56,770 bases of DNA, taken from assembly GCA_045656585.1 (NCBI GenBank), contig JAZORM010000094.1:1-56770 (forward strand), given 5' to 3'. How positions within the stretch are numbered: the stretch's first letter is position 1; every line of letters starts with the position of its first letter. The notes under the pieces are model-generated. The model was not told the origin of the DNA, did not search any database, and saw nothing but the letters and a program-made list of their open reading frames with translations. Below are positions 1-56,770 of the stretch, in pieces. A program made the position numbers and the translations under genes. Source of the stretch: Acutalibacteraceae bacterium. GTDB taxonomy: Bacteria; Bacillota; Clostridia; Oscillospirales; Acutalibacteraceae.

Positions 1-1463
1 GGATAGGATATAGAAAGTTTCATGTTGTGTTTGCGACAACGCATGATAAAGTCTTTAATTTGAGGAATGGAACGTCCCAAAACATCAGCATCGAATCTAA
101 TGTATAAAGTGTTGATTCCAAGTTCTTCCATCATTTTAATATCGGCTTCAACTTCGTTAGGGAAGTAATTGCTTTTATCAAACCAACCCATCCAATATTC
201 TGAACGTTCATAACTTGGATAGTAGAGTGGCCAATAATTCATGCCCCAAGAATACCAAGGTTTCTTATGTAACATGAAATTGTCACCATCAACACTTACG
301 AAATCATCCTTGTTCGTTGAATGCACATGCTCATATGTCGTGATTGACTGTTTGACAATATCGATGGTTTTTCCGTTATGAATAAGTTCGATTGCAATAT
401 CATAATCATCCTTGCGATAGTCATCCCAGTTGAAACTAACCTCACAAAATGCTCTAGGAGTGGACAAAATATCTTCAACACGAGTGAATACTGTTTTGCC
501 ATTTTTAGAAATTGTAAAACGAACAGTAATATCTTCAAAATCCTGTGACAGATTTAGCAACTTAGCACCAATAACAGGTTTCTCATCATTGTCATAGATA
601 GGTTGATTTGCACCTGCCTCAAAAATATAAAGACCTCTTTCCATTGCTTTAATCATGGATAAAAGTACATTATCAACGCCCTTAATTGACATAATATCTT
701 GTTCGGTTACGCCAATAGAACCTATAGCTGAACCGAATGTTGTAGAAGAAACAGAGCCGGGACGGTTACCGTTAGTTAGGGGGAGATGCCCCTTGGTATT
801 ACTAAGCATAATAAAGGCTGCGGCACCGCGATTTCCGTTATCGCGACCACCTTCACCATCTATTTTTACTAACGGGATATAACGGTAATTGTGTTCGCAA
901 TTGTAGCCATCACCACGAGAACGAGCAACAGGGCAAACAAACTTTAATTCATCTTCTGTTGAAATTGCGGTATCAACAAAGAATTGGTTATCAGCAACAC
1001 TAAATTTTTTAGCGTGATTATAATGATAGGTTTTATATGACGGTACAATTCCTTCAATAACTATTGGTGAAGTTTTTTCACTGTAGGCTGCATCAAATTC
1101 GGTGTTTTTAAGTTCTAGCTCTTGCCATTTTCCATCAACACGGTCAATCCATTTACTGAAGAGAGAGCCACCCAAAGTGATAACTTGGCCGCCTTGCTCC
1201 CAGTATAATTTTATTGCTTCTGCACAAGGGGCAGGAACAGCGCAAGCGTGCGGAATCAACAGAAAAAATCCTAATGTTGCCTTGTCTTTTTCGCAAAGTT
1301 CATCCGCGGTTATGCGGTGAACATAATAACCGTTATCCTGTAAAAAAGTAATTATTTTTTCTGCAGCTTTAACGTCGAGACCAGGACGCTCGTCCATTAA
1401 GACAGCGATAGTCTTTTCATAATGGACAGCTGTTTTTGCGATTAATTCATTTGTAAGATTCAA
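1..1463 (-). CDS. Glycoside-hydrolase-like multidomain protein, N-terminal ~487 codons (3' end runs off the window)
   Basis: The minus-strand frame is stop-free from ~1490 to the window edge. It is absent from the ORF track only because it is truncated. My translation reads MNLTNELIAKTAVHYEKTIAVLMDERPGLDV...GMNYWPLYYPSYERSEYW...ELGINTLYIRFDADVLGRS. The last ~90 codons resemble the first beta/alpha units of a clan GH-A TIM barrel. The first in-frame ATG is at 1397. TTG at 1463 with GAAGGT 9 nt upstream is my preferred start. Confidence 0.5.
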   Translation of the reverse strand, partial: MNLTNELIAKTAVHYEKTIAVLMDERPGLDVKAAEKIITFLQDNGYYVHRITADELCEKDKATLGFFLLIPHACAVPAPCAEAIKLYWEQGGQVITLGGSLFSKWIDRVDGKWQELELKNTEFDAAYSEKTSPIVIEGIVPSYKTYHYNHAKKFSVADNQFFVDTAISTEDELKFVCPVARSRGDGYNCEHNYRYIPLVKIDGEGGRDNGNRGAAAFIMLSNTKGHLPLTNGNRPGSVSSTTFGSAIGSIGVTEQDIMSIKGVDNVLLSMIKAMERGLYIFEAGANQPIYDNDEKPVIGAKLLNLSQDFEDITVRFTISKNGKTVFTRVEDILSTPRAFCEVSFNWDDYRKDDYDIAIELIHNGKTIDIVKQSITTYEHVHSTNKDDFVSVDGDNFMLHKKPWYSWGMNYWPLYYPSYERSEYWMGWFDKSNYFPNEVEADIKMMEELGINTLYIRFDADVLGRSIPQIKDFIMRCRKHNMKLSISY

Positions 1464-1630
1464 AAAATCACGACCTTCAAATTTTGTTTTATGTTTAGTT
1501 TTTGTTTTTATTATACAATATTTTGATTGAACAAAAAATAAATAAAACTACCATTTTATATAACTTTTTAATCATATTGTGTTCGATATAACGAATTAAT
1601 CCACTACAAATTGTTATTTTAATAATCAAA

Positions 1631-1673
1631 CAATAAAAAACAAAAACTGACACCACCTGGAAAGTGATGTCAG
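1631..1673 (-). terminator. Intrinsic terminator after the PMI-fold gene
   Basis: CTGACACCAC / GTGATGTCAG stem (one mismatch, 7-nt loop), followed on the minus strand by a T-run (plus-strand A-run 1631-1646). It lies ~95 nt past the stop at 1768. Confidence 0.5.
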
Positions 1674-1767
1674 TACGTTGCTCAAATTTGTAAAATTTGA
1701 TATAATAAGTGCTTTTTTTGGTGATGCGCACAGCGTATCATTGGTTATGCATAGCACTTTAAAAGCA

Positions 1768-3627
1768 TTAACCTTTTTTCATTCTGATTTGAACGACAGT
1801 GCAAGTGCCTCCACCGTTGTTGATGAATTCATATTCTCCAAATGTAGCAGGTATTGCAGCAGCCTGGAGCCAATCAAGAGTTGTTTGCAACTTCGGATTT
1901 GATTTCGAGCGAATTGTAATGCTGTCACCAACCGTAAGAGTTACAACGTTCATAAACTTGCCTTGAGTGTCATTTGGACAAGATTTCTTAAAGTGGAAAC
2001 GTTCGATATGGAAAGGCATTTCCGGAAGAGTAGTATATTGCTCAATTGAATAATCGGGAGTCCACTTTTGAATAATCGGACGAGCTCTAAGATTATCTTT
2101 AACCCAGTTTTCACGGCGGTGTCTGTCAACTGCAAATCCATGTTTACAGTGCAAACGGCATTTAGGAGCGGTCATCGTCTTGGTTTCATCATCCCAAGAA
2201 TTACGTCCATAGTCGTGAGTATAGAATGAATATTCACAAGTGGTGGTATTAACATTAGTATCAAGTTCAAGAACCATTTGACGACCACCGTGACCATGTG
2301 TTGTTCCGGGCGGGATTAAGAATAAATCGCCGGGAGCAGTTGGCCAAATCTTAACATAATCTTTCCAATCGGGTATAAGGTCAATGTTCTTGGAGGCTTC
2401 GAAGCACTTTCTTTCCCATTCTTCAAGGTCGGCATGCTCTTGGAAGCCCATAATTGTTGCAGAGTTCTCATATGCTTCCAAAATATAGTATGTTTCATAT
2501 CTTCCGAATTGTTCGTTAAAGTTTCTGCGAACGTATTCGGTTGAGGGATGAAGATGCTGAGTCATTGCTGTACGCTCAAGGGGTGTTTCGGGGTCGGGGA
2601 AGTAACCGTCATCGATAGCCGCAAGGAGTGGCCACCACTTCGGAACTTTTTCGTCCCAATATTTACCTACAAGTCTATCGCCATACTGTAATAGGTTGAC
2701 GGAAGGTAATCTGATTTGTTTGCCATCGGCAATTTCAATAATAAGGTCGAGTTTCGGTGAAGAAATGTTATTCCACGCACTATTGTCTAATCCCGGAACA
2801 TCCCAGATTTGTTTAAAACGATATGCACCGAATTCACCGGGCATAAAAATCTTTACCTGCTTAATAGGATACTGGAGTAAGGTGGTTATAAGAGTATCGT
2901 AAGCCTTTCTCGGAATTAATGTGAGTTTTTCCAGATGTACGGCATCTACGAAATAATCCATAGTTTCGAGAATGTGCCATTTTTGGTTATCGAGTAGGTG
3001 GAAATCTATGTAATATAAATCTTTCCAAATGTAATTTGGATCAGGTTCTTCATAGCCAAAAGGAACGAGCTTTCCGCCCCAGAAACTCCACATAATGGGG
3101 TCTTTGGTCATTTCAAAGTAGAACTTAGTTGCATAGCAATCTTCAATTTCCTTTATGGCTGAGCCAGAACCCCAAACGATATAAGCTTTTGGATTATCAC
3201 ATTTTGTTTCAGAAATGTCAGTTAATCGTTTGCCTAAATCAGCAACCTTGTCCATATCCATTATATCCTGAATTAAACCGTCTTGGTTTTCATAACCAAA
3301 AGCAGGGTCATCAGTTAAGAAAGGTTTTCTGTATTCTGCTATTTCCTCATGGCTCTTAAATACACCGCAAATATTTTCGGACTCAATAGATATTCCGTGT
3401 TTCTTTGCATCTGCTTCAAGAAGTTTTAAAATTTCCGACCAATTAACACAATAGTTACCATCAAATGCGATAGTACAAGCTTTACCGGTTTTTTCATAGT
3501 GTTCTAAAACAATATGAACGATTCTGCAAATAGTCTCTGAAGTACCATAGGTTATCGATTTGGCGGTTTCTTCATCGACATCAATTTTGTTTTCAGCATT
3601 TACGCTATATTCGTATAAATTTGGCAT
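1768..3627 (-). CDS. Long (619 aa) type I phosphomannose-isomerase-fold cupin protein, sugar isomerase of unknown specificity
   Basis: The C-terminal half keeps the PMI type I metal/catalytic signatures in order: QHLHPS (cf. QVHPD), RYETYYILEA (cf. EMWYV), PPGTTHGHGG (cf. AGTxHA). These sit behind a ~330-aa N-terminal extension. AGGAG SD lies 8 nt upstream of the ATG. Confidence 0.55.
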   Translation of the reverse strand: MPNLYEYSVNAENKIDVDEETAKSITYGTSETICRIVHIVLEHYEKTGKACTIAFDGNYCVNWSEILKLLEADAKKHGISIESENICGVFKSHEEIAEYRKPFLTDDPAFGYENQDGLIQDIMDMDKVADLGKRLTDISETKCDNPKAYIVWGSGSAIKEIEDCYATKFYFEMTKDPIMWSFWGGKLVPFGYEEPDPNYIWKDLYYIDFHLLDNQKWHILETMDYFVDAVHLEKLTLIPRKAYDTLITTLLQYPIKQVKIFMPGEFGAYRFKQIWDVPGLDNSAWNNISSPKLDLIIEIADGKQIRLPSVNLLQYGDRLVGKYWDEKVPKWWPLLAAIDDGYFPDPETPLERTAMTQHLHPSTEYVRRNFNEQFGRYETYYILEAYENSATIMGFQEHADLEEWERKCFEASKNIDLIPDWKDYVKIWPTAPGDLFLIPPGTTHGHGGRQMVLELDTNVNTTTCEYSFYTHDYGRNSWDDETKTMTAPKCRLHCKHGFAVDRHRRENWVKDNLRARPIIQKWTPDYSIEQYTTLPEMPFHIERFHFKKSCPNDTQGKFMNVVTLTVGDSITIRSKSNPKLQTTLDWLQAAAIPATFGEYEFINNGGGTCTVVQIRMKKG

Positions 3628-3742
3628 GTTTTTTCTCCTTTATAAAGAATTTAAAGCGAGACAAACGCTTCTATTACCAAATATAACATTATTCAACGGT
3701 TAATGAAAGACAAAAAAGAAAAGAAAATAGACAAAAGGTATC

Positions 3743-4537
3743 TTATGCTCGGTTGTTTTTGCTCAATTTCTTAGCGGCTTGCAATGGGGTTCTTCCGGTC
3801 ATTTCAAGATAAATTCTATTAAAGTTTCGTATACTTTGAAAACCGCTTAGCATGGCAATATCTGTTATAGAAATATTTTCGTTTTGCAACATATCGGTTG
3901 CGGCATCCACCTTATATAAATTAACGAATCGAGAAAAATTCATAGGAATACAGCTGTGAAAATACCTTGATAAATAGTGCTTTTCATAACCCAATTCTTG
4001 AGCAATTTGTGATAATGTCAAACCGTCCTTAAAGTTATTTTCAACATAATTTAAAATTGAATATAATAAATCTTCGTTATCAGAACTAAATTTTTTAAGG
4101 GCAACCTGCTTTCTGTATTCACCTAATAAAGAATATAAAGAAGCTTTAACGCTGTACCATTCGAGTGGTTCATTTGGCAAAAAGAGTTGTTCGTGCAGGA
4201 AGTTATCTATGCTTTTGGAACATTTGAATATAGTGCTTTCAGCAACCATACCGGTAACCTTTTTTTTAAACGGATGAACTAAATCTCCTGAAAAAATTAT
4301 ATTATATATGTTCGAGTGAATTGGTGTATGAACAGCATGGATTTTATTAGATAGGATTAAAGCGTACTCACCTTTGCTAATTTCTTCCTGACCACAGCTT
4401 GAATCAATAATAATTGAACCTTTCTTCACATAAAAGAGTTCAAAATGCCTGTGTATATTCGGAGTGCAATGAAAATCGACATGCTCTGTGCATGTGCAAA
4501 TATCACGGCCTATTGAATTGGTTTCGTCAAAAAACAT
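3743..4537 (-). CDS. AraC-family transcriptional regulator (cupin sensor + AraC HTH)
   Basis: C-terminal AraC-type double HTH (LSQIAQELGYEKHYLSRYF ... SGFQSIRNFNRIYLEMTGRTP). N-terminal cupin-like domain. GGAG SD upstream. Confidence 0.8.
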   Translation of the reverse strand: MFFDETNSIGRDICTCTEHVDFHCTPNIHRHFELFYVKKGSIIIDSSCGQEEISKGEYALILSNKIHAVHTPIHSNIYNIIFSGDLVHPFKKKVTGMVAESTIFKCSKSIDNFLHEQLFLPNEPLEWYSVKASLYSLLGEYRKQVALKKFSSDNEDLLYSILNYVENNFKDGLTLSQIAQELGYEKHYLSRYFHSCIPMNFSRFVNLYKVDAATDMLQNENISITDIAMLSGFQSIRNFNRIYLEMTGRTPLQAAKKLSKNNRA

Positions 4538-4576
4538 AATATCACTCCAAAAAGTTAAAAACGTTGTTCGTTTGAA

Positions 4577-5410
4577 TTATTTTTGGCTTTGTCGGTATTC
4601 TGCTGGTGTTAATCCAAAACGCTTTTTAAAAAACATTGAGAAATATGAAGTGTCATTAAAGCCACAGTCACTTGCTATTGCGCTGATTTTTATATTTGTA
4701 TCAGACAAGAGAAAACGAGCATTATTTAGTCTAACTTGCAAAATATACTCTTTTGGCGTAAGGCCTGTTTGATTTTTAAAAAGTTTCAAAAAATAATTAG
4801 GACTCAAGTGTGCCGTTCGCGCCAAATCAGTAAGCGAGATATTTTTTTCGAAGTTTGAGCTTATATACTGACAAGCCTCTCTGATAACTAAACTTATTTG
4901 ATCCTCTTTTTGTGTCGCTTTTAGGCAAATATCAGCGTTTATCAAAAAAAACAATTCGTTAATTAATGTAATTTGTTGTTTGCGATTTTCTTTTAGCGGA
5001 TATGAATTTAGAATGAGGTTTTTATAAATTCTTATGTAGTCACTGAAATGCTTGGGATAGAAATGAGGGGGGATATTTTCGATTAACGGATGATGAAATT
5101 CCTTTTGAATAGTTTTGTTTCCGAGTCTTACATATCCTTCACTTTTGATATTTACATCAGCATCAAAATTAAGTGTAAGGGCATACATATCATAATCACC
5201 TGAGCCAAAAGTTAATTGACCCGGTTTTCGAAACACCATGCTGCCTTCGGTAATATTAAAAGTTTTCTCGTCAACAACTAATGTTCTCGTACCACCTAAA
5301 TAAAAATCAATCTCATAATCTGCGACGACACGCGAGTCAGTCGTATTTGACTTAGAAACAAATTTTTTCACTTCAACAACCTGCGGTTTTAAGGATAGTA
5401 TATTATTCAT
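4577..5410 (-). CDS. AraC-family transcriptional regulator (second copy)
   Basis: C-terminal AraC HTH (LTDLARTAHLSPNYFLKLFK ... CGFNDTSYFSMFFKKRFGLTPAEYR). The ATG at 5410 has AAAGGTG 7 nt upstream, whereas the track's GTG at 5419 abuts that SD. Confidence 0.8.
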   Translation of the reverse strand: MNNILSLKPQVVEVKKFVSKSNTTDSRVVADYEIDFYLGGTRTLVVDEKTFNITEGSMVFRKPGQLTFGSGDYDMYALTLNFDADVNIKSEGYVRLGNKTIQKEFHHPLIENIPPHFYPKHFSDYIRIYKNLILNSYPLKENRKQQITLINELFFLINADICLKATQKEDQISLVIREACQYISSNFEKNISLTDLARTAHLSPNYFLKLFKNQTGLTPKEYILQVRLNNARFLLSDTNIKISAIASDCGFNDTSYFSMFFKKRFGLTPAEYRQSQK

Positions 5411-5970
5411 AAAAAACACCTTTACATTTCTTAACTATGCTTGAATTATATCATTTAATTTTTATGAATACAAGCAAAATGTTAAAAAAATTATATTTTT
5501 GGATAAATAATTAACTTGTTAAAATTTCGTTTTTCCCATAAAATTGATATCGACCATTAATCATATTATATCTTCGTTTGACTTGATAAATCAGTAAAAT
5601 AGTATTAGCTATAGCAATTGTTTTGTTGACATTTTAATATTTTTTACCCTGGTTGGTAATCATGATGGTTATGAGATATCGGAAATAAAAGGTGTATGAC
5701 AAGCATTTTACAATTTATTCGTACACCAATTAATGTTAAATATGTCACAGTAACAATGATAAGTTTTTTATATTCTAAAATGAGTCTTTGATCGCCGTCA
5801 ATTTTGCTTTATTTGACAAAACGATACTCCTTTGGCATTGGCTTTGATTGAGATAAAGTTTGCTAAAGTGCGTGAAAGAAACAAACTTTTATATCTCGCG
5901 CCTAGCGAATGTAGAAAACACAATATTACTATTAGTTTTTAAAATGAGAAATTTAAACGGCTATTTTTAA

Positions 5971-6056
5971 TTTTTGAAGTTTTCATTCTTGTTATCCTTT
6001 TGAAGGAGGGTACCCTCGAGTTTTATTGAGGTTTTCGGGGGGCTCTTTTACCTTTT
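5971..6056 (+). repeat. Copy 1 of a conserved ~85-nt leader/operator element, upstream of the PHP gene
   Basis: Near-identical to 6945-7029 in the same orientation. The core is TTTTCATTCTTGTTATCCTTTTGAAGG-N-ACCCTCGAGTTTTATTGAGGTTTTCGGGGGGC. It ends ~73 nt before the ATG at 6130. Confidence 0.7.
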
Positions 6057-6129
6057 GCAAAGCGATTAAGCAGAGAATATAGAATGCAGAATTAACAATA
6101 AATAAATTGCAGATAGAGGTGCCAAGAAA

Positions 6130-6819
6130 ATGAAAATTGATATGCATACACATTGTTTACCGGTAAGCCGTTGTGCTCATCATATGGCTGAATTGTTGCC
6201 TGATATGTTTCGTGAGGCGAGTATAGATGCTATTGTTTTGACTAACCATTGTTCGCCGTATCATTGTGATGTATTGGGAGAAACGCATGAAAAACAAGCG
6301 TTAGAGTACATTGACGTTTATCGTCGCTGCAAGCAGAGAGGCGAAAGTATTGGCTTTAAAGTGTTCTTTGGTGTTGAGGTTAAGTTAATTAATGAGCCTA
6401 ACTTACCTGAATTTCTATTGTATGGTATCTCTGAGGAAGATTTTATATTGCATTATCCACTATATGATAAAACTCAAAAGGAATTGTATGATTTTTGTGA
6501 GCAAAAAAATATTCTTATGGTGCAGGCGCATCCTTTTAGGATAGAACAAGGACATAAACCTGCAAATATAAAATATGTTCACGGTATCGAGGTATATAAT
6601 TCACACCCTTCCTTTGATGCAAATTTCGAACAAGCCTTTGATTTGGCAAATAAAAACAATAAAATTAAGACTGCCGGTTCGGATTTTCATATTAAAGCTC
6701 AGGCCGGTAGCGCAGGGATGATAGTACCCGATGATATTGAAGATCAATTTATGTTAAGGGAATATTTAAAAAAATGCAATTTCTCGATTTTTTCAGAGAA
6801 AGGTGTTATTGAAATTTAA
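6130..6819 (+). CDS. PHP-domain metal-dependent phosphoesterase
   Basis: N-terminal DMHTH motif, then QAHPFR, and GSDFH near the C-terminus. This is the classical PHP His/Asp pattern. GAGGTG SD upstream. Confidence 0.7.
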   Translation: MKIDMHTHCLPVSRCAHHMAELLPDMFREASIDAIVLTNHCSPYHCDVLGETHEKQALEYIDVYRRCKQRGESIGFKVFFGVEVKLINEPNLPEFLLYGISEEDFILHYPLYDKTQKELYDFCEQKNILMVQAHPFRIEQGHKPANIKYVHGIEVYNSHPSFDANFEQAFDLANKNNKIKTAGSDFHIKAQAGSAGMIVPDDIEDQFMLREYLKKCNFSIFSEKGVIEI

Positions 6820-6944
6820 ATAGTATTTACATATTAGATTAAAAATCACATTTTGATAATGGTAATATTTCTAATAAAAGTGTTTTACAATAACGTTCTT
6901 AAAACAGTAATCGCAGAAGTCTTATTGTTTGAGAGGACATAAAA

Positions 6945-7029
6945 TTTTTTGAAATTTTCATTCTTGTTATCCTTTTGAAGGGGGGACCCTCGAGTTTTAT
7001 TGAGGTTTTCGGGGGGCCTTTCACCTCTT
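6945..7029 (+). repeat. Copy 2 of the conserved ~85-nt leader/operator element, upstream of manA
   Basis: Aligns with 5971-6056 with only a few substitutions and one 1-nt indel in the central 70 nt. It ends ~117 nt before the manA ATG. Confidence 0.7.
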
Positions 7030-7146
7030 ACTCATGTGATTATCAGATAGTACTTGAGGATTGTAAGAATATTACTGCTTTCCTTATTTACCTGTAGTTT
7101 ATTATGAATCTTGTTAATCTTAATTTTTAATTTAAATGGGAATAAT

Positions 7147-8109
7147 ATGAATAAATATCCTTTGTTATTAAAACTACCCATTAAAGATTATTTGTGGGGT
7201 GGAACAAAATTAAAAACTGATTTTGGCTTTGAAACCGAGAAAGATATTGCTGCTGAAGCTTGGATGCTGTCGGCCCATAAGGATGGTATGAATATAGTCC
7301 TTAACGGTGAGCATAAAGGCAAGACTTTAAACGAAGTTTTGGAGATTTGGGGTAAATCTGCGCTTGGTAAAAAGGCGGAGAAGTTTTCATATTTCCCAAT
7401 CCTTATAAAACTTATAGATGCCAAACAAAAACTTTCAGTTCAGGTGCACCCTGATGATGACTATGCACTTTCTAACGAGGGTGAATACGGTAAAACTGAG
7501 ATGTGGTATGTCGTAGACTGTGAAGAGGGCGCAGAGCTCATTTATGGCTTTAACAAGGAAATATCTAAAGAAGAATTTGAAAAAAGAATAAAGGATAATA
7601 CCTTAACTGAAGTATGTAATTTTGTTCCGGTACATAAAGGCGATGTATTCTTTATTGAGGCGGGTACTCTTCACGCAATAGGTGAGGGGATACTTATAGC
7701 TGAGGTTCAGCAAAATTCAAATACTACTTATCGAGTATCAGATTATGGCAGACTCGGTGCAGACGGCAACCCGAGAGAATTACATATAGATAAGGCGATA
7801 GACGTTACAAAGACTGAACGCCCAACAATACCTTATGGTAATGTTGGAAACGTTACAGCTTATGGAGAAAATACTTACCGTGAACTCGCTTCTTGTGATT
7901 TGTTTAAAAGCGGTATAATTTCTCTTAGAAATAATTTTACTATTAATACCGATGATAGTTTTGCTTCTTTAATTGTTCTTGAAGGTGATTTAAAACTCAA
8001 TTGGAATAATGAAGAAGTCAGGGTCAAAAAAGGCGACAGTGTCTTTATTCCTGCGGGATTTGAAATCAAACTCGAAGGTAATGCTGAAATTTTGTATAGT
8101 TATATATAA
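7147..8109 (+). CDS. manA: Mannose-6-phosphate isomerase, class I (short Firmicute type)
   Basis: MNKYPLLLKLPIKDYLWGG..., QVHPDD, KTEMWYV and GTLHAIGEG are PMI type I Zn-ligand motifs. The start was moved to the ATG at 7147. Confidence 0.85.
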   Translation: MNKYPLLLKLPIKDYLWGGTKLKTDFGFETEKDIAAEAWMLSAHKDGMNIVLNGEHKGKTLNEVLEIWGKSALGKKAEKFSYFPILIKLIDAKQKLSVQVHPDDDYALSNEGEYGKTEMWYVVDCEEGAELIYGFNKEISKEEFEKRIKDNTLTEVCNFVPVHKGDVFFIEAGTLHAIGEGILIAEVQQNSNTTYRVSDYGRLGADGNPRELHIDKAIDVTKTERPTIPYGNVGNVTAYGENTYRELASCDLFKSGIISLRNNFTINTDDSFASLIVLEGDLKLNWNNEEVRVKKGDSVFIPAGFEIKLEGNAEILYSYI

Positions 8110-8142
8110 ATTCAAATGGTTTAAAATTTAGGAAGTGCAAGG

Positions 8143-9030
8143 TTGCAAAATACAGATATTAAAAGATTAAATTCGGAGTGTATATTTTGTCTGTTAAATA
8201 AGCATTTAAAAAATATACCTGGAAATATATCCGAAGAATTAAAAGTAAAGTATATACAAAGGGTATTGTCAATTATCGCTCGAGCAAAGGACAATGCTAG
8301 TGCGCCTGAAATATTAGAAAGTATTATAAGGGCACAAAAAAATATACTTGGAATAAAAACAAGTTATACTAAAATTAAACATTATTATAATCAGCTTATG
8401 CTTTCAAAGGAAGCAGATATTCGACAAGAAATAGAGACTTCAGCAGATAGTTTCAAAAAAGCGCTTTTATTTGCGATGGTTGGTAACTATATTGATTTTG
8501 GAGCGATGGATACAGTCAACGAGAGAAAGCTTTATAAAATGCTTTCAACTGTTGATGATAAAGATGTAAATATAGTTGAACTTGAAAACTTACGACAAGA
8601 AATAATTGTGGCAAAAAAATTGGTATATTTAACTGATAATTGCGGTGAAATAGTACTTGATAAATTATTTATAGAGCAAATAAAGAAACACAATCCTTCG
8701 TTAGAAATATCGGTAATTGTACGTGGCAAAGATGTACTTAATGACTGTACGCTTACAGATTCTAAAGAGGTTGGAATGCAAGAGATTGCAAACGTTATTT
8801 CTAACGGTACAGCAATTGGCGGTACATGTTTAGATAAAATTTCCGCTGAAGCCAAAGATTTAATTGATATGGCTGATGTCATCATTTCAAAAGGACAAGG
8901 TAATTTTGAAACCCTTAGATTTTGCGGAAAAAATATTTATTATCTTTTCCTTTGCAAATGTGAAATGATTGCACGTAGATTAAAAAGTCCTATTCTTAAA
9001 GGAATGCTTTTAAATGATATGCGAATGTAA
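8143..9030 (+). CDS. DUF89 (ARMT1-like) metal-dependent phosphatase
   Basis: Carries the DNCGEIVLD (DNxGE) motif and a C-terminal SKGQGNFE motif typical of DUF89. TTG start 33 nt after the manA stop, so probably co-transcribed. Confidence 0.65.
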   Translation: MQNTDIKRLNSECIFCLLNKHLKNIPGNISEELKVKYIQRVLSIIARAKDNASAPEILESIIRAQKNILGIKTSYTKIKHYYNQLMLSKEADIRQEIETSADSFKKALLFAMVGNYIDFGAMDTVNERKLYKMLSTVDDKDVNIVELENLRQEIIVAKKLVYLTDNCGEIVLDKLFIEQIKKHNPSLEISVIVRGKDVLNDCTLTDSKEVGMQEIANVISNGTAIGGTCLDKISAEAKDLIDMADVIISKGQGNFETLRFCGKNIYYLFLCKCEMIARRLKSPILKGMLLNDMRM

Positions 9031-9065
9031 TTGCGTTTAAAGCTTTCATATATTTTGTTAAAGAT

Positions 9066-9133
9066 ATCGGCAGAATGCTGTTTAGATAGATTTGTAGATT
9101 TTCTATCTATCTCCCTTTCCACATTCTGCCGAT
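9066..9133. repeat. Nested inverted repeat (possible terminator or element-end structure)
   Basis: Perfect 12-bp arms ATCGGCAGAATG (9066-9077) / CATTCTGCCGAT (9122-9133) enclose an inner 8-bp repeat TAGATAGA (9083-9090) / TCTATCTA (9102-9109). It lies 36 nt after the DUF89 stop. Confidence 0.5.
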
Positions 9134-9213
9134 TTCTTATATCTGATGTTGATCAGTTAATTGATTTTGTAATAAATATTTTTGTATGAACATAATTAAA
9201 TACGAAGCAATTT

Positions 9214-9243
9214 AAAGCACGAACTTACTATAGTTCGTGCTTT
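9214..9243 (-). terminator. Hairpin terminator downstream of tnpV
   Basis: Perfect 12-bp stem AAAGCACGAACT / AGTTCGTGCTTT with a 6-nt loop. The A/T ends can serve either direction. Confidence 0.55.
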
Positions 9244-9261
9244 GGCTTTAATAATATTAGA

Positions 9262-9639
9262 TTATAAATAAATTAATTCACGGTTTACAATTTCTGTTGC
9301 TCTTTGGCGGATGTTGTTCATTTGACTGACCCACTCCATTTGGTCGATGGCTTTCAATTCCTCTGTTATGCCTTCTGATTTCTTATACTGCACTATAAGA
9401 TTATTAAACATTTCTTCCGCCTGAGCGTTTATCTCAAAGAGATAGGAATTGAGTTTGCCTTCAAAGCTTAAGCGGTTGTAGGTGGCTTTGCGGTGTTGCT
9501 TCATATAATCTAAATGTCGCATGCCCCATATGCCGATTTCTTTTATTTCGACCTCTGGTAGTATAAAGCAGGGAATGTAATAGTCGCCATTTAGCTCGTA
9601 CCATAAGCCGCCCCGTTCGTCGTAGATATATTGTTCCAT
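9262..9639 (-). CDS. tnpV: TnpV-family transposon-associated protein
   Basis: 125 aa with GGLWYELNGDYYIP...IGIWGMRHLDYMKQH...MEWVSQMNNIRQRATEIVNRELI. This matches my recollection of the TnpV family of Tn4451-like and ICE-borne elements. Confidence 0.65.
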   Translation of the reverse strand: MEQYIYDERGGLWYELNGDYYIPCFILPEVEIKEIGIWGMRHLDYMKQHRKATYNRLSFEGKLNSYLFEINAQAEEMFNNLIVQYKKSEGITEELKAIDQMEWVSQMNNIRQRATEIVNRELIYL

Positions 9640-9641
9640 TG

Positions 9642-9944
9642 TTATGCCTCCTTAAGTAAGTCTTTAAACGGTGCATTGTCGCTTACAAAGGTGTCGTAGG
9701 TGAAGTTAGCACCGAGACGAAAACCCATAATAAAACTATCGAGGTTGGATTCGCCGTTGACTACGCCCCAAGCGTTGCAAAAGTCGAGGAATTTCTTTTT
9801 GCTTTCACCCGATAGATGCTCGGTTAAGAAGTCTTCGTTTAGCATCAACACCTCCATTTGTTTTTGCACAGTTTTGTTTTCTTTGGTGCTACGCGCCTGT
9901 GGGTCGAGATTGCCGTAATAGAATTCTTCTATAAAATTTGACAT
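9642..9944 (-). CDS. Small mobile-element protein usually paired with TnpV (DUF6809-like)
   Basis: 100 aa starting MSNFIEEFYYGNLDPQ... Its stop is 2 nt from the tnpV start. The family assignment is from memory only. Confidence 0.4.
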   Translation of the reverse strand: MSNFIEEFYYGNLDPQARSTKENKTVQKQMEVLMLNEDFLTEHLSGESKKKFLDFCNAWGVVNGESNLDSFIMGFRLGANFTYDTFVSDNAPFKDLLKEA

Positions 9945-9950
9945 AAAATT

Positions 9951-9982
9951 ACCTCCTTTGCCTTTATTGTAGCAAAGGAGGT
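9951..9982 (-). promoter_or_regulatory. RBS-sequestering hairpin in the 5' UTR of the 9642-9944 gene
   Basis: Perfect 11-bp inverted repeat ACCTCCTTTGC (9951-9961) / GCAAAGGAGGT (9972-9982) with a 10-nt loop. On the mRNA the downstream arm is the AAGGAGGT SD, 6 nt before the ATG. Confidence 0.5.
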
Positions 9983-10026
9983 TTACTTTTACGAATGTGC
10001 GGAATTAAAATCGGCAGATAAAATAA

Positions 10027-10051
10027 CTCCCCTTTGGAAAACCAAGGGGAG
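10027..10051 (-). terminator. Intrinsic terminator of the three-small-gene operon
   Basis: CTCCCCTTTGG / CCAAGGGGAG stem (one bulge), followed on the minus strand by TTATTTTAT. It lies 7 nt after the stop at 10058. Confidence 0.6.
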
Positions 10052-10057
10052 AGGAAG

Positions 10058-10282
10058 TTATCCTTTTGGTGGGAATGGGTCGTTACCATAAGAGTCTTTG
10101 TCTCTAATCTGACCATTAGGACGATGAATCACAAGTTCTGATTGTTGATTTCGAGCTATAGAGCGCCCTATGTTAATAGCTTGTTTTTGAGTTTCGGTCC
10201 TTACAGTAGCTCTACTATTTCCCGCACCTTTTACCTGCCAACCTCCGTTAGGATGTGGCGTAATATGTTGGTTTTTAGCCAT
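10058..10282 (-). CDS. DUF2188-family small protein
   Basis: 74 aa with HITPHPNGGWQVKGAGNSRA...TQKQAINIGR...ELVIHRPNGQIRDKDSYGNDPFPPKG, the DUF2188 pattern. AAGGTG SD upstream. Confidence 0.6.
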   Translation of the reverse strand: MAKNQHITPHPNGGWQVKGAGNSRATVRTETQKQAINIGRSIARNQQSELVIHRPNGQIRDKDSYGNDPFPPKG

Positions 10283-10286
10283 AAAG

Positions 10287-10517
10287 TCACCTTACCTTTT
10301 TATGAAATGCGCCCTTATCGTTTCCAGTTATAACAACAACTATATCCCCGGAATTAGTAAGATTTTTAAGTTTTGTGCAGAAATTTTCTAAACTAAGTTT
10401 AGAATCTACTTTATAGGTGGATTCTGTAATTTTTTCTGCCTTCACCTCATTGAAATAGGCGTAAAGGTCTTCATAACTATTTCCTTCTTTAATATCATAG
10501 GAAACATATCTTTTCAT
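10287..10517 (-). CDS. Hypothetical 76-aa protein (predicted beta-alpha-beta-beta-alpha-beta pattern)
   Basis: GGGGGA SD. There is a 4-nt gap to the next gene. Alternating beta/alpha propensity (YVSYDI / YEDLYAYFNEV / KITESTYKV / LENFCTKLKNL / DIVVVITG). I recognise no family. Confidence 0.45.
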   Translation of the reverse strand: MKRYVSYDIKEGNSYEDLYAYFNEVKAEKITESTYKVDSKLSLENFCTKLKNLTNSGDIVVVITGNDKGAFHKKVR

Positions 10518-10529
10518 AATAGTTCCCCC

Positions 10530-10739
10530 TTACCCTTTATGAGCTTCTTCACAGCAATAATAACATCCATCCGCGCTCTTCCAGCCAGAAAGTTTTGCGT
10601 AGTTTACTGCTGCAACCGCATTAGTGTACCAACCAAGAGAAACTCGATTTTGTGAAAGGGGTAAATGACCACAAGCTGTTGTGTGAACTTCGTTACGGCC
10701 ATTATCGTCTGTATTTTTATTGATAATATAATAAGGCAT
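10530..10739 (-). CDS. Hypothetical 69-aa Cys/His-rich (probable Zn-binding) protein
   Basis: HTTACGH ... DGCYYCCEEAH arrangement. It is the first gene of the tight operon, with a 12-nt gap to the next gene. Confidence 0.45.
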   Translation of the reverse strand: MPYYIINKNTDDNGRNEVHTTACGHLPLSQNRVSLGWYTNAVAAVNYAKLSGWKSADGCYYCCEEAHKG

Positions 10740-10828
10740 AATGCAACCTACTTTCTTTGTTATAATTTATATTTATATAAAAACTGAACAAAAAAAGTAA
10801 ATCGGTTGAATATTTCACTTCCTTTCAG

Positions 10829-10856
10829 ATTATAATATCACAAGAAACATTGACAA
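10829..10856 (-). promoter_or_regulatory. Sigma-A-type promoter for the 69/76/74-aa operon
   Basis: On the minus strand: TTGTCA (10851-10856), a 16-nt spacer, then TATAAT (10829-10834). Confidence 0.5.
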
Positions 10857-10878
10857 CGGTCTTAAAAAATGGTATTAT
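10850..10878 (+). promoter_or_regulatory. Sigma-A-type promoter, back-to-back with the previous one, driving the candidate sRNA
   Basis: TTGACA (10850-10855), a 17-nt spacer ending in TGG (extended -10), then TATTAT (10873-10878). Its -35 box overlaps the -35 of the divergent promoter. Confidence 0.55.
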
Positions 10879-10884
10879 AGTAAC

Positions 10885-10963
10885 TGTTGAGGATACGATA
10901 ATATCATTTTATTGTTTCCTAAAGTCTTGTTGAGGCCCTAATCTCGACAAGGCTTTTTCTTTT
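10885..10963 (+). ncRNA. Candidate ~80-nt small RNA (orphan promoter-terminator unit)
   Basis: The predicted TSS is ~10885. A plus-strand-oriented terminator follows: CTTGTTGAG (10926-10934) / CTCGACAAG (10943-10951, one G-U pair), then TTTTTCTTTT (10954-10963). There is no ORF or SD in between. It is convergent with the XRE gene's 3' end. Confidence 0.35.
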
Positions 10964-10989
10964 GCTCGGTTTTATTTGTTTAAATATAA

Positions 10990-11529
10990 TTACTCTGTGA
11001 ACGAATCTAAAATATCAAACAGCGTGTCCTCGTTGTTTTCTTTTTTAGCTCTTTCTTCTTCCTCGCGAATATTGATAATCGCTTGAAGTCGTTTGTTCAT
11101 TTTTTCTGTAATCTGTGAAGCAGTCTTCAAGTCTTCTAACTTGCCATTATCGGCCGTTGCCAACAACATTTTCATAGAAAACATAAACCGATTTCTTGCT
11201 TCTTCGAAAGTAATGCTTTCTAACATTTGTTTGAACTCATTAGCTTTATTTCGCTTAGATTCAGACTCTGCCTCAACTTGTTTGGCTTTTTGCGAACTGG
11301 CAATCAGCATATCTTTTCGAATTTGGTCTATTTCAGAAAGTTCATAAAAACATTCTGGACCAATACCATAAAACAAAGATAACTTTTCAAGCTTTGTGTT
11401 TGAAGCTTTTATTGCACCATTTTCCCACTGCGATACAGTAGAACGATTTACGCCAGCAACTTTTGCAATTTCATCTTGGGTGGCACCATATATCTCCCTA
11501 ATTTTTTTCATATTATTGAAATTTTCCAT
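10990..11529 (-). CDS. XRE-family HTH transcriptional regulator with coiled-coil C-terminal domain
   Basis: MENFNNMKKIREIYGATQDEIAKVAGVNRSTVSQWENG is a Cro/CI-type HTH. The start was moved to the ATG at 11529, which has GGAGGT 7 nt upstream. Confidence 0.8.
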   Translation of the reverse strand: MENFNNMKKIREIYGATQDEIAKVAGVNRSTVSQWENGAIKASNTKLEKLSLFYGIGPECFYELSEIDQIRKDMLIASSQKAKQVEAESESKRNKANEFKQMLESITFEEARNRFMFSMKMLLATADNGKLEDLKTASQITEKMNKRLQAIINIREEEERAKKENNEDTLFDILDSFTE

Positions 11530-11551
11530 AGTGATACCTCCTGCTAAATAT

Positions 11552-11580
11552 AGTATATAACAAAACACAACGTTTGTCAA
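11552..11580 (-). promoter_or_regulatory. Sigma-A-type promoter of the XRE gene
   Basis: On the minus strand: TTGACA (11575-11580), a 17-nt spacer, then TATACT (11552-11557). Confidence 0.55.
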
Positions 11581-11611
11581 CATATTTTTGAAATATTTTT
11601 GTTGTGTTTTG
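11561..11611. repeat. 11-bp perfect inverted repeat bracketing the XRE promoter -35 (candidate operator)
   Basis: CAAAACACAAC (11561-11571) and GTTGTGTTTTG (11601-11611), 29 nt apart. Confidence 0.5.
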
Positions 11612-11650
11612 TGTTGCGCCAACAGAATATCAATTTCTACATAATAACAA

Positions 11651-11686
11651 AAACGCTCCGATAGGTGTTAGCCTAACGGAGCGTTT
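11651..11686 (-). terminator. Hairpin terminator, probably for ppdK (bidirectional shape)
   Basis: AAACGCTCCG / CGGAGCGTTT stem with an inner TAGG/CCTA pairing. Both flanks are T-rich. It lies ~130 nt past the ppdK stop. Confidence 0.5.
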
Positions 11687-11814
11687 GTTTTAGATATAGA
11701 GTCTTACTTTAATATCTTTCCATTTATGCACACGTTGTTTGGTTGATTTGGAATATTTATATTCCTTAGCATCCTTTTCCGTGAGTATAAATTCTGCGAA
11801 GTTAAAGTAAGGAA

Positions 11815-14445
11815 TTACTTGCCAGACTTTATAGCAGCCTGAGCAGCAGCGAGACGAGCGATCGGCACACGGAAAGGTGAGCATGATACGTAGTCAAGAC
11901 CAATCTTGTGGCAGAATTCAACAGATACAGGGTCACCGCCGTGTTCACCGCAGATACCGCAGTGGATTTCAGGACGGGTCTTTTTACCCATTGTTACAGC
12001 CATATCCATCAACTTACCAACACCAGTTTGGTCAAGTTTAGCAAATGGATCGTTTTCGTAGATCTTTGTATCGTAGTAAGCGGTTAAGAACTTACCAGCA
12101 TCGTCACGGCTGAAGCCGAATGTCATTTGAGTAAGGTCGTTAGTACCGAAGCAGAAGAATTCAGCTTCTTTAGCGATGTCATCAGCTGTGAGACATGCTC
12201 TTGGGATTTCCATCATAGTACCAACTTCGTACTTAAGGTCAGCGCCTGCAGCAGCGATTTCAGCATCAGCTGTAGCTACAACAACGTCCTTAACGTACTT
12301 AAGTTCTTTAACTTCACCGGTAAGAGGAATCATGATTTCAGGAACGATGTTCCAATCAGGATGAGCCTTCTTAACGTTGATAGCTGCGCGGATAACAGCA
12401 GCAGTTTGCATCTTAGCAATTTCAGGATAGGTAACTGCAAGACGGCAACCACGGTGACCCATCATTGGGTTGAATTCGTGGAGAGAAGAAATGATGTTCT
12501 TGATGTCTTCAACAGTTTTCCCTTGTGCATCAGCCAATGCCTTGATGTCAGCTTCTTCAGTAGGAACGAATTCATGGAGAGGTGGATCAAGGAAACGGAT
12601 ACATACAGGATAGCCTTCGAGAGCTTCGTAAAGCTTTTCGAAGTCGCCTTGTTGGTAAGGAAGAATCTTTTCGAGAGCAACTTCACGTTCAGCAGCTGTG
12701 TCAGCGCAGATCATTTCACGGAAAGCAGCGATTCTATCAGCTTCGAAGAACATATGCTCAGTACGGCAAAGACCGATACCTTCAGCGCCGAGTTCACGAG
12801 CCTTCTTAGCGTCAGCAGGTGTATCAGCATTGGTGCGAACCTTAAGGGTACGGAATTCATCAGCCCAAGCCATGATGCGACCGAATTCGCCAGCGATTTC
12901 AGCGTCAACGGTGGGGATGATACCGTCGTAAATGTTACCGGTTGAACCATCGATAGAGATGTAGTCACCTTCGTTATAGGTCTTACCAGCAAGTGTAAAC
13001 TTCTTGTTTTCTTCATCCATGATGATTTCGCCGCAACCAGATACGCAGCAGGTACCCATACCACGTGCAACAACGGCAGCGTGAGAGGTCATACCACCAC
13101 GAACGGTAAGAATACCTTGAGAAGCCTTCATACCGGTGATATCTTCAGGAGAGGTTTCAAGACGAACGAGGATAACCTTTTCGCCACGGTTGTTCCATTC
13201 TTCTGCATCTTCAGCAGTGAATACAACCTTACCACAAGCAGCACCTGGAGAAGCGCCTAAGCCCTTACCAGCAGGAGTAGCAGCCTTAAGAGCCTTTACG
13301 TCGAATTGTGGGTGGAGAAGAGTATCAAGGTTACGAGGATCGATCATAGCAACAGCTTGTTTCTTGTCGATCATGTTTTCGTCAACGAGGTCGCAAGCGA
13401 TTTTAAGAGCAGCCTTAGCAGTTCTCTTACCGTTACGAGTTTGGAGCATATAGAGTTTGCCGTCTTCTACGGTGAATTCCATATCTTGCATGTCGCGATA
13501 GTGGTCTTCAAGGATAGCGCAAACTTTGTTGAATTCTTCGAAAGCTGCAGGGAACTTTTCAGCCATTTCAGCGATAGGCATTGGAGTACGAACACCAGCA
13601 ACAACGTCTTCACCTTGAGCGTTGGTGAGGAATTCGCCCATAAGGCCGGGTTCACCAGTAGCAGGGTCACGAGTAAATGCAACACCGGTACCACAGTTGT
13701 CGCCCATGTTACCAAATGCCATCATTTGTACGTTAACAGCGGTACCCCAAGAATAAGGAATATCGTTGTCACGACGGTAAACGTTTGCACGGGGGTTGTC
13801 CCATGAACGGAATACAGCTTCGATAGCGCCCATCAATTGTTCTTTAGGATCGGTGGGGAAATCTTTGCCGATTTTTGACTTGTATTCAGCCTTGAATTGT
13901 TCTGCAAGGTTCTTAAGGTCGTCAGCTGTAAGATCAACGTCTTGAGTAACGCCTTTTTCTTCTTTCATTTTGTCGATAAGTTCTTCGAAATAGTTCTTAC
14001 CAACTTCCATAACTACGTCAGAATACATTTGGATGAAACGACGATAGCAGTCGTAAGCCCAACGTGCATTACCTGATTTAGCAGCCATAGTTTCAACAAC
14101 TTCTTCGTTAAGACCGAGGTTAAGAATGGTATCCATCATACCGGGCATAGAAGCGCGAGCACCTGGACGAACAGATACGAGAAGAGGATTTTCTTTGTCG
14201 CCAAATTTCTTGCCAACAACTTTTTCCATCTTTTCGATGTATTCCATGATTTGTGCTTGGATATCATCGTTGATTTTTCTGCCGTCTTCATAATACTGTG
14301 TACATGCTTCGGTAGAAACAGTGAAACCTTGTGGTACAGGAAGACCGATTTTGGTCATTTCTGCAAGGTTAGCACCCTTACCGCCGAGAAGTTCACGCAT
14401 AGAAGCGTCGCCTTCAGAGAAAAGGTAAACATACTTGTGACTCAT
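11815..14445 (-). CDS. ppdK: Pyruvate, phosphate dikinase
   Basis: 876 aa with MSHKYVYLFSEG...GGKGANLAEM, the phospho-His region GGMTSHAAVVARG, and the C-terminal PEP/pyruvate domain NDLTQ. GGAGG SD upstream. Confidence 0.95.
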   Translation of the reverse strand: MSHKYVYLFSEGDASMRELLGGKGANLAEMTKIGLPVPQGFTVSTEACTQYYEDGRKINDDIQAQIMEYIEKMEKVVGKKFGDKENPLLVSVRPGARASMPGMMDTILNLGLNEEVVETMAAKSGNARWAYDCYRRFIQMYSDVVMEVGKNYFEELIDKMKEEKGVTQDVDLTADDLKNLAEQFKAEYKSKIGKDFPTDPKEQLMGAIEAVFRSWDNPRANVYRRDNDIPYSWGTAVNVQMMAFGNMGDNCGTGVAFTRDPATGEPGLMGEFLTNAQGEDVVAGVRTPMPIAEMAEKFPAAFEEFNKVCAILEDHYRDMQDMEFTVEDGKLYMLQTRNGKRTAKAALKIACDLVDENMIDKKQAVAMIDPRNLDTLLHPQFDVKALKAATPAGKGLGASPGAACGKVVFTAEDAEEWNNRGEKVILVRLETSPEDITGMKASQGILTVRGGMTSHAAVVARGMGTCCVSGCGEIIMDEENKKFTLAGKTYNEGDYISIDGSTGNIYDGIIPTVDAEIAGEFGRIMAWADEFRTLKVRTNADTPADAKKARELGAEGIGLCRTEHMFFEADRIAAFREMICADTAAEREVALEKILPYQQGDFEKLYEALEGYPVCIRFLDPPLHEFVPTEEADIKALADAQGKTVEDIKNIISSLHEFNPMMGHRGCRLAVTYPEIAKMQTAAVIRAAINVKKAHPDWNIVPEIMIPLTGEVKELKYVKDVVVATADAEIAAAGADLKYEVGTMMEIPRACLTADDIAKEAEFFCFGTNDLTQMTFGFSRDDAGKFLTAYYDTKIYENDPFAKLDQTGVGKLMDMAVTMGKKTRPEIHCGICGEHGGDPVSVEFCHKIGLDYVSCSPFRVPIARLAAAQAAIKSGK

Positions 14446-14708
14446 TATGAATCAACCTCCTAAATTTTTATGGGCAATGCCCAACTTTAATAACTTTGCA
14501 CGATACTTTTTAAAGTATCCAAGTAATTATAACAAAAATTCGAAAAAAAATAAAGAGTTTTTTTATTATTTTTTCATTTTTGGCAAAAAGTTGAGAAAAT
14601 TTGACAATTCATTTGTTATATTTGTTATTTTATATAATTTATTACAATAAAACTTGCCATGCGGCAACATTTGTGTTAAAATTTTTTGTAACAGAAAGGA
14701 AGTTTGCT

Positions 14709-15443
14709 ATGAAATTTAGTGTAAACCATCCAATTATTTTCGCAATGGTTGCTGTACTAATTATGGTTGTACTTGCTCAATCGGTTTTCTTTTTAGTACG
14801 TGCTTACCGTAGAGCGTTAGAGATTGGTATGGAAAAATCAAAACTTAAAAAAACAATTATCTCTTCGGCGCTTTTTACAATCGCTCCCGCAATCTCGATT
14901 CTTGTGGGTGTTTTAGCCCTTTCAAAATCCTTGGGATTGCCGCTTCCGTGGCTTAGACTTTCCATAATTGGTTCGCTATCGTATGAGACGATTGCTGCGG
15001 GAAATACTTTAAATGAACTCGGAACTGAAATGGGAAAACAAATAACCTCGGCTTCGGCATTTGTGACGGTTGCTTGGGTTATGACTTTGGGTATTATTAT
15101 CGGCCTTTTCTTAACCCCGCTTTTGGCAAAGAAAATTCAAAAAGGCATGAAAAATATCGAGAATATGGACAAAAAGTGGAGTGAAATTTTTACAAACGCT
15201 ATGTTCCTTGGTATGATTTCGGCATTTTTAGGCTATGTTTTTTGGGATTTCGCAAGTGTATTTTCGGGTAAAACCTCGGCGCTTATCCCTGTTCTTGTAA
15301 TGGCGGCATCAGCGGTTATTATGCTTGTTTGCGGACTTTGTGCTAAAGTTTTCAAGGCTAGGTGGATAACTGACTACGCGTTGCCTATTAGTCTCGTTGG
15401 CGGTATGGCATTGGCTATTCCGATTACAAATTGGTTAGGATAG
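14709..15443 (+). CDS. DUF5058-like polytopic membrane protein
   Basis: Starts MKFSVNHPIIFAMVAVLIMVV... with ~6 predicted TM segments. The start was moved to the ATG at 14709 behind GAAAGGAAG. The family name is from memory. Confidence 0.5.
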   Translation: MKFSVNHPIIFAMVAVLIMVVLAQSVFFLVRAYRRALEIGMEKSKLKKTIISSALFTIAPAISILVGVLALSKSLGLPLPWLRLSIIGSLSYETIAAGNTLNELGTEMGKQITSASAFVTVAWVMTLGIIIGLFLTPLLAKKIQKGMKNIENMDKKWSEIFTNAMFLGMISAFLGYVFWDFASVFSGKTSALIPVLVMAASAVIMLVCGLCAKVFKARWITDYALPISLVGGMALAIPITNWLG

Positions 15444-15455
15444 GGGGGAGTTTTA

Positions 15456-16124
15456 ATGAAAAAAGAAATGACGTATCTTGAAAGTGTTCATCGTGACGGT
15501 CGAATTTGGGGATATTCTCTTTTTGTATTGATATTGGCTTTTCCGTTGGCACTTTGTTTGATTTTTGGCGTTGCGCCTGAATGGTCTTCAATGTTTCGCG
15601 CTATGATATCGGTTCTTCCGATGTATTGGGCGGTTGGAATTATCGAAATTTTCACATATATCCCAATGCTTGGCGCGGGTGGTTCGTATCTCTCTTTCGT
15701 AACGGGAAATATTTCTAATTTGAAACTTCCTTGTGCTTTGGATGCTATGGAGAAAGCTAACGTTAAAGCCAATTCGGAAGAAGGCGAAATTATCTCCACG
15801 ATCGCTATTGCGGTTTCCAGTATTGTTACAACCTTCATTATAGTAATTGGTGTTGTTTTGATTATGGTTTCGAACGTTGGCGTATGGCTTGAATCTCCCG
15901 TTTTAAAACCTGCGTTTGACCAATTATTACCCGCTTTATTCGGGGGTTTGGCGGTTGTTTTTGTTTCGAAGAATTTCAAACTTGCAATAGCGCCGATTAT
16001 ATTGATGTTGGCTTTGTTTATTTTTACCCCTCTTACAAGCGGTGAGGTTGGAATTATGGCTCCCGTAGGAGTTTTGTTTACGCTTGGAATTGCGAGAATT
16101 TTATATAAAAAAGGTGTTATTTAA
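15456..16124 (+). CDS. Polytopic membrane protein (~6 TM), partner of the DUF5058-like protein
   Basis: Hydrophobic 222-aa ORF. There is a 12-nt gap upstream, and its stop overlaps the next ATG by 1 nt. Confidence 0.5.
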   Translation: MKKEMTYLESVHRDGRIWGYSLFVLILAFPLALCLIFGVAPEWSSMFRAMISVLPMYWAVGIIEIFTYIPMLGAGGSYLSFVTGNISNLKLPCALDAMEKANVKANSEEGEIISTIAIAVSSIVTTFIIVIGVVLIMVSNVGVWLESPVLKPAFDQLLPALFGGLAVVFVSKNFKLAIAPIILMLALFIFTPLTSGEVGIMAPVGVLFTLGIARILYKKGVI

Positions 16125-17557
16125 TGGTAGGGATCATAATTGTTTCTTTGGTTGTTCTGTTCTTTGGATTTTTGGTGTTGAACGCCCTTAATTTTAAACC
16201 AAAGGAAAATGCGAAAATCGTTGATGATTCGGTTTTATTCGACAAGGAAAAATCGGTTGAAAATTTACAAGAACTCGTTAAGTTTAAAACCGTTTCCTAT
16301 AAGGATTCTTCGCTCGAAAACGATAAGGAATTTTCAAAACTTGTTAAGGCGTTGCCAAAATTGTATCCCAAAGTTTTCAAAACTTGTAGTCTCAAACTTT
16401 CAAAAGAACGCGGACTTCTTTTTTTATGGGAAGGAAAAAATCACGATGCGCCTTCGGTTATGATGGCTCATTATGACGTTGTTCCTGTTAACGAAAACGG
16501 TTGGGAGAAGGAACCTTTCTCAGCGGAACTTGTTGACGGTTTTGTATGGGGTAGAGGTACTCTCGATACAAAGGCTACGATGAATGGTATTTTGTCAGCT
16601 GCTGAAGCGCTTATAAACGACGGTTTTACACCTGAAAACGACATTTATTTTGCTTTTTCGGGAAATGAAGAAATCAACGGTTTGGGTGCTCCTTCAATTG
16701 TTGATTATTTCGAAGAAAACAAGATAGAACTCGCTCTTGTAGTAGATGAGGGTGGCGCGGTTGTTGAGGGAGTTTTCCCCGGAGTTTCGGCTCCTTGCGG
16801 TCTTATTGGTATTGCTGAAAAAGGTATGCTTAACGTTGAGTACAAGGCTAAATCTCAGGGCGGTCATGCCTCGGCTCCAAAGCCTAATTCACCGATACCT
16901 TCACTCGCTGATGCCTGTTGTAAAATCGAAGAAAATCCCTTTAAAATGCACATAACAAAGCCTGTTTATGAAATGTTTAACACACTTGGCAGACATTCAT
17001 CTTTCGTATATAAACTCATTTTTTCGAACCTTTGGCTTTTTGCACCCGTACTAAATTTGTTGGCAAAATCGCAAGGTGGGGAAATGAACGCTTTGCTTCG
17101 AACAACCGTAGCTTTTACACAGGCGAATGGAAGCGATGCGGTAAACGTGATTCCGCCCGAAGCCTCTTTTGTTTCGAATTTAAGATTGAACCCTTATGAT
17201 ACAATGGAATCAGCGTTGGAGTATCTTAAAAAAGTTGTTGATAATGAGAATATTGAAATCACTTCGGTCGGCGGTATGAATCCGAGTCGAATTTCCGAAG
17301 TGAATTGTGAGGCTTACAATAAGGTGGCAACTGCTGTTGCTTCGACTTGGCAAGGCTCGATTGTATCTCCTTATTTAATGGTACAATGTTCCGATAGCCG
17401 TCATTACGGAAGAATTTCGGACAAGGTATATCGTTTCTCGGCGATGGCGCTTTCAAGCGAGGAAAGGGCTACGATTCACGGCAATAACGAACGTATTCCT
17501 GTTGAGACTATACACAAGGCTGTTGAATTTTATATAAGACTTATGAAACAATGTTAG
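16124..17557 (+). CDS. M20-family metallopeptidase (carboxypeptidase-type) with N-terminal membrane anchor
   Basis: MAHYDVVPV, WGRGTLDTK, SGNEEINGLGA, VVDEGG and QGGHAS are M20 metal and catalytic motifs. The first ~25 residues form a TM helix. Confidence 0.8.
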   Translation: MVGIIIVSLVVLFFGFLVLNALNFKPKENAKIVDDSVLFDKEKSVENLQELVKFKTVSYKDSSLENDKEFSKLVKALPKLYPKVFKTCSLKLSKERGLLFLWEGKNHDAPSVMMAHYDVVPVNENGWEKEPFSAELVDGFVWGRGTLDTKATMNGILSAAEALINDGFTPENDIYFAFSGNEEINGLGAPSIVDYFEENKIELALVVDEGGAVVEGVFPGVSAPCGLIGIAEKGMLNVEYKAKSQGGHASAPKPNSPIPSLADACCKIEENPFKMHITKPVYEMFNTLGRHSSFVYKLIFSNLWLFAPVLNLLAKSQGGEMNALLRTTVAFTQANGSDAVNVIPPEASFVSNLRLNPYDTMESALEYLKKVVDNENIEITSVGGMNPSRISEVNCEAYNKVATAVASTWQGSIVSPYLMVQCSDSRHYGRISDKVYRFSAMALSSEERATIHGNNERIPVETIHKAVEFYIRLMKQC

Positions 17558-17581
17558 CGTGTAATTTTTGAGGTAAAAATT

Positions 17582-18364
17582 ATGTTTAAAGATATAAATT
17601 TGTTTTTGTTCGATATGGACGGAACGCTTTATTTGGGTGACAATCTTTTTGATTTTACGATTGAATTGTTGGCAAAAATCAAAGCAGAAGGCAAGAGATA
17701 TATGTTTATGACAAATAACTCTTCAAAGAGTGTTTCGGCATATATAGAAAAGCTTAAAAAACTTGGTATTGAGTCGACTAAAGAGGATTTTATAACCTCT
17801 TCTCAAGCTACGGCTTATTACCTTAAAAAGCATTACAAGGATGCAAGACTTTACGTTTGCGGTACAAAATCTTTGAAGGATGAATTAAAGGAAAACGGAT
17901 TTTGCGTTACCGAGAATATCGACGAGGTTGACCTTATCGTAATGGGATATGATACCGAGCTTGATTATAAAAAGCTTTGGGATGTGTCGTATATGCTCAC
18001 AACCCGTGAGTTGCCCTACATTGCGACCAATCCCGATTACGTTTGTCCGACAGAGTGGGGAAGTGTGCCCGACTGCGGCAGCGTTTGTGATATGATATTT
18101 AACGCTACAGGAAAAAGACCGCTATTTATCGGAAAACCTGAACCGCTTATGCCACAACTTGCTATGGAGCAGTACGGCTATAATCCAAAGGAAACTGCGG
18201 TTATCGGCGACCGAATTTATACCGACGTTAAAAGCGGTGTGAATGCGGGAACTTTGGCGGTTTTAGTTATGAGTGGCGAGACCACAAAAGAGATTTTGGA
18301 AGCGTCCGACGTGAAACCTGATATAGTTTTAAAGGATGCATCGGAAATACTTAAAACTTTATAA
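17582..18364 (+). CDS. HAD-IIA family hydrolase (NagD-like sugar phosphatase)
   Basis: FLFDMDGTLY, MTNNSS, GKPEP and IGDRIYTDV motifs. Confidence 0.8.
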   Translation: MFKDINLFLFDMDGTLYLGDNLFDFTIELLAKIKAEGKRYMFMTNNSSKSVSAYIEKLKKLGIESTKEDFITSSQATAYYLKKHYKDARLYVCGTKSLKDELKENGFCVTENIDEVDLIVMGYDTELDYKKLWDVSYMLTTRELPYIATNPDYVCPTEWGSVPDCGSVCDMIFNATGKRPLFIGKPEPLMPQLAMEQYGYNPKETAVIGDRIYTDVKSGVNAGTLAVLVMSGETTKEILEASDVKPDIVLKDASEILKTL

Positions 18365-18371
18365 ATTATAT

Positions 18372-18399
18372 AACCGCCTTATCGTTTGATAGGGCGGTT
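18372..18399 (+). terminator. Intrinsic terminator after the HAD-IIA gene
   Basis: AACCGCCTTATC / GATAGGGCGGTT stem (one wobble pair), 8 nt after the stop. Confidence 0.55.
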
Positions 18400-18529
18400 G
18401 AAATTTTATAATAAAATATGACAAAATTAGAATATGCAACTTGTAGTTTACATTTAGAAACTTAGAATTGGTGGAAAAATTTCGATAATTTTATTAAAAT
18501 TATTAGGCAAATAAAAAGGAGGAAGCGAT

Positions 18530-19291
18530 ATGACATTTGGAGAAAAACTTTCTAAACTAAGAAAGGAAAATAATTATACACAAGAACAATTAGCACAAAT
18601 ATTGGGGGTGTCGCGACAATCAGTAAGTAAATGGGAATCGGATACGTCCTATCCTGAAACCGACAAGTTGATTTGTATGGCAAGAATGTTTAATTGTTCG
18701 ACTGATTATTTACTTTTAGATAGTAATGAAATTTCCGCAAAACAAAGTGTAATTTATAATTCCAAGCAATCAAAAATAATAGGATATATTTTATTTGCTA
18801 TTTCAGTTTTGAGTATGGTACTCATAGTAGTCTTGGCAAAAAGCTTTGAAGATTTGTATATATCGTTACCTATCGCTGTGGCTGGTCTGATTTGTAGTAT
18901 AATTTGTATGTTTGTAAAACAAAAGTCAGGGTATTGGTGCTTGTGGGTAATGATAATACCGTTGGTTTCGTTATCGCCTTATATCGTGGGTTTTCCGCTT
19001 TTTAGTTCAACTACTATTTTTTTGGTCATTTTTGTGATTTTTATGATATTTGTTGCAAGAAAGGTTTTTGATGGGGCAAGAGTTACGACAAGTAAAAAGA
19101 AAACCGTGTTAATAATAGTTGCTTGGCTTTCCGTTATTACTTTGCGTATATTTTCTTTTGGCTTCACATTGTCTTCTGAAAGTGATTTTTTACTTAGTTT
19201 GTCCCCGTATATGTTTGTAAGCATATTATTGTATGTTGCAATAGCGCTGTTGACAACATATACTGTTTGTTATGTGAAAAGTTTCAAATAG
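18530..19291 (+). CDS. Membrane-anchored XRE-family HTH protein
   Basis: N-terminal LRKENNYTQEQLAQILGVSRQSVSKWE HTH, followed by ~5 TM segments. AAAGGAGG SD upstream. Confidence 0.75.
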   Translation: MTFGEKLSKLRKENNYTQEQLAQILGVSRQSVSKWESDTSYPETDKLICMARMFNCSTDYLLLDSNEISAKQSVIYNSKQSKIIGYILFAISVLSMVLIVVLAKSFEDLYISLPIAVAGLICSIICMFVKQKSGYWCLWVMIIPLVSLSPYIVGFPLFSSTTIFLVIFVIFMIFVARKVFDGARVTTSKKKTVLIIVAWLSVITLRIFSFGFTLSSESDFLLSLSPYMFVSILLYVAIALLTTYTVCYVKSFK

Positions 19292-19302
19292 TAAGATGAT
19301 AT

Positions 19303-19329
19303 TATAAAACCGCCGTTTTAGGCGGTTTT
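19303..19329 (+). terminator. Intrinsic terminator
   Basis: AAAACCGCC / GGCGGTTTT stem followed by a T-run. Confidence 0.65.
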
Positions 19330-19363
19330 TTTATTGACAATATATATCTTTAGTGTTAAAATA

Positions 19364-19657
19364 TTAAAAATAGGGGGAATTTATGCTATTTTGCAAAATT
19401 CTAACGAATTTTATATGATTTCGGGCTACTGCGGTTTTTCTGCGAGAATGAGAAATTATTAAAAAATCTTGTCCGATTTCTTCGAGCGTACCGACGAGAC
19501 TTGAATTTCCAAAGTCTATTTTTACAAGACTTTTCAAAAACTGCTCGAGACAGTCTTTTGGCTTTTGATTGGTTTCTTGAAATTCGGTTTTTAAGTAGTC
19601 TTCATAAAACGATAAATCATTGTCGTTTATTATGGGTGTGGGAAGTTCGTTTGGCAT
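19364..19657 (-). CDS. Small sporulation-type protein, GerQ-like C-terminal segment
   Basis: 97 aa. VGTLEEIGQDFLIISHSRRKTAVARNHIKFVRIL resembles the conserved core of spore-coat protein GerQ. The resemblance is from memory and is weak. Confidence 0.3.
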   Translation of the reverse strand: MPNELPTPIINDNDLSFYEDYLKTEFQETNQKPKDCLEQFLKSLVKIDFGNSSLVGTLEEIGQDFLIISHSRRKTAVARNHIKFVRILQNSINSPYF

Positions 19658-19724
19658 AAAAACACTCCAAGTTTGATTTTAATACATACTATGATAAATT
19701 TTTTGAAAGTTGAGGGTTCTGGCT

Positions 19725-21809
19725 TTGGCTAAGGTTAACGAAATTTTCGGCATAAACGTTTTTGGCGATTCGGTTATGAAAGAACGTTTGCCGAAAGATG
19801 TTTATGAAATCTTAAAAAGTACAATTAAAGAGGGAAAAGGTCTCGATAGCAGTATCGCTGATACTGTGGCAGAGGCTATGAAAGAGTGGGCTATTGAAAA
19901 GGGTGCTACTCATTTTACCCATTGGTTCCAACCTTTGACAGGTATTACTGCCGAAAAACATGATAGTTTTATAACCCCAACCGATGACGGACATATTTTG
20001 ATGGAATTCTCGGGTAAAGAACTCATTAAGGGAGAACCTGATGCTTCTTCCTTCCCGTCGGGTGGCTTACGTGCGACCTTTGAAGCGCGTGGTTATACCG
20101 CTTGGGACCCAAGTTCTTACGCTTTTATAAAGGATAAAACCCTTTGTATTCCAACTGCGTTTTGCTCATATTCGGGCGAGGCGCTCGACCAAAAGACACC
20201 TTTGCTTCGTAGTATGGACGCTGTTAATAAACAAGCGCTCCGCGTTGTAAAAGCTTTGGGTTATTCCGACGTTAAGGGAACCAATACAACTGTAGGTCCC
20301 GAACAAGAATATTTCCTTGTTGATAAGGAACTTTACGACAAACGTCCCGACCTTATTTTCTGCGGTCGAACTCTTATTGGCGCAATGCCGCCTAAGGGTC
20401 AAGAAATGGACGACCATTATTTCGGTGTTTTAAAACCACGCGTTGCGGAATTTATGCGTGAGCTTGATAACGAACTTTGGAAACTTGGCGTTCTTGCTAA
20501 AACAGAGCATAACGAAGCCGCTCCTGCGCAACACGAATTGGCTCCTATTTTTACAACAACCAATATCGCTGCCGACCATAACCAACTCACAATGGAATTT
20601 ATGAAAAAGGTTGCGCTTTCAAAGGGTCTTGTATGTCTTTTGCACGAAAAACCCTATGAAGGTGTTAACGGTAGCGGTAAGCATAACAACTGGTCAATCT
20701 CAACCGATACAGGCATAAACTTCTTGAAAGCGGGTAAGAAACCTGCCGAAAACAAGTTGTTCCTTGTTACAATGGCGGCTGTTATTGAAGCGGTTGACAA
20801 GCACCAAGATTTGCTTCGTATTGCGGTTGCAACTGCGGGTAATGACCATCGTCTCGGCGGCCATGAAGCACCACCTGCGATCATTTCAATCTTCCTTGGC
20901 GAAGATTTAACTGATTTGCTTGAATCAGTTGCAAACGGAGTTCATTATGATAGTTTAAAACGTGAAAAAATGAAGATGGGTACTGAGGTAATTGCCGAGT
21001 TTAAAAAGGACAATGCCGACCGTAACCGCACTTCACCTTTCGCTTTCACAGGCAATAAATTCGAGTTCCGTATGTTAGGCTCGGCTTCTTCGATTTCGGA
21101 CACCAACGTTATGATTAATACAATGGTTGCTGACGTTTTTAGCGGTTATGCCAATAGACTTGAAAAAGCTGAAAACCCTGAAGCTGAAGCCGATAATATT
21201 GTTAAAGATTGTTTGGCTAACCATAAACGAATCATCTTTAACGGCGACGGTTATTCAAAGGAATGGGAAGAAGAAGCTAATAAACGTGGACTCCTCAATT
21301 TGCCAAGCACAGTCGACGCGCTTCCGCTTTTGAAATCGGAAGAGAACGTTGCTTTGTTTGAACGCCACGGTGTATTCAATCGCGCAGAAATTGATTCGAG
21401 AATTGATATTATTCTTGAAAACTACGCGAAGATTATTCATATCGAGGCTTTGACACTTATTAATATGATGAATCGTGACGTTATTCCTGCGATTACCGCT
21501 TATACAAATACTCTTTGCACAGCGGTTAATAATAAGAATATCGTCGGTGTTGACAATAGCGTTGAGTTTGAACTTTTAACAAGACTTACCGCTGCTAATA
21601 AGGAAATTTTCACCTTGACTTCGAGTCTTAAAAATGCGGTAGCTTCGGCTGAGCGTTCGGCAAATAACTATGAAAAGGCTTGTGAATATCGTAATACTAT
21701 TCTCAAGATTATGGCGGATATTCGAAAGTTTGCTGATAGTGCCGAAAGCGCTGTTCCGAATAGTTATTGGCCATATCCAACCTACGGCGATTTGCTCTTT
21801 AAAATTTAA
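19725..21809 (+). CDS. glnN: Glutamine synthetase, type III
   Basis: ~695 aa starting ...[25 protein letters not shown]...[13 protein letters not shown], a GSIII N-terminus. I prefer TTG at 19725 (GAGGG 8 nt upstream) over the track's TTG at 19710. Confidence 0.85.
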
Positions 21810-21829
21810 TATTCTATGCGAATAAAATG

Positions 21830-21858
21830 AAAGGACGTGTGTGACCCACGTCCTTTTT
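21830..21858 (+). terminator. Intrinsic terminator after glnN
   Basis: AAGGACGTG / CACGTCCTT stem followed by TTTTAT. Confidence 0.65.
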
Positions 21859-21883
21859 ATTGCTTAAATTTCGTATTAGCAAG

Positions 21884-21917
21884 AAAAAAGATGGTAGATT
21901 TTGTCTACCATCTTTTT
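21884..21917 (-). terminator. Intrinsic terminator after the peptide-binding-protein gene (bidirectional shape)
   Basis: GATGGTAGA / TCTACCATC stem flanked by an A6 and a T5 run. Confidence 0.6.
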
Positions 21918-21922
21918 GTGTT

Positions 21923-23404
21923 TTATTCAGCTTTTACAACGTAGGCAAAGTCGATTCCGCCGTTGTTTATTGTGAATTTTAGGTTTGTTAAATTTGCGCT
22001 ATAAGCAATAATTGTTTTTTGGTTAATCAAAGGAACTATTTTGTTAGAATTCAAGATTTTAGATTGAACGTCAGAAAGGTTTTCTCCGTCGTATTTTATG
22101 TCAAAATTCTCAAGATATTCGTTAATATCAGGTGATGAAGCGGTTATAGGAAAGATTGACATTGAGTTTGTTTGTTCTTTGAGTTCATTTTTCAAAACCT
22201 CGGGAGAAGATACGGTTTTGATGTTGATAAATGCTCCAAGTTGATTTTGCCAATGACCTACGATATCGGTAACAAGTGTTTTTGAAAAACTGTCGTCATA
22301 ATAGTATAAAACAATATCGGTTGGGAATTTTTTATCGGCTAGATTTTCAACCTCTGATTTAAAGAGCTTTTTAGCGTTTTCAAGGTCGTAAGCAGGCATT
22401 CCCGTAGCCGAAGAGGAAACGTTTAAAGCGTTGGGGAAAATACCTTGAGCGACTGTATATCCGTCTTTTAAATCTTTTGAGAAAACTTGAGGGTGAGAGA
22501 GGGTTATAAGAGATTTTCTAATACCCGAAGAGAACTTATCACTAACGGTTAAAAACCAACAAATGTTTTCATAATCGGCGGTTTTAAGTCCCGCTTCTTT
22601 GACAAATTCAAGGTCGCTGGGCGGTATGAAGGCGATGTCGGCGTCATCGTCGGCTACAACCTGTGCGGGTGTGCGGTCTTTGTCGATAGAGAAGAATACA
22701 GCAGCATTTTTTGCTTCAAAGTTTCCGCCGTAAAACTTATTTTTATATAGTCTTATACCGAAAACTTCTTTTCCCCATTTGGTGAGTCTATAACTGCCGT
22801 TAGAAAGGATTGTGTCGCTTTCGAGACCGTATTTTCCGGCAGCTTCGTAGAAGAAACTTTCTTGACAAGGCATCGCGATACTGGTTGTGAGTGTGTGTTC
22901 AAAATCTTTATCCTTTTTGGAAAGTTCAATTTTTAACGTGTGTGCATTTACGGCGCTCACGCCAAGAGAAGAAGTTGATTTTTCACCCTTTATAATAGCT
23001 TTTGCATTTTTGATATTTTGTAGTCGTTTTGAAAAAGGTGCTTTGGTTTTTGGGTCAACCGCGCGTCTGAAAGCGAAAAGAAAATCATAAGCCGTTATAG
23101 GTTCTTCGTTGCTCCATTTAGCATCGCTTCTAAGCTTGAAGGTATATGTGAGTCCTTTTTTTTCATAGCTTTCGGCAACACCGCAAACAATTTCTCCGTT
23201 ATGATCTTCGCGAAGCAAACCTTCAAAAATGTTTCTAATAATCATAAGCTCGGTGTCGCTTTTTGCGATTTGCGGGTCGAGTGTTTGGGGTTGTTCACTC
23301 AAGGAAAAGTATATGTAAGCGCTATCAGTATTGTTACACGCGCAAAGCGTAAAAATAAAAACCAAGGATACAAGAAGGGCACAAAGGCGCCGTATTGTCT
23401 TCAT
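21923..23404 (-). CDS. ABC-transporter substrate-binding lipoprotein, family 5 (peptide/oligopeptide)
   Basis: Signal peptide with lipobox (FIFTLCAC). SBP family 5 look (LDPQIA..., IFEGLLR). No permease or ATPase genes are adjacent. Confidence 0.7.
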   Translation of the reverse strand: MKTIRRLCALLVSLVFIFTLCACNNTDSAYIYFSLSEQPQTLDPQIAKSDTELMIIRNIFEGLLREDHNGEIVCGVAESYEKKGLTYTFKLRSDAKWSNEEPITAYDFLFAFRRAVDPKTKAPFSKRLQNIKNAKAIIKGEKSTSSLGVSAVNAHTLKIELSKKDKDFEHTLTTSIAMPCQESFFYEAAGKYGLESDTILSNGSYRLTKWGKEVFGIRLYKNKFYGGNFEAKNAAVFFSIDKDRTPAQVVADDDADIAFIPPSDLEFVKEAGLKTADYENICWFLTVSDKFSSGIRKSLITLSHPQVFSKDLKDGYTVAQGIFPNALNVSSSATGMPAYDLENAKKLFKSEVENLADKKFPTDIVLYYYDDSFSKTLVTDIVGHWQNQLGAFINIKTVSSPEVLKNELKEQTNSMSIFPITASSPDINEYLENFDIKYDGENLSDVQSKILNSNKIVPLINQKTIIAYSANLTNLKFTINNGGIDFAYVVKAE

Positions 23405-23522
23405 TTTTGGTAATTCCTTTCAAAAAATATCTATTATTATACAATAACCAGCGCTTCTTTTCAACCTTTCTTATAAATTTGGAAAAAATTTTAATTTTTT
23501 TGAACTTTTCGTCAAAAATTGT

Positions 23523-23551
23523 TTGTAATATTATTATATATATGTTATAAT
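23523..23551 (+). promoter_or_regulatory. Sigma-A-type promoter of the hydrogenase operon
   Basis: TTGTAA (23523-23528), a 17-nt spacer, then an extended -10 TGtTATAAT (23543-23551). About 64-nt leader to hydC. Confidence 0.45.
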
Positions 23552-23621
23552 TACATAGTATGCAGGAAATTGTCGTTTTTCGACTGACTTGCAAACGATT
23601 ATCATAAGGAGGATTTTGTTT

Positions 23622-24125
23622 ATGCTCAAAAAAATCAGTAATTTGCCCTTTAAGGGAACAGCCGAACAAGAAGCAAAACTTGACGCTATAATCGCTCAAA
23701 GCAAAGATGACAAAAGTCTTTTGATGTCTGTTATGCAACAAGCACAAGATATCTACGGCTACCTTCCGATTGAAGTGCAAACAAAAATCGCAGAAGGTAT
23801 GGACGTTCCGCTTGAAAAAGTATATGGTGTTGCTACTTTCTACGCTCAGTTCTCTTTGTCTCCAAAGGGCGAGTACAACGTTTCAGTATGTTTAGGTACT
23901 GCTTGTTACGTTAAAGGCTCTGGTGACATTTTTGACAAGTTTAGCGAACTTCTCGGAATCGGAGCTGATGAATGTACCGCCGACGGTAAATTCTCGCTCA
24001 CAGCTTGTCGTTGCATAGGCGCTTGTGGCTTGGCTCCCGTACTTACTGTTAATGAAGAAGTTTACGGTCGTCTTACAGCTGATGATGTTCCAGGCATTTT
24101 GGAAAAATACGGTTTTTCAAAATAA
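23622..24125 (+). CDS. hydC: NuoE-type [2Fe-2S] subunit of the electron-bifurcating hydrogenase
   Basis: CLGTACYVKG ... CRCIGACGLAP Cys pattern. AGGAGG SD. The start was moved to the ATG at 23622. Confidence 0.8.
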   Translation: MLKKISNLPFKGTAEQEAKLDAIIAQSKDDKSLLMSVMQQAQDIYGYLPIEVQTKIAEGMDVPLEKVYGVATFYAQFSLSPKGEYNVSVCLGTACYVKGSGDIFDKFSELLGIGADECTADGKFSLTACRCIGACGLAPVLTVNEEVYGRLTADDVPGILEKYGFSK

Positions 24126-24144
24126 TCTATAAGGATAAAATTTT

Positions 24145-24501
24145 ATGAAAATCAGTACGATTAAAGATTTACTCGAAGCAGAAGTTCTTTGTTACCCTGA
24201 GGGTCTGGATTTACACGTATATTCTGCTTGTGGCAGTGATATGATGAGTGACGTTTTGGCTTACGTTAAAGACCAAGCGGTTTTGATGACAGGCCTTGTA
24301 AACTCACAGGTTATAAGAACTGCTGAAATGATGGATATGAACTGCGTAGTTTTTGTCCGCTCAAAAATGCCTACTGCCGAAATGATTGAATTGGCACAAG
24401 AAAGCGGAATTATTTTGCTGACAACATCAAAAAGAATGTATGAGGCCTGTGGTATTTTGTACAGCAACGGTCTCGTAGGAAACAGAGCGAAGAATGTCTG
24501 A
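24145..24501 (+). CDS. DRTGG-domain protein
   Basis: 118 aa with GSDMMSDVL ... AVLMTGLVNSQVIRTAEMMDMNCVVFV, the DRTGG-domain pattern. Confidence 0.6.
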   Translation: MKISTIKDLLEAEVLCYPEGLDLHVYSACGSDMMSDVLAYVKDQAVLMTGLVNSQVIRTAEMMDMNCVVFVRSKMPTAEMIELAQESGIILLTTSKRMYEACGILYSNGLVGNRAKNV

Positions 24502-24919
24502 AGCTTTAAATTTTCATTTTGAAGTTGATGGCAATGATTTCAAATCGGCAGGTCATGCCTCGTTCTTGATGAAAAAGAATTTGAGACAGCTAGGGCTTCC
24601 ACCCGAAACAATAAGACGCGTTTCGATTGCAATGTATGAGGGTGAAATCAATATGGTAATACACGCGCGTGGCGGCACAGCCGACGTTAACGTATATGAA
24701 GATTGTATTGAGATTATCTTGGCTGATAAGGGTCCCGGTATTAAAAATATCGAACAGGCTATGCAGGAAGGATTCTCAACTGCTACCGATAACATCCGTT
24801 CTTTAGGATTTGGAGCAGGTATGGGACTTCCAAATATGAAACGCTATACCGACTATATGGATATCGCTTCCGAGGTTGGTGTCGGAACTACTATTACAAT
24901 GAAAGTAAATCTTATTTAG
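24494..24919 (+). CDS. GHKL-type ATPase, anti-sigma-factor/RsbW-like serine kinase fold
   Basis: N-box EGEINMVIHA, G1 box DKGPGI, G2 box GFGAGMGLPN. It overlaps the upstream gene by 8 nt. Confidence 0.65.
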   Translation: MSEALNFHFEVDGNDFKSAGHASFLMKKNLRQLGLPPETIRRVSIAMYEGEINMVIHARGGTADVNVYEDCIEIILADKGPGIKNIEQAMQEGFSTATDNIRSLGFGAGMGLPNMKRYTDYMDIASEVGVGTTITMKVNLI

Positions 24920-24938
24920 TTTACGGCAGGTGATTTAT

Positions 24939-26201
24939 ATGAATACATATGAACATTCTGTGGTTTTAGATGTCGAAAAATGTAACGGCTGCACAACCTG
25001 TCTTAAGCATTGTCCCACTGAGGCAATTCGTATTAAAGAGGGTCACGCTGTTATTAATGACGGCAGATGTATTGACTGTGGCGAATGTATTAGAGTTTGC
25101 CCTAACAATGCAAAAAAAGCAAAAACAGGCAGTTTTTCTGCGATGGATAAGTTTAAATGGAAAATCGCTTTACCTGCTCCAACACTTTATGGTCAATTCG
25201 ACAATTTGGATGACGTTGATTACGTATTAGACGGGCTTTTAAAGATTGGTTTTGACGATGTTTTTGAGGTATCAGCTGCGGCGGAACTTGTCTCAGCTTA
25301 TACTCGAAAGTATTTAAAAACCGACGGAATAGTAAAACCCGCTATCAGTTCAGCTTGTCCGGTTGTTACAAGGCTTATCGCTCTTCGTTTTCCGTCGCTT
25401 TTGGACCACGTGATACATATGCTTCCTCCTATGGAGGTTGCGGCTCATTTGGCAAAAGAGAAGGCAAAGAAAGAGCACCCCGAGTTATCCGAATCCGATA
25501 TAGGTGTTTGCTTTATATCTCCTTGTCCTGCAAAAGTCAGTTACGTTAAAAATGGTTTTGCGGGTTATGAAAGCAAGGTTGATTGCGTAATACCGATAAG
25601 TGACGTTTATTTTAAACTCATAAGCGTTATGAAATACGGAAGTGACGTTAAATCGCTCACAAATTCGGGTATTATTGGTATTAGTTGGGCTTCTTCAGGC
25701 GGAGAAGCAACTGCAATATTTAATGAAAATTATCTTGCGGCTGATGGTATCGATAATGTTATGCGTGTTTTGGATCAGGTTGAAAATGGCAATATACCGC
25801 CACTTGAGTTTATCGAGCTCAACGCTTGTACAGGCGGTTGTGTTGGTGGTGTTCTTACCATTCAAAATCCATTTATCGCTAAGGCAAGACTTCGTTCACT
25901 TCGTAGATATTTGCCGGTATCGGAAAATTTTGCGGTACAAACGGATGAATATCTTCCAAGCGAGTTTTTGTTCGATGATATGCCTACCTATCAACCAATT
26001 TCGAGACTTTCGTCAAGTATGGCAGAGTCTATGCGAATGATGGCTGATATTCAAAGGCTTAAATCTGAACTTCCCGGTCTTGACTGCGGTTCTTGCGGAG
26101 CTCCTAATTGCAGAGCTTTTGCCGAAGACATTGTAAAAGGACAATCATCTATTGATAAATGCCTTATAAAAAAACACAATGACGGCGGTGTTAAAGAATG
26201 A
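24939..26201 (+). CDS. Putative sensory [FeFe] hydrogenase paralogue (M2e / group-D-like HydS)
   Basis: Two CxxCxxCxxxCP ferredoxin motifs. H-cluster motif variants SSACP, ISPCPAK and ELNACTGGCVGG. C-terminal CGSCGAPNCx16C (Cx2Cx4Cx16C). ATG at 24939 behind AGGTG. Confidence 0.7.
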   Translation: MNTYEHSVVLDVEKCNGCTTCLKHCPTEAIRIKEGHAVINDGRCIDCGECIRVCPNNAKKAKTGSFSAMDKFKWKIALPAPTLYGQFDNLDDVDYVLDGLLKIGFDDVFEVSAAAELVSAYTRKYLKTDGIVKPAISSACPVVTRLIALRFPSLLDHVIHMLPPMEVAAHLAKEKAKKEHPELSESDIGVCFISPCPAKVSYVKNGFAGYESKVDCVIPISDVYFKLISVMKYGSDVKSLTNSGIIGISWASSGGEATAIFNENYLAADGIDNVMRVLDQVENGNIPPLEFIELNACTGGCVGGVLTIQNPFIAKARLRSLRRYLPVSENFAVQTDEYLPSEFLFDDMPTYQPISRLSSSMAESMRMMADIQRLKSELPGLDCGSCGAPNCRAFAEDIVKGQSSIDKCLIKKHNDGGVKE

Positions 26202-26524
26202 AAGTAAAAGAGTTGGCGAGTGATTACGGCTTTAAGGCAATAACTCTTCCTGACGGCGAGAGGGAAATAGACGGTGTTTACATCGGCGACCTTTTAAGTT
26301 GGGTTATGGGTAGAGCCAAGGCTGATAATGCTTGGATTACTATAATGTCTAACGTTAATATTTTGGCGGTTGCTTCTTTGGCTGATACTTCGTGTATCAT
26401 TTTGGCTGAGGGGGTTGCGCTTGAGGAAGACGTTTTACAAACTGCTATTGATAAGGAAATAAATATCCTTGGAACTGATATGGATATCTATTCCGCGGCG
26501 GTAAAACTTAGTTCGATAATATGA
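26198..26524 (+). CDS. DRTGG-domain protein (second copy)
   Basis: 108 aa with IGDLLSWVMGRA...AWITIMSNVNILAVASLADTSCIILAEG. ATGA overlap with the upstream gene. Confidence 0.6.
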   Translation: MKVKELASDYGFKAITLPDGEREIDGVYIGDLLSWVMGRAKADNAWITIMSNVNILAVASLADTSCIILAEGVALEEDVLQTAIDKEINILGTDMDIYSAAVKLSSII

Positions 26525-27234
26525 AAAAATATTATTACGATTTACATATTCATTCTTGTCTTTCTCCTTGCGGAGATGACGACTCAACACCTAACAGTAT
26601 CGCGGGTATGGGAGAACTAAACGGTCTTCATATTATGGCGCTTACCGACCATAATACTGTGAAAAATTGTCCCCACTTTTTTGAAGCTGCTTCCAATCAT
26701 GGAATTTTACCGATTGCGGGGATGGAGCTTACTACGTCAGAAGATATCCACATAATTTGTCTTTTCGAAACTTTGGAAAATGCCGCGGCATTTGACAGTG
26801 AAATCGAAAAACGACGGATTTTGATTGAAAACAGAACAGATATTTTCGGTAACCAATTTGTTTGTGACAGCGAGGATAACGTTATCGCAACGGATAAATA
26901 TTTGCTGTCGAATGCGACGGCGGTTTCCTTTGACGAAGTACCCAAACTTGTGGAAAATTTTGGCGGGGTTTGCTATCCTGCTCATATCGACCGTGATTCA
27001 AACTCGGTAACGGCGGTTTTAGGTGGCTTGTCACCGAATCATCCTTTTAAATTTTGTGAACTTCACAATAAAGAAAGAGCGAATGATTTTAAAAACACAG
27101 GTTGCGAGTTTATTGTAAGTAGTGATGCCCATTATTTATGGGATATTAGTGAGAAGGAAAATTTTTTCACGTTACCCGATGATGATAAAAACGCGGTTAA
27201 AAACCTTTTTAAATTTTTGAGGAAAGAATTATGA
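26521..27234 (+). CDS. PHP-domain phosphoesterase
   Basis: DLHIHS, LTDHNT, YPAHIDR and SSDAHY motifs. ATGA overlaps at both ends. Confidence 0.7.
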   Translation: MKKYYYDLHIHSCLSPCGDDDSTPNSIAGMGELNGLHIMALTDHNTVKNCPHFFEAASNHGILPIAGMELTTSEDIHIICLFETLENAAAFDSEIEKRRILIENRTDIFGNQFVCDSEDNVIATDKYLLSNATAVSFDEVPKLVENFGGVCYPAHIDRDSNSVTAVLGGLSPNHPFKFCELHNKERANDFKNTGCEFIVSSDAHYLWDISEKENFFTLPDDDKNAVKNLFKFLRKEL

Positions 27235-27788
27235 AAGAACTTTCACTTAATATTCTCGATATAACCGAAAATTCGGTTAAAGCGGGAGCAACCCTCACAC
27301 AAATTGAAATTTTGGAGAGCGGTGACAAAATGGTTCTTACCATTACTGATAACGGTAGCGGTATGACCGAAGAAATTTTAAAAGGTGTTATTGATCCCTT
27401 TTATACCACCCGCACAACGCGAAAGGTTGGTATGGGACTACCGCTTTTAAAACTTGCCACCGAACAAACGGGTGGCAGTTTGGAAATTTCTTCAAAACAC
27501 TTTGAAAAATTCCCAAACGAACACGGTACGAAAGTCGTGGCTACGTTTTATAAAAATCATATCGACTGCGCTCCTTTGGGAGACGTTGTTGAAACGATTA
27601 AAACCTTGATTCAGGGTCACCCCGATACCGACTTTTTGTTTTCTCACAAAACAGAAAGCGGGGAAGTGGGACTGGATACTAGGGAGTTAAGACAAATGCT
27701 CGAAGACGTACCGCTAAATACTTATGAAGTAATTAAATGGATTGAAGAATATTTGCAAGAGCAATATTCAGAACTCCAAAAAGCATAG
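27231..27788 (+). CDS. GHKL-type (HATPase_c) ATP-binding protein without a visible phosphoacceptor domain
   Basis: ENSVKAG (N-box-like), DNGSGM (G1) and VGMGLPLL (G2). Confidence 0.65.
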   Translation: MKELSLNILDITENSVKAGATLTQIEILESGDKMVLTITDNGSGMTEEILKGVIDPFYTTRTTRKVGMGLPLLKLATEQTGGSLEISSKHFEKFPNEHGTKVVATFYKNHIDCAPLGDVVETIKTLIQGHPDTDFLFSHKTESGEVGLDTRELRQMLEDVPLNTYEVIKWIEEYLQEQYSELQKA

Positions 27789-27804
27789 AAAGGAAGATTC
27801 AAAA

Positions 27805-28167
27805 ATGAAATCTTTGGCTGAATTACAAGCAATTAAAGACAAAATGAAGAATAAGGTTATTCTTCGTGAAGGTACTAACGACATGCGTGTTGTTGTTGGT
27901 ATGGCGACTTGCGGTATTGCAGCAGGCGCTCGTCCTGTTCTAAACGCATTGGTAGAAGAAGTAAATGCTCTAGACCTTATGGACACAGTTACTGTTTCAC
28001 AAACCGGTTGTATCGGTATTTGTGAATACGAACCTGTAGTAGAAGTTTTCGAAGCAGGTAAGGAAAAGGTAACCTACGTTAAGATTGACGCCGAAAAGGC
28101 AAAGAGAATCGCAAAAGAGCATTTAAAAGGCGGCAATGTTGTTGCTGAATATACAATTAAAGCATAA
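27805..28167 (+). CDS. Thioredoxin-like [2Fe-2S] ferredoxin-domain protein (small hydrogenase accessory subunit)
   Basis: MATCGIAAGA ... QTGCIGICEYEP pattern. The start was moved to the ATG at 27805 behind GAAAGGAAG. Confidence 0.7.
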   Translation: MKSLAELQAIKDKMKNKVILREGTNDMRVVVGMATCGIAAGARPVLNALVEEVNALDLMDTVTVSQTGCIGICEYEPVVEVFEAGKEKVTYVKIDAEKAKRIAKEHLKGGNVVAEYTIKA

Positions 28168-28193
28168 GCGAATAAAATATTGGAGGTAAAAAT

Positions 28194-30014
28194 ATGGTTC
28201 GTGCACATGTGTTAATCTGCGGCGGTACAGGTTGTACTTCTTCGGGCAGTGCTTCTATCCAAAAAGCTTTCGAAGAAAATCTTGTAGCATTTGATCTTGC
28301 AGAAGAAGTTAAACTTGTTCAAACCGGTTGTTTCGGTCTTTGCGAATTAGGTCCCGTTGTTATCGTATATCCTGACGGTACTTTCTACAGCCGTGTAACC
28401 CCCGAAGACGTTAAAGAAATCGTTGAGGAACATCTTTTGAAAGGTCGTCCTGTTGAACGTTTGGTTTACACCGATACAGGTAAGGACGCTCCTAAGGTTG
28501 AAGGTCAAGTAGCGCTTAGCGATACTGCTTTCTACAAATCACAAAACCGTGTAGTTCTTCGTAACTGTGGTGTTATTGACCCTGAAAACATCGAAGAATA
28601 TATCGCTATGGACGGTTACGCTGCTTTGGGTAAGGTTCTTACCGAAATGAAACCCGAAGACGTAATCAAGGTTATTTCTGACTCTGGTCTTCGTGGACGT
28701 GGAGGCGGCGGCTTCCCAACAGGCTTTAAATGGTCTTTGTGCGCTCCTAACAAGGCTGACCAAAAATACGTTGTATGTAACGCCGACGAAGGCGACCCCG
28801 GTGCATTTATGGACCGTTCCGTTTTGGAAGGTGACCCGCACTGTTTAGTAGAAGCTATGGCTATCGCCGGTTATGCTATCGGCGCTACTGAAGGTTACGT
28901 TTACGTTCGTGCTGAATATCCTATCGCTGTTAAACGTTTACAAAAGGCTATCGACCAAGCTCGTGAATACGGTCTTTTGGGTAAAGATATCTTTGGTTCA
29001 GGTTTCGATTTCGACCTCTTCATCCGTTTGGGTGCAGGTGCGTTCGTTTGCGGTGAAGAAACCGCTCTTATGACCTCTATCGAAGGTAACCGTGGTGAGC
29101 CAAGACCTCGTCCTCCTTATCCGGCAGTTAAGGGTCTTTTCGGCAAACCTACCGTTGAAAATAACGTTGAAACATTTGCTAACGTTCCTCAAATCATTTT
29201 GCGTGGTGCTGAATGGTTTGCATCAATGGGTACCGAAAAGTCAAAGGGTACTAAGGTATTCGCACTTGGCGGTAAGATTAAGAATACAGGTCTTGTTGAA
29301 ATCCCAATGGGTACCACACTTCGTCACATTATCGACGAAATCGGTGGCGGTATTCCTAACGGCAAGAAATTTAAGGCTGCTCAAACAGGTGGTCCTTCAG
29401 GTGGTTGTATCCCTGCTCACCTTATCGATACAGAAGTTGACTATGACAATTTGACTGCTATCGGTTGTATGATGGGTTCAGGCGGTCTTATTGTAATGGA
29501 TGAAGACAACTGTATGGTTGATATGGCTAAATTCTTCCTTGAATTTACCGTTGACGAATCTTGCGGTAAGTGTACTCCTTGCCGTGTAGGTACAAAGAGA
29601 CTTCTTGAAATCCTTGACAAGATTACATCGGGTAAGGGTACTCTTGAAGACGTTGACAAACTCGAAGAACTTTGCTACTACATTAAGCAAAACTCACTTT
29701 GCGGTCTTGGTCAAACAGCTCCTAACCCTGTTCTTTCAACTCTTAACTTCTTCCGTGATGAATATATTTCTCACGTTGTTGATAAGAAGTGTCCTGCAGG
29801 TGTATGTAAAGACCTTCTCACATTTGTTGTTGATAAGGACAAGTGTATCGGTTGTGGCGTATGTGCAAGAAATTGCCCTGTTAACGCTATTGTTAAGACT
29901 GATTACGTAGCGCCCGGTCACAAACTTCCATCTTACACAATCGACACTGAAAAGTGCGTCAAGTGTGGCGTTTGTATGGGTAACTGTAAGTTTAAAGCTA
30001 TTAGTAAGCAATAA
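28194..30014 (+). CDS. hydB: NuoF-type NADH-binding flavoprotein subunit of the bifurcating hydrogenase
   Basis: GRGGGGFPTGFKW (FMN/NADH site) and ESCGKCTPCR (4Fe-4S). N-terminal Trx-like 2Fe-2S domain. Two C-terminal ferredoxin Cys motifs. Confidence 0.9.
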   Translation: MVRAHVLICGGTGCTSSGSASIQKAFEENLVAFDLAEEVKLVQTGCFGLCELGPVVIVYPDGTFYSRVTPEDVKEIVEEHLLKGRPVERLVYTDTGKDAPKVEGQVALSDTAFYKSQNRVVLRNCGVIDPENIEEYIAMDGYAALGKVLTEMKPEDVIKVISDSGLRGRGGGGFPTGFKWSLCAPNKADQKYVVCNADEGDPGAFMDRSVLEGDPHCLVEAMAIAGYAIGATEGYVYVRAEYPIAVKRLQKAIDQAREYGLLGKDIFGSGFDFDLFIRLGAGAFVCGEETALMTSIEGNRGEPRPRPPYPAVKGLFGKPTVENNVETFANVPQIILRGAEWFASMGTEKSKGTKVFALGGKIKNTGLVEIPMGTTLRHIIDEIGGGIPNGKKFKAAQTGGPSGGCIPAHLIDTEVDYDNLTAIGCMMGSGGLIVMDEDNCMVDMAKFFLEFTVDESCGKCTPCRVGTKRLLEILDKITSGKGTLEDVDKLEELCYYIKQNSLCGLGQTAPNPVLSTLNFFRDEYISHVVDKKCPAGVCKDLLTFVVDKDKCIGCGVCARNCPVNAIVKTDYVAPGHKLPSYTIDTEKCVKCGVCMGNCKFKAISKQ

Positions 30015-30031
30015 GAAAGGAGCCTTATAAA

Positions 30032-31783
30032 ATGGATATGATTAATGTTAAAATTAACGGTATTGCTGTAAGTGTACCAAAGGGCTCTACTGTTTTAGAT
30101 GCTGCCCGTAGAGCAGGTATTGAAATCCCAACCCTTTGTTTTATGAAGGAAAAGAACGAAATCGGCGCTTGTCGTATTTGCGTTGTTGAAGTAAACGAAG
30201 GCAGAGGTTTCCGTGTTGTTACTGCTTGTGTATACCCTGTAACTGAAGGTATGGAAGTTCTTACCAATACCGAAAAAATTCAAAAAGCAAGAAAAACAAC
30301 TCTTGAACTCATTCTTTCTACCCACGAGAAAAAGTGTCTTTCTTGCGCTCGTTCAACAAACTGCGAACTCCAAAAGCTTTGCCTTGACTATGGCGTAGAT
30401 GAAAATGCTTTTGGCGGTTTCAAGCCTGAATATGAACTTGACTGCAGCACTCCTCATCTCGTAAGAGATAACAACAAGTGTATTCTTTGCCGTCGTTGTG
30501 TTGCTGCTTGTAATGAACAATACGTTGGCGTTATCGGCGCTAATAACCGTGGTATTGATACAAATATCGGTACTCCGTTTGAAGTTGGTCTTTCAAACGT
30601 TCCTTGTATCTCTTGCGGTCAATGTACTGTTGTATGTCCTACAGGTGCATTGGTTGAAAAAGACGATACCGATAAGATTTGGGAAGCTTTGGCTGACAGC
30701 AGTAAGCACGTTGTAGTTCAAACTGCTCCTTCGGTTCGCGCTACTTTGGGTGAATGCTTTGGTATGCCTATTGGTTCAAATGTTGAAGGCAAGATGGTTG
30801 CTGCTCTTCGTCGTCTCGGCTTTGATAAGGTATTTGATACCGACTTTGCGGCTGACCTTACAATCGTTGAAGAAGCAAACGAACTTGTACAAAGAATTAA
30901 CAATGGCGGCACATTGCCAATGATTACTTCTTGCTCACCAGGTTGGGTTAAGTTCTGCGAATACTACTATCCTGACATGATCGACCATCTTTCAACTTGT
31001 AAGTCACCTCAACAAATGGCAGGTGCTGTATTTAAGACCTACTATGCTCAAAAGATGGGTATTGATCCTAAGGATATCGTTTCAGTTTCAGTTATGCCTT
31101 GTACTGCTAAGAAGTTTGAAATCGGACGTCCGGACCAATCTGCTGCAGGTGTTCCTGATGTTGATATCGCTATCACAACTCGTGAACTCGCTCGTATGAT
31201 TGACCGTGCAGGTATTCAATTTACTTGGTTGCCTGATGAAGAATTTGATTCACCTTTGGGCGAAGATACCGGCGCTGCAGTTATCTTTGGTGCTACCGGT
31301 GGTGTTATGGAAGCTGCTCTTCGTACCGCTAACGACTGGCTCACAGGTAAAGATAATACTGAAATCGAATTTGAGGCTGTTCGTGGCACACAAGGTCTTA
31401 AGGAAGCTGCTGTTACCATCAACGGTATGGAAATCAAGGTTGCTGTAGCATCAGGTGCTTCTGCTGCTAAGTGTGTAATGGATATGATGAAGGCTGGTAA
31501 CCCGAAGGGTTGGACCTTTGTTGAGATTATGGGATGTCCAGGCGGTTGTGTAAACGGCGGCGGTCAACCTATCCACCCACAAAGTGTTCGTGATATCGTA
31601 GATCTTAAGGCTGTTCGTGCTAAAGCTCTCTACGACCAAGACGCTGCAATGCCAATTCGTAAGTCACACGAATCTCCCGTAGTTAAGAAACTCTACGAAG
31701 AATGGTATGACGGTTTTGGTGGCCATAAGGCTCACCACGATTTGCATACAAGCTATGTAGCTCGTGAAAAATACACAAAATAA
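30032..31783 (+). CDS. hydA: [FeFe] hydrogenase catalytic subunit (trimeric/bifurcating type)
   Basis: N-terminal 2Fe-2S and F-cluster Cys motifs. H-cluster motifs TSCSPGW, MPCTAKKFE and EIMGCPGGCVNGGGQP. Confidence 0.9.
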   Translation: MDMINVKINGIAVSVPKGSTVLDAARRAGIEIPTLCFMKEKNEIGACRICVVEVNEGRGFRVVTACVYPVTEGMEVLTNTEKIQKARKTTLELILSTHEKKCLSCARSTNCELQKLCLDYGVDENAFGGFKPEYELDCSTPHLVRDNNKCILCRRCVAACNEQYVGVIGANNRGIDTNIGTPFEVGLSNVPCISCGQCTVVCPTGALVEKDDTDKIWEALADSSKHVVVQTAPSVRATLGECFGMPIGSNVEGKMVAALRRLGFDKVFDTDFAADLTIVEEANELVQRINNGGTLPMITSCSPGWVKFCEYYYPDMIDHLSTCKSPQQMAGAVFKTYYAQKMGIDPKDIVSVSVMPCTAKKFEIGRPDQSAAGVPDVDIAITTRELARMIDRAGIQFTWLPDEEFDSPLGEDTGAAVIFGATGGVMEAALRTANDWLTGKDNTEIEFEAVRGTQGLKEAAVTINGMEIKVAVASGASAAKCVMDMMKAGNPKGWTFVEIMGCPGGCVNGGGQPIHPQSVRDIVDLKAVRAKALYDQDAAMPIRKSHESPVVKKLYEEWYDGFGGHKAHHDLHTSYVAREKYTK

Positions 31784-31807
31784 TTTAGGTCTTTCCTAAT
31801 ATAAAAA

Positions 31808-31835
31808 ACTCCCGTGGAAACATGGGAGTTTTTTT
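31808..31835 (+). terminator. Intrinsic terminator of the hydrogenase operon
   Basis: ACTCCCGTG / CATGGGAGT stem followed by T7. Confidence 0.7.
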
Positions 31836-31918
31836 ATGTAGAATTAAGGGTTTCGCGTTGCGAAAGAATATACAAGACAAATATATGTATGTGGACGACA
31901 AACGTCGTCCGTAAAGTT

Positions 31919-32122
31919 TTATTCATCGCAACAAGCGTTTTTTCTAAATAGTAGGGAAATACACCAAACTCCCGCAAGAGCGATTACGGTGTAGATTATT
32001 CTGCTGATAATAGCAGTGCTACCGCCAAATGCCCAAGCAACGAGGTCGAAACTAAATAGACCGACAAGTCCCCAGTTTAGAGCTCCGATGATTACAAGAA
32101 TTAAGCAAATTTTATCAAACAT
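31919..32122 (-). CDS. DUF378-family small membrane protein
   Basis: IGALNWGLVGLFSFDLVAWAFGG is the DUF378 signature. The start was moved to the ATG at 32122 behind AAGGAG. Confidence 0.7.
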   Translation of the reverse strand: MFDKICLILVIIGALNWGLVGLFSFDLVAWAFGGSTAIISRIIYTVIALAGVWCISLLFRKNACCDE

Positions 32123-32216
32123 TTTTATCAACTCCTTTAAGACAATAATATGTTTTACTAATATTTTAAAATTATGCAAAAAATAAAACCTTTCTTTCGA
32201 AAGGTTTTAAAAATTT

Positions 32217-32972
32217 TTATTCGATATTTAAAATATCGTTCATGTCGTACATTCCACAAGGTTTGTCAGCTATGAACTTTGCCGCTCTTAGTGAGCCAAC
32301 GGCGAAAACTTGTTTTGAATGTGCCGCGTGACTGAGGGTTATTACTTCGTCTCGACCCGCGAAAATAACGTCGTGTTCACCAACTATTGTGCCTCCACGA
32401 ACAGAGTGTATCCCAATTTCGTTTTTAGGGCGTTTAGCACGTTTTGAGTGGCGGTCATATTCGTAGGTGAGTTTGTCGTCAAAAACGCTGTTAACGGCAT
32501 TTGCAAGCATTATAGCGGTACCTGAAGGGGCGTCGATTTTTTGGTTGTGATGTTTTTCGATAATTTCAATATCAAAACCTTCGCCTAAGATATTTGCCGC
32601 TTTTTTAGCTAAAGAACAAAGCAAATTAACACCTAAAGACATATTAAATGTGAAGAAAACGGGAATTTTCTTCGATGTTTCTTTAATTTGTTCAATCTGT
32701 GCATCGTTATAGCCTGTTGTAGCGATTACAACAGGTATATTTTTAGCGGTCGCAAAGCTGAGCAAGTCTTCGAGCAAAGCTGGGTTTGAAAAATCGATTA
32801 TAACGTCAGCTTCCACGTTTACCTCCGAAAAGGTTGGGAAGATAGGGAAGTTGGCACCGTGATTAAATTTATCAACACCTGCTACAATCTTTATATCGTT
32901 ATTATCTAAAGCGCATTCGGCGATGTTTTTGCCCATTTTACCTGAGGCGCCTACGAGAATTGCCTTTAACAT
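32217..32972 (-). CDS. dapB: 4-hydroxy-tetrahydrodipicolinate reductase
   Basis: GASGKMGK Rossmann motif, EKHHNQKIDAPSGTA, and the conserved operon position after dapA. Confidence 0.9.
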   Translation of the reverse strand: MLKAILVGASGKMGKNIAECALDNNDIKIVAGVDKFNHGANFPIFPTFSEVNVEADVIIDFSNPALLEDLLSFATAKNIPVVIATTGYNDAQIEQIKETSKKIPVFFTFNMSLGVNLLCSLAKKAANILGEGFDIEIIEKHHNQKIDAPSGTAIMLANAVNSVFDDKLTYEYDRHSKRAKRPKNEIGIHSVRGGTIVGEHDVIFAGRDEVITLSHAAHSKQVFAVGSLRAAKFIADKPCGMYDMNDILNIE

Positions 32973-32989
32973 TATTTCACATCCAAAAA

Positions 32990-33877
32990 TCAGAGTAGAT
33001 TACATTCCTTGAGTTTAGCTTTAAGTTTTTCGATATCCTTGGCGTTCATCTCGTAAAGAGGTAGACGGCAAGGACCAACGTTTTGACCTAAAATATTCAT
33101 AGCGGTCTTAACAGGAACGGGGTTAACGTCGTAGAACATAGCGTTCATAAGACCGAGATATTGGTTTTGAAGAGTCATTGCTTCCTTGGTATTGCCCTTT
33201 AAATAAAGGTTGCAAATGTCGTGAACTTCCTTGGGGAGTATATTTGAAAGAACCGAGATGACACCAACACCACCAAGTGATAAAACAGGAACTGTTTGGT
33301 CATCGTTACCTGAGTAAATATCCAAATTATCACCGCAAAGATATTTAATTTCAGCAACCTTTGAAATATCGCCCGAAGCTTCTTTTGTGGCTACAATTCT
33401 TTCGTGCTTTGCGAGTTCTTTATAGGTTTCAGGTTTGATATCAACACCTGTACGTGAAGGCACGTTGTAAAGAATAATCGGCTTATCTACACGGTCGGCA
33501 ATATAGTTATAGTGGTGTACAAGACCGTTTTGCGAGGTTTTGTTATAGTATGGAGTAACCATCAAGAGCGCATCGGCGCCAAGATTTATAGCGTCGTTGC
33601 AAAGTTCCACCGAGTAAACGGTATCGTTGCTACCTGTACCTGCAATAATCGGAACGCGCTTGTTACAAGCCTTTACAGCGGTTTCAATTACCTTAAGGTG
33701 TTCATCGTAGCGAAGAGTTGATTTTTCACCTGTTGTACCACAAATAACAAGGGCGTCAACGCCTCCGTTGATTTGGCTGTCAACAAGTGATTCAAGACGA
33801 GTGAAATTAACCGAACCATCTTGGTTCATTGGAGTTATAAGCGCAGTAGCACAACCTTCGAAAATGCGTTGTTTCAA
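32990..33877 (-). CDS. dapA: 4-hydroxy-tetrahydrodipicolinate synthase
   Basis: ALITPM..., GTTGE, and the Schiff-base Lys region VATKEASGD. TTG at 33877 (AGGAG 8 nt upstream) is preferred over the track's GTG at 33886. Confidence 0.9.
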   Translation of the reverse strand: MKQRIFEGCATALITPMNQDGSVNFTRLESLVDSQINGGVDALVICGTTGEKSTLRYDEHLKVIETAVKACNKRVPIIAGTGSNDTVYSVELCNDAINLGADALLMVTPYYNKTSQNGLVHHYNYIADRVDKPIILYNVPSRTGVDIKPETYKELAKHERIVATKEASGDISKVAEIKYLCGDNLDIYSGNDDQTVPVLSLGGVGVISVLSNILPKEVHDICNLYLKGNTKEAMTLQNQYLGLMNAMFYDVNPVPVKTAMNILGQNVGPCRLPLYEMNAKDIEKLKAKLKECNLL

Positions 33878-33897
33878 AAAAATCACTCCTAAAAAAA

Positions 33898-34977
33898 TTA
33901 GTCCATATATCCTTTAGCGCAAAGGAGTTCGGCAAGTAATACCGCACCGCCCGCAGCGCCTCTTAATGTATTATGTGATACACAAACGAATTTATAATCA
34001 TATTGTGTATCTTCGCGAAGACGACCGATTGATACAGCCATACCTTTTTCGTTGTCACGAGTAAGTTTTGTTTGAGGCATATCATCTTCAGTGTAGTAGT
34101 TGAGGAATTGCTTTGGAGCCAAGGGGAGTTCGAGGTCTTGAGGTTCGCCCTTGAAGTTTTTCCAAGCTTCTAAGATTTCTTCTTTAGAAGGCTTGTTCTT
34201 AAATGATACGTAAACAGCAGCCATATGACCGTCTGATACGGGAACGCGCAAACATTGAGCGGTGAATTTTGGGCTATCGCTTGGAACGATTTCGCCGTTT
34301 TCAATTTTGCCCCAAATCTTAAGAGGTTCTTTTTCGCTCTTTTCTTCTTCGCCGCCGATGTAGGGGATAACGTTGTCAATCATTTCGGGCCAACGGTCGA
34401 ATGTTTTACCAGCGCCTGAAATTGCTTGATATGTGCATACCAAAACTTTATCTACGCCGAATTTGTCGAGCGGATAAAGAGCAGGAACGTAGCTTTGAAG
34501 AGAACAATTAGATTTAACAGCCACAAAACCGCGCTTTGTACCAAGGCGTTCTCTTTGTGATTTGATGATTTCAGCATGACTAGCGTTGATTTCAGGGATA
34601 ATCATAGGAACGTCAGCGGTGAAGCGGTGAGCCGAGTTGTTAGAAATAACAGGGCATTCGCGTTTTGCATAGGTTTCTTCCAATGCTTTGATTTCATCTT
34701 TTTTCATATTAACTGCGCAAAAAACGAAGTCAACCTTAGAAACGATTTCATCGATGTCCTTTTCGGCATCCAAAACGAGCATATCGCTAAACTTTTCGGG
34801 CATAGTTTCTTTCATTGCCCAACGGTTGCCAACAGCGTCTTTATATGATTTACCTGCTGAATTTGAACTAGCAGCTAAAGCAGTAACGTTAAACCAAGGA
34901 TGGTCTTGTAGCAAGAGCGCAAAGCGTTGTCCTACCATACCTGTAGCGCCTATAATACCTACGTTGAATTTTTTCAT
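33898..34977 (-). CDS. asd: Aspartate-semialdehyde dehydrogenase
   Basis: GIIGATGMVGQRF, active-site SNCS, and C-terminal NTLRGAAGGAV. The start was moved to the ATG at 34977. Confidence 0.9.
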   Translation of the reverse strand: MKKFNVGIIGATGMVGQRFALLLQDHPWFNVTALAASSNSAGKSYKDAVGNRWAMKETMPEKFSDMLVLDAEKDIDEIVSKVDFVFCAVNMKKDEIKALEETYAKRECPVISNNSAHRFTADVPMIIPEINASHAEIIKSQRERLGTKRGFVAVKSNCSLQSYVPALYPLDKFGVDKVLVCTYQAISGAGKTFDRWPEMIDNVIPYIGGEEEKSEKEPLKIWGKIENGEIVPSDSPKFTAQCLRVPVSDGHMAAVYVSFKNKPSKEEILEAWKNFKGEPQDLELPLAPKQFLNYYTEDDMPQTKLTRDNEKGMAVSIGRLREDTQYDYKFVCVSHNTLRGAAGGAVLLAELLCAKGYMD

Positions 34978-35010
34978 TTTAAACAATCCTTTCAAAAATG
35001 CAAAATGTGC

Positions 35011-35039
35011 TTGATATATTGTTCATTATACAATATAAT
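35011..35039 (+). promoter_or_regulatory. Sigma-A-type promoter for queA
   Basis: TTGATA (35011-35016), a 17-nt spacer, then TATAAT (35034-35039). Confidence 0.55.
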
Positions 35040-35058
35040 ATACTATACATACACAATT

Positions 35059-35087
35059 ATAATACCATTTTAAGAGTGGTTTGTCAA
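35059..35087 (-). promoter_or_regulatory. Sigma-A-type promoter for asd-dapA-dapB
   Basis: On the minus strand: TTGACA (35082-35087), a 17-nt spacer ending in TGG, then TATTAT (35059-35064). Confidence 0.55.
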
Positions 35088-35106
35088 ATTTTTTGTGGGG
35101 GTTTTT

Positions 35107-36129
35107 ATGAAAACAAGTGATTTTTATTACGATTTACCGCCCGAGCTTATTGCCCAAACCCCAATTGAGCCTCGAAACACATCTAGGCTTTTGAAATTGG
35201 ATAAAATTTCGGGCGAACTCGTGCATACTTCATTTGATAATTTATTTAGTTTTTTGCGCGAGGGAGACTGCCTTGTGCTAAATAATACACGTGTTTTACC
35301 TGCGCGTCTTTTCGGTACTCGTGATGATACGGGTGCAGTTGTTGAATTTGTATTGTTGAAGCAAAAAGGCGTAAACCTTTGGGAATGTTTAGCAGGTCCC
35401 GGTAAAAAGGCTAAAGAAGGATATAACTTTACCTTTTCCGAAGATTTAAAGGCTACTGTTCGCGAGGTTTTGCCCGACGGTAACCGTGTTGTTGAATTTT
35501 TCCCAAACGGCGAGTTTTTCGGGGTTTTAGACAAGGTTGGTCAAATGCCTTTGCCACCTTATATTAAAGAAAAACTTGAGGATAAAGAACGCTACCAAAC
35601 CGTTTATTCTAAAGAACTCGGCTCGGCTGCGGCTCCTACTGCGGGGCTTCACTTTACAAATGATATGCTCGAAGAATTAAAGCAAAGGGGAGTAAATATC
35701 GCTTATGTTACTCTTCACGTAGGTCTTGGAACCTTCCGTCCTGTAAAGGTTGACGATATCGCCGAGCATAAAATGCATTCTGAGCATTACGTAATTTCAA
35801 AAGAAACTGCTGATATTATAAATAAAACCAAGCAAAACGGCGGCAGGGTTATTTGTGTTGGTACAACGAGTTGCCGTACTGTTGAAAGCGCATATCAAAA
35901 GTTTGGCGAAATTAAAGAATGTACCGATGATACAAGCATTTTTATTTATCCGGGATATAAGTTTGGTTGTATGGATGGTCTTATAACTAATTTCCATTTA
36001 CCCGAAAGTACACTTATAATGCTAGTTTCTGCATTTGCGGGATATGATAATACAATGAACGCTTATAAAACTGCGGTTGAAGAAAAATATCGTTTCTTTA
36101 GCTTTGGCGACGCTATGATTATTGTATAG
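35107..36129 (+). CDS. queA: S-adenosylmethionine:tRNA ribosyltransferase-isomerase
   Basis: Starts [23 protein letters not shown]... and ends FFSFGDAM. Confidence 0.9.
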
Positions 36130-36136
36130 GTGAATT

Positions 36137-36787
36137 ATGTATAAATACATACTTTTTGATTTAGACGGCACTTTGACCGACCCTGCAATCGGTATTACCA
36201 ACGGCGTTATGTACGCTTTGGAAAAGTTTGGGATAAAGGTAGAAGATCGTAAAGAACTTTATTGTTTCATAGGTCCTCCCTTGGTTGATGCCTTTGCTAA
36301 ATATTACGGCTTATCTGAACAAGATTCCAAACAAGCTGTGGTTTATTATCGTGAGTTTTTTAGACGCACAGGTATTTATGAGAACCGAGTTTATGATGGT
36401 GTTCGTGAAATGCTTGAAGCCTTGAAAAATAGCGGTAAAACCTTGATATTAGCCACTTCCAAGCCTGAAGAATTCGCTGAAATTGTGCTCGAATATTTTG
36501 ATTTGAGACGTTATTTTGATTGCGTAGTGGGTGCTACGTTTGACGGAACGCTCAATTACAAAAGCGACGTTATTCGCGTGGCGCTTGAGCGCGGGAAGGT
36601 GAGCGATAAAAAAGATGCGGTTATGATTGGTGACCGACATCACGATATCGACGGCGCAAAACAAAATAATCTAAAATCTATCGGTGTATTATATGGTTTT
36701 GGCGACCGTGAGGAATTAGAAATCGCGGGAGCGGATATGATCGTAAAAACACCCGAAGATTTGCTTAAAATATTAACCGAAAATTAG
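36137..36787 (+). CDS. HAD-IA family hydrolase (phosphoglycolate-phosphatase-like)
   Basis: ILFDLDGTLTD, ATSKP and IGDRHHDIDGA motifs. Confidence 0.75.
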   Translation: MYKYILFDLDGTLTDPAIGITNGVMYALEKFGIKVEDRKELYCFIGPPLVDAFAKYYGLSEQDSKQAVVYYREFFRRTGIYENRVYDGVREMLEALKNSGKTLILATSKPEEFAEIVLEYFDLRRYFDCVVGATFDGTLNYKSDVIRVALERGKVSDKKDAVMIGDRHHDIDGAKQNNLKSIGVLYGFGDREELEIAGADMIVKTPEDLLKILTEN

Positions 36788-36795
36788 GAGCTAAA

Positions 36796-37926
36796 ATGTT
36801 TAAACTTATAAAACAAGAGGGAAATGCTCGTCGCGGTGAGTTTATAACAAACCGCGGCACAGTACAAACTCCCGCATTTATGAACGTTGCAACCTGTGGT
36901 GCTATTAAGGGTGCGGTTTCTGCTGAAGACCTTAAAGACCTTGGCTGTCAGGTTATGCTTTCAAATACCTATCATTTGCACATTCGTCCCGGTGACGAAG
37001 TTGTTAAAGGTTGCGGTGGACTTCACAAATTTTCAACTTGGGAAGGTCCTATCCTTACCGATAGCGGCGGATTTCAGGTTTTCTCGCTTTCTTCGCTTAG
37101 AAAGATTGAAGAAGAGGGTGTAACCTTTGCTTCCCACGTGGACGGCAAACGTATTTTTATGGGACCTGAGGAGAGTATGAGAATTCAGTCGAACTTGGGC
37201 TCTACAATCGCTATGGCGTTTGATGAGTGTGTTGAAAATCCTGCTGAATATGCTTATTCAAAGGCTTCTTGTGAACGTACAACCCGTTGGCTTAAACGTT
37301 GTAAAGAAGAGATGGCAAGGCTCAATTCTTTGCCCGATACAATCAATCCCGAGCAAATGCTTTTCGGTATAAACCAAGGCTGTACTTATAACGATTTACG
37401 AATTAACCATATGAAAGAAATCGCCGAGCTCGACCTCTCGGGTTATGCTATCGGTGGTTTGGCTGTAGGCGAACCGGCTCCCGTTATGTACGACGTAATC
37501 GAACACGTTGAACCTTTTATGCCGAAGGATAAAATTCGTTATTTGATGGGTGTTGGTACTCCCGCGAATATTCTTAATGCGGTTGAGCGTGGCGTTGATT
37601 TATTCGACTGCGTAATGCCGAGCCGTAACGCTCGTCACGGACATCTTTTCACAAGTGAAGGTATTATCAATATCAACAACAAGAAATATGAATTTGATAT
37701 GCGTCCAATTGATGAAAATTGCGGTTGTCCCGTATGTTCTAGGTATTCCAGAGCATATATTCGTCATCTCTTAAAGAGCCAAGAAATGCTCTCGCAAAGA
37801 CTTTTGGTTATGCACAATTTGTGGTTCTACAATCACCTTATGGAAGATATAAGAAATGCGATTGATAATGGAACATTCCACGAGTTTAAGCGCCAAAAGG
37901 AAGAAATTTACTCTAAACGAATATGA
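36796..37926 (+). CDS. tgt: tRNA-guanine transglycosylase
   Basis: TDSGGFQV and GLAVGE motifs, plus the Zn site CGCPVCSRYSRAYIRHL. Confidence 0.95.
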   Translation: MFKLIKQEGNARRGEFITNRGTVQTPAFMNVATCGAIKGAVSAEDLKDLGCQVMLSNTYHLHIRPGDEVVKGCGGLHKFSTWEGPILTDSGGFQVFSLSSLRKIEEEGVTFASHVDGKRIFMGPEESMRIQSNLGSTIAMAFDECVENPAEYAYSKASCERTTRWLKRCKEEMARLNSLPDTINPEQMLFGINQGCTYNDLRINHMKEIAELDLSGYAIGGLAVGEPAPVMYDVIEHVEPFMPKDKIRYLMGVGTPANILNAVERGVDLFDCVMPSRNARHGHLFTSEGIININNKKYEFDMRPIDENCGCPVCSRYSRAYIRHLLKSQEMLSQRLLVMHNLWFYNHLMEDIRNAIDNGTFHEFKRQKEEIYSKRI

Positions 37927-37989
37927 TACTTGCATTTTGTGAAATAATGCGGTATAATAGTAATAATATTTTTTGAAAGGATTTTTGAA

Positions 37990-38325
37990 ATGAACTTTAT
38001 TTTACCTCTTGCAGAATCTGCTGCACAACCTAAAAGTATGAACCCAATCGTATTAATTCTTTTTTACGTTTTGATTTTCGGTGCACTTTATTTCTTCATG
38101 CTCCGTCCTCAAAAGAAAAAACAAAAAGAAGAAAAGGAGCTGCGTGAACATCTTCAAATTGGCGATCAAGTTGTAACAATCGGCGGTATCTACGGTAGAG
38201 TAATCTCTCTCAAAGAAGATACAATGGTTATCGAATCTTTGAGCGACCACAGCAAACTTACTTTTGCTCGTTGGGCTTTACAAACCAACCTTACCGTACA
38301 CGACGACGTACCTGCTAAAAAATAA
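37990..38325 (+). CDS. yajC: Preprotein translocase subunit YajC
   Basis: One TM segment followed by LRPQKKKQKE...LQIGDQVVTIGGIYGRV. Confidence 0.85.
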   Translation: MNFILPLAESAAQPKSMNPIVLILFYVLIFGALYFFMLRPQKKKQKEEKELREHLQIGDQVVTIGGIYGRVISLKEDTMVIESLSDHSKLTFARWALQTNLTVHDDVPAKK

Positions 38326-38341
38326 AAAGTAATATGTTTTG

Positions 38342-38382
38342 TCCCTTCCGAATATGATTTAGTGTTCGGGAGGGAATTTTTT
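38342..38382 (+). terminator. Intrinsic terminator after yajC whose 3' arm is the SD of the next gene
   Basis: TCCCTTCCGAA (38342-38352) / TTCGGGAGGGA (38365-38375) forms 11 bp with one G-U pair. ATTTTTT follows and then the ATG at 38383. Confidence 0.5.
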
Positions 38383-38772
38383 ATGGATAATAAGAAGATA
38401 GATTATATATTGCTATTAAAAGCTTTTTTGATTTTTGTTTTGACAAGTGTTTTTGGTATTTTTGTTTTTGCGGCAGCTATGTTCTTCTTAGAAGGCGGAT
38501 ATGAATATTCACCGTTGTTTGCCACTTTATCTTTAGGGATAGGTTGTTTTTCGACTTCTTGGATTTTGGGACGAAAAATTGGCAAAAAGGGGATAGTGAT
38601 AGGTTTTTTGACTGGTATTATAGTTTTTGTTGTGGCGACACTTATCAGCATTTTTGTAAATAGTACAGCGTTTACAATTCACACATTGCTTCGCTTTATA
38701 ATTTTCCTTTTGTCTTCTATGATAGGCGCTATTATTGGCGTTAACCAAAATGGTAATAGGAAGTATATATAA
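38383..38772 (+). CDS. Small 4-TM membrane protein (TIGR04086-like)
   Basis: Hydrophobic 129-aa ORF. ATG at 38383 behind GGGAGGG. The family name is from memory. Confidence 0.45.
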   Translation: MDNKKIDYILLLKAFLIFVLTSVFGIFVFAAAMFFLEGGYEYSPLFATLSLGIGCFSTSWILGRKIGKKGIVIGFLTGIIVFVVATLISIFVNSTAFTIHTLLRFIIFLLSSMIGAIIGVNQNGNRKYI

Positions 38773-38821
38773 CTAGCAACAAATTAACAGGGCAGGGGAA
38801 ATAAGCTTTTGGTATTTCGCA

Positions 38822-38855
38822 GGGTACGACCCACGTGTCGTACCTTAATTTTTTA
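38822..38855 (+). terminator. Intrinsic terminator
   Basis: GGTACGAC / GTCGTACC stem followed by TTAATTTTTT. Confidence 0.6.
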
Positions 38856-38924
38856 TCTATCGTTTTGGAATTGTACACGAGCCGTTTCCTATAATAAATC
38901 TATATAGATATTCTGTAGGGCAAA

Positions 38925-38954
38925 CAAAAAACTCCCGAAAAACGGGAGTTTTTA
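38925..38954 (-). terminator. Intrinsic terminator directly after the DivIVA-like gene (bidirectional shape)
   Basis: ACTCCCG / CGGGAGT stem flanked by an A-run and a T-run. Confidence 0.6.
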
Positions 38955-38955
38955 A

Positions 38956-39507
38956 TTATTCATTAATTATGCTTTCTAAAATTGATTCAAAATCTTCAAC
39001 AGCAATATTTGAAGTTTCGAAGTTTTTGGTGATTTGTTCGCGGGTTGCATCTAAAGAGCCCAAGAGAACGTCAACTTCTTTTATAAAATCATCTGAGGTT
39101 TTTTGTATATTGCGGCGAAGTTCGTTGAGAGATATATGAGCTTCGTCGATAGCCGAAAGATTTTTCTCAACTTCAGTTTTAGCAATATTAGTACTTTCTT
39201 CAGCGTTAGACATTAAAACCTTGGCGTTAGCTTGAGAAACTAAATAAAGTTTACCAATGTTTTCTGAGATTTTTTCAATCTCTTCCGCTTTTTGTGAGAA
39301 TTCATCGAGCTTTTCGCTTAAAGCGTTCTTTTCTTCCAAAAGCTTTTGATAATTTTCTTTAGAAAGAGCGAGGTCTTGGGATAATTCCTCGGTTTTTTGG
39401 GTTAATTCATCAGTTTTGTTTTTAAATTTTGTATGTAATCTTTCGATATAATCAATAACGTCGTTGCAGTTAAAACCAAATAGACTTTTCTTAAATCCGA
39501 TAGACAT
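38956..39507 (-). CDS. DivIVA-domain-like coiled-coil protein
   Basis: The N-terminal FKKSLFGFNCNDVIDYIERL resembles the DivIVA N-domain. The rest is heptad-rich coiled coil. Confidence 0.45.
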   Translation of the reverse strand: MSIGFKKSLFGFNCNDVIDYIERLHTKFKNKTDELTQKTEELSQDLALSKENYQKLLEEKNALSEKLDEFSQKAEEIEKISENIGKLYLVSQANAKVLMSNAEESTNIAKTEVEKNLSAIDEAHISLNELRRNIQKTSDDFIKEVDVLLGSLDATREQITKNFETSNIAVEDFESILESIINE

Positions 39508-39581
39508 TTTTAACTTCCTTTCAGTATAAGTACATGTATTATATCACAGTTGTTTTGTAATTACAAGAGAAATTTTTATGG

Positions 39582-39610
39582 TTGACATAATTCTTTATTT
39601 GTGGTAAAAT
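39582..39610 (+). promoter_or_regulatory. Strong sigma-A-type promoter upstream of the spoIIM leader
   Basis: TTGACA (39582-39587), a 17-nt spacer ending in TGG, then TAAAAT (39605-39610). Confidence 0.55.
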
Positions 39611-39647
39611 ATTGTTTGTAAAAACTTGGTATGATTTATAAATTCAC

Positions 39648-39680
39648 TCAACACCTTATGTATAAGGATGTTGATTTTTT
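39648..39680 (+). terminator. Intrinsic terminator ~35 nt downstream of the predicted TSS (attenuator or end of a short RNA)
   Basis: TCAACACCTTA / TAAGGATGTTGA forms 11 bp with one bulged A and a 4-nt loop, followed by T6 (39675-39680). Confidence 0.5.
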
Positions 39681-39767
39681 ACGCTTTATTTTAACGGTTT
39701 ACATAACAACTAGGAATCACACTATCTTGATACGCGATGAAGATATATGCACCAAATATAGATTTGG

Positions 39768-39795
39768 AATATCTTGTCCATCTTTTGCATATCAT
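39768..39795 (+). promoter_or_regulatory. Sigma-E-like sporulation promoter for spoIIM
   Basis: gAATATc, 16 nt, then CATATCAT resembles the sigma-E consensus (ATA, 16-18 nt, CATACA-T). It ends 22 nt before the ATG. Confidence 0.3.
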
Positions 39796-39816
39796 TTTTT
39801 AAAGGTGTGTGATTAT

Positions 39817-40446
39817 ATGCAAAAGGGAAAAGTACTAAGTTTTCGCCGATTCGGAATATCTGATTTTCTAAGGAAAAATTATATTTTAATATTATTGACA
39901 TTGGGTTTTGTTTTAGGTATTTTGTTTGGGACGTTTTGGTTTTTTGAAATCGATTTTCTTTCGGAATACCCGAAAAACTTTATCGCTGATTATTTCGAGT
40001 CGAGAACAAACAAATCTTTCTTTGGGATTTTATTGGCTTCAACCTTTGATTTTTGGTCGTTGCTGTTTTTGGCTTTTATGATGGGAACGGGGATATTTGG
40101 TGTTGTTACCGTACCGTTGTTCGTTATGATTTTAGGATTTTTTCAAGGCGGAATTACGGCTTATCTTTATTCTGAATTTGCACTTAAAGGTATTGCTTTT
40201 AATGCGGTTGTATATATTCCGTCGACAATAATATTTATAATAGTATTTCTCACGGCATCTCGTGAAGCCATTTGCTTTTCGCTTAAACTGTCGAGCTTGA
40301 CCCTCGATAGAACTATGCCGTTTAGTCTATCGAATGAATTCAAAAATTACGGTATTAAATTTTTGATTTTTGGTGTTGCGGTGTTTTTTTCGGCTTTGGT
40401 TGACACGTTGCTGTCATCAAGTGTTTTGAAATATTTCAATTTATAG
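39817..40446 (+). CDS. spoIIM: Stage II sporulation protein M-like membrane protein
   Basis: ~210 aa with 5-6 TM segments, located directly upstream of xerD. ATG at 39817 behind AAAGGTG. The upstream in-frame 62 codons lack an SD. Confidence 0.5.
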   Translation: MQKGKVLSFRRFGISDFLRKNYILILLTLGFVLGILFGTFWFFEIDFLSEYPKNFIADYFESRTNKSFFGILLASTFDFWSLLFLAFMMGTGIFGVVTVPLFVMILGFFQGGITAYLYSEFALKGIAFNAVVYIPSTIIFIIVFLTASREAICFSLKLSSLTLDRTMPFSLSNEFKNYGIKFLIFGVAVFFSALVDTLLSSSVLKYFNL

Positions 40447-40462
40447 AAAGGGGAGACACAGT

Positions 40463-41332
40463 ATGCTCGTTAAATTACAAAACTACAAAAACTTTTTGTT
40501 GGTTTCTAAGAAATCTTCGGCAAGTACAGTTGATGCTTACGTTCGTGACGTTAAACAATTTATGGAATACTGTGAAAATTCCGACCTTTCAAAAATTGAG
40601 AAAGAAATAATATTTGAGTATGTTCATTCGCTCGAAAAATCCGATGCCACTAAAGTTAGAATTATCGCATCTTTACGGGCTTATTTTAATTATTTGATAG
40701 AACATGGAGAATGTTTAAATAATCCCGCGAACGAAATTAAACTTAAAAAAGAAAAACAAAATAAGTTGGGAATTTTGGAAGCTGATGAAATTGTGACCTT
40801 GTTATCCCAACCCCAAGGTGATGATTTTAAAAGTATACGTGATAAAGCAATGCTAGAACTTTTATATGCTACGGGTATTAAAGTGTCGGAGCTTTTAAAC
40901 GTCAAGATTAGTGATATTAATTTGACTATTGGTATACTACATCTTAAAAACGGCGAAAAAGAGCGTATAGTGCCGATTTATCCTGCGGCGGTGAAATCGC
41001 TTGAGGAATATATAGAAAAAGCGCGTGTGGGCATTATTAGCGACCAAAATCAAGATGTTTTGTTTACAAACCTGGGTGGACAACCTATGTCGCGCCAAGG
41101 TTTTTGGAAGATTATTAAGTTTTACGCTGAAAAAGCGGGTATTAAGCAGGAAATAACCCCTCAAACTCTTCGACATTCGTTTGCGGCTCATTTACTTGAA
41201 AACGGAGCAAAACTTAAAGATATTAAGGAAATGCTCGGTCACAGCGATATTTCTTCAACACAAGTTTACGCGCAGTTTATTAAAAATAAATATTCGAGCA
41301 AGTATGCAAAATTCCACCCACTTGCAAAATAA
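40463..41332 (+). CDS. xerD: Site-specific tyrosine recombinase XerD/XerC
   Basis: Carries the catalytic R...HxLRHSFA...LGHSDISSTQVY pattern. 289 aa. Confidence 0.85.
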   Translation: MLVKLQNYKNFLLVSKKSSASTVDAYVRDVKQFMEYCENSDLSKIEKEIIFEYVHSLEKSDATKVRIIASLRAYFNYLIEHGECLNNPANEIKLKKEKQNKLGILEADEIVTLLSQPQGDDFKSIRDKAMLELLYATGIKVSELLNVKISDINLTIGILHLKNGEKERIVPIYPAAVKSLEEYIEKARVGIISDQNQDVLFTNLGGQPMSRQGFWKIIKFYAEKAGIKQEITPQTLRHSFAAHLLENGAKLKDIKEMLGHSDISSTQVYAQFIKNKYSSKYAKFHPLAK

Positions 41333-41363
41333 AACTCTCTTCGAAGTTACGAAGAGAGTTTTA
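41333..41363 (+). terminator. Intrinsic terminator after xerD
   Basis: ACTCTCTTCG / CGAAGAGAGT stem followed by TTTT. Confidence 0.65.
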
Positions 41364-41441
41364 TTATTTAGTTGATTTCATCTGTTTTAGCTTTTTTCAA
41401 CCGTTTTCTTCTGGAAGAGCTAAAACTTCAAGGTGGTTATA

Positions 41442-41476
41442 TAAAAGACATCGCAACGTTTGTTGCGATGTCTTTT
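41442..41476 (-). terminator. Intrinsic terminator after mscL
   Basis: Perfect 12-bp stem AGACATCGCAAC / GTTGCGATGTCT with a 4-nt loop and T/A-rich flanks. Confidence 0.65.
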
Positions 41477-41480
41477 AAAA

Positions 41481-41939
41481 TTATTTCTTTTTAATTTCTG
41501 CAAGAATTTCTGTTAAAAGTTCTTCGGTAGTGGGTTTTGGGTCTTCGGCTATTTCTTCTATCTCTTCAACCTTTCTTGCCTTTTCCGAAAGTTCTTTTGC
41601 TTTTGCAAAAACCTTAACTATCATAAATACGATAGCGGCAATGATTAAAAAGTCGATAATAGTAACCAAGAATGTACCAATACCAATTGTAACAGCGGGA
41701 GAAACAACAGCACCTGCTTCATCAAGCACTTCTTCAGCAAGTACTATGTTGAGTTCGCTCAAGTCGAAACCACCGATAAGCCAACCGATAAAGGGCATAA
41801 ATACATCATTTACAAGGCTTGTGGTGATTTTACCAAATGCACCTGCAACGATAACGCCGACAGCCATATCGATAACATTACCGCGCATTATAAATTCTTT
41901 GAATTCGTTTATTAAACCTCTTGTCTTTTTAAACTTCAT
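41481..41939 (-). CDS. mscL: Large-conductance mechanosensitive channel
   Basis: EFKEFIMRGNVIDMAVGVIVAGAFGKI is the MscL signature. Confidence 0.9.
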   Translation of the reverse strand: MKFKKTRGLINEFKEFIMRGNVIDMAVGVIVAGAFGKITTSLVNDVFMPFIGWLIGGFDLSELNIVLAEEVLDEAGAVVSPAVTIGIGTFLVTIIDFLIIAAIVFMIVKVFAKAKELSEKARKVEEIEEIAEDPKPTTEELLTEILAEIKKK

Positions 41940-41952
41940 TTTTATTTACCTC

Positions 41953-42660
41953 TTAATTTTCACTAAATATTACAGTGACATCGGGGTGTAATTGTAAAAT
42001 AGAAGCGGGAACTTTTGGGTCAATAGGACCAAAGAAGGCTTTTTCTAAGATTGCTTTTTTGTTTTGTCCGTTTGCGATAAGCAAAACCTTTTTAGCTGAC
42101 ATAATTCCGCCCATACCCATTGTGATTGCGGTTTTTGGAACGTCGTCAATGCTTTGGAAGAAACGAGCGTTTGCTTCGATTGTTGAAGGGTCGAGTGTTA
42201 CCTGATGGGTTTCTTTTGTGAAGAATTCATCGGGTTCGTTGAAACCAATGTGACCGTCAAGACCAATACCTAAAAGTTGGATATCAATACCCATTTCTTT
42301 GATTCTCTCGTCATAATCTTCGCATTCAGCCTTAATATCAGCCGCTTTGCCGTTAGGAACAAAAGTATTTGCTTTATTGATATTTATATGATTGAAAAGA
42401 TTATCATTCATAAAGTAACGGTAGCTTTGGTCGTTGTCACCGTCAAGACCGGTGTATTCGTCGAGGTTGATTGAAGAAACGGTCGAAAAATCAAGATCGC
42501 CGTTTTTGCACCATTCGATAAGGTTTTTATATGTGCCAACCGGTGAAGAACCTGTAGCAAGGCCTAAAACACAGTTGGGCTTTCTTACAACTTCAGCTGC
42601 GATAATAGCAGCGGCCTTGCGGCTTAAGGTTTCGTAATTTTCTACGGTAATGAATTTCAT
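41953..42660 (-). CDS. nagB: Glucosamine-6-phosphate deaminase
   Basis: VLGLATGSSPVGTY, LDEY and GIGLDGHIGFNEP motifs. ATG at 42660 behind AAGGAG. Confidence 0.9.
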   Translation of the reverse strand: MKFITVENYETLSRKAAAIIAAEVVRKPNCVLGLATGSSPVGTYKNLIEWCKNGDLDFSTVSSINLDEYTGLDGDNDQSYRYFMNDNLFNHININKANTFVPNGKAADIKAECEDYDERIKEMGIDIQLLGIGLDGHIGFNEPDEFFTKETHQVTLDPSTIEANARFFQSIDDVPKTAITMGMGGIMSAKKVLLIANGQNKKAILEKAFFGPIDPKVPASILQLHPDVTVIFSEN

Positions 42661-42673
42661 TAGAAAGACTCCT

Positions 42674-43558
42674 TTAAATATTATTATACAAACCGGCATC
42701 TATCATAGCGCCGATAGCATTAACGACCATTTCCTTGTCTTCTTTGTAGGTAACACCGTACCATTTATCTTCAGCAACAAGAACTTTTACTTCCTTTTCG
42801 CCGTTTTCAATAAGGGAAGATACAACACTTGGTAAATAGTATTCGCTTTTCGGAACGTTTATCTTTTCGTTAAGGAAGTCTACAAAGCCTTTTTCGATAT
42901 AGCTGAAAATATCGGGCATAAAGCCCCAAAGATTCATTGAAACAACGGTGTCGGGGGACAAGGGTTCCCAAGTTTTGCCGTCGTCTTCGGTAAATTTGCA
43001 GTCAATAATCTTTGTGCGTTCGGTAACAGAAGTTAAATTTCCGTTTTCGTTAGTAACACAAACACCGCGTGAAACGTGACCGTTCTCAGTTAAAGTATTG
43101 ACAAGACGGAAGCCTACCATACAATAGTTTTTATCTTCCGCTCTTAAATAATCGGCAATCTGTTGGAAAGCAGAACGACCATAGAAGTCGTCAGCGTTAA
43201 CTACTGCAAAAGGTTCTTTTACAACGTCTTTACAGCAGAGAATAGCGTGGGCTGTGCCCCAAGGCTTTTCTCGGTCGGCAGGACATACGAAACCTTCGGG
43301 TAAAATGTCGGTTTCCTGAAAAACATATTCTACCTTGATTTTGTTTTCAATACGCTTGCCAACAAATTCTTTAAAATCTTTTTCAATAGCGTGTTTGATA
43401 ACAAAAACAACTTTTGTAAAACCCGCTTTAATAGCGTCATAAACCGAAAAGTCGAGAATTGCTTCACCATTACGACCTACAGGTTCAATCTGTTTAAGAC
43501 CGCCAAAACGGCTACCCATACCTGCCGCCATTACAACTAAAGTTATATCTTTTCTCAT
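42674..43558 (-). CDS. Sugar-phosphate nucleotidyltransferase
   Basis: The N-terminal VVMAAGMGSRFGGLKQ motif has the GxGxR nucleotidyltransferase pattern. Confidence 0.7.
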   Translation of the reverse strand: MRKDITLVVMAAGMGSRFGGLKQIEPVGRNGEAILDFSVYDAIKAGFTKVVFVIKHAIEKDFKEFVGKRIENKIKVEYVFQETDILPEGFVCPADREKPWGTAHAILCCKDVVKEPFAVVNADDFYGRSAFQQIADYLRAEDKNYCMVGFRLVNTLTENGHVSRGVCVTNENGNLTSVTERTKIIDCKFTEDDGKTWEPLSPDTVVSMNLWGFMPDIFSYIEKGFVDFLNEKINVPKSEYYLPSVVSSLIENGEKEVKVLVAEDKWYGVTYKEDKEMVVNAIGAMIDAGLYNNI

Positions 43559-43577
43559 AATAAAATCCTTCTTTCTA

Positions 43578-43919
43578 TCAGCCGGGAGGCCAAGCCAAGT
43601 TTCTTCTTGCTAATAAGTGGAAATGGATGTGACCAACAGTTTGACCGCCGTCTTCTCCACAGTTGTTTACAACACGATATCCGTTTTCCAACTTTTCTTG
43701 TTTTGCAATTTCGGCTACAGCTTCAAAAATCTTTGCAATATAGTGACTGTTGTCACTAGTGATTTCATCGGCTGATGCGATATGTTCTTTGGGAACGATA
43801 ACGGCGTGGAATGGGGCTTGGGGAGCGATATCCGCAAAAGCATATACAAATTCGTTTTCGTATATTTTAGTGCTTGGGATTTCACTCTTTATAATCTTAC
43901 AAAATAAGCAATCGTTCAT
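43578..43919 (-). CDS. HIT-family (histidine triad) protein
   Basis: Carries the histidine triad HIHFHLL. 113 aa. Confidence 0.85.
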   Translation of the reverse strand: MNDCLFCKIIKSEIPSTKIYENEFVYAFADIAPQAPFHAVIVPKEHIASADEITSDNSHYIAKIFEAVAEIAKQEKLENGYRVVNNCGEDGGQTVGHIHFHLLARRNLAWPPG

Positions 43920-43928
43920 AATATCACC

Positions 43929-46553
43929 TTATTTCAATTGGCTTTCTACGAGAGCTACAACGCTTTCGAGCGCTTCTTGTAGTTTAGATACGTCTTTACC
44001 GCCTGCCATTGCGCTGTCGGGTTTACCGCCACCGTTACCACCTGTGAGTTTTGCAATTTCGCGAACAAGGTTACCCGCGTGAGCACCCTTTGCGATAGCA
44101 TCTTTACCACAAGCCGCGCAGAAGGTGAGTTTTTCACCGTTTACACCTGCGAATACGGCGATAGCATCAGAATTGTCAGCTTTTATAATGTCACTCATTT
44201 TGCGAAGCTCGTTAGCATCGGCATTTTTGAGTTCTTTTGCAATAACACGAATGCCATTTACAACAGTTGCGCCATCGAGTATGCTACCCATTTTAGCGTT
44301 AGCAAGTTGCGCTTCGGCTTTTTCGAGGTTCTTTTGAGTATCTTTGAGTTCGTTTACAACCTGTGTTGCACGTTTTGCAAGGTCGTTAATATTTGAAGCT
44401 TTTAATGCGTCAGCAGTTTGGGTTGCGAGATTTATATAGTTTTCAATTACTGAAAGTACGTTTGCGCCGGTTACCGCTTCGATACGACGAACACCTGCCG
44501 CAACGCTTGATTCGGAATTGATATGGAAAAGGCCGAGTTTTGAGGTGTTGTCAACGTGAGTACCGCCGCAAAGTTCAACCGATACACCCAAAGCATTTAC
44601 AACGCGAACAACGTCGCCGTATTTTTCGCCAAACAATGCCATAGCGCCGAGTTTCTTTGCTTCTTCGATTGGCCTTTCGGTATTCTCAACAGCAATAGCG
44701 TTCAGAATAGCATCGTTTACAAAGTTTTCAACAGCTTTGATTTCTTCGGCAGTTAATGCGGAGAAGTGGGTAAAGTCGAAACGAACAGCCTTTTCGTTAA
44801 CTAACTGACCTGCTTGTTCAACGTGGTTGCCAAGTACAGCGCGAAGACCTGCTTGGAGAAGGTGAGCGGCTGTGTGGTTACGGCGAATAGCACAACGGCG
44901 TAGGGTGTCGATTTGAGCGTTTGCTTTATCTTCTAGAGAGATAACACCGCTCTTAACAGTACCAAAGTGGGTTATAATTCCACCGCCGGTTTTTGTTGTA
45001 TTTGAAACGGCAAATTCGCCGTTTTCAGTTTTGATAATACCGCTGTCGCCAACCTGACCGCCGCTTTCAGCGTAGAAAGGTGTTTCCTTAAGTACGATAA
45101 TAGCTTTTTGGTCTTGGAAAGCGCTTTGTTCGTGCGCGTCGCCAACTACGATATCCAAGATTTCGGTTTCACATTCGTTTTCGGTATAACCTACGAATAT
45201 ACTTTCGGGAATATTGTCAAAGGTTATTCCATCGCTCTTCCAACTTTCACCGTCAGAAGATTTACGGGCGTTACGAGCCTTTTGCTTTTGTTCTTCCATA
45301 AGCTCTTTAAAGCGTTCTTCATCGAGTTCGATACCTTTTTCTTTCAAGATATCTTTTGTAAGGTCGATAGGGAATCCGTAGGTATCGTAAAGCTTGAACG
45401 CGTCGTCACCAGAGAAGATTTTTGCATCTTTGGTGAGTTCTTCAAGCATTGAAAGACCTTGGTCAACGGTTTTGTTGAAAGATGCTTCTTCGTTGTTGAT
45501 AACCTTTGAAATGAGTTGTTGTTTTTCAATAAGTTCGGGATATCCCGATTTATTTTCATTGATAACGATAACGCAAAGTTCCATAAAGAAGGGGCGGTTG
45601 ATACCAATGAGTTTTCCGTGGCGTACTGCACGGCGGATGATACGGCGAAGTACGTAGCCTCTACCTTCGTTCGAGGGGATAATACCGTCGCAAATCATAA
45701 AGGTTGCCGCACGGGCATGGTCGGTAATAGCGCGAATAGAAATATCGGTAGCGGTATCCTTACCGTATTCTTTGCCTGAAATTTTGCAAACGTTATCTAA
45801 AATGTTGCGGATGGTGTCAACTTCGAACATATTGTCAACGCCTTGCATAACACAAGCTAAACGTTCAAGACCCATACCGGTATCTATGTTTTTATGTTCA
45901 AGTTCGGTATATGTTCCGTCGCTCATATTGTTGAACTGTGAGAAAACGTTGTTCCAAATTTCCATATATCTGTCGCAGTCGCAACCGGGATTACAGTCAG
46001 GAGAACCACAACCGTATTTTTCACCACGGTCAAAATAAATTTCGCTACAAGGACCGCAAGGGCCTGTACCGTGTTCCCAGAAGTTGTCGGCTTTGCCCAT
46101 TCTTACGATTCGTTCTTCGGGTACGCCGATTACGTCGCGCCAAAAATCGTAAGCCTCATCGTCTTCTTCGTAAACTGAAGGCCAAAGAAGTTCAGCTGGG
46201 ATTTCAAGAGTTTTGGTCAAATATTCCCAAGCCCAAGTGATAGCCTCGGTTTTGAAATAATCGCCAAAAGAGAAGTTGCCGAGCATTTCGAAGAAAGTAC
46301 CGTGACGCGCTGTGATACCAACTCTTTCAAGGTCGGGTGTACGGATACACTTTTGGCAAGTGGTAACACGAACACTCGGAGGGGTAACTTCGCCTGTGAA
46401 GAATTTCTTCATTGGTGCCATACCCGAGTTTATGAGTAATAAAGATTTGTCATTGTTTGGTACCAAAGAGAAACTACCAAGTCTAAGATGGTCCTTAGAT
46501 TCGAAGAAAGAAAGATAACTTTCTCTAAGGTCGTTGAGTGAAGTCCATTTCAT
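43929..46553 (-). CDS. alaS: Alanine--tRNA ligase
   Basis: Starts MKWTSLNDLRESYLSFFESKDH.... Carries the class II core, the editing-domain HxxxH / CGGTH motifs and a DHHA1 tail. ATG at 46553 behind AAAGGATG. Confidence 0.95.
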   Translation of the reverse strand: MKWTSLNDLRESYLSFFESKDHLRLGSFSLVPNNDKSLLLINSGMAPMKKFFTGEVTPPSVRVTTCQKCIRTPDLERVGITARHGTFFEMLGNFSFGDYFKTEAITWAWEYLTKTLEIPAELLWPSVYEEDDEAYDFWRDVIGVPEERIVRMGKADNFWEHGTGPCGPCSEIYFDRGEKYGCGSPDCNPGCDCDRYMEIWNNVFSQFNNMSDGTYTELEHKNIDTGMGLERLACVMQGVDNMFEVDTIRNILDNVCKISGKEYGKDTATDISIRAITDHARAATFMICDGIIPSNEGRGYVLRRIIRRAVRHGKLIGINRPFFMELCVIVINENKSGYPELIEKQQLISKVINNEEASFNKTVDQGLSMLEELTKDAKIFSGDDAFKLYDTYGFPIDLTKDILKEKGIELDEERFKELMEEQKQKARNARKSSDGESWKSDGITFDNIPESIFVGYTENECETEILDIVVGDAHEQSAFQDQKAIIVLKETPFYAESGGQVGDSGIIKTENGEFAVSNTTKTGGGIITHFGTVKSGVISLEDKANAQIDTLRRCAIRRNHTAAHLLQAGLRAVLGNHVEQAGQLVNEKAVRFDFTHFSALTAEEIKAVENFVNDAILNAIAVENTERPIEEAKKLGAMALFGEKYGDVVRVVNALGVSVELCGGTHVDNTSKLGLFHINSESSVAAGVRRIEAVTGANVLSVIENYINLATQTADALKASNINDLAKRATQVVNELKDTQKNLEKAEAQLANAKMGSILDGATVVNGIRVIAKELKNADANELRKMSDIIKADNSDAIAVFAGVNGEKLTFCAACGKDAIAKGAHAGNLVREIAKLTGGNGGGKPDSAMAGGKDVSKLQEALESVVALVESQLK

Positions 46554-46592
46554 AGAAAAACATCCTTTATACAGATTTAAACATACATATTT

Positions 46593-46621
46593 ATTATATA
46601 TTAGTAAATATACTTTGTCAA
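46593..46621 (-). promoter_or_regulatory. Consensus sigma-A promoter of alaS
   Basis: On the minus strand: TTGACA (46616-46621), exactly 17 nt, then TATAAT (46593-46598). It is ~33 nt upstream of the ATG. Confidence 0.65.
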
Positions 46622-46712
46622 CCAAAATAACATTTAAATTGCTATATAAAGCCTTTGTTTTTCTATATTGATTTATATGGTGATTGAAACGGATTTATCC
46701 GTTACTCTTTAT

Positions 46713-48308
46713 TTATTTATTTATACCATCCACAATATTTGCGAAAATCTCAGCGCAAGTTTTTGATTGTTTATTGGTATTTTCGCAAAAAACGATTATA
46801 ACATATTTTGGATTGTCAACAGGGAAAAAACCGCAAAACCAACTACTGTTAATCTCAGAACCGTTTTCGTATTTTCCGGTTTGTGCAGTAGCGGTTTTAC
46901 CTGCGGCAGTTGTGGCTTTGGGGGTTGCTTTTTCGCCTGTGCCTTCGGTTATAACGAGCGATAGGGCGTTCTTTAGCTTCTCGGCGGTGTCGCTTTCGAA
47001 AACCTTTGTAGGACTTCCGATATTGTATTTTTCTTCCTTGCCGTTTTGAATTGTGCTTTCGATAATGCTCGGTAAATAATATTTTCCATCGTTGGCGATA
47101 GCTGAATAAAGTGTTAAAAGAGAGACAGGACTTGCCAAAAAATCGCCCTGTCCTATACTAAAGTTGGCTAAATGAGCGGTGTTTTCTAACTTTTCCTCGG
47201 TTGGAAGATTGCCTTTTGAGGCGGAAATTCCGTTGCAAAGACTTATTTTTTTACCAAAGTTAAGGTTTGACGCCATATTTAAAATGTCGCTTTTTCCGAT
47301 TTTGAGTCCAAAGTTGTAAAAATAGGTGTTACAAGAATTTGCAATCGCGTTTTTCAGTGTCATAAAGCCGTGACCTTGGTGCTCGTGGCATTTGAAAACG
47401 CGGTCAACAATTTTGCAACTGCCTGTACAGCGGTAACAATAATTTCCAAGGTCCTTTTCTATACCTGCCGCCGCAACACAAGGCTTGAAAACCGAGCCTA
47501 CGTTATAGGAAGAAATCGCGCGGTTTAAAAGTGGGGAATTGGGGTCTCGCAAAAGTGATTCGATATTTTCGGTGTCGTAGGTTGGAAAACTTGCAATAGC
47601 GCGAATCTTAGAAGTTTTAGCTTCGGCTATTACAACAGCACCTTGACCGAGTTTACCAGCCGATTCTTCGGCGACCTTTTGAAAATTAACATCGATAGTT
47701 GTCACAACTGCATTGTTATATGGTGAATTTTCGCCTACAATCTCGGGGGTTACACCCGTTAAAACACGACCTTTTCCATCACAAGCAAAACGAACCGTTA
47801 TATCGGTTTCTCTATATAAAACATTATCGTAAGCTTTTTGAATCCCGCTTATTCCTTTGTTTTGGTCGTCTGTGTAGCCTATGGTGTGTATAGCTGAAAC
47901 GTTGGGATATGTGTCGTAGATTTCGGTATAAATTATCCCGTCACATTCGATTATTTTATCCACCTCGCAAACGGCGGGTTCGCCACTTTCAAGGGTCTTT
48001 AAAACACTCTCTCGTTGTTCATCTTTTATGGCTTTGCTGATAAACGTAATCGTCCTTTTAGTTGGCGAAACGGCGGCTATGATTTTCTTTTTGTTGTTGG
48101 TTAAAGGGTATTTGTTGCAATCGAAAATAGTGCCTCTTGTGTTGCCGATTTTTATTTTTTTACTCGCCCAATTTTTTTGAACCTCGCCATAGTTTGAGAC
48201 CGATACTTTCGCTGTTGCTAAAATACAACTAAAAAGTAGCGATATAATAACGATAAAACAAACTAGGCTCCTACGCGAAAAAACCGACCAAAAACTGTTG
48301 TTTGCCAT
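46713..48308 (-). CDS. Class B penicillin-binding protein / peptidoglycan D,D-transpeptidase (FtsI/SpoVD-like)
   Basis: N-terminal TM anchor, then SVFKP (SxxK), SCN (SxN) and a KTA motif in place of KTG. ATG at 48308. Confidence 0.8.
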   Translation of the reverse strand: MANNSFWSVFSRRSLVCFIVIISLLFSCILATAKVSVSNYGEVQKNWASKKIKIGNTRGTIFDCNKYPLTNNKKKIIAAVSPTKRTITFISKAIKDEQRESVLKTLESGEPAVCEVDKIIECDGIIYTEIYDTYPNVSAIHTIGYTDDQNKGISGIQKAYDNVLYRETDITVRFACDGKGRVLTGVTPEIVGENSPYNNAVVTTIDVNFQKVAEESAGKLGQGAVVIAEAKTSKIRAIASFPTYDTENIESLLRDPNSPLLNRAISSYNVGSVFKPCVAAAGIEKDLGNYCYRCTGSCKIVDRVFKCHEHQGHGFMTLKNAIANSCNTYFYNFGLKIGKSDILNMASNLNFGKKISLCNGISASKGNLPTEEKLENTAHLANFSIGQGDFLASPVSLLTLYSAIANDGKYYLPSIIESTIQNGKEEKYNIGSPTKVFESDTAEKLKNALSLVITEGTGEKATPKATTAAGKTATAQTGKYENGSEINSSWFCGFFPVDNPKYVIIVFCENTNKQSKTCAEIFANIVDGINK

Positions 48309-48344
48309 AAAAAACACCTCTTGCTTATTATTGGCAAGAGGTGT
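48309..48344 (-). terminator. Intrinsic terminator after the U32 gene whose 3' arm carries the PBP SD
   Basis: Perfect 11-bp stem (48314-48324 / 48334-48344). On the minus strand it reads ACACCTCTTGC-loop-GCAAGAGGTGT, followed by TTTTTT and the PBP ATG. Confidence 0.55.
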
Positions 48345-48349
48345 AAATT

Positions 48350-49582
48350 TTAATCAGCTTTCATACGAAGAAGAGAGCCTTTTTTTACGGGGTGGGGATG
48401 TGGGATTTTTACTGTCATCATTGGATGGGGCGCCGAATCGATTTCGTTATCCTTTTCATCATAAACAGTATCGGCTTTTACCAAAAATGGCTTTGCTTTT
48501 GGTTCTAGACAGTCAAATTCCTGACCCTTTAAGAACTTGTTTTTAAGGGTTGCAATAATTTTTCCGTCTTCGTAGCCGTCAACAATAGCGGCAACTGAAT
48601 AATCGCGAACATATCCCGCGTTAGCGTAGGTTTGAGCATTTTCAGGGCGACCGAAGAAGAAGCCTTGAGAATAGGTGCGGTGGCTGATTTTGTTAAGTTC
48701 TTCCATAACCCATTCAGGACATTTCCAATTTCCGTCAGCTTTTGCTAAACTGTCGAGAGCACCACGATAAGCGTTGGTTGTAACTGCAACGTAATAGTGA
48801 GATTTGGCTCTGCCTTCAATTTTAAGGCTGTCTACACCTGCATCACGCATTTTATCAAGATGCTGTGCCATACATAAATCGTTGGCGTTGAGAATATATG
48901 TGCCTTTGTCGGTTTCGGTTATATCAAAGAACTGTCCCGGACGTTTTTCTTCCATTAAACTGTAACTCCAACGGCAAGGCTGTGCGCAGTCGCCACGATT
49001 GGCATCTCTGCCTGTCATATAGCTGGAAAGCAAACAACGCGCTGAGAAAGAAACACACATAGCGCCATGGGTAAATGCCTCGATTTCAAGTTCTTTTGGA
49101 GTTTTTGCTCTGATTTCGGCAATTTCCTCTAGTGATAATTCACGCGCTAAAACAACACGCTTTGCGCCGAGATTATAATAAGCATTGGCAGTTTCGTAGT
49201 TGCAAATACCTGATTGTACCGAAACGTGAAGTTCACAGTTTGGAGCATACTTTTTAACAAGTCCAATAGTTCCAAGGTCGGCCGAGATTACAGCGTCAAC
49301 GCCGATATCGTTTACCTGTTCCAAAAATGCGGGTAAACGGGGAAGTTCTTCATTGTGGGGAATAGTATTACATGCCAAATGTACCTTTACGCCATTTTCG
49401 TGAGCATATTTAACGCCAACTTTCAGGTCTTCAACACCAAAATTTGAAGCGGCGGTACGCATACCAAATTCTTCACCTGCAAGATAAACCGCGTCGGCAC
49501 CGTAGTCAACAGCGGCTTTGAGACGGGTTAAATCACCTGCGGGACATAAAAGTTCGGGAATTTTATTAGTTAAAGTACTCAT
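48350..49582 (-). CDS. Peptidase U32-family protein
   Basis: The U32 signature EAFTHGAMCVSFSARCLLS is present. 410 aa. Confidence 0.85.
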   Translation of the reverse strand: MSTLTNKIPELLCPAGDLTRLKAAVDYGADAVYLAGEEFGMRTAASNFGVEDLKVGVKYAHENGVKVHLACNTIPHNEELPRLPAFLEQVNDIGVDAVISADLGTIGLVKKYAPNCELHVSVQSGICNYETANAYYNLGAKRVVLARELSLEEIAEIRAKTPKELEIEAFTHGAMCVSFSARCLLSSYMTGRDANRGDCAQPCRWSYSLMEEKRPGQFFDITETDKGTYILNANDLCMAQHLDKMRDAGVDSLKIEGRAKSHYYVAVTTNAYRGALDSLAKADGNWKCPEWVMEELNKISHRTYSQGFFFGRPENAQTYANAGYVRDYSVAAIVDGYEDGKIIATLKNKFLKGQEFDCLEPKAKPFLVKADTVYDEKDNEIDSAPHPMMTVKIPHPHPVKKGSLLRMKAD

Positions 49583-50774
49583 AAATCCAATTTTTTTCCT
49601 GTTTTAATTTATTTATTGTTTTGTTTTGTTCATCCATTGTTTTGTGGAAGTAGAATTTTCCTTTTGCATCGGTTACAAAATAGTAGTAATCGCTGCCTTC
49701 GGGATTGAGTGCCGCATTGATAGCGTCAATACTCGGTGAACACAAAGGTCCGGGGGGTAAACCTTTAACGTTGTAGGTGTTGTATCTTCCGTCGTCACGT
49801 CTAAATGATTCACCGTAATAACAAGTAGGTGAGGAGCCGAGAGTTGCAAAATCTTCGCTATTTAGACGGTTGTAGAATACACCTGCAACCTTTGGAAGAG
49901 AGGCATTATCTTTGCCCGATTCCATTTGTATAATAGATGCCATTGTGAGAATTTGGTTCATATTATATCCCAAATTTTCTGCTTTTTTATACATATCATC
50001 AGTGATACGCTCTTCGCTTTGCTTAATCATTTTCTTGATTGCCAAAAGCGCACATTCTCTTGAATCGTAGTTATAAAATTCGTAGGTGTCGGGGAAGAGG
50101 TAACCCTCGAGCGCGTAATAGGTGCGGTCGGGGTCAGAGTTTGAGAGAAGTTTACCCTCAAGCTCGATATCGTCTAAAGCGTTTAGGAAATCGCTCTTTG
50201 TACAAACACCGGCTTTTTCGAGCAAGGTTGCAATACCGGGAACGGTTACGTCCTCACCGTTAACGTTTTTGATAAAATCGTTGATACCTGTGCCTTCGGG
50301 GATTGTCACCTTTACGCTTTCGGCTTTTGCCCCCTCAGTTATAAGCATATTGGCGATTGAATCATATCCCGCTTCGGTTGAGAAATTATAAACGCCGTAT
50401 TTGAATTGGGTTTCAACCTTAGTAAGTTTGGCATAAAGTCTAAAAGCAATCGGAACCTTTACAGCGCCGCTTTCTTTTAAAATCTCGGCGATGTCGGTGA
50501 CGGAACTTCCCATAGGAACTTCGATACTAGCTTCTTCGCCTCTGCCAAAGCCTATGCCCATATAATCGGCGCCAACGTAGATAATTGTAAACGCTAAAGC
50601 AAAGGAAATAATGAAAATCATAATCACCCAAATAAGTGATTTCAATGTATTTTTCGGCTTCTTTTCGCGTTTTTTCTTTTTTGGTTTTTGTTCTATCTCA
50701 ACTTCCTCAAAATTGAAACCTTTTCCAATTATAAAATCATCGTTTTGGAAGTTGTTATTTTGATTTTCGCTCAT
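49566..50774 (-). CDS. mltG: Endolytic murein transglycosylase MltG (YceG-like)
   Basis: N-terminal TM anchor plus a YceG-like domain (LEGYLFPDTY, ASIIQMES, FYNRL). 17-nt overlap with the U32 gene. Confidence 0.85.
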   Translation of the reverse strand: MSENQNNNFQNDDFIIGKGFNFEEVEIEQKPKKKKREKKPKNTLKSLIWVIMIFIISFALAFTIIYVGADYMGIGFGRGEEASIEVPMGSSVTDIAEILKESGAVKVPIAFRLYAKLTKVETQFKYGVYNFSTEAGYDSIANMLITEGAKAESVKVTIPEGTGINDFIKNVNGEDVTVPGIATLLEKAGVCTKSDFLNALDDIELEGKLLSNSDPDRTYYALEGYLFPDTYEFYNYDSRECALLAIKKMIKQSEERITDDMYKKAENLGYNMNQILTMASIIQMESGKDNASLPKVAGVFYNRLNSEDFATLGSSPTCYYGESFRRDDGRYNTYNVKGLPPGPLCSPSIDAINAALNPEGSDYYYFVTDAKGKFYFHKTMDEQNKTINKLKQEKNWIYEYFN

Positions 50775-50786
50775 TTTAAAACTCCG

Positions 50787-51323
50787 TTAATATTTCATAG
50801 TTTCACGCATTTTTTGGGCTGTTTCTGAATTGGTGAGATATCCTAAAATCTCAAGCCCGAATTCAAATGCCGCACCTGCGCCCCAAGCGGTAATATAGTT
50901 TTGGTCGCGTACAACTTTTTCAGGTATAATGTTAGCGCCAAAAAGTTCCTTTTCAAACCCCGGGAAACAAACGGCATTTTTACCGTTTAAAAGGTTTTTG
51001 TGACCAAGAATTTGGGGAGCGGCACAAATAGCACTAACAAGTAGGTTGTTTTCTACACAGTAGTCGATTGCGGTTTGTACTGTTTTGTCGGCTTCAAGGT
51101 TTGTTGCACCCGGAAGACCACCGGGGAGAATAATACCTTTTAATTTGTCGAGAGGTAAATCCTTGTTTATGGTATCGGTTATAACGGTGATTCCGTGACT
51201 TCCTGTAATGCTGTTGCCACCAACTCCGACAGTTTTAACTTCGATATTAGCTCTTCTTAAAATGTCGAGCGGAACCAAAGCTTCGGTTTCTTCAAAGCCG
51301 TTTGCTAAAAATAAATAAACCAT
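50787..51323 (-). CDS. DJ-1/PfpI-family protein
   Basis: Nucleophile elbow AICAAP. 178 aa. Confidence 0.8.
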   Translation of the reverse strand: MVYLFLANGFEETEALVPLDILRRANIEVKTVGVGGNSITGSHGITVITDTINKDLPLDKLKGIILPGGLPGATNLEADKTVQTAIDYCVENNLLVSAICAAPQILGHKNLLNGKNAVCFPGFEKELFGANIIPEKVVRDQNYITAWGAGAAFEFGLEILGYLTNSETAQKMRETMKY

Positions 51324-51332
51324 ATTTTCACC

Positions 51333-51995
51333 TTAATAAATTGAAAGACAAGAATTTAATACGTCGTTTGCGATTTCTTCAATAGTACGGGCTTCGCCGT
51401 CTTTAGAACAGGGGATAATCTCCCAACCCGAATAGTTTGCTGTGAATAAAGCTGCTTTACGGCAACGAGCCAAATATTCGGTGTCGCTTTCGTGGATGTC
51501 TTTTTTTGTTTCGTCACCCTTATATCTGCTAGAGAGTAGTTTTTGAGAAACTTCTATCGGCATATCAAGGAAAATAACCTTGTCGGGTTTGGGGATAGAT
51601 ACCTTATTATATTCAAAATCATAAAGCCATTCTAAAAAGGTTTCCCATTCGCTTTCGGGAAGTTTTGAACATTGGTGAACAGCGTTAGAGGTGGTATATC
51701 TACCCGCAACAACAGTTCCGCCGCCTTGGTAAAATTCACCCCAATTTGCTTTGAAAGACGCATAGCGGTCAACACAGTAAAAGGTTGATGCCGCAAAAGC
51801 GTTTACGTCGTCGGGTTTTTTACCAAAGTCACCCTTTAAGTACATTTTGACAAGGGTGCTTGACGGATTGTCATAATCGGGGAAAGATACTGTTTTACAA
51901 TCAATTCCGTGTTTTTTAAGGTTTTCGGGCAAAAGTTCAAGTTGGGTTGATTTACCGCTGCCGTCGAGACCTTCTATAACTATTAGTTTACCCAT
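51333..51995 (-). CDS. tmk: Thymidylate kinase-family protein
   Basis: P-loop [11 protein letters not shown]. 8-nt overlap with the thyX stop. Confidence 0.7.
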
Positions 51996-52761
51996 TATTT
52001 TTAAGTCCTTTGTAAAATTCTCTAATCTCTTTTGCCTTACCGCAGGTCATTTTGCCTTCGCTACAAGCGCCTCTGACACAGGCGGGTCCTGCGCTTTTGA
52101 AAAGCTCGGGAGCAACCTTTAAAACAAGGGCTAACATTTGGTCGGCAATTTCTTTTATTTCCCATTGAGCGCGGTTGCAACAACGGTGCTTAAAGAAGTT
52201 CATAAGCGAACGAGCGTTCATTGTCATAATCATTTGGGTTTCACAAGCGTTAGGAAGAACGAAACGAGCGTCTTCGATAGCCTTCTTTTCAGCCATACGA
52301 TTAGCGGTTTTTTCATCTTTGCCTTCAGCTAAGAAGGTTTCAACGTGTTTCGCTTTTAAAATTTCGGTTAAGCGGTCGTATTTTTTTTGGTCTTCCGCCA
52401 TAATTTCATCGTAAATTTCTTTAGCTTCGGGTACAGCCTCGATTTCGGGAGGAGTTACGTATTCAAAAGCACCTTCACGAACGTAGCGTTGGCTTTTAAC
52501 CGAAAACGACGCCATTCTGTGACGGGTGATTTGAGCTAAAAGTGCGCGAGAAACACCCTCGATACCGAAAGTGAACGAAGCGTGTTCAATAGGGCTTTCG
52601 TGACCAATTTCGGAAAGCATTTCAACAAATTTTGCTGCGCTTTCATCGGTTAAGTTTTCGCGAAGATCTGAGATTGTCGAACTGCTGTAACAAAGCTTCG
52701 CCGCACTTGCGATAGAGTGTTCAGGGGATGGTGTATGTGCTAAAAGATAAACCTTTGCCAT
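51988..52761 (-). CDS. thyX: FAD-dependent thymidylate synthase
   Basis: ThyX motif [14 protein letters not shown]. The start was moved to the ATG at 52761 behind AAAGGTAAG. Confidence 0.9.
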
Positions 52762-52943
52762 AAGTATCTTACCTTTCGAGATAATATTCAATTTATTATA
52801 CCAAAAACTATAATAATATTCAATAAAAATCGAAAAAATTTTATATTTCGACAAAATTTTAAAAAATTTCATAAAAAGTCTTTTCATATCGGGAAATATA
52901 TGCTATTATATAGATAATTTAAATACAGGGGGCTTTTAAAATT

Positions 52944-54071
52944 ATGGCATGTGTAGATTTTAAGCATACTCCATACGGCGATTTAGCTGTAATTAGTATG
53001 CGCGGATGTGAGGATATTTCCTCAAAGGTAGACTATTATTTAAAACAATGGCGCGAAATTCCGGAGGATGAAACTTTTGTGGTTCCTGCAAACTGTCCTC
53101 GTTTCGGAACAGGTGAAGCAAAAGCTGTACTTAAGCATACTGCTCGCGGTCTTGACGTTTATATTATTTGCGACTGCTTTAACTATAGCGTAGAGTACAA
53201 GATGTACGGCAGAACCGTTCCTATGAGTCCTGACGACCATTATCAAGACTTAAAGCGTGTTATCGCAGCTTTGGGCGGAAAGGCTAGAAGAATCACCGTT
53301 ATTATGCCTATGCTTTACGAAGGCAGACAACATAGAAGAACCGCTCGTGAGTCTATGGACTGCGCAATGGCATTGCAAGAACTCGTTTCAATGGGTGTTA
53401 AGAATATTATCACTTTCGACGCTCACGACCCACGTGTAAACAACGCTATTCCGCTTGAAGGATTTGACAACGTTCAGGCAGCTTATCAAATGATAAAAGC
53501 TCTCCTTAAAACAGTTCCTGATATTAAGCTTGACCGTGATCATACAATGATCGTATCTCCTGATGAAGGCGGTATGGGTCGCTGTATCTACTATTCTTCA
53601 GTTTTAGGTTTGGACCTTGGTATGTTCTACAAGCGCCGTAACTACTCGGTAATTGTAAACGGTAAAAACCCAATTGAAGCACACGAATTCTTGGGTAATG
53701 ATATTAAGGGTAAGGACCTTATCCTTGTTGACGATATGATTTCTTCGGGCGAATCAATGCTTGATATCGCCGCTAAACTTAAAGAAAAGGGTGCAGGAAG
53801 AATTTTTGTTTTCTCAACCTTCGGTCTTTTTGTTGAAGGTCTTGAAAAGTTCGACGAATATTATGAAAACGGACTTATTGATAAGGTTTTCACAACCAAC
53901 CTTATTTACCAAACACCCGAACTTCTTTCTCGTGAATGGTACTGCAGTGTTAATATGTCTAAGTACATAGCACTCCTTATTGAAACTCTTAACTACGATA
54001 ACTCAATCAGCAGTCTTTTGGACCCTGTTGACCGTATTAAGAATATCGTTAAGAAATACGAAGAAAAATAA
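52944..54071 (+). CDS. prs: Ribose-phosphate pyrophosphokinase, long (375 aa) form
   Basis: PRPP-binding loop VDDMISSGES and the FDAHD motif. About 60 aa longer than classical Prs. Confidence 0.75.
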   Translation: MACVDFKHTPYGDLAVISMRGCEDISSKVDYYLKQWREIPEDETFVVPANCPRFGTGEAKAVLKHTARGLDVYIICDCFNYSVEYKMYGRTVPMSPDDHYQDLKRVIAALGGKARRITVIMPMLYEGRQHRRTARESMDCAMALQELVSMGVKNIITFDAHDPRVNNAIPLEGFDNVQAAYQMIKALLKTVPDIKLDRDHTMIVSPDEGGMGRCIYYSSVLGLDLGMFYKRRNYSVIVNGKNPIEAHEFLGNDIKGKDLILVDDMISSGESMLDIAAKLKEKGAGRIFVFSTFGLFVEGLEKFDEYYENGLIDKVFTTNLIYQTPELLSREWYCSVNMSKYIALLIETLNYDNSISSLLDPVDRIKNIVKKYEEK

Positions 54072-54088
54072 TTTGTAATTTGGATTGT

Positions 54089-54118
54089 AGGGGAGGCTCA
54101 ATGCCTCCCTTATGTATT
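54089..54118 (+). terminator. Hairpin after prs
   Basis: GGGAGGC / GCCTCCC stem with a 5-nt loop. The T tract is weak. Confidence 0.4.
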
Positions 54119-54146
54119 TGAAATAATAGAACTTTCTTGTGTTACT

Positions 54147-54184
54147 AAAAAAGGTACTTGAACAGAGTGTTCAAGTACCTTTTA
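54147..54184 (-). terminator. Intrinsic terminator after the deacetylase gene (bidirectional shape)
   Basis: 13-bp stem AAGGTACTTGAAC / GTTCAAGTACCTT flanked by an A-run and a T-run. Confidence 0.65.
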
Positions 54185-54187
54185 AAT

Positions 54188-55069
54188 TTAGTCAATTTCT
54201 ATTGTCTCGCCTGATTTTACAACATAAGGTTTGCCGTCAACCTCAAGCCAAATTGTCTTGAGGGTTGGGTTGTAAATTCGAGTTTCGTCGGCACTGTAAA
54301 TAAGTGAGTTATATGCCATTACATAGTCATAAATCTCGATATTAGTAGCGCACCAAATATCGTCTGTGCTACTGATTATTTTACAAATTTCTTCAAGACG
54401 GTCCCAGTTATTGTTGCTGTCAAATTCGTATGTATGACCAAACACATAGAAAAGTTTTGGCATACGCCAAGAGTGTGTTTTCGGCAATTTGAGGTCTGCG
54501 AATTTTTGGGTATATTCTAAAGCATGTTCACCTTGATGGTGGGTATTAGGCAACCAGTTAAGCCAATCATTAGGCAAAGAAAAATCGTCATTATTATACG
54601 CTAATGAACGGGCATAAGCGATATCCAAATCTTCAAGATAACGTTTGACGCTTTCATAATTTTCACCGTTTGTAAAGGCGGTGATTCCGTGGTAGGCATA
54701 AGCCATACCGCGAACGATTATGCCGAATTCTTTTTCTAAAGCCAAACGACAATTGAGTACTTCTTGAATACCGCCGATTGGACGCTGAAGACCATTCGAG
54801 CGATGTTCTTTGCCGTGTATTGCAATTTCGTGACCACGGTCAAGAATATATTCCTTAATTTCTTCTTTGTTGAGCCAATTAACGTTTGGATAAAGACCCA
54901 TTCCATCGTAATTTCCATAAAGGGCATCGCTTATAATATTAAACGTTGCTTTTACGCCATAGGAAGTGATTATGTCGGAAAAACGCTTATCCTGTGGCCA
55001 TCCATCGTCATAACTCATTGTAAATGCTTTGAATTTTCCTTCCGGGAAACGCAAATGTCTATGTTGCAT
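54188..55069 (-). CDS. Polysaccharide deacetylase (CE4 / NodB-homology)
   Basis: MSYDDG (TFDDG-like) and IHGKEH (HxxxH) metal motifs. Confidence 0.75.
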   Translation of the reverse strand: MQHRHLRFPEGKFKAFTMSYDDGWPQDKRFSDIITSYGVKATFNIISDALYGNYDGMGLYPNVNWLNKEEIKEYILDRGHEIAIHGKEHRSNGLQRPIGGIQEVLNCRLALEKEFGIIVRGMAYAYHGITAFTNGENYESVKRYLEDLDIAYARSLAYNNDDFSLPNDWLNWLPNTHHQGEHALEYTQKFADLKLPKTHSWRMPKLFYVFGHTYEFDSNNNWDRLEEICKIISSTDDIWCATNIEIYDYVMAYNSLIYSADETRIYNPTLKTIWLEVDGKPYVVKSGETIEID

Positions 55070-55087
55070 AATTTTACTCCAATTAGA

Positions 55088-56770
55088 TTAGATAAGTTCG
55101 GGTGCCCCGATTTCAGGGTTTGCTACACGAATTCTACCCTTTGTTGTAACTTTAAAGCGGTAGCAGTCGAATACAGGTTGCAAGAAGTCTTCGTTCTTGA
55201 ACGCAAGATCATAACATTCGTCACGAAGCTCGTTAGCCTTGTCATATTCGCCGTCGATACGTGCAAGTATTGATTTAGCAAGTAAGGTATAGATTTGACG
55301 GTGTAAATCGAGATAACGCCAAGAATCGTGTTCGCATGGGTCGTAGTTTACGAAATGCGCTTTGATAAACGGTTCGATATCGTCCATAGCCTTGATTGCT
55401 TTTTCCATTTTAGCACGGAGTGTAGCGACGTCTTCGGTTTTGTCGGCATCCTTGTCGATTACGTCGTGACCAGATGCTTCATCCTTAATAAGAGCTAAAT
55501 CGAAGCAATCCGAAAGGGTAGAGAAGTATTCCATAAGCGGTTGTGCTGCGCCACGACCAAATGTGCCGTAGTAAAGCTTTTCGCGGATTTGGTCAAAGTC
55601 AGCAGCGGTGTTCCACATTGTTTTTGCCATTGTGGTCATACCGATAGAGGTTGGGAAGGTGTTTCTTTGAAGTTGGCAAGTTGTAAGACCGTTAAGCCCT
55701 AAAGATTTAAAGTTTTTAAGGTCTTCGCTTATGATTTTAGCGATAGCTTCACCGCCTGCTTCCATATGTTGATCCCACATAAGATGGTAGTCGTAGTCAA
55801 TCCAGTCGCCTTCGAATTCTTTTTGCCATTCGTAGAGATATGATAGATTTTCATCAATATCGTAAGACTTATGATAGCCATTAACCTTGTATTCGGGAGC
55901 CACGAGTCTTTGATGACCGTTGGGGAATGACTTTACGTATGTTCGGGTGATAGGTGCCCAAGTCATAACAAGACATTCTTTATTGCGAAGTTTTTCTTGG
56001 ATTGGCGGCCACAAGGTATTAAGGAATGCGATAGGAATAATTTTTTTAGTAATACCGTTTGCTTTCATACGGTCGGTTACTTCGTTGATAATGTTTACGT
56101 AAGCATCGGCGTAACGGAACTTTGTGCAGTCGTCACATTCACAGGTGTTGTTGAGCGCGTCAGCAAGCCAGAAGTGAAGCACGTCAACCTCAGGGTGTTC
56201 GTTAAAGTATTTAATAACTGCGTCTGCAATAGTTTCAATAACACGAGGACGAGTGAAGCAAAGCTGATTAAAGTAGAAACCGTTTTTGTCAACTTCACGT
56301 TTGCCATCTTTTTCAGCGCAAATATCAATATACCATTCAGGCGCTTCTTTTGGTTTTTTATTTGGGTCATCCGGAATACCAAACGGGAAAGAATGCCAAC
56401 CGTGACCTACACGGTGGAACAAAAGGCCACGCTTGTGAATTTCTTCATCAAGCTTTAACATAAAGTTATCAACCATCTCGTAGCTGAATTCTTCAGGTTC
56501 TTTATATGGATTTTGATTATGAGTGTACCAAGCCTTAAAGAATTGGAAAGCGTTTTCAAACTGAACAAAGTAGCCGTTAAAACCAACCTTTGCGATATAG
56601 TCAACCATATCGAGAACGTTTTCAAAGCTTATAGCGCCCTCAATACACATTGTACGGTAGCGAACGTCGGGTTTTTCGTTTATATCAAGGTCAGGTGACT
56701 GGGGATTTTCGGGGAAGTGGTCTCCGTTGGGACCGGGTCTTACCCAAGTGATACCCCATTCTTCTAAAAG
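55088..56770 (-). CDS. DUF4838-like / GH20-fold-like TIM-barrel protein, 5' end outside the window
   Basis: The frame stays open for the 40 codons between the track's ATG (56650) and the window edge (...WGITWVRPGPNGDHFPENPQ...RYRTMCIEG). The VDYIAKVGFNGYFVQFE segment and the CECDDC motif recall DUF4838. The family call is from memory. Confidence 0.4.
   Translation of the reverse strand, partial: LLEEWGITWVRPGPNGDHFPENPQSPDLDINEKPDVRYRTMCIEGAISFENVLDMVDYIAKVGFNGYFVQFENAFQFFKAWYTHNQNPYKEPEEFSYEMVDNFMLKLDEEIHKRGLLFHRVGHGWHSFPFGIPDDPNKKPKEAPEWYIDICAEKDGKREVDKNGFYFNQLCFTRPRVIETIADAVIKYFNEHPEVDVLHFWLADALNNTCECDDCTKFRYADAYVNIINEVTDRMKANGITKKIIPIAFLNTLWPPIQEKLRNKECLVMTWAPITRTYVKSFPNGHQRLVAPEYKVNGYHKSYDIDENLSYLYEWQKEFEGDWIDYDYHLMWDQHMEAGGEAIAKIISEDLKNFKSLGLNGLTTCQLQRNTFPTSIGMTTMAKTMWNTAADFDQIREKLYYGTFGRGAAQPLMEYFSTLSDCFDLALIKDEASGHDVIDKDADKTEDVATLRAKMEKAIKAMDDIEPFIKAHFVNYDPCEHDSWRYLDLHRQIYTLLAKSILARIDGEYDKANELRDECYDLAFKNEDFLQPVFDCYRFKVTTKGRIRVANPEIGAPELI

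Follow-up and report, generated by a model that had tools for sequence, protein, structure and literature searches.

In 2012, sensory-type [FeFe] hydrogenases of the M2e type (Group D) were reported to lie upstream of bifurcating hydrogenases, together with genes for kinases and phosphatases (PMC3561251; PMC3492117), and this association with bifurcating hydrogenases was covered again in 2020 (PMC8163306). The M2e enzymes behave as slow, sensor-like hydrogenases: TamHydS is catalytically active but slow, and HydS proteins lack the proton-transfer residues of catalytic enzymes (PMC8163306), as does the sequence analysed here. As of April 2026, identification of the partners of Group D sensors was described as still needed (PMC13104023), in agreement with an earlier note on this DNA, which regarded these partners as not established. 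In A. woodii, hydE and hydD are reported to lie in a five-gene operon without sensor genes, HydABC was purified in active form without sensor-module proteins, and the role of HydE was left open as "assembly or signalling" (PMC3315566). Deletion of the Group C sensor gene hfsB in T. saccharolyticum raises adhE transcripts (PMC5707799). A 2024 survey lists some sensory-type hydrogenases as the "T" subunit of Bfu complexes (PMC11406978).

Identity and layout of the operon

Pfam and NCBIfam profile searches of the window (the whole 56,770-nucleotide stretch of DNA), together with a comparison to the 80 closest species-level loci and ten distant lineages, identify the region with high confidence as a Group D (M2e) HydS sensory module, comprising DRTGG-1, GHKL-1, HydS, DRTGG-2 and PHP. 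With equally high confidence, this module is joined to GHKL-2 and HydD of an A3 NADH/ferredoxin-bifurcating HydABC operon. The gene block is already known and not new, M2e/Group D genes beside bifurcating hydrogenases having been in the literature since 2012. The overall interpretation in the earlier note is partly supported.

The ten genes share one strand (Table 1), and an ORF check reproduced the positions and junctions given in the earlier note: an 8-nt overlap between DRTGG-1 and GHKL-1 (24494-24501), an ATGA overlap at each of 26198, 26521 and 27231, and spacings of 10-19 nt at the remaining cassette junctions. Every motif quoted there was found in the ORFs, and the DRTGG, GHKL, PHP and H-cluster assignments hold in profile searches; DRTGG-1 scores slightly below the Pfam cut-off of 25.2 bits, which its orthologues exceed. 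The promoter-like site is the sole strong plus-strand site that the consensus scan returned in the intergenic region 23405-23621, where neither a Rex box nor an Rfam match was found. The hydC ATG is preceded by the ribosome-binding site AAGGAGG. Two starts were considered for HydS, of which ATG 24939 is the most likely; GTG 24930 is unlikely because the AGGTGA ribosome-binding site occupies 24928-24933 and the database copy of the protein is 420 aa long.

Table 1. Features of the hyd operon and its sensory module, with positions in the window.
Feature	Position	Strand	Basis
Promoter-like site TTGTAA-17-TATAAT with TG, 5' of hydC (tentative)	23523..23551	+	consensus scan
hydC, NuoE-like 2Fe-2S subunit of bifurcating hydrogenase	23622..24125	+	PF01257 168.7 bits
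DRTGG-1, 118 aa, regulatory/dimerisation-type alpha/beta domain	24145..24501	+	Pfam DRTGG 23.8 bits
GHKL-1, 141 aa, SpoIIAB/RsbW/RsbT-type GHKL ATPase, putative Ser/Thr kinase	24494..24919	+	HATPase_c_2 38.3 bits
HydS, 420 aa, Group D (M2e) putative H2-sensing [FeFe] hydrogenase paralogue	24939..26201	+	Fer4 x2, Fe_hyd_lg_C, PF04060
DRTGG-2, 108 aa, translationally coupled to HydS	26198..26524	+	Pfam DRTGG 25.9 bits
PHP-family metal-dependent phosphoesterase, 237 aa	26521..27234	+	PF02811 40.4 bits
GHKL-2, 185 aa, histidine-kinase-type ATP-binding domain + uncharacterised C-terminal domain	27231..27788	+	HATPase_c 52.9 bits
Small Trx-like protein, HydD-type, 120 aa	27805..28167	+	PF01257 weak, 22.2 bits
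hydB, NuoF-like FMN/NAD(H) subunit	28194..30014	+	Complex1_51K 152 bits, NADH_4Fe-4S 119 bits
hydA, catalytic [FeFe] hydrogenase, group A, NADH-dependent/bifurcating type	30032..31783	+	NF040763 874 bits (cut-off 765), Fe_hyd_lg_C 326.8 bits
Terminator-like hairpin 3' of hydA, end of ten-gene unit (tentative)	31890..31913	+	10-bp stem, 5 GC pairs, T-rich tail

Gene order in relatives

The order of the ten genes is identical in 36 of the 80 closest loci and consistent in a further 43 that are cut by contig ends, which makes 79 of 80; only L061 carries hydC at another position. This conservation is far beyond chance and does not extend to the flanks, where the most frequent gene family is found in 8 of 63 related loci. 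In L061 and the ten distant lineages hydC lies 3' of the PHP or GHKL-2 gene, immediately following the sensor genes in 9 of these 11, and in eight of the ten distant lineages it immediately precedes GHKL-2. The hydC-first order is, because of this, a local rearrangement in which hydC moved ahead of the module in the Acutalibacteraceae-like clade. The description of the cassette as spliced into the operon is apt for this clade and does not apply elsewhere.

As far as the contigs reach, each of the ten distant lineages has HydS, DRTGG-2, GHKL-2, the Trx-like protein and HydB/C together; among them are one lineage where HydA gives way to a formate-dehydrogenase-like subunit (L088) and one with a polyferredoxin/[NiFe]/Hdr-like partner (L090-92). 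The DRTGG-2, PHP and GHKL-2 genes run uninterrupted in three lineages that are separate from one another: the window clade, L090-92 and L093. A rex gene lies directly 5' of the DRTGG-1·GHKL-1 gene, overlaps its start and is translationally coupled to it in two lineages, Caldanaerovirga (L086) and a Thermoanaerobacteraceae MAG (L089). Next to the module, L084 and L089 carry Group C sensors that are joined to HisKA-HATPase or to a sigma-54 activator.

The sensor proteins

Pfam finds Fe_hyd_lg_C in HydS at 101.7 bits, along with a pair of Fer4 domains and, at the C-terminus, a PF04060 FeS motif, and no PAS domain. The L1 motif of HydS reads SSACP, so that the proton-relay Cys is replaced, and none of its cluster cysteines varies across 45 diverse homologues. 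For DRTGG-1, an orthologue resembles AF1212 in fold (2ioj; TM 0.79), and the residues D-x-M-S, T-G and R-x-K-x-P are invariant; a D-L-(L/M)-S motif is common to both DRTGG proteins, and DRTGG-2 is without the Arg/Lys pair. DRTGG-2 was found in all distant loci examined, while DRTGG-1 is absent from three distant lineages. The top NCBIfam match of GHKL-1 is TIGR01925 spIIAB (8e-16), SpoIIAB is also matched in the PDB (3e-6), and the fold of an orthologous DRTGG-1·GHKL-1 fusion matches SpoIIAB 1til (E 4e-11, TM 0.85). The E-x3-N, DxGxG and GxGxG motifs, which represent the ATP-binding and catalytic-base motifs, are invariant.

Natural fusions connect these four proteins. DRTGG-1 and GHKL-1 are joined in many lineages, and the 120 best matches to the Caldanaerovirga fusion of the two all span its full length, at identities down to 43%; GHKL-1·HydS fusions form about 40 clusters, on contigs of up to 433 kb; and DRTGG-2 is attached to the C-terminus of HydS in P0138, P0156, P0208, P0241, P0255, P0326 and P0386, in frame in L084 and, by reading, in P0152 and P0266. 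DRTGG-1·HydS fusions occur as well. Because of these fusions, we argue that DRTGG-1, GHKL-1, HydS and DRTGG-2 would form one sensor-kinase assembly, with DRTGG-2 at the position that a PAS domain holds in Group C sensors.

GHKL-2, HydD and PHP

The ATP-binding domain of GHKL-2 spans about residues 1-105, and its profile matches in the PDB, to KinB (2e-12) and ZraS, are confined to residues 8-103. Its N, G1, F and G2 boxes are invariant, and it also matches HATPase_c_3 (MutL/Hsp90-like; Pfam). The last 85 residues gave no match at E<=1, nor did Pfam match the C-terminal part in five divergent orthologues. GHKL-2 is thus a histidine-kinase CA-type domain, without a His-acceptor domain, followed by an uncharacterised C-terminal domain. 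The DRTGG and ATPase pair, which the earlier note had read as occurring twice, is consequently no duplication: the two DRTGG proteins belong to separate orthologous groups, and GHKL-1 is of the SpoIIAB/RsbW type. In A. woodii, GHKL-2 corresponds to "HydE", whose gene belongs to the core hyd operon (PMC3315566). GHKL-2 is present in 10/10 distant lineages and adjoins hydC in nine (the short L093 contig has no hydC), keeping constant company with hydC, the Trx-like protein and hydB, also in lineages whose HydA is replaced by a formate-dehydrogenase or [NiFe] partner. Apart from L093, every lineage with a contig of sufficient length has the Trx-like gene 3' of GHKL-2, either directly or separated from it by hydC, and the two gene ends often overlap or nearly so.

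The metal ligands of PHP (H9, H11, D43, H44, E69, H155, D202, H204) are invariant in 38 orthologues. Its closest PDB relatives by profile are the nucleotide and nucleic-acid esterases pAp phosphatase Cv1693, RNase AM, EndoQ and 3e0f, its NCBIfam matches are nucleoside-bisphosphate phosphatase and RNase RNM, and the PDB search gave no match to the CpsB/YwqE protein phosphatases. PHP thus resembles nucleotide esterases and not known PHP protein phosphatases. It is optional across lineages, being absent from L081/82, L083 and L088, and on both counts the kinase/phosphatase circuit suggested in the earlier note needs revising.

Output domains and regulators

The statement that the cassette holds no canonical output domain withstood a Pfam search for HisKA/DHp, receiver, STAS, sigma and HTH families, which found none in its ORFs at E<=0.01; likewise, no HTH, receiver or sigma domain occurs in the gene set conserved between the window and the distant lineages. 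No regulator lies beside the operon, as had been noted: the flanking genes encode a type III glutamine synthetase, a peptide-binding lipoprotein and a DUF378 protein, with dapB/dapA/asd (read from sequence) downstream. Neither the 63 related loci nor the ten distant lineages hold a conserved DNA-binding gene near the module, and no Rex gene was found in the window or in the 80 related loci.

Possible mechanisms

We tentatively favor, at slightly less than an even chance, H2-dependent control of the HydBC module at the protein level through a split sensor-kinase made of DRTGG-1, GHKL-1, HydS and DRTGG-2. The H-cluster domain of HydS would report H2, and DRTGG-2 would relay the change. GHKL-1, whose catalytic residues are intact and which would be a Ser/Thr kinase of the RsbW/SpoIIAB type, would then bind or phosphorylate a partner, the candidate acceptor being the invariant Ser, or the Asp, of D-L-(L/M)-S in both DRTGG proteins; the PHP esterase, if present, would reset the state. 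The signal may end at GHKL-2 and HydD, predicted to be encoded on the same transcript, and, via these, at the NuoEF-like HydB/HydC flavin module. If so, H2 would tune how active the bifurcating enzyme is, or how it is assembled, at the protein level and not through a DNA-binding output. The protein-level circuit of kinase or partner-switching type put forward in the earlier note thus stands as the best available reading, and as one that we infer. Several observations count against the mechanism: the esterase-like relationships of PHP and its absence from three lineages, as with DRTGG-1; a substrate permanently fused to its kinase, a poor fit to classic partner switching; the missing His-acceptor domain of GHKL-2; the transcript-level effect of HfsB on adhE (PMC5707799); and the coupling of rex to the module in two lineages.

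The latter two points, and the membership of GHKL-1 in the anti-sigma-factor kinase family, favor a transcriptional output, in which HydS/GHKL-1 would sequester or phosphorylate a DNA-binding protein whose gene lies elsewhere in the genome (for instance Rex, a sigma factor or another repressor), much as SpoIIAB and RsbW act on sigma factors, and H2 would control expression of hyd and fermentation genes. The Group C fusions in L084 and L089 show that transcriptional control by H2 sensors exists. This output is nevertheless somewhat unlikely here, given the absence of a Rex gene from the window and the 80 related loci, of a Rex-box-like site from the promoter region and of a conserved DNA-binding gene near the module, and it leaves the constant company of GHKL-2 and the Trx-like protein unexplained. 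The B. subtilis sigB operon has the order rsbS-T / U-V-W / sigB, which the cassette parallels from DRTGG-1 to the Trx-like gene. A two-tier partner-switching cascade by this analogy, which makes the earlier note's reading explicit, would equate DRTGG-1, GHKL-1 and HydS with RsbS, RsbT and RsbR, PHP with RsbU, and DRTGG-2 and GHKL-2 with RsbV and RsbW, with HydD held in place of the sigma factor. The contiguous DRTGG-2/PHP/GHKL-2 triad and the overlapping GHKL-2 and Trx-like genes are in keeping with such a cascade; however, STAS, PP2C and sigma factor are all absent (Pfam), GHKL-2 is not of the RsbW type, DRTGG-2 is fused to HydS and not to GHKL-2, PHP is dispensable, and hydE and hydD are reported to occur without sensor genes in A. 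woodii (PMC3315566), which makes it unlikely.

Signalling may also not be involved at all. HydS and the two ATPases would in that case belong to a HydBC-type complex as extra subunits, or serve it as accessory, assembly or repair factors; GHKL-2 would then be a chaperone or clamp-type ATPase and HydS an auxiliary low-activity subunit. The HATPase_c_3 match, the open role of HydE (PMC3315566), the slow activity of TamHydS (PMC8163306), the "T" subunit of Bfu complexes (PMC11406978) and the association of the module with HydBC irrespective of the catalytic partner agree with this. We consider it distinctly improbable, since GHKL-1 falls specifically in the anti-sigma kinase family, HydS is without proton-transfer residues, and HydABC of A. 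woodii is active without these proteins (PMC3315566). Least probable, with a small chance, is nucleotide-based signalling, where the ligand of the DRTGG domains would be a nucleotide or some other metabolite that carries phosphate, and PHP would hydrolyse this ligand and not a phosphoprotein. The operon has no nucleotide cyclase or synthase, and both the lack of the Arg/Lys pair in DRTGG-2 and the lineages without PHP speak against it. DRTGG-containing regulatory regions serve nucleotide regulation in CBS-pyrophosphatases, where these domains are seen in PDB 3l31 and 3l2b. In DRTGG-1, the invariant Asp/Ser, Thr and Arg-x-Lys lie at the C-terminal ends of consecutive strands, a usual ligand site, and the relatives of PHP fit such a role, in which the module would read H2 together with a metabolite signal of energy or redox type.

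Organization and conservation of the ten-gene operon

The six cassette genes (DRTGG-1, GHKL-1, HydS, DRTGG-2, PHP and GHKL-2) belong to a run of ten same-strand ORFs extending from hydC to hydA, with boundaries exactly where the earlier note had placed them. The cassette junctions comprise one 8-nt overlap and three ATGA overlaps, the other gaps being 10-19 nt. A promoter-like site and the best candidate for a terminator-like hairpin lie on either side of the operon. The mechanical ORF of HydS begins at a GTG; because this codon belongs to an AGGTGA ribosome-binding site, the ATG just downstream is most likely the start, predicting a 420-aa product that matches database entry P0001.

Pfam and NCBIfam searches backed the DRTGG, GHKL, PHP and hydrogenase assignments of the earlier note. 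Its reading that the cassette has no recognisable output also held, as HisKA, receiver, STAS, sigma-factor and HTH domains were all without a match at E<=0.01, as did its statement that no regulator flanks the operon, the neighbours in the window being metabolic genes. The flanking genes encode a type III glutamine synthetase, a solute-binding protein and a DUF378 protein, followed by dapB, dapA and asd (read from the sequence).

HydA (874 bits against NF040763, the curated NADH-dependent [FeFe] hydrogenase model, cut-off 765), HydB (nuoF_fam, 509.7 bits) and HydC (PF01257, 168.7 bits) are predicted to form an A3 electron-bifurcating hydrogenase, with a complete H-domain and N-terminal clusters in HydA, a NuoF-like HydB and a NuoE-like HydC. 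The first H-cluster motif of HydA is TSCSPGW in all 51 collected bifurcating HydA genes, with TSCSPAW in one; that of clostridial CpI is TSCCPGW. Control of the operon by Rex was considered and rejected: no Rex-box-like site lies near the promoter, and nine matches occur window-wide against 13.7 expected by chance. No rex homologue was found in the window or in 80 related loci. A riboswitch or known leader RNA was likewise discarded, as no Rfam family reached threshold anywhere in the window.

The HydS family is large, with at least 8000 matches at E<=1e-20 and 416 clusters at 50% identity (E<=1e-30). A one-genome-per-species scan returned at least 591 encoding loci, the closest 80 of which were examined; these all derive from gut or rumen MAGs of Acutalibacteraceae, Oscillospiraceae or "Eubacteriales", with HydS identities of 58-87%. 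The identical ten-gene order is present in 36 of the 80, while 43 are cut by a contig end yet consistent with it, such that the synteny with hydABC on which the earlier note had made its finding depend is matched or consistent in 79 of the 80 relatives. All six cassette genes were present in 68 loci. When the flanking ORFs of 63 related loci were clustered, the commonest family occurred at 8 of the 63 and no family was a regulator, ruling out a conserved flanking regulator. Since gene order is conserved while the flanks vary, the ten genes can be regarded as a selected unit.

One locus of the 80 (L078, counted among the 43 cut by a contig end) is the only one without DRTGG-2 and PHP after HydS. 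There, HydS is followed by a small membrane-anchored protein and by unrelated opposite-strand genes, and may represent an orphan second copy or result from an assembly join.

Coordinates of features in the window and in homologous loci (L handles)
Feature	Locus	Position	Remark
Promoter-like site	window	23523-23551	5' of hydC
Ten same-strand ORFs	window	23622-31783	hydC to hydA
8-nt overlap	window	24494-24501	cassette junction
ATGA overlaps	window	26198, 26521, 27231	cassette junctions
GTG of the mechanical HydS ORF	window	24930	part of ribosome-binding site; GTG to ATG, 24930-24941
Most likely HydS start (ATG)	window	24939	
GHKL-2 residues 110-118	window	27558-27584	H-I-D-x-x-P-L-G-D
First H-cluster motif of HydA	window	30920-30940	
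Terminator-like hairpin, best candidate	window	31890-31913	3' of hydA
HydS without DRTGG-2 and PHP	L078	57-1802	
Group C HydS-PAS-HisKA-HATPase, sigma-54 response regulator	L084	3356-7039	next to Group D module
Group C HydS-PAS-sigma-54-activator fusion	L089	16603-16810	875 aa, next to Group D module
Rex-type repressor gene	L086	6536-7168	Caldanaerovirga acetigignens
Rex-type repressor gene	L089	7372-8004	Thermoanaerobacteraceae MAG
Formate-dehydrogenase-like partner	L088	14810-17542	
Polyferredoxin partner	L091	14483-16831	likewise in L090, L092
Long HydB	L082	12673-15696	
ECF S-component gene	L081	8517-9017	5' of module
ECF S-component gene	L085	4803-5321	5' of module
ECF S-component gene	L088	7523-8020	5' of module

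HydS as a putative Group D sensory hydrogenase

With high confidence, the hydrogenase paralogue of the cassette is a Group D (M2e) putative sensory [FeFe] hydrogenase encoded beside an A3 HydABC. Its H-domain matches PF02906 (Fe_hyd_lg_C) at 101.7 bits, Fer4-family matches across residues 11-68 correspond to two [4Fe-4S] motifs, and a C-terminal four-Cys motif (PF04060, 52.5 bits, residues 381-412) contains C383, C386, C391 and C408, which are invariant among 45 diverse homologues. No PAS domain was found in HydS by Pfam search. The H-cluster motifs were read as SSACP, SPCPAK and ELNACTGGC, in which the proton-relay Cys (C299 of CpI) and the positions of Met353 and Met497 are replaced, following the criteria of PMC8163306. 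Furthermore, HydS shares a predicted transcription unit with hydC, hydB and hydA, an arrangement kept in 79 of the 80 relatives.

These features are shared with TamHydS of Thermoanaerobacter mathranii, which has two N-terminal [4Fe-4S] clusters, an H-domain, a C-terminal four-Cys cluster and no PAS domain (PMC8163306; PMC13104023). The proton-relay Cys is replaced in both proteins, and both operons contain a group A bifurcating hydrogenase and an adjoining histidine-kinase-like ATPase. The two differ at the position of CpI M497, which is Asn (ELNAC) in the window HydS and Leu as reported for TamHydS, and in the placing of hydC, which precedes the module in the window. Identity of the window HydS to other Group D representatives, a set without TamHydS itself, is about 30-60%. 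None of the ten distant lineages showed the "AraC-family regulator" that is reported beside TamHydS.

Group C (M2f) sensors, such as HydS of T. maritima, HydS of R. albus and HfsB of the T. saccharolyticum hfsABCD system, also combine an H-cluster sensor with a C-terminal [4Fe-4S] motif, and are proposed H2 sensors beside bifurcating hydrogenases, with kinases and phosphatases. However, they carry a PAS domain after the C-terminal cluster, where the window module has a separate or fused DRTGG domain, and they possess recognisable outputs (a Ser/Thr kinase, a HisKA-HATPase with a sigma-54 regulator, or a sigma-54 activator fusion), whereas none of canonical type is present here. In a Syntrophomonadaceae locus (L084) and a Thermoanaerobacteraceae locus (L089), Group C sensors of the latter two kinds lie next to the Group D module; some hyd loci therefore hold two H2-sensor types. 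The HoxBC-HoxJ-HoxA system of Cupriavidus necator likewise employs a hydrogenase paralogue as H2 sensor, physically coupled to a GHKL kinase, but its sensor is a regulatory [NiFe] hydrogenase whose metal site and proteins are unrelated to HydS. Its output is a complete two-component system, in which HoxJ, a histidine kinase of the canonical PAS-DHp-CA type, signals to the response regulator HoxA.

GHKL-1, the DRTGG proteins and their fusions

GHKL-1 matches HATPase_c_2 at 38.3 bits (cut-off 27.4) and is SpoIIAB-like. Its catalytic E-x3-N, DxGxG and GxGxG motifs, as in SpoIIAB, are invariant and are kept in 107 fusion sequences. An AlphaFold model of P0390, an orthologous DRTGG-1·GHKL-1 fusion (pLDDT 89.4, pTM 0.74), shows a SpoIIAB/RsbW fold in its GHKL half (Foldseek against SpoIIAB 1til, E 4e-11, TM 0.85), while its DRTGG half matches the DRTGG structures 2ioj (TM 0.79) and 3l31. 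On this evidence, GHKL-1 is classed as a SpoIIAB/RsbW/RsbT-type GHKL protein and putative Ser/Thr kinase.

DRTGG-2 scores 25.9 bits against PF07085 (cut-off 25.2) and DRTGG-1 23.8 bits, just below, with orthologues and fusions reaching 36 bits. The two are distinct orthologous groups. In each, the second helix opens with an invariant D-L-(L/M)-S motif; T-G and R-x-K-x-P, which end the two strands that follow, are conserved in DRTGG-1 alone. This DRTGG-1 constellation is of a type usual for phosphoryl or ligand sites, and could represent a phospho-acceptor or a metabolite pocket. The earlier note had counted a DRTGG-ATPase pair occurring twice; with the two DRTGG proteins in different orthologous groups and the two GHKL proteins in different subfamilies, that description does not stand, and a tandem duplication of the pair is rejected.

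Ten of the best 150 HydS cluster representatives are of odd length, with DRTGG-2 at the C-terminus in seven, DRTGG-1 at the N-terminus in two and GHKL-1 at the N-terminus in one. Proteins with the GHKL-1·HydS fusion form a genuine lineage of about 40 clusters (587-634 aa), several of them on many contigs of up to 433 kb; a HATPase_c domain on sensory hydrogenases has been noted in Hydrogenedentota (PMC11406978). DRTGG-1·GHKL-1 is a single protein of 256-279 aa in all 120 best matches of the Caldanaerovirga protein, at identities down to 43%. DRTGG-2 directly follows the C-terminal cluster motif of HydS, the position of PAS in the Group C sensors of L084 and L089. These fusions, together with a domain order that always equals the gene order, are strong Rosetta-stone evidence that DRTGG-1, GHKL-1, HydS and DRTGG-2 would act as one assembly.

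The PHP phosphoesterase and GHKL-2

PF02811 matches all 38 PHP orthologues, among which the metal ligands H9, H11, D43, H44, E69, H155, D202 and H204 are invariant. The nearest solved relatives belong to the nucleotide/nucleic-acid branch and include pAp phosphatase (Cv1693), RNase AM (TrpH/YciV) and EndoQ; the PDB entries 3e0f, 7ug9 and 2yb1 are from this branch. The PHP fold motifs and the full metal-ligand set are common to the window protein and the PHP family, CpsB/YwqE tyrosine phosphatases included; searched with a profile at E<=1, however, the PDB returned only nucleotide, nucleic-acid and polymerase PHP domains and no CpsB/YwqE protein phosphatase. A protein-phosphatase role is therefore an assumption, and the earlier casting of PHP as the phosphatase of a kinase/phosphatase circuit finds no counterpart among its sequence relatives.

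GHKL-2 (HATPase_c, 52.9 bits) aligns by profile with KinB in the PDB (2e-12 over positions 8-103), and N14, D40xGxG44, P56-F57 and G67xG69, corresponding to the N, G1, F and G2 boxes, are invariant among 61 orthologues. Its sequence identifies it as a histidine-kinase-type CA domain followed by a C-terminal domain of about 80-85 residues. Pfam gave no HisKA or Response_reg match in GHKL-2. The idea that the C-terminus conceals a DHp or another known domain was rejected, with no Pfam match at E<=1 for five divergent orthologues and no PDB sequence match. A single-sequence AlphaFold model of this region (pLDDT 46, too poor to use) suggests an alpha-beta-beta-alpha-alpha layout, not a helical hairpin.

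Just after the last CA-domain strand, GHKL-2 carries a short motif with four invariant residues (D112, P115, G117, D118) and with H110 conserved in more than 90% of 61 orthologues. In its spacing, H110-x4-P-L is similar to a HisKA H-box. Rather than a DHp hairpin, this stretch probably forms a loop and a helix within an alpha/beta domain.

Module boundaries in distant lineages

Gene contexts in distant lineages were Pfam-annotated and checked with profiles made from the window orthologues.

Gene orders in a relative (L061) and in distant lineages
Locus	Lineage	Arrangement
L061	relative	DRTGG-1, GHKL-1, HydS, DRTGG-2, PHP, hydC, GHKL-2, Trx, hydB, hydA
L083	Desulfofarcimen acetoxidans	L061 order minus PHP
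L084	Syntrophomonadaceae	L061 order, HydS·DRTGG-2 fused
L085	Chloroflexota	same as L061 order
L086	Caldanaerovirga	L061 order, DRTGG-1·GHKL-1 fused, rex upstream
L089	Thermoanaerobacteraceae	L061 order, DRTGG-1·GHKL-1 fused, rex upstream
L087	Moorellales	L061 order minus DRTGG-1
L081/82	Bacillota MAGs	GHKL-1·HydS fused, without DRTGG-1, without PHP
L088	Bacillota MAG	like L081/82, with molybdopterin formate-dehydrogenase-like subunit in place of HydA
L090-92	Aminicenantales-like	DRTGG-1·GHKL-1 fused; order PHP, GHKL-2, hydC
L093	short contig	DRTGG-2, PHP, GHKL-2, DRTGG-1·HydS, Trx

HydS, DRTGG-2, GHKL-2, Trx and HydB/HydC are present in every distant lineage whose contig is long enough, and GHKL-1 in all except the short L093; three lineages do without DRTGG-1 and three without PHP. 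Judging from these orders and that of L061, the hydC-first arrangement seen in the window is derived, a rearrangement of local extent and not a family-wide insertion, which revises the earlier description of a cassette spliced into the operon. The same gene orders indicate that the module tracks NuoEF-like HydB/HydC, GHKL-2 and Trx rather than HydA itself.

The core order hydC, GHKL, hydD, hydB, hydA of L061 and most distant lineages is also that of the Acetobacterium woodii operon hydC-hydE-hydD-hydB-hydA1, where "HydE" is the counterpart of GHKL-2 and HydD the small Trx-like protein (PMC3315566). HydE has an ATP-binding domain of histidine kinases and is not part of the purified enzyme (PMC3315566). 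The A. woodii locus differs in that five genes are described with no adjoining sensor module, whereas in the window the sensor genes lie between hydC and GHKL-2 (PMC3315566).

A molybdopterin formate-dehydrogenase-like subunit of 910 aa accompanies the sensor module, GHKL-2, hydC, Trx and hydB in L088. In L090-92, the same set lies beside a polyferredoxin without an H-domain, FlpD and a [NiFe] small subunit, with HdrCBA-like genes upstream. As these partners differ from HydA, bifurcating complexes that are not of the [FeFe] kind may also be under the control of an [FeFe]-type H2 sensor.

Proposed mechanism and alternatives

Bifurcating [FeFe] hydrogenases set the H2/redox balance of fermenters in guts, rumens, digesters and biofuel strains, and how H2 is sensed and these enzymes adjusted is an acknowledged gap. 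We propose that DRTGG-1, GHKL-1, HydS and DRTGG-2 form a split sensor-kinase that would respond to the H2 state of the H-cluster by binding or phosphorylating a partner, with PHP as an optional reset. The receivers would be encoded in the same transcript: GHKL-2 together with the Trx-like HydD and, by way of these two, the flavin module of HydB/HydC. The scheme builds on observed components, their conservation, the fusion network, intact ATP- and metal-binding residues and the lack of a canonical output in the conserved set; as a whole it is tentative, and we would put it somewhat short of an even bet.

The signal could instead leave the operon through an unlinked regulator with a transcriptional output. 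This route is favoured by the anti-sigma ancestry of GHKL-1, by the coupling of an upstream rex gene to the module in two lineages and by hfsB/adhE genetics in the Group C system (PMC5707799). The conserved gene set itself offers no transcription factor. Another alternative is a strict two-tier cascade of the sigma-B kind. GHKL-1 shares the SpoIIAB/RsbW fold and the E-x3-N, G1 and G2 motifs with the SpoIIAB-SpoIIAA, RsbW-RsbV and RsbT-RsbS modules, and here too a small single-domain GHKL protein is encoded beside a small alpha/beta partner and a phosphoesterase. Unlike those partner-switching systems, however, the window lacks a STAS antagonist, a PP2C phosphatase and a sigma factor, and the small neighbours of GHKL-1 are DRTGG domains, often fused to the kinase or the sensor; neither the operon of the window nor the distant loci annotated with Pfam yielded a STAS antagonist or substrate, or a sigma factor. 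Reading DRTGG and PHP in terms of a nucleotide ligand is consistent with the nucleotide branch to which the PHP relatives belong and with a metabolite pocket in DRTGG-1, the same residues also suiting a phospho-acceptor. Finally, the module might have a non-signalling assembly role.

Within the split sensor-kinase proposal, the boldest version, which we consider unlikely, is a phospho-switch of non-canonical design that responds to H2. Here a hydrogenase-like sensor and an RsbW-type kinase would be wired together permanently, a DRTGG acceptor or partner would replace STAS, HisKA and receiver domains, and the target would be a flavin-based bifurcating enzyme and not a transcription factor. If this were true, the product H2 would control electron bifurcation post-translationally via a HydE-like ATPase and the small HydD subunit.

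The association of the cassette with hyd genes is itself old knowledge (Carere et al., Rydzak et al., Land et al. 2020) and not a discovery. M2e genes were placed five positions upstream of hyd genes in Caldanaerobacter, Caldicellulosiruptor, C. thermocellum, C. phytofermentans and Thermoanaerobacter (Carere et al., PMC3561251), and the histidine-kinase-like ATPase flanking the M2e hydrogenase was noted by Land et al. 2020 (PMC8163306). The window is another Group D member with a clade-specific gene order and a shifted hydC; the question of its output, already recognised in the field, comes as no surprise. The 2026 work on the model Group D sensor closes with an appeal to identify its interaction partners (PMC13104023). 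Published accounts, including this April 2026 paper, which still calls the partners unknown, therefore agree with the earlier note that partners and target have not been established; no published mechanism defining the partners was found up to April 2026, although very recent work may be missed. The DRTGG component is seemingly undiscussed, since a full-text search for DRTGG together with hydrogenase gave nothing relevant. With the same reservation as to very recent work, the fusion network, the tracking of HydBC, GHKL-2 and HydD by the module whatever the catalytic partner, and the caution over PHP appear to be new.

The comparative evidence thus names candidates: the fusions imply a DRTGG-1/GHKL-1/HydS/DRTGG-2 complex, and co-occurrence suggests that the signal is probably received by GHKL-2 ("HydE"), HydD and the HydBC flavin module, while PHP should not be taken for a protein phosphatase by default. 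The same genes occur in the tractable organisms C. thermocellum, Caldicellulosiruptor and Thermoanaerobacter, making these candidates directly testable.

Additional observations at distant loci

A Rex-type redox repressor gene lies directly upstream of the module in L086 and L089, overlapping the start of DRTGG-1·GHKL-1. HydB is about 1005-1011 aa long in five distant lineages (L081-L088), compared with 606 aa in the window, and the long form has a C-terminal GltD-like Pyr_redox_2/Fer4_20 extension, which suggests another nucleotide specificity or an extra flavin in these complexes. Directly 5' of the module, an ECF-transporter S-component gene (PF12822, 165-172 aa) is found in three unrelated lineages and overlaps the first gene of the module in two of them; our guess would be that its substrate is a flavin precursor for HydB.
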